Source: Candidatus Thorarchaeota archaeon (GTDB lineage: Archaea; Asgardarchaeota; Thorarchaeia; Thorarchaeales; Thorarchaeaceae). Taken from it: a DNA stretch of 10,273 nucleotides. Location: NCBI GenBank assembly GCA_048882045.1, contig JBHLRZ010000063.1:1-10273 (forward strand), in the 5' to 3' direction. Position 1 is the stretch's first letter. The number at the start of each line of letters is the position of its first letter. Made by a program: the position numbers and the translations under genes. This document shows positions 1 through 10,273 of this stretch, in pieces. Below the pieces are notes generated by a model. That model ran no database searches. It worked only from the letters and a program-made list of their open reading frames with translations, and had not been told where the DNA came from.

Positions 1-430
1 ACACAGTATTACCTGTTGTCCACTCAATGTGAACATGATTATCTCTAATCATGCCAAGGAGTTGTTGTAGTAACTTAATTCCTACATAATCGTAGGTTCC
101 CTACAATTTGAATCAGTGTACCTCCATCCTCTGCAGTCCACGCGTCAGACTCTCCATGACACATTTCACCGAGTCATCGACGTTGACGGTCCTCCACCGG
201 GAATGGCACCAATCTCATGGCCTGGTCCCGATGGACCTTTGTTCAGTGTTCAAGACGTCTGAACTCCGGACCTAACGCTAGCACATCACGTTTTCAGTGA
301 GCGCTCCGCCAGCCTAATTGGTTGGCGATTTAAAGCTTGCTATGCGTCGAGGGTGAAAACCGTCACCAGTGCCACCAGAACAGCCTCACGACGTTTACGT
401 CGCATAAGACCTTCTCTTCGACGAGAGCAC
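1..430 (-). ncRNA. Putative large structured non-coding RNA (at least 430 nt, probably truncated by the window edge; possibly OLE-like)
   Basis: The ORF track shows no ORF of 60 aa or more in 1-486. Minus-strand helices found by eye: 414-427, 382-411 (GUCUUA..CGACG-UAAA-CGUCG-UGAGGC), 352-367, 338-348/274-283 (closing stem), 307-327, 286-300, 241-264, 224-237 (GGUCC-AUCG-GGACC), 268-272/188-192, 145-178, 81-96, 65-70/101-106, 32-55 (GGCAUGAUUA-GAGA-UAAUCAUGUU, GNRA loop) and 3-16. Several stems contain G-U pairs on the minus strand that would be A-C mismatches on the plus strand, which fixes the polarity. A BRE-TATA element lies just upstream. Confidence 0.75.
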
Positions 431-450
431 ATCTTTCCCATCAGAATTTG

Positions 451-465
451 CGTATAAAGCTTTTG
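451..465 (-). promoter_or_regulatory. Archaeal BRE + TATA box for the putative ncRNA
   Basis: The minus strand reads CAAAAGC-TTTATACG: an A-rich BRE directly followed by TTTATA (458-453). A pyrimidine/purine step (T/G) at 431/430 lies about 23-28 nt downstream, right where the first hairpin begins. Confidence 0.7.
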
Positions 466-486
466 ACAGAGGCTGTATTTTGAGCT

Positions 487-1194
487 CTATTTCAGAGATA
501 GTGCCTTGTTCTGAGCCTCAATAAGATCTGAGATTCCCTTGGTAGCAAGATCAAGCATCTCATTGAGTGCAGCTCGACCAAACCTTGCACCTTCTGCAGT
601 ACCCTGTACCTCTACGAACTGATTGTCCAACATTACAATATTCATATCAACATCTGCAGTCGCATCCTCTACATAACAGAGGTCTAGAAGGGCATCTCCG
701 TCAATCAGACCCACGCTAACAGCGGCAACATTTCCGTTTAACGGACGTTCAGATATCAAATCCATGTCGACCATGTATTGGAGTGCGTCACAAAGAGCTA
801 TATAGGCGCCGGTGATTGATGCAGTCCTTGTTCCTCCGTCAGCTTGGATGACATCACAGTCTATGCGGATTGTGTTATCGCCTAATCTGTCCATGTCGAC
901 AGCAGCTCTTAGAGAACGACCTATCAACCGTTGAATCTCCTGAGCTCGACCACTCATCTTGTATCGGTTCATTCGATCATCAGTTGAACGGGGTAGCATA
1001 CCATACTCAGCAGTCACCCACCCCTGGCCTCTTCCATTCAGCCAGCCGGGGACTACCTCTTCCACTGTAGCAGTACATATGACCTTGGTTTCACCCGTTG
1101 ACACTAGGACGGATCCTTCGGGGTGTTTGAGAAAGTTTCTGACAAATTCGACAGGACGAAGTTCGTCGTTCGCTCTACCATCAGCTCTTGGCAT
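487..1194 (-). CDS. rph: Ribonuclease PH (bacterial-type phosphorolytic 3'-5' exoribonuclease / tRNA nucleotidyltransferase)
   Basis: 235 aa. Contains R-x-DGR-x3-[36 protein letters not shown], the RNase PH signature [30 protein letters not shown] and EVQGTAE. Confidence 0.96.
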
Positions 1195-1260
1195 AGTGAT
1201 GAACCCATATTTTGACTAAGAAATCGACTATTAATCACTGTCGGGGAATGTAGGAGATAG

Positions 1261-1267
1261 TTTTATT
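1261..1267 (+). promoter_or_regulatory. Probable TATA box for the nucleotidyltransferase gene (leaderless or short leader)
   Basis: TTTTATT after purine-rich GAGATAG, about 24-30 nt upstream of the TTG at 1291. Confidence 0.4.
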
Positions 1268-1290
1268 GAGGTTCCTACACCTGATGAAGC

Positions 1291-2361
1291 TTGGAGTCTT
1301 TGGTAGAGAACACGAGGAGAGAGCAAAAATTGAAAGACCTTCACAAAAGATTTGACGATGCCCTTCGTGACACTGTGAATGAGTGGAGGGACCATAAAGA
1401 GGTGAAGGGGATTTTTGCATATGGTTCTTATGTGAGAGGTACAGTTACCGCAAACTCAGACCTTGACATCGGCATCATCTGGGGTGCAGATGATGCTCCA
1501 GTAAGGCTCATGTCAACACACAAGGAAGTCCCTGTCGACATGGTCTTCATGACTGTGAGTGATGTTGAGGGTGTTTTTAATGGGACTACTAAAGAAGTGA
1601 CTAAAATATCAGAGGTCATCAACCGACTGAGAAACTCTAAGGTGGTCCACGACACAGATGGACTCGTTAAGAGTTGGCAGGAAAAAACTGTGAATTACAC
1701 TTGGTCGGAGGAGGCTATCACACAGGTCAAAAATATAGCAATGGAGCACTTGAAGAGAGCAAGAAAGTTTGCGCAAGAGGATGAGGGACCCAGTGCAATT
1801 TTCGAACTGAGAGAGGGTCTCTTCAATATCGGTCGAGTCATCATCATGATAAACAACATTTTCCAAATACTCAAACCTGCTGAGGTGTTGACCGAAGTCA
1901 GAATGCTCGATCCAATTGCGTATTCTTTGTTTCTAAGAGCATACAAACTCAAAGGCATGTATGAACCAAAGCTCCTCAAGGTTCTAGAAGACATGCGACA
2001 GTGGTTGGAAATAGCAGAAGCCAAAATTAATACAGTCACAACAGATGAACAAGCCATCCTTGCCACTGAGCTGCTTTCACAAGCTCAGAGAGAGTATCAA
2101 GGATCACTACGTCTTACTTACAATGGCGACTACGAACTTGCAGTTCTGGAGATGCGGCAAGCAGCGTGTTCTTTGGGACGCGCGCTCATCACTCTCAAGG
2201 AGTTTTCAAGTTTCATTGATGGCGCTTTTATGGATCAGCTTGGTGAGAGCGAACCAGTGTTTTACGAAGAGATACTCATGGAACACGGAGCTTATGATAT
2301 CCTTCCAAAGGAAATTACACGAATTATCAGCGAAACAGAGTTCATCGCTCAACGATTCTAG
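1291..2361 (+). CDS. Pol-beta superfamily nucleotidyltransferase (MNT/KNTase-like) with two C-terminal HEPN-like helical repeats
   Basis: Has the hG[GS]x9-13DhDh motif (YGSYVRGTVTANSDLDI) and a third acidic residue in VPVDMVF. Two similar helical segments follow: AMEHLKRARKFAQEDEGPSAIFELREG and AQREYQGSLRLTYNGDYELAVLEMRQA. TTG start. Confidence 0.85.
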   Translation: MESLVENTRREQKLKDLHKRFDDALRDTVNEWRDHKEVKGIFAYGSYVRGTVTANSDLDIGIIWGADDAPVRLMSTHKEVPVDMVFMTVSDVEGVFNGTTKEVTKISEVINRLRNSKVVHDTDGLVKSWQEKTVNYTWSEEAITQVKNIAMEHLKRARKFAQEDEGPSAIFELREGLFNIGRVIIMINNIFQILKPAEVLTEVRMLDPIAYSLFLRAYKLKGMYEPKLLKVLEDMRQWLEIAEAKINTVTTDEQAILATELLSQAQREYQGSLRLTYNGDYELAVLEMRQAACSLGRALITLKEFSSFIDGAFMDQLGESEPVFYEEILMEHGAYDILPKEITRIISETEFIAQRF

Positions 2362-2408
2362 GTTAGATTGATTAGGATAATTTGAAAATCCCATATTCAG
2401 TGGTTACG

Positions 2409-2972
2409 ATGACTGCTGTTCAGATATTGAAGCTCTTGAGTGTTACTTTGACAAGAGAAAAACAGGACATTCTAGAGAAGGAGCTTGGGAAGTATGGTAA
2501 AGCCACTAATTGGACTATCAAGCAGATTCTGAAACAGCATCTCACAGCACCAGTAAAGACGATGGATGTTCTTAGAGATTCATTCACAGAACAATTCGAC
2601 AAACGTGATCAGTACTTTCAGGATGTTGTGAAAACCGCAAGAGTTGAGATATCGAACCACCGGAAGTTGGCGAAAACTGTTCGGAGTATGAGGGACAAGA
2701 CACCCTTCTTTAAACCGGGCAGGATGATTCTCTCACAACCCCTTCTCAGACTAAGCGAGAAGGCTGTGACGCTCTCAATTCCAGATGGTACTAAATTGGC
2801 CATACCTTTTGACAAAAGGAGTAGAAATCGGTTGGTTGAGAAGATTCAGTCAATATTGAGAGGAGAGAAATCTGGTGAAATCAATCGAAAATATGGTCGA
2901 ATACGTATCACTTGGAACAAAGAGGGATTCGCAGATATAGATATTCGAGCAATTATCTCAGACAACCCATGA
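2409..2972 (+). CDS. Basic protein resembling the N-terminal WED/REC region of TnpB/Cas12f, lacking RuvC
   Basis: The ORF track gives 2382-2972 (TTG). I prefer the ATG at 2409 because TTTGAA at 2381-2386 sits at TATA distance from it. The pattern LKLLSVTLTREKQDILEKELGKYGKATNWTI ... YFQDVVKTA ... PFFK ... ILSQPLLRL..AVTL...GTKLAIP ... YGRIRITWNKEGFADIDI follows the usual order of TnpB N-terminal elements. The protein ends before any G[VI]D[LV]G RuvC-I motif. The ORF is probably real; the fold call is from pattern recognition only. Confidence 0.6.
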   Translation: MTAVQILKLLSVTLTREKQDILEKELGKYGKATNWTIKQILKQHLTAPVKTMDVLRDSFTEQFDKRDQYFQDVVKTARVEISNHRKLAKTVRSMRDKTPFFKPGRMILSQPLLRLSEKAVTLSIPDGTKLAIPFDKRSRNRLVEKIQSILRGEKSGEINRKYGRIRITWNKEGFADIDIRAIISDNP

Positions 2973-3839
2973 TACGATTGATCCAGAAGGATCACCTGTA
3001 TACACGACATCTTTCGTGTTAGACCAAGTCAGTGATGTGATTCCTGTCACAAGTTTTCCTGATGCGACTTCTTTACCATCCTCAACAGACCAGATTCGTA
3101 GTGTTCGGTCCCAACTTCCAGATGCAAGAAACATTCCAGAAGGATCTACAGCCATCGAACTAACTATGTCTGAGTGTCCAGACATCTTCAATCTGTCATC
3201 GCTGTTTTCGATATTGATTCTCAGAATGGTACCACCATTTTGTCCGAGAAACACGGATGACCCATCTGGAGTAGAGGTCATTGACCTAAGGCGAGGTCCC
3301 TTCTTTCGTAATGTCTTGATTAGTTCATAGTTAGATAAATCCCAGAGTTTACATTCTCCATCATACGAAGAGGTCAACATCCTCTTCTCCCCCTCCAGCA
3401 AGATAATTCCAGATATGTCTGATTTGTGTGCCTGTAGATTCTTTGTACATTTCAGGCTTTTGAGGGAGAAAAGCTTGATTTCACCGTCACGAGCTCCTGA
3501 AGCGCCTTTTCCCGAAGAGGGGGAGGTTGTAAGAGCTCGGACCTCGGAAGCATGCTTCAGTACAATTGGATCTTCTCTGGATTTTGTGTTCCAGAGTCTT
3601 GTTGTCTTGTCTCGACTGCAAGAAACCACTGATGTTGAACTACTTGTGAAGGCAACAGCAGCTACTGCTCCATCGTGGCCTTTTAGCCCTCGTTTTGTTT
3701 TTCCAGTCTTGGAATCTATCAGTATGATTGAGCCATCGGAAGACCCACTAACAAGTAGCCGTCCTTTAGGAGCTATTGCGATGCTTGTCAGTGAGGGAGA
3801 TACTCCACCAGTTGGTCGAAAAAGGATGGTCTTTTCCAA
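2958..3839 (-). CDS. WD40-repeat beta-propeller protein (about 7 blades)
   Basis: Repeated GH...S.S.D..h.hW units: LKGHDGAV..SCSRDKTTRLWN, QAHKSDI..TSSYDGECKLWD, MSGHSDIV..SGSWDRTLRIWS. TTG start with GGTGAT Shine-Dalgarno at 3850-3845. Confidence 0.95.
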   Translation of the reverse strand: MEKTILFRPTGGVSPSLTSIAIAPKGRLLVSGSSDGSIILIDSKTGKTKRGLKGHDGAVAAVAFTSSSTSVVSCSRDKTTRLWNTKSREDPIVLKHASEVRALTTSPSSGKGASGARDGEIKLFSLKSLKCTKNLQAHKSDISGIILLEGEKRMLTSSYDGECKLWDLSNYELIKTLRKKGPRLRSMTSTPDGSSVFLGQNGGTILRINIENSDDRLKMSGHSDIVSSMAVDPSGMFLASGSWDRTLRIWSVEDGKEVASGKLVTGITSLTWSNTKDVVYTGDPSGSIVSWVV

Positions 3840-3844
3840 TCTAT

Positions 3845-3894
3845 ATCACCATGAAACAAGCATCAAATGATGGTCAAGGAAAATTCAGTTAAAA
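3845..3894 (-). promoter_or_regulatory. TATA box and Shine-Dalgarno of the WD40 gene
   Basis: Minus-strand TTTTAA at 3894-3889 and GGTGAT at 3850-3845, 5 nt before the TTG start. Confidence 0.5.
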
Positions 3895-3906
3895 GTGTGT
3901 AACATA

Positions 3907-4905
3907 TCATCTGCGTCTGAACATGAAAATGATCACAGGGACCACAATGATTGCTCCTGCAGCAACCCATAGAAGAGTAGGATTGTCAACTGGAAATGAT
4001 GTACCACTGTTGGCATATTCAACGACAAAGACCTCTAACACTTCACCCACAGTCTGTAGACTTTCAGCACTACACTTTTCAGGGGTGTCCTCAACGGTGT
4101 GCCAATACCAAGGAAATGGGTAGTGAATCAGATCCACAGATGGTATTCCAACATTTAGAAAAGGCCGATGATCATCAGTGATTGAAGCTCCACCGGTTTC
4201 AAGAAAGGTATCATTGTGACCTAGTTGATGGGCGATGCTCCAGATTGTGTTCTGAAGGGATGTTGTGGAACTACTCTCACGTGGCAAACGCAAGTTTTCG
4301 TCTCCCACCATATCAGCTAGAATCATTGCTTGAATGGAGCTAATCCGTACCGAACTGAGTTGTGATACATAATAGGTGGCACCCTGTATCCAGTCCCAAC
4401 CGTCAATCTGCCCAGAGTCCTCAGCGTCAAAGAGAACCAGTTCTACAGTCGATCGTACAGTTTCAGGTAATGAACGAGCAAGTTCCATGAGAACAGCAAC
4501 ACCACTTGCACCATCATTGGCTCCGAGCACCGGTTTTGTTCGGTTCTCAATGTATGGGTCGGATGTCGCTCGGGGCCGCGTGTCGTAGTGAGCTCCGAGG
4601 ATTATTGGGGAAGTTTGCGAAGATTCCCATGTTGCGATGATGTTGACACATTCAACCTCCATGTAAGTGAAATCTTGCAACGTCACGTTCCATCCGAAAG
4701 ATTCGATTGTTTCGGCAATGTATGCTCTACTACGGGTGAGATTTCCTGAACCTGGAGGACGAGGGCCAAAGTCACACTGGTCAATTAGATACTGATAGGC
4801 ATTGGTACCATTGAAGCTGGGGACATGAGTAATCTGATGAGGGCCAATTGAACTCACTGAAACAACAAGCAGCAGTATAATAGAAGCAGTCCAGAACTCT
4901 CTCAT
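3907..4905 (-). CDS. M28-family Zn metalloenzyme, glutaminyl-cyclase-like, with N-terminal signal peptide and C-terminal membrane anchor
   Basis: Motifs FGPRPPGS, GAHYDTR, GANDGASGVAVLMELA, LFDAED, DMVGD, DDHRPF and WHTVEDT. Hydrophobic N-terminus (WTASIILLLVVSV) and C-terminal LLWVAAGAIIVVPVIIFMF-RRR. Confidence 0.9.
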   Translation of the reverse strand: MREFWTASIILLLVVSVSSIGPHQITHVPSFNGTNAYQYLIDQCDFGPRPPGSGNLTRSRAYIAETIESFGWNVTLQDFTYMEVECVNIIATWESSQTSPIILGAHYDTRPRATSDPYIENRTKPVLGANDGASGVAVLMELARSLPETVRSTVELVLFDAEDSGQIDGWDWIQGATYYVSQLSSVRISSIQAMILADMVGDENLRLPRESSSTTSLQNTIWSIAHQLGHNDTFLETGGASITDDHRPFLNVGIPSVDLIHYPFPWYWHTVEDTPEKCSAESLQTVGEVLEVFVVEYANSGTSFPVDNPTLLWVAAGAIIVVPVIIFMFRRR

Positions 4906-4943
4906 CGCAATACAATCCCCTGAGAAGGACCCTAAGAAGTTTT

Positions 4944-6164
4944 TCAGCTTGAATTGTTAATTCGTGAATGGACCACTTGTTTGATGATAGTGGGCAACTC
5001 CCTTGGTAGACTCTTCAACACAGTATAGGGTATATCAGAATAGCCAATCTCTCCACGTGCAACCTTTGCCATGATTGAGTTGGCAAGTCTGTGACCACTA
5101 ACTCTGGGAAGTATGATTTCAGCGAGTGGAGTGCCTCCAGATCCAACTCGTCCAGCGAATGAGAAGTTTGCAGAGAAGCGGTCTTGACACATCTGTTGGT
5201 ACTCGGACAGTATTTCTTCGTCATATCGTTCTTCATCGATTGCTTTGGAGAGTACTGAGGCGGCACACACACCAGACTGCATTGCGTATGCAATTCCTTC
5301 CCCCATCATTGGATCAACAAATCCCGCAGCATCACCGATTAATATGGCACGATTAGTCACGTTCTTGCTTCGTAGACCATCACCGCCAATGAAAAAGGTC
5401 CGCCTCTTGTCCAGATTGAGAGGAACCCCTAATCGTTCCTCAGTCTTTCTACAGAAATCGTCAAATTTCTGTCTTAGGTCTCGCATATGAACTCCTGATC
5501 CAGCTACCCCTATTGCAAGATGTTCCTTCTTGGGAAATACCCATCCATAGCTGATTTGGTTTTCAGCTGGGCAAATCTCAAGGATTGTCGGATTTCCATC
5601 TGTTGCATTCTGAACTCCCTCTTCTCCCACATAGAAATCAGACTCCATACCAAGACCTACCTTGAGCAGGTCCTTTCTTTTTGGACGAAGTCCTAGAGCT
5701 CTGCTTACAACGGAATTCACTCCGTCTGCTCCAAGGAGATACTTACCTCTATATTCCCTTCCATCTGCGAGTTCCACTATAGCCGATTGATCAGTCACTA
5801 AAGCATTCTTGACACGAGAGTCTTCGATGAGTTCAGCTCCCGCTTTGGTAGCCCTTCTTGCGAGGAACTCGTCAAACCTGTGCCGAAATACAGTAATTCC
5901 CATCAGTCTGTCGGAGGTAAATTCAGCTACCTTCTCACCTGGAAGGAGAAATCTGAGACCGTGGATTCTCTGCTCAACAATGTTTCTAGGCACCTTACCT
6001 CCGATCAATCTGAGCGCACGATACATCACAGCTCCACCACAAGGTTTCTCACGTGGTAGTCGCTCCTTTTCAAGAAGGAGCGTGCTTAAGCCCATGCTAG
6101 CACAATCATATGCTGCAGTAGATCCTGCGGGACCAGCTCCAACCACGATAACATCATAGATCAA
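4944..6164 (-). CDS. Geranylgeranyl reductase family FAD-dependent oxidoreductase
   Basis: VVGAGPAG dinucleotide-binding motif, EKPCGG, GADG, YGWVFPK and GDAAGFVDPMMGEGI. TTG start with AGGAG upstream. Confidence 0.92.
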   Translation of the reverse strand: MIYDVIVVGAGPAGSTAAYDCASMGLSTLLLEKERLPREKPCGGAVMYRALRLIGGKVPRNIVEQRIHGLRFLLPGEKVAEFTSDRLMGITVFRHRFDEFLARRATKAGAELIEDSRVKNALVTDQSAIVELADGREYRGKYLLGADGVNSVVSRALGLRPKRKDLLKVGLGMESDFYVGEEGVQNATDGNPTILEICPAENQISYGWVFPKKEHLAIGVAGSGVHMRDLRQKFDDFCRKTEERLGVPLNLDKRRTFFIGGDGLRSKNVTNRAILIGDAAGFVDPMMGEGIAYAMQSGVCAASVLSKAIDEERYDEEILSEYQQMCQDRFSANFSFAGRVGSGGTPLAEIILPRVSGHRLANSIMAKVARGEIGYSDIPYTVLKSLPRELPTIIKQVVHSRINNSS

Positions 6165-6243
6165 GTCTTCTGCGCTCCTACTCTGGAATTGAAACCTAAT
6201 TCTTGAAACTACAAAATCATTCTACATGATGCACTAATTAGCT

Positions 6244-7074
6244 TTAACTTTCCGCAATAATGAACTCGAAAGTGTCGTCTGTATCGGCTTCATCAACTCC
6301 CAGTTTCTGACGAATTAGACTCTCGAATGCGGGGTTTATCTCGTATCCAATCGAGTTCCGTCCCAGTTCGCGAGCTACTTTTAGTGTGGTCCCACTTCCA
6401 GCAAAGGGATCAAGAACAGTATCACCTACAAACGAATATAGACGAATGCATCTACGTGGAAGCTCTTCTGGAAAAGGTGCAGGGTGTTTCTCTTGTTTTG
6501 CAGATGCAGGTTGGAAATCCCATATCGAATTTTGTACCCAGTTGGTGAACTCATCGTGTGTAATCTTAGATGCGTCCTTGATTTCTGGATCTACTGGCTT
6601 TCTCTTTCCCTTCTTTGCAAAGACGATTATCCATTCATAGGGGTAGGATGATATCAAGTTGGGAGGATAAGGATAAGATCCCCAAGAACTGAACCGAACA
6701 ACCTTCCTCTTGTCCCAAATGAATAGAGAATGGAAATACATGTTTCCAAGAGAAACCATAAAATCTTCCAAATCCGTCAGAACTGATTTTGTGACGCGAC
6801 GGTTGAATTTAGTGTTCTTGCCAGTGAGTAGAATAGGCATGATGTTGATGATCAATTTTCCATCTGGCACCAGTTTTTTCACACATTCATTAAACACACT
6901 GTTTATTGAGGCGAGATAGTCTTCATAGGATTCAGACGTCTGGCTGATTCCTTTATCGTCCCCATAGTCTTTGAGTTTCCAATATGGAGGAGAAGTCACT
7001 ATGAGGTGAACAGAGGAGTCATCTATCATGTCCATGTTTGCACTGTCACTAATCACAACTTTGTGATGGGTCAT
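6244..7074 (-). CDS. Beta-class amino-DNA methyltransferase (SPPY, probably N4-cytosine)
   Basis: Motif IV TSPPY near the N-terminus, HPAPFPEELPRR, and motif I DPFAGSGTT near the C-terminus, giving beta order. Starts 1 nt after the stop of the upstream MTase. Confidence 0.92.
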   Translation of the reverse strand: MTHHKVVISDSANMDMIDDSSVHLIVTSPPYWKLKDYGDDKGISQTSESYEDYLASINSVFNECVKKLVPDGKLIINIMPILLTGKNTKFNRRVTKSVLTDLEDFMVSLGNMYFHSLFIWDKRKVVRFSSWGSYPYPPNLISSYPYEWIIVFAKKGKRKPVDPEIKDASKITHDEFTNWVQNSIWDFQPASAKQEKHPAPFPEELPRRCIRLYSFVGDTVLDPFAGSGTTLKVARELGRNSIGYEINPAFESLIRQKLGVDEADTDDTFEFIIAES

Positions 7075-7075
7075 C

Positions 7076-8179
7076 TTATTTTCGGCCCCCAGTGGCCAGG
7101 TCCCAGACTAGAATCTGCTCTTTCCTGTTTGTTGAATTGATGTTATCCCAGAGGCCGCTGGCGGTGTTAGTATAATCACGTTCGACTGCATAGGGAGTAT
7201 TCCAAGGTGCGATCTCAGAGAAGAAGTCAGCACCTCTGATGAGTTTCTTTTTGACCATACGATCTCCGACTACGAATATGATTAGAGACTCATCATGTAC
7301 CACCTTGTCAATTGCTTTTAGTGCAGATTTCATGTCTTCTCGATATGAGGTGAACTTCTGGATGAGCCCGTCACGGATAGTTGCTCTGTCCATGCCTATG
7401 ATCTCCATCACAATCTTGGAGTAATAGCTTGTATAATCAAGAGCATCAAAGTATGGAGGACTAGTGTATACAACATCAACAGATTTGTCGTCCACAATTT
7501 CGTGAATTTTTCGTGTGTCGTGGCAGTAAATCTTAGCTTCATACCCTGAGTTGAGAAAGCCAATGTGTTTACGGACTTTCCTGAGAAGTGTTGCATAGAA
7601 ATCGATGTTCCTCAGAGGTTCATTAATTCGTCCTACTGATGTAGACGTCCAAAGCCAACCATTACATGCTCTAGCGGCAACACAAATCGATCCGTAGAGA
7701 GCTGCAAGCAGATAAAATGGAAATCCTTCGGAAAGAGCAACCATTCTCATAATTTGATCAGCAGTGGTAGGATGGAAATAACGTGAGGCTGAGTCAGGCA
7801 TCTTTGGAACGCTGCGCAATGATGGGGCTTTTTTGACGACATCAGCAAGTATTGAATCGACTAAATCAACCTCAATCTGTTCGATTTTGCCTCTGGCTAT
7901 CATGCATGCCAGAGGATTGTTGTCGACTCCAATGGCTTTCATTCCATGAGCTTGGGCTTCATAGATAATTGTGCCTGTACCACAGAATGGATCAAGAAGA
8001 GTTGTATCAGATGGAAGCTGCGAAATGACATGAGCAGCATCGATAGCAGACATCTTTCCTCTGTAAGGATAGATGCCGTGAATCGATTTGGGATTACTGA
8101 CTTTGTCAAAGTGTCCTAAGGTGATTCTTGGTGTTGAATCACTGAATTGGCCTGTACTTACCCCTGGCTCTTGCATCAC
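7076..8179 (-). CDS. Alpha-class amino-DNA methyltransferase (SPPY, probably N4-cytosine)
   Basis: HGIYPYRGKM (motif X), LDPFCGTGT (motif I), a variable TRD-like region, then YTSPPY (motif IV), giving alpha order. The start is GTG 8179 or ATG 8176, with AGGAG at 8188-8184. Confidence 0.88.
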   Translation of the reverse strand: MMQEPGVSTGQFSDSTPRITLGHFDKVSNPKSIHGIYPYRGKMSAIDAAHVISQLPSDTTLLDPFCGTGTIIYEAQAHGMKAIGVDNNPLACMIARGKIEQIEVDLVDSILADVVKKAPSLRSVPKMPDSASRYFHPTTADQIMRMVALSEGFPFYLLAALYGSICVAARACNGWLWTSTSVGRINEPLRNIDFYATLLRKVRKHIGFLNSGYEAKIYCHDTRKIHEIVDDKSVDVVYTSPPYFDALDYTSYYSKIVMEIIGMDRATIRDGLIQKFTSYREDMKSALKAIDKVVHDESLIIFVVGDRMVKKKLIRGADFFSEIAPWNTPYAVERDYTNTASGLWDNINSTNRKEQILVWDLATGGRK

Positions 8180-8207
8180 GATTCTCCTAGAATTACCCGT
8201 TGTCGTG

Positions 8208-9005
8208 CTAATACCTGTCAGCTAACTTGTCTACAGCCATGACTAGAGCGTCAAGAGACTTTGCAATGGCTTCGACAAGAAGAGGATCTTGCTCTCCTGT
8301 CATTTCGTCTTCAGATTTCTGTTCAGTCTTCTGAGCACCATGAAGATTACCATCACATGATAGAATGGCTCCTGTATCGAGACCTTTAGTCTGTGCGAAC
8401 GTAAAGAGAAGAGATGCTTCCATCTCGACACATTTTACCCTAGCTCGTGTCCAGATTTCAAGATGATTATGGGCTGGATTCACATAGTAGATATCTGAGG
8501 TCCAGTTAATACCTGAGTGAACGCGATGAGCAGGCAACAACTTGGAAATACTATCGTATAAGGCAAGATACCACTCGGGCGAAGCCACTGCTGGATACTC
8601 TATTGGTGCATAGTTAAGACTTGCACGTTCATCTCGAACTGCTGCAGTAGGAACGACAACATCACCAGTCTTAACCGCTGGATCAACACCTCCACAACTA
8701 CCTAGTCGAAGGATAACTTTGCAATCTAGTTTTGCGAGTTCCTCCACACAGATGTGTGTTGACGCAACTCCCATTCCAGTTCCCGATATTGTGATGGGAT
8801 TCCCCTTTGGTGTGTAGGCTCGATAAGTGACAAGGCCACGATACCGCGCTACTTCCTCGGGATCCTTCATCCTTCCAGCAATCACGGGCACTCTCTCGGG
8901 ATTTCCTGTGATCACAACAATTTTCTCCACATCGCCTTCGCCAACTCTGAGGTGAGGTTGAATTCGTTTCTTCAATGGAACCACCTGACTAAAATCAGGT
9001 TCCAC
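8208..9005 (-). CDS. Nucleoside phosphorylase (NP-I family, uridine phosphorylase/PNP-like)
   Basis: ITGNPERV, GTGMG, ILRLGSCGG, GDVVV..AAVRDE and VEMEAS motifs. GTG start. Confidence 0.9.
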   Translation of the reverse strand: MEPDFSQVVPLKKRIQPHLRVGEGDVEKIVVITGNPERVPVIAGRMKDPEEVARYRGLVTYRAYTPKGNPITISGTGMGVASTHICVEELAKLDCKVILRLGSCGGVDPAVKTGDVVVPTAAVRDERASLNYAPIEYPAVASPEWYLALYDSISKLLPAHRVHSGINWTSDIYYVNPAHNHLEIWTRARVKCVEMEASLLFTFAQTKGLDTGAILSCDGNLHGAQKTEQKSEDEMTGEQDPLLVEAIAKSLDALVMAVDKLADRY

Positions 9006-9034
9006 ATCTCACTTTTACAATGTTCGGTTTCTAT

Positions 9035-9235
9035 TCAGCATTGGAAAGGAATGCCTTCGATTCGAGCGAGAACGCAATCAATGCATACACATCTTCCATT
9101 GATGAGGAAAGTTCTTGCAAAGCGTGGAGAGTCAGAGCTACAGACATTGCAGGGCCGAATTTCTGTAGAATAGTTTTCAGTGAGGAACACGAGTAACAGT
9201 GACATCAATTTCGTGTTCTGTTGTTGAATCAGCAT
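9035..9235 (-). CDS. Small putative C4 zinc-finger protein
   Basis: 66 aa with CNVC-x18-CIDC (preceded by GRCV). The spacing is reminiscent of ClpX-type treble-clef fingers. Purine-rich GAGGATGTGA lies upstream of the ATG, and the gene is co-oriented with the phosphorylase. Confidence 0.5.
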   Translation of the reverse strand: MLIQQQNTKLMSLLLVFLTENYSTEIRPCNVCSSDSPRFARTFLINGRCVCIDCVLARIEGIPFQC

Positions 9236-9325
9236 TGTACTTCACATCCTCAATATCGTGTATCTGTTTCCTTATTAGGTACACATACAGTGAACAAGTC
9301 ACCAGTAGAAAGGAAGTAATTGATA

Positions 9326-9700
9326 ATGAGCAGCGACTTCGTTTACCATTGCTATCGATGCGGTACGGAAAACCAGTATGACCTACCAAAACCAAACGCA
9401 CCTAACTATCATCATGCATCGCTCACTTGCAAGAGCTGCGGAGACAGCACCCATGTTCTACTCAGTCATTGTCCAAATTGCCACCGGTATGTTTTCTGGA
9501 TAGATGACATGTCTATCCCAGATACTGTGAATGGATTCGCCAAGTATATGGTCCACCATATGCAGGCCTTGATAGATCAAGCAGCTAGGCAAGGCGCTTC
9601 AATCAGTATAGACACACCGGATAACTATCCGATCAGTGCTACTTGCCCCTGTGGAACGACATTCAATGTGGAGCTACCAATTCCCGATCTCGATGAATGA
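9326..9700 (+). CDS. Multi-CxxC zinc-ribbon protein of unknown function
   Basis: CYRCG, CKSCG, CPNCH and CPCG knuckles. The ORF track starts it at TTG 9320; the ATG at 9326 follows AAGGAAG. Confidence 0.8.
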   Translation: MSSDFVYHCYRCGTENQYDLPKPNAPNYHHASLTCKSCGDSTHVLLSHCPNCHRYVFWIDDMSIPDTVNGFAKYMVHHMQALIDQAARQGASISIDTPDNYPISATCPCGTTFNVELPIPDLDE

Positions 9701-9706
9701 CTTGAT

Positions 9707-10273
9707 TCAGCACATATAGTAGTAGATATTGCTCTCACCCTTTGGGAAGAGGGTTGCAACTAGGGACTTGAGGTCACGGTTGACAATGAAGTCGATATTG
9801 TTGTATTTGAGTTCATCAATGTCATAGACTCCAAAAATCAAGCGGATTAAATCACTTGGAGGAGCACGAAAACCACGATGCTCATCTACTTCTTGCATTC
9901 CAATATCAACAATACTCTCAATTTTTCCACTCACAAACTTCAGAAGATAGCAGTTTCGGAAAGTGTTGATAGTAAGGTCATGAGTTAATCCTTCAAACAT
10001 TGATCCAACAAGTCGTTTCTCAAGGACTGGCGCGATTTTCTGAAGTAGACGTAAAATATTTGGGACACGGAGCTGATGTTTCCACTGTCCCAGAACTTGA
10101 CCTCCGAGATCATGTGCTATTTTTCGAAGATTGTTAGAGGGAGGGCCGACGAATCCAACTCGATGAAAATTATTCTGCAAAGCCTCTGCCTTCACAAACT
10201 GAAGAGCCCTCATGACTCCATCGAATGTTCTGATGCTGCTCTCGATTACACGCATATTCGACCCGTAAAGACC
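9707..10273 (-). CDS. C-terminal part of an Eis-like GNAT N-acetyltransferase (SCP2-like tail); 5' end outside the window
   Basis: The frame stays open to the window edge (GLYGSN before the annotated M). The pattern LRVPNI..LL..IAPVLEKRL..S.FEG....LTIN....YLLKF..GKI ... LIRLIFG....EL ... LFPK resembles Eis-type GNAT C-termini. Confidence 0.7.
   Translation of the reverse strand, partial: GLYGSNMRVIESSIRTFDGVMRALQFVKAEALQNNFHRVGFVGPPSNNLRKIAHDLGGQVLGQWKHQLRVPNILRLLQKIAPVLEKRLVGSMFEGLTHDLTINTFRNCYLLKFVSGKIESIVDIGMQEVDEHRGFRAPPSDLIRLIFGVYDIDELKYNNIDFIVNRDLKSLVATLFPKGESNIYYYMC

Follow-up and report, generated by a model that had tools for sequence, protein, structure and literature searches.

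Long folded RNAs that are transcribed ahead of an rRNA and removed in the course of its maturation are known from the eukaryotic 5' external transcribed spacer (5' ETS) and the bacterial rrn leader, both of which lie before the small-subunit rRNA; such spacers are credited with organising early folding or assembly, and the U3 snoRNP and the Nus factors are their known partners. Tandem rRNA promoters are known from haloarchaea. In other archaea, among them Haloferax volcanii and Sulfolobus acidocaldarius, the flanks of 23S pair across the rRNA, with the 5' partner supplied by the 16S-23S spacer, and carry ~25 nt outside each mature end a bulge-helix-bulge motif (BHB) composed of a 3-nt bulge, a 4-bp helix and another 3-nt bulge; the motif is cut by the splicing endonuclease, circular pre-rRNAs are formed and the leftover spacers are ligated (PMC7038931). 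Circular rRNA transcripts have been reported for Asgard archaea as well (PMC12918454). Unlinked rRNA genes have been reported for Asgard archaea, Thorarchaeota included, in a paper whose accessible part also points to a degeneration of the processing stem, apparently in those organisms whose rRNA genes are not linked (PMC8997704).

The window described here is a stretch of 10,273 nt of DNA from a member of the Thorarchaeota (Asgard archaea; G000:C63:1-10273), position 1 of which is the end of contig C63. The minus strand of its first 465 nt was taken in the original prediction for an independently transcribed, ornate ncRNA of an unrecognised class. It is far more probably (at about 0.88) the promoter of a 23S rRNA gene unlinked from 16S, together with the 5' external transcribed spacer (~430 nt) of that gene. 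The position of the gene itself is given by the relatives: in all eight that have enough flank, the counterpart of window position 1 is followed after ~17 nt, on the same strand, by position 1 of the Rfam model LSU_rRNA_archaea. No assembled 23S was found in the own genome; the 3' end of its 23S gene (LSU model positions 2822-2987), together with the trailer, lies at the very end of contig C1 on the minus strand, so that C63 with its start and C1 with its end enclose a 23S gene missing from the assembly. Contig C63 was broken by the assembler at the rRNA, hence the leader stands alone inside the window. BLAST showed the region of window 1-480 to be single-copy in the own 3.6-Mb assembly and without overlap to other contig ends of this genome; homologues of the same region on the minus strand are present in 19 of 24 same-genus genomes at 72-90% identity, many of them near contig ends. 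The absence of a sizeable open reading frame was confirmed by an ORF scan, which found none above 55 aa in window 1-486, and the nearest gene upstream of the leader encodes an RNase PH-domain protein. The features of the locus are collected in Table 1.

Table 1. Coordinates of the features of the 23S leader, its upstream neighbour and the repeat cores of related loci (window positions unless another contig is named)
Feature	Contig	Positions	Strand	Details
RNase PH-domain protein gene	C63 (window)	487-1194	-	Pfam RNase_PH and RNase_PH_C; stop ~28 nt before the TATA box; upstream neighbour
Promoter P1, BRE and TATA	C63 (window)	451-465	-	TATA 458-453; predicted start ~433-428
5' domain of the leader	C63 (window)	135-433	-	299 nt, ~94 base pairs; two three-way junctions and hairpins
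First three-way junction	C63 (window)	338-429	-	closing helix 429-418/350-338; hairpin 417-377 with loop UAAA; hairpin 376-352 with GNRA loop GUGA at 366-363
Second promoter-like box (putative P2)	C63 (window)	326-340	-	nearly identical to P1; single-stranded in the RNA model
Two hairpins	C63 (window)	280-327	-	327-307 and 305-280; helices 8-10 covary
Second three-way junction	C63 (window)	188-272	-	closing helix 272-268/192-188; hairpin 264-241; long hairpin 235-193
3' hairpin domain within the 5' domain	C63 (window)	136-187	-	helices 15-19; inner stems swapped for compensating sequences in the second genus clade
Outermost processing-stem helix, 5' strand	C63 (window)	117-134	-	pairs with trailer nt 51-68, just before the T-run; cofolds in 14 genomes
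Insert of variable sequence within the processing stem, with local hairpins	C63 (window)	75-116	-	length and sequence differ among species; many indels (alignment columns 395-455)
Two middle helices, 5' strands	C63 (window)	52-74	-	64-52 and 74-66; pair with trailer nt 17-42
Local hairpin with GAGA tetraloop	C63 (window)	32-55	-	8 Watson-Crick and 2 G-U pairs
BHB, 5' half	C63 (window)	1-20	-	outer helix 20-15, central 4-bp helix 14-11, 3-nt bulge 10-8, inner helix 7-1; invariant in the genus
Repeat cores, L029	G013:C34	678, 1541, 2600
Repeat cores, L236	G002:C33	2573, 4183, 5494		degenerate copies at 6502 and 7404
Repeat cores, L237	G001:C32	27, 1338, 3984	-

The separation of the two rRNA genes is seen in the relatives: on one contig of G017 a distance of 69 kb lies between 16S and 23S, and in G045 the distance is 59 kb. 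An Rfam scan found no SSU gene within the 10-kb window. With its own promoter and a distance of tens of kb to 16S (69 kb in G017), this 23S gene resembles the unlinked rRNA genes of Asgard archaea (PMC8997704) and of Thermoplasma. Five complete 23S genes with both flanks were recovered from relatives, and no tRNA remnant was detected in the leader or in the 23S flanks of these five loci. Since the 16S gene of G017 (L239, G017:C205) has a promoter box of the P1/P2 type ~336 nt upstream and a leader of ~300 nt, both of the unlinked rRNA genes of this lineage can be said to have long leaders.

The BRE-TATA promoter was correctly recognised in the original prediction. The P1 box is kept in all 20 genus sequences and at the same place in ~45 of 56 family leaders, its core is also found before the 16S gene of G017 and before several tRNA genes, the SRP RNA gene and the RNase P RNA gene of the own genome, and the start of the transcript is predicted near 430. 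A further box, P2, follows 115-130 nt after P1, with which it shares 9 of 10 core positions. The 17-mer that comprises P2 is invariant in 20 of 20 genus members, all 56 family leaders examined carry its core, it closely resembles the boxes of the own tRNA-Met and tRNA-Gly genes as well as the 16S promoter box, and it is left unpaired in the RNA model. At somewhat under even odds, P2 may be a tandem promoter, from which part of the 23S transcripts would start near 305 and would lack the first junction, the 17-mer being kept as DNA and not as RNA; a tandem promoter would explain why it is frozen amid covarying helices. This is opposed by the hairpin 327-307, which is placed between P2 and its predicted start and nevertheless covaries (helix 8), so transcripts from P1 are under selection. 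The arrangement is like that of the haloarchaeal tandem rRNA promoters in that two near-identical boxes ~125 nt apart are found upstream of an rRNA gene, but P2 is a putative promoter and lies inside a covarying RNA domain.

The leader is a strongly folded RNA, and the choice of the minus strand as the RNA strand proved right. The minus strand of window 1-440 folds at -150.3 kcal/mol as compared with -132.1 +/- 5.8 kcal/mol in dinucleotide shuffles (z = -3.1; none of 100 shuffles as good), the plus strand reaches z = -2.2, and some G-U pairs exist on the minus strand only, for example 411-406/387-382. The structure exceeds chance: shuffled sequences are beaten as stated, and the structure is conserved and covaries in 19 same-genus genomes and at 58 loci of the whole family.

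The covariation was evaluated on two alignments. In a structure-blind alignment of 20 genus sequences (A2), the minimum-energy fold of the own sequence gives 86.4% paired cells as compared with 35-47% when the partners are slid, and 14 pairs with changes on both sides as compared with 5-9 in the slid controls, which is a weaker support than that obtained from the family-wide alignment; whole hairpins are exchanged in A2 for different self-complementary sequences. A covariance model of positions 433-135 was derived from A2 (R1; 299 positions, 94 pairs) and matches end to end at 58 of 61 loci with scores of 33-343 bits. In the resulting alignment of 58 loci (A3), 87.1% of the cells are paired (35-47% in slid controls), 76 of the 94 pairs have changed on both sides (27-38 when slid) and the number of such cells is 478 (80-137 when slid), values that were reached by none of 500 shuffles; A3 was fitted to the structure of the R1 model, by which the pair counts are inflated, and the margin over the controls is still large. 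The covariance-model alignment replaced an RNAalifold analysis of a structure-blind MAFFT alignment of 55 family leaders, which with its 824 columns was too gappy and produced spurious long-range pairs. RNAduplex applied to the whole flanks (560 nt against 400 nt) was over-greedy and uninformative.

Support is distributed over the whole 299-nt domain. In the first three-way junction the loop of hairpin 376-352 is of the GNRA type in all genus members (GUGA, GCGA, GCAA or GUAA), and the stem beneath it covaries (helices 1-7). Helices 11-14 show 93-98% pairing, with changes on both sides in all pairs of helices 11-12 and in 7 of 10 pairs of helix 13. A C/D-box or K-loop (L7Ae) element was considered at 299-282 and rejected, the site being a plain Watson-Crick hairpin without a C-box-like sequence in 9 of 20 genus members.

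The domain is confined to one family. All 58 loci, from 16 genera, belong to Thorarchaeaceae (f1) and are syntenic, upstream of 23S; the domain occurs once per genome and in 23 of 26 sampled family members, and a profile of the whole leader finds matches upstream of 23S in every other genus of the family. The domain was not detected upstream of the 23S gene of the sister family (L222), and a search of 124 further Asgard genomes from 26 families was likewise negative. A literature search returned no paper describing this leader domain of the Thorarchaeaceae 23S gene. The leader at L186 (G045:C2, ~1722-2531; genus g15) is longer, ~820 nt as compared with 440-600 nt elsewhere, and has its 5' domain separated from the processing stem by an insertion of ~300 nt. 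The 299-nt domain of this single Asgard family, with its covariation, is a candidate for RNA family libraries, where it would prevent mistaken gene calls.

The remaining third of the leader has its partner on the other side of the rRNA. The trailer is found 3.1 kb downstream of the leader strand and measures 85 nt to its T-run; in the own genome, cofolding of its first ~70 nt with positions 134-1 of the leader gives a single long helix with interruptions, and the same architecture is obtained at -75 to -87 kcal/mol in 14 genomes for which both flanks are known. Compensatory changes connect the two strands: between clades, a trailer C-to-U change offsets a leader G-to-A change of the outermost helix, and in G010 a leader A-to-G change in the middle part of the stem (52-74) is offset by a trailer U-to-C change. 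The local hairpin with a GAGA tetraloop that had been noticed in the original prediction is present within the 5' strand, and one of its pairs (alignment positions 478-483 with 496-501) switches from A-U to G-C in 9 sequences of the genus alignment; the tetraloop itself is not kept in the second clade.

The stem ends next to the rRNA in a BHB, the 3' half of which, with a 3-nt bulge of its own, is present in every trailer. The canonical geometry of 7 bp, bulge, 4 bp, bulge and 6 bp was obtained in 12 of 14 cofolds, whereas the minimum-energy cofolds of the own genome and of G014 swap the outer 6-bp helix for an alternative pairing, with the canonical partners still present. The BHB sequences are invariant, so no covariation can come from them. 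Directly after the outermost helix every trailer ends in a T-run, the expected archaeal terminator. The stem is like that of H. volcanii and S. acidocaldarius in the pairing of the 23S flanks across the rRNA, and in the composition of its BHB and the distance of the motif from the mature ends; it differs in its extent (134 nt on the leader side, ~70 nt on the trailer side), in an insert that varies among species, and in taking its 5' partner from a dedicated leader and not from a 16S-23S spacer (PMC7038931). The accessible part of PMC8997704 points to stem degeneration among organisms with unlinked rRNA genes, which makes the intact stem found here, with a BHB invariant across the genus, informative; a leader domain is not described in that part of the paper.

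A precise model of the Thorarchaeota 23S transcription unit, consisting of promoter, leader, intact BHB stem, trailer and terminator, can be drawn from these elements. Transcription would start ~25 nt after the TATA box, as predicted from the box, and would proceed through the leader, 23S and the 85-nt trailer to the T-run. The last 134 nt of the leader would then pair with the trailer into the long interrupted stem, the canonical BHB of which lies ~25 nt outside either mature end. If other archaea are a guide, both bulges would be cut by the tRNA-splicing endonuclease, and a ligase would circularise the pre-23S and join the leader to the trailer, an outcome like the one expected in H. volcanii and S. 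acidocaldarius (PMC7038931).

The 299-nt domain most likely acts in cis during transcription. It would hold or present the 5' strand of the stem and so keep it in order up to the synthesis of the trailer 3 kb further on; alternatively, early assembly or processing factors may be recruited by it. The domain is comparable to the eukaryotic 5' ETS and the bacterial rrn leader as a long folded RNA transcribed ahead of an rRNA, except that it precedes 23S instead of the small-subunit rRNA. It may have a role in large-subunit biogenesis.

A role after processing is compatible with the identity of the region as a spacer. In this case BHB cleavage and ligation would give a stable leader-trailer RNA of ~490 nt, for which 23S would be intron-like and which would act in trans. 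Ligation products of rRNA spacer leaders and trailers are cited as reported in other archaea in PMC7038931, the extended stem would cap the 3' end after ligation, and the elaboration of the domain and the strength of its covariation go far beyond the needs of a plain stem. However, no target was found for such an RNA: the longest antisense run between leader and 23S is 14 nt as compared with 12-16 nt in shuffles, so no guide-like role is seen, and sense similarity between leader and 23S was not detected either. Furthermore, spacer fragments are usually degraded, and a role in trans is regarded as unlikely. It is to the same degree doubtful that the Thorarchaeaceae 23S would be a giant "intron", with the 299-nt domain and the ligated stem persisting as a functional RNA of ~490 nt, or that the domain would be a large-subunit assembly platform like the eukaryotic 5' ETS. 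If it were so, the ~490-nt RNA could for instance couple large-subunit production to other processes in a lineage with unlinked rRNA genes.

A free-standing ncRNA gene of a new class, independently transcribed and terminated beside 23S, is much less credible still, and on this point the original prediction has to be given up. Three observations speak for it, namely a conserved promoter of its own, a strong and conserved structure, and the lack of an Rfam match (no family at the gathering score; at E values up to 10 the best match has 15.5 bits, E = 3.4). The independence of the gene does not stand, as 23S begins ~17 nt past the edge of the window and the 3' third of the supposed gene pairs with the 23S trailer, with compensatory changes; an rRNA spacer is what the original prediction itself had named as the contrary outcome. 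Neither is there a conserved T-run in 433-1, between the domain and 23S, the first conserved one standing after the 23S trailer. The only promoter-like boxes conserved upstream of 23S, P1 and P2, are located inside or before the same RNA, and the domain occurs only directly upstream of 23S, once per genome. Least probable by far is that the region is a piece of some ribozyme-type RNA, mobile or known (group II intron, OLE-like RNA, RNase P RNA, SRP RNA), a reading for which the position at a contig end and a weak Rfam match to group II domain 5 at 33-52 (15 bits, E = 3.2) could be quoted, but the region reaches no Rfam family at threshold, is single-copy in the genome and syntenic across 16 genera, the RNase P RNA and the SRP RNA are located elsewhere in the own genome, and the Rfam library, in which OLE is included, gives no match.

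Judged by its conservation, the RNA of window 1-465 appears to be a real element, the transcription of which is predicted, and not a new class of gene. What looked like a new ornate archaeal ncRNA is, on the 23S spacer reading, a pre-rRNA leader cut by a contig break, and a false lead is removed with it. The kind is already known, an rRNA leader, and the remaining novelty is modest: the family-specific 299-nt domain and the possible internal promoter.

Some further observations were made in these genomes. The own SRP RNA (L235, G000:C11:46113-46423) is a full-length match to the archaeal SRP model, and because its score of 80.5 bits is below the Rfam gathering score of 96.5, standard annotation would miss it. 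In the window, two plus-strand reading frames at 2382-2972 and 1291-2361 comprise a nucleotidyltransferase-domain gene followed by a 196-aa ORF, the pair being divergent from the RNase PH gene; Pfam gave no match for the 196-aa ORF, and as far as seen the pair is unrelated to the 23S leader.

In some Thorarchaeota arrays of direct repeats are found downstream of 23S (cores in Table 1). The repeat, of ~95-185 nt, is made up of the final 40-60 nt of 23S together with the 3' BHB half, the trailer and the T-run; copies are spaced by 0.9-2.6 kb with one or two genes per interval, among them a HepT/MNT toxin-antitoxin pair, YdjM, LRR proteins, an esterase, UbiA and genes for unknown proteins. One repeat copy of G013 shares 95% identity with the trailer of G014, a different species. 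The arrays contained no copy of the 5' half of the BHB and the intervals no integrase, and the tyrosine recombinase family PF00589 had no match in five genomes. The arrays look like the result of repeated site-specific insertion of small cassettes at the 3' end of 23S, a misassembly being a possible alternative. The own genome has a single copy of the unit of 23S end and trailer.

Two further observations concern long rRNA genes of relatives. The 23S gene of L023 (G010:C21; LSU match 992-4853) spans 3862 nt as compared with ~3080-3110 nt in four relatives, and the insertion of ~800 nt is possibly an rRNA intron. The 16S match of L242 (G014:C73:13812-16104) extends over 2293 nt for a model of 1478 positions, which suggests an insertion or intron of ~800 nt in that gene.
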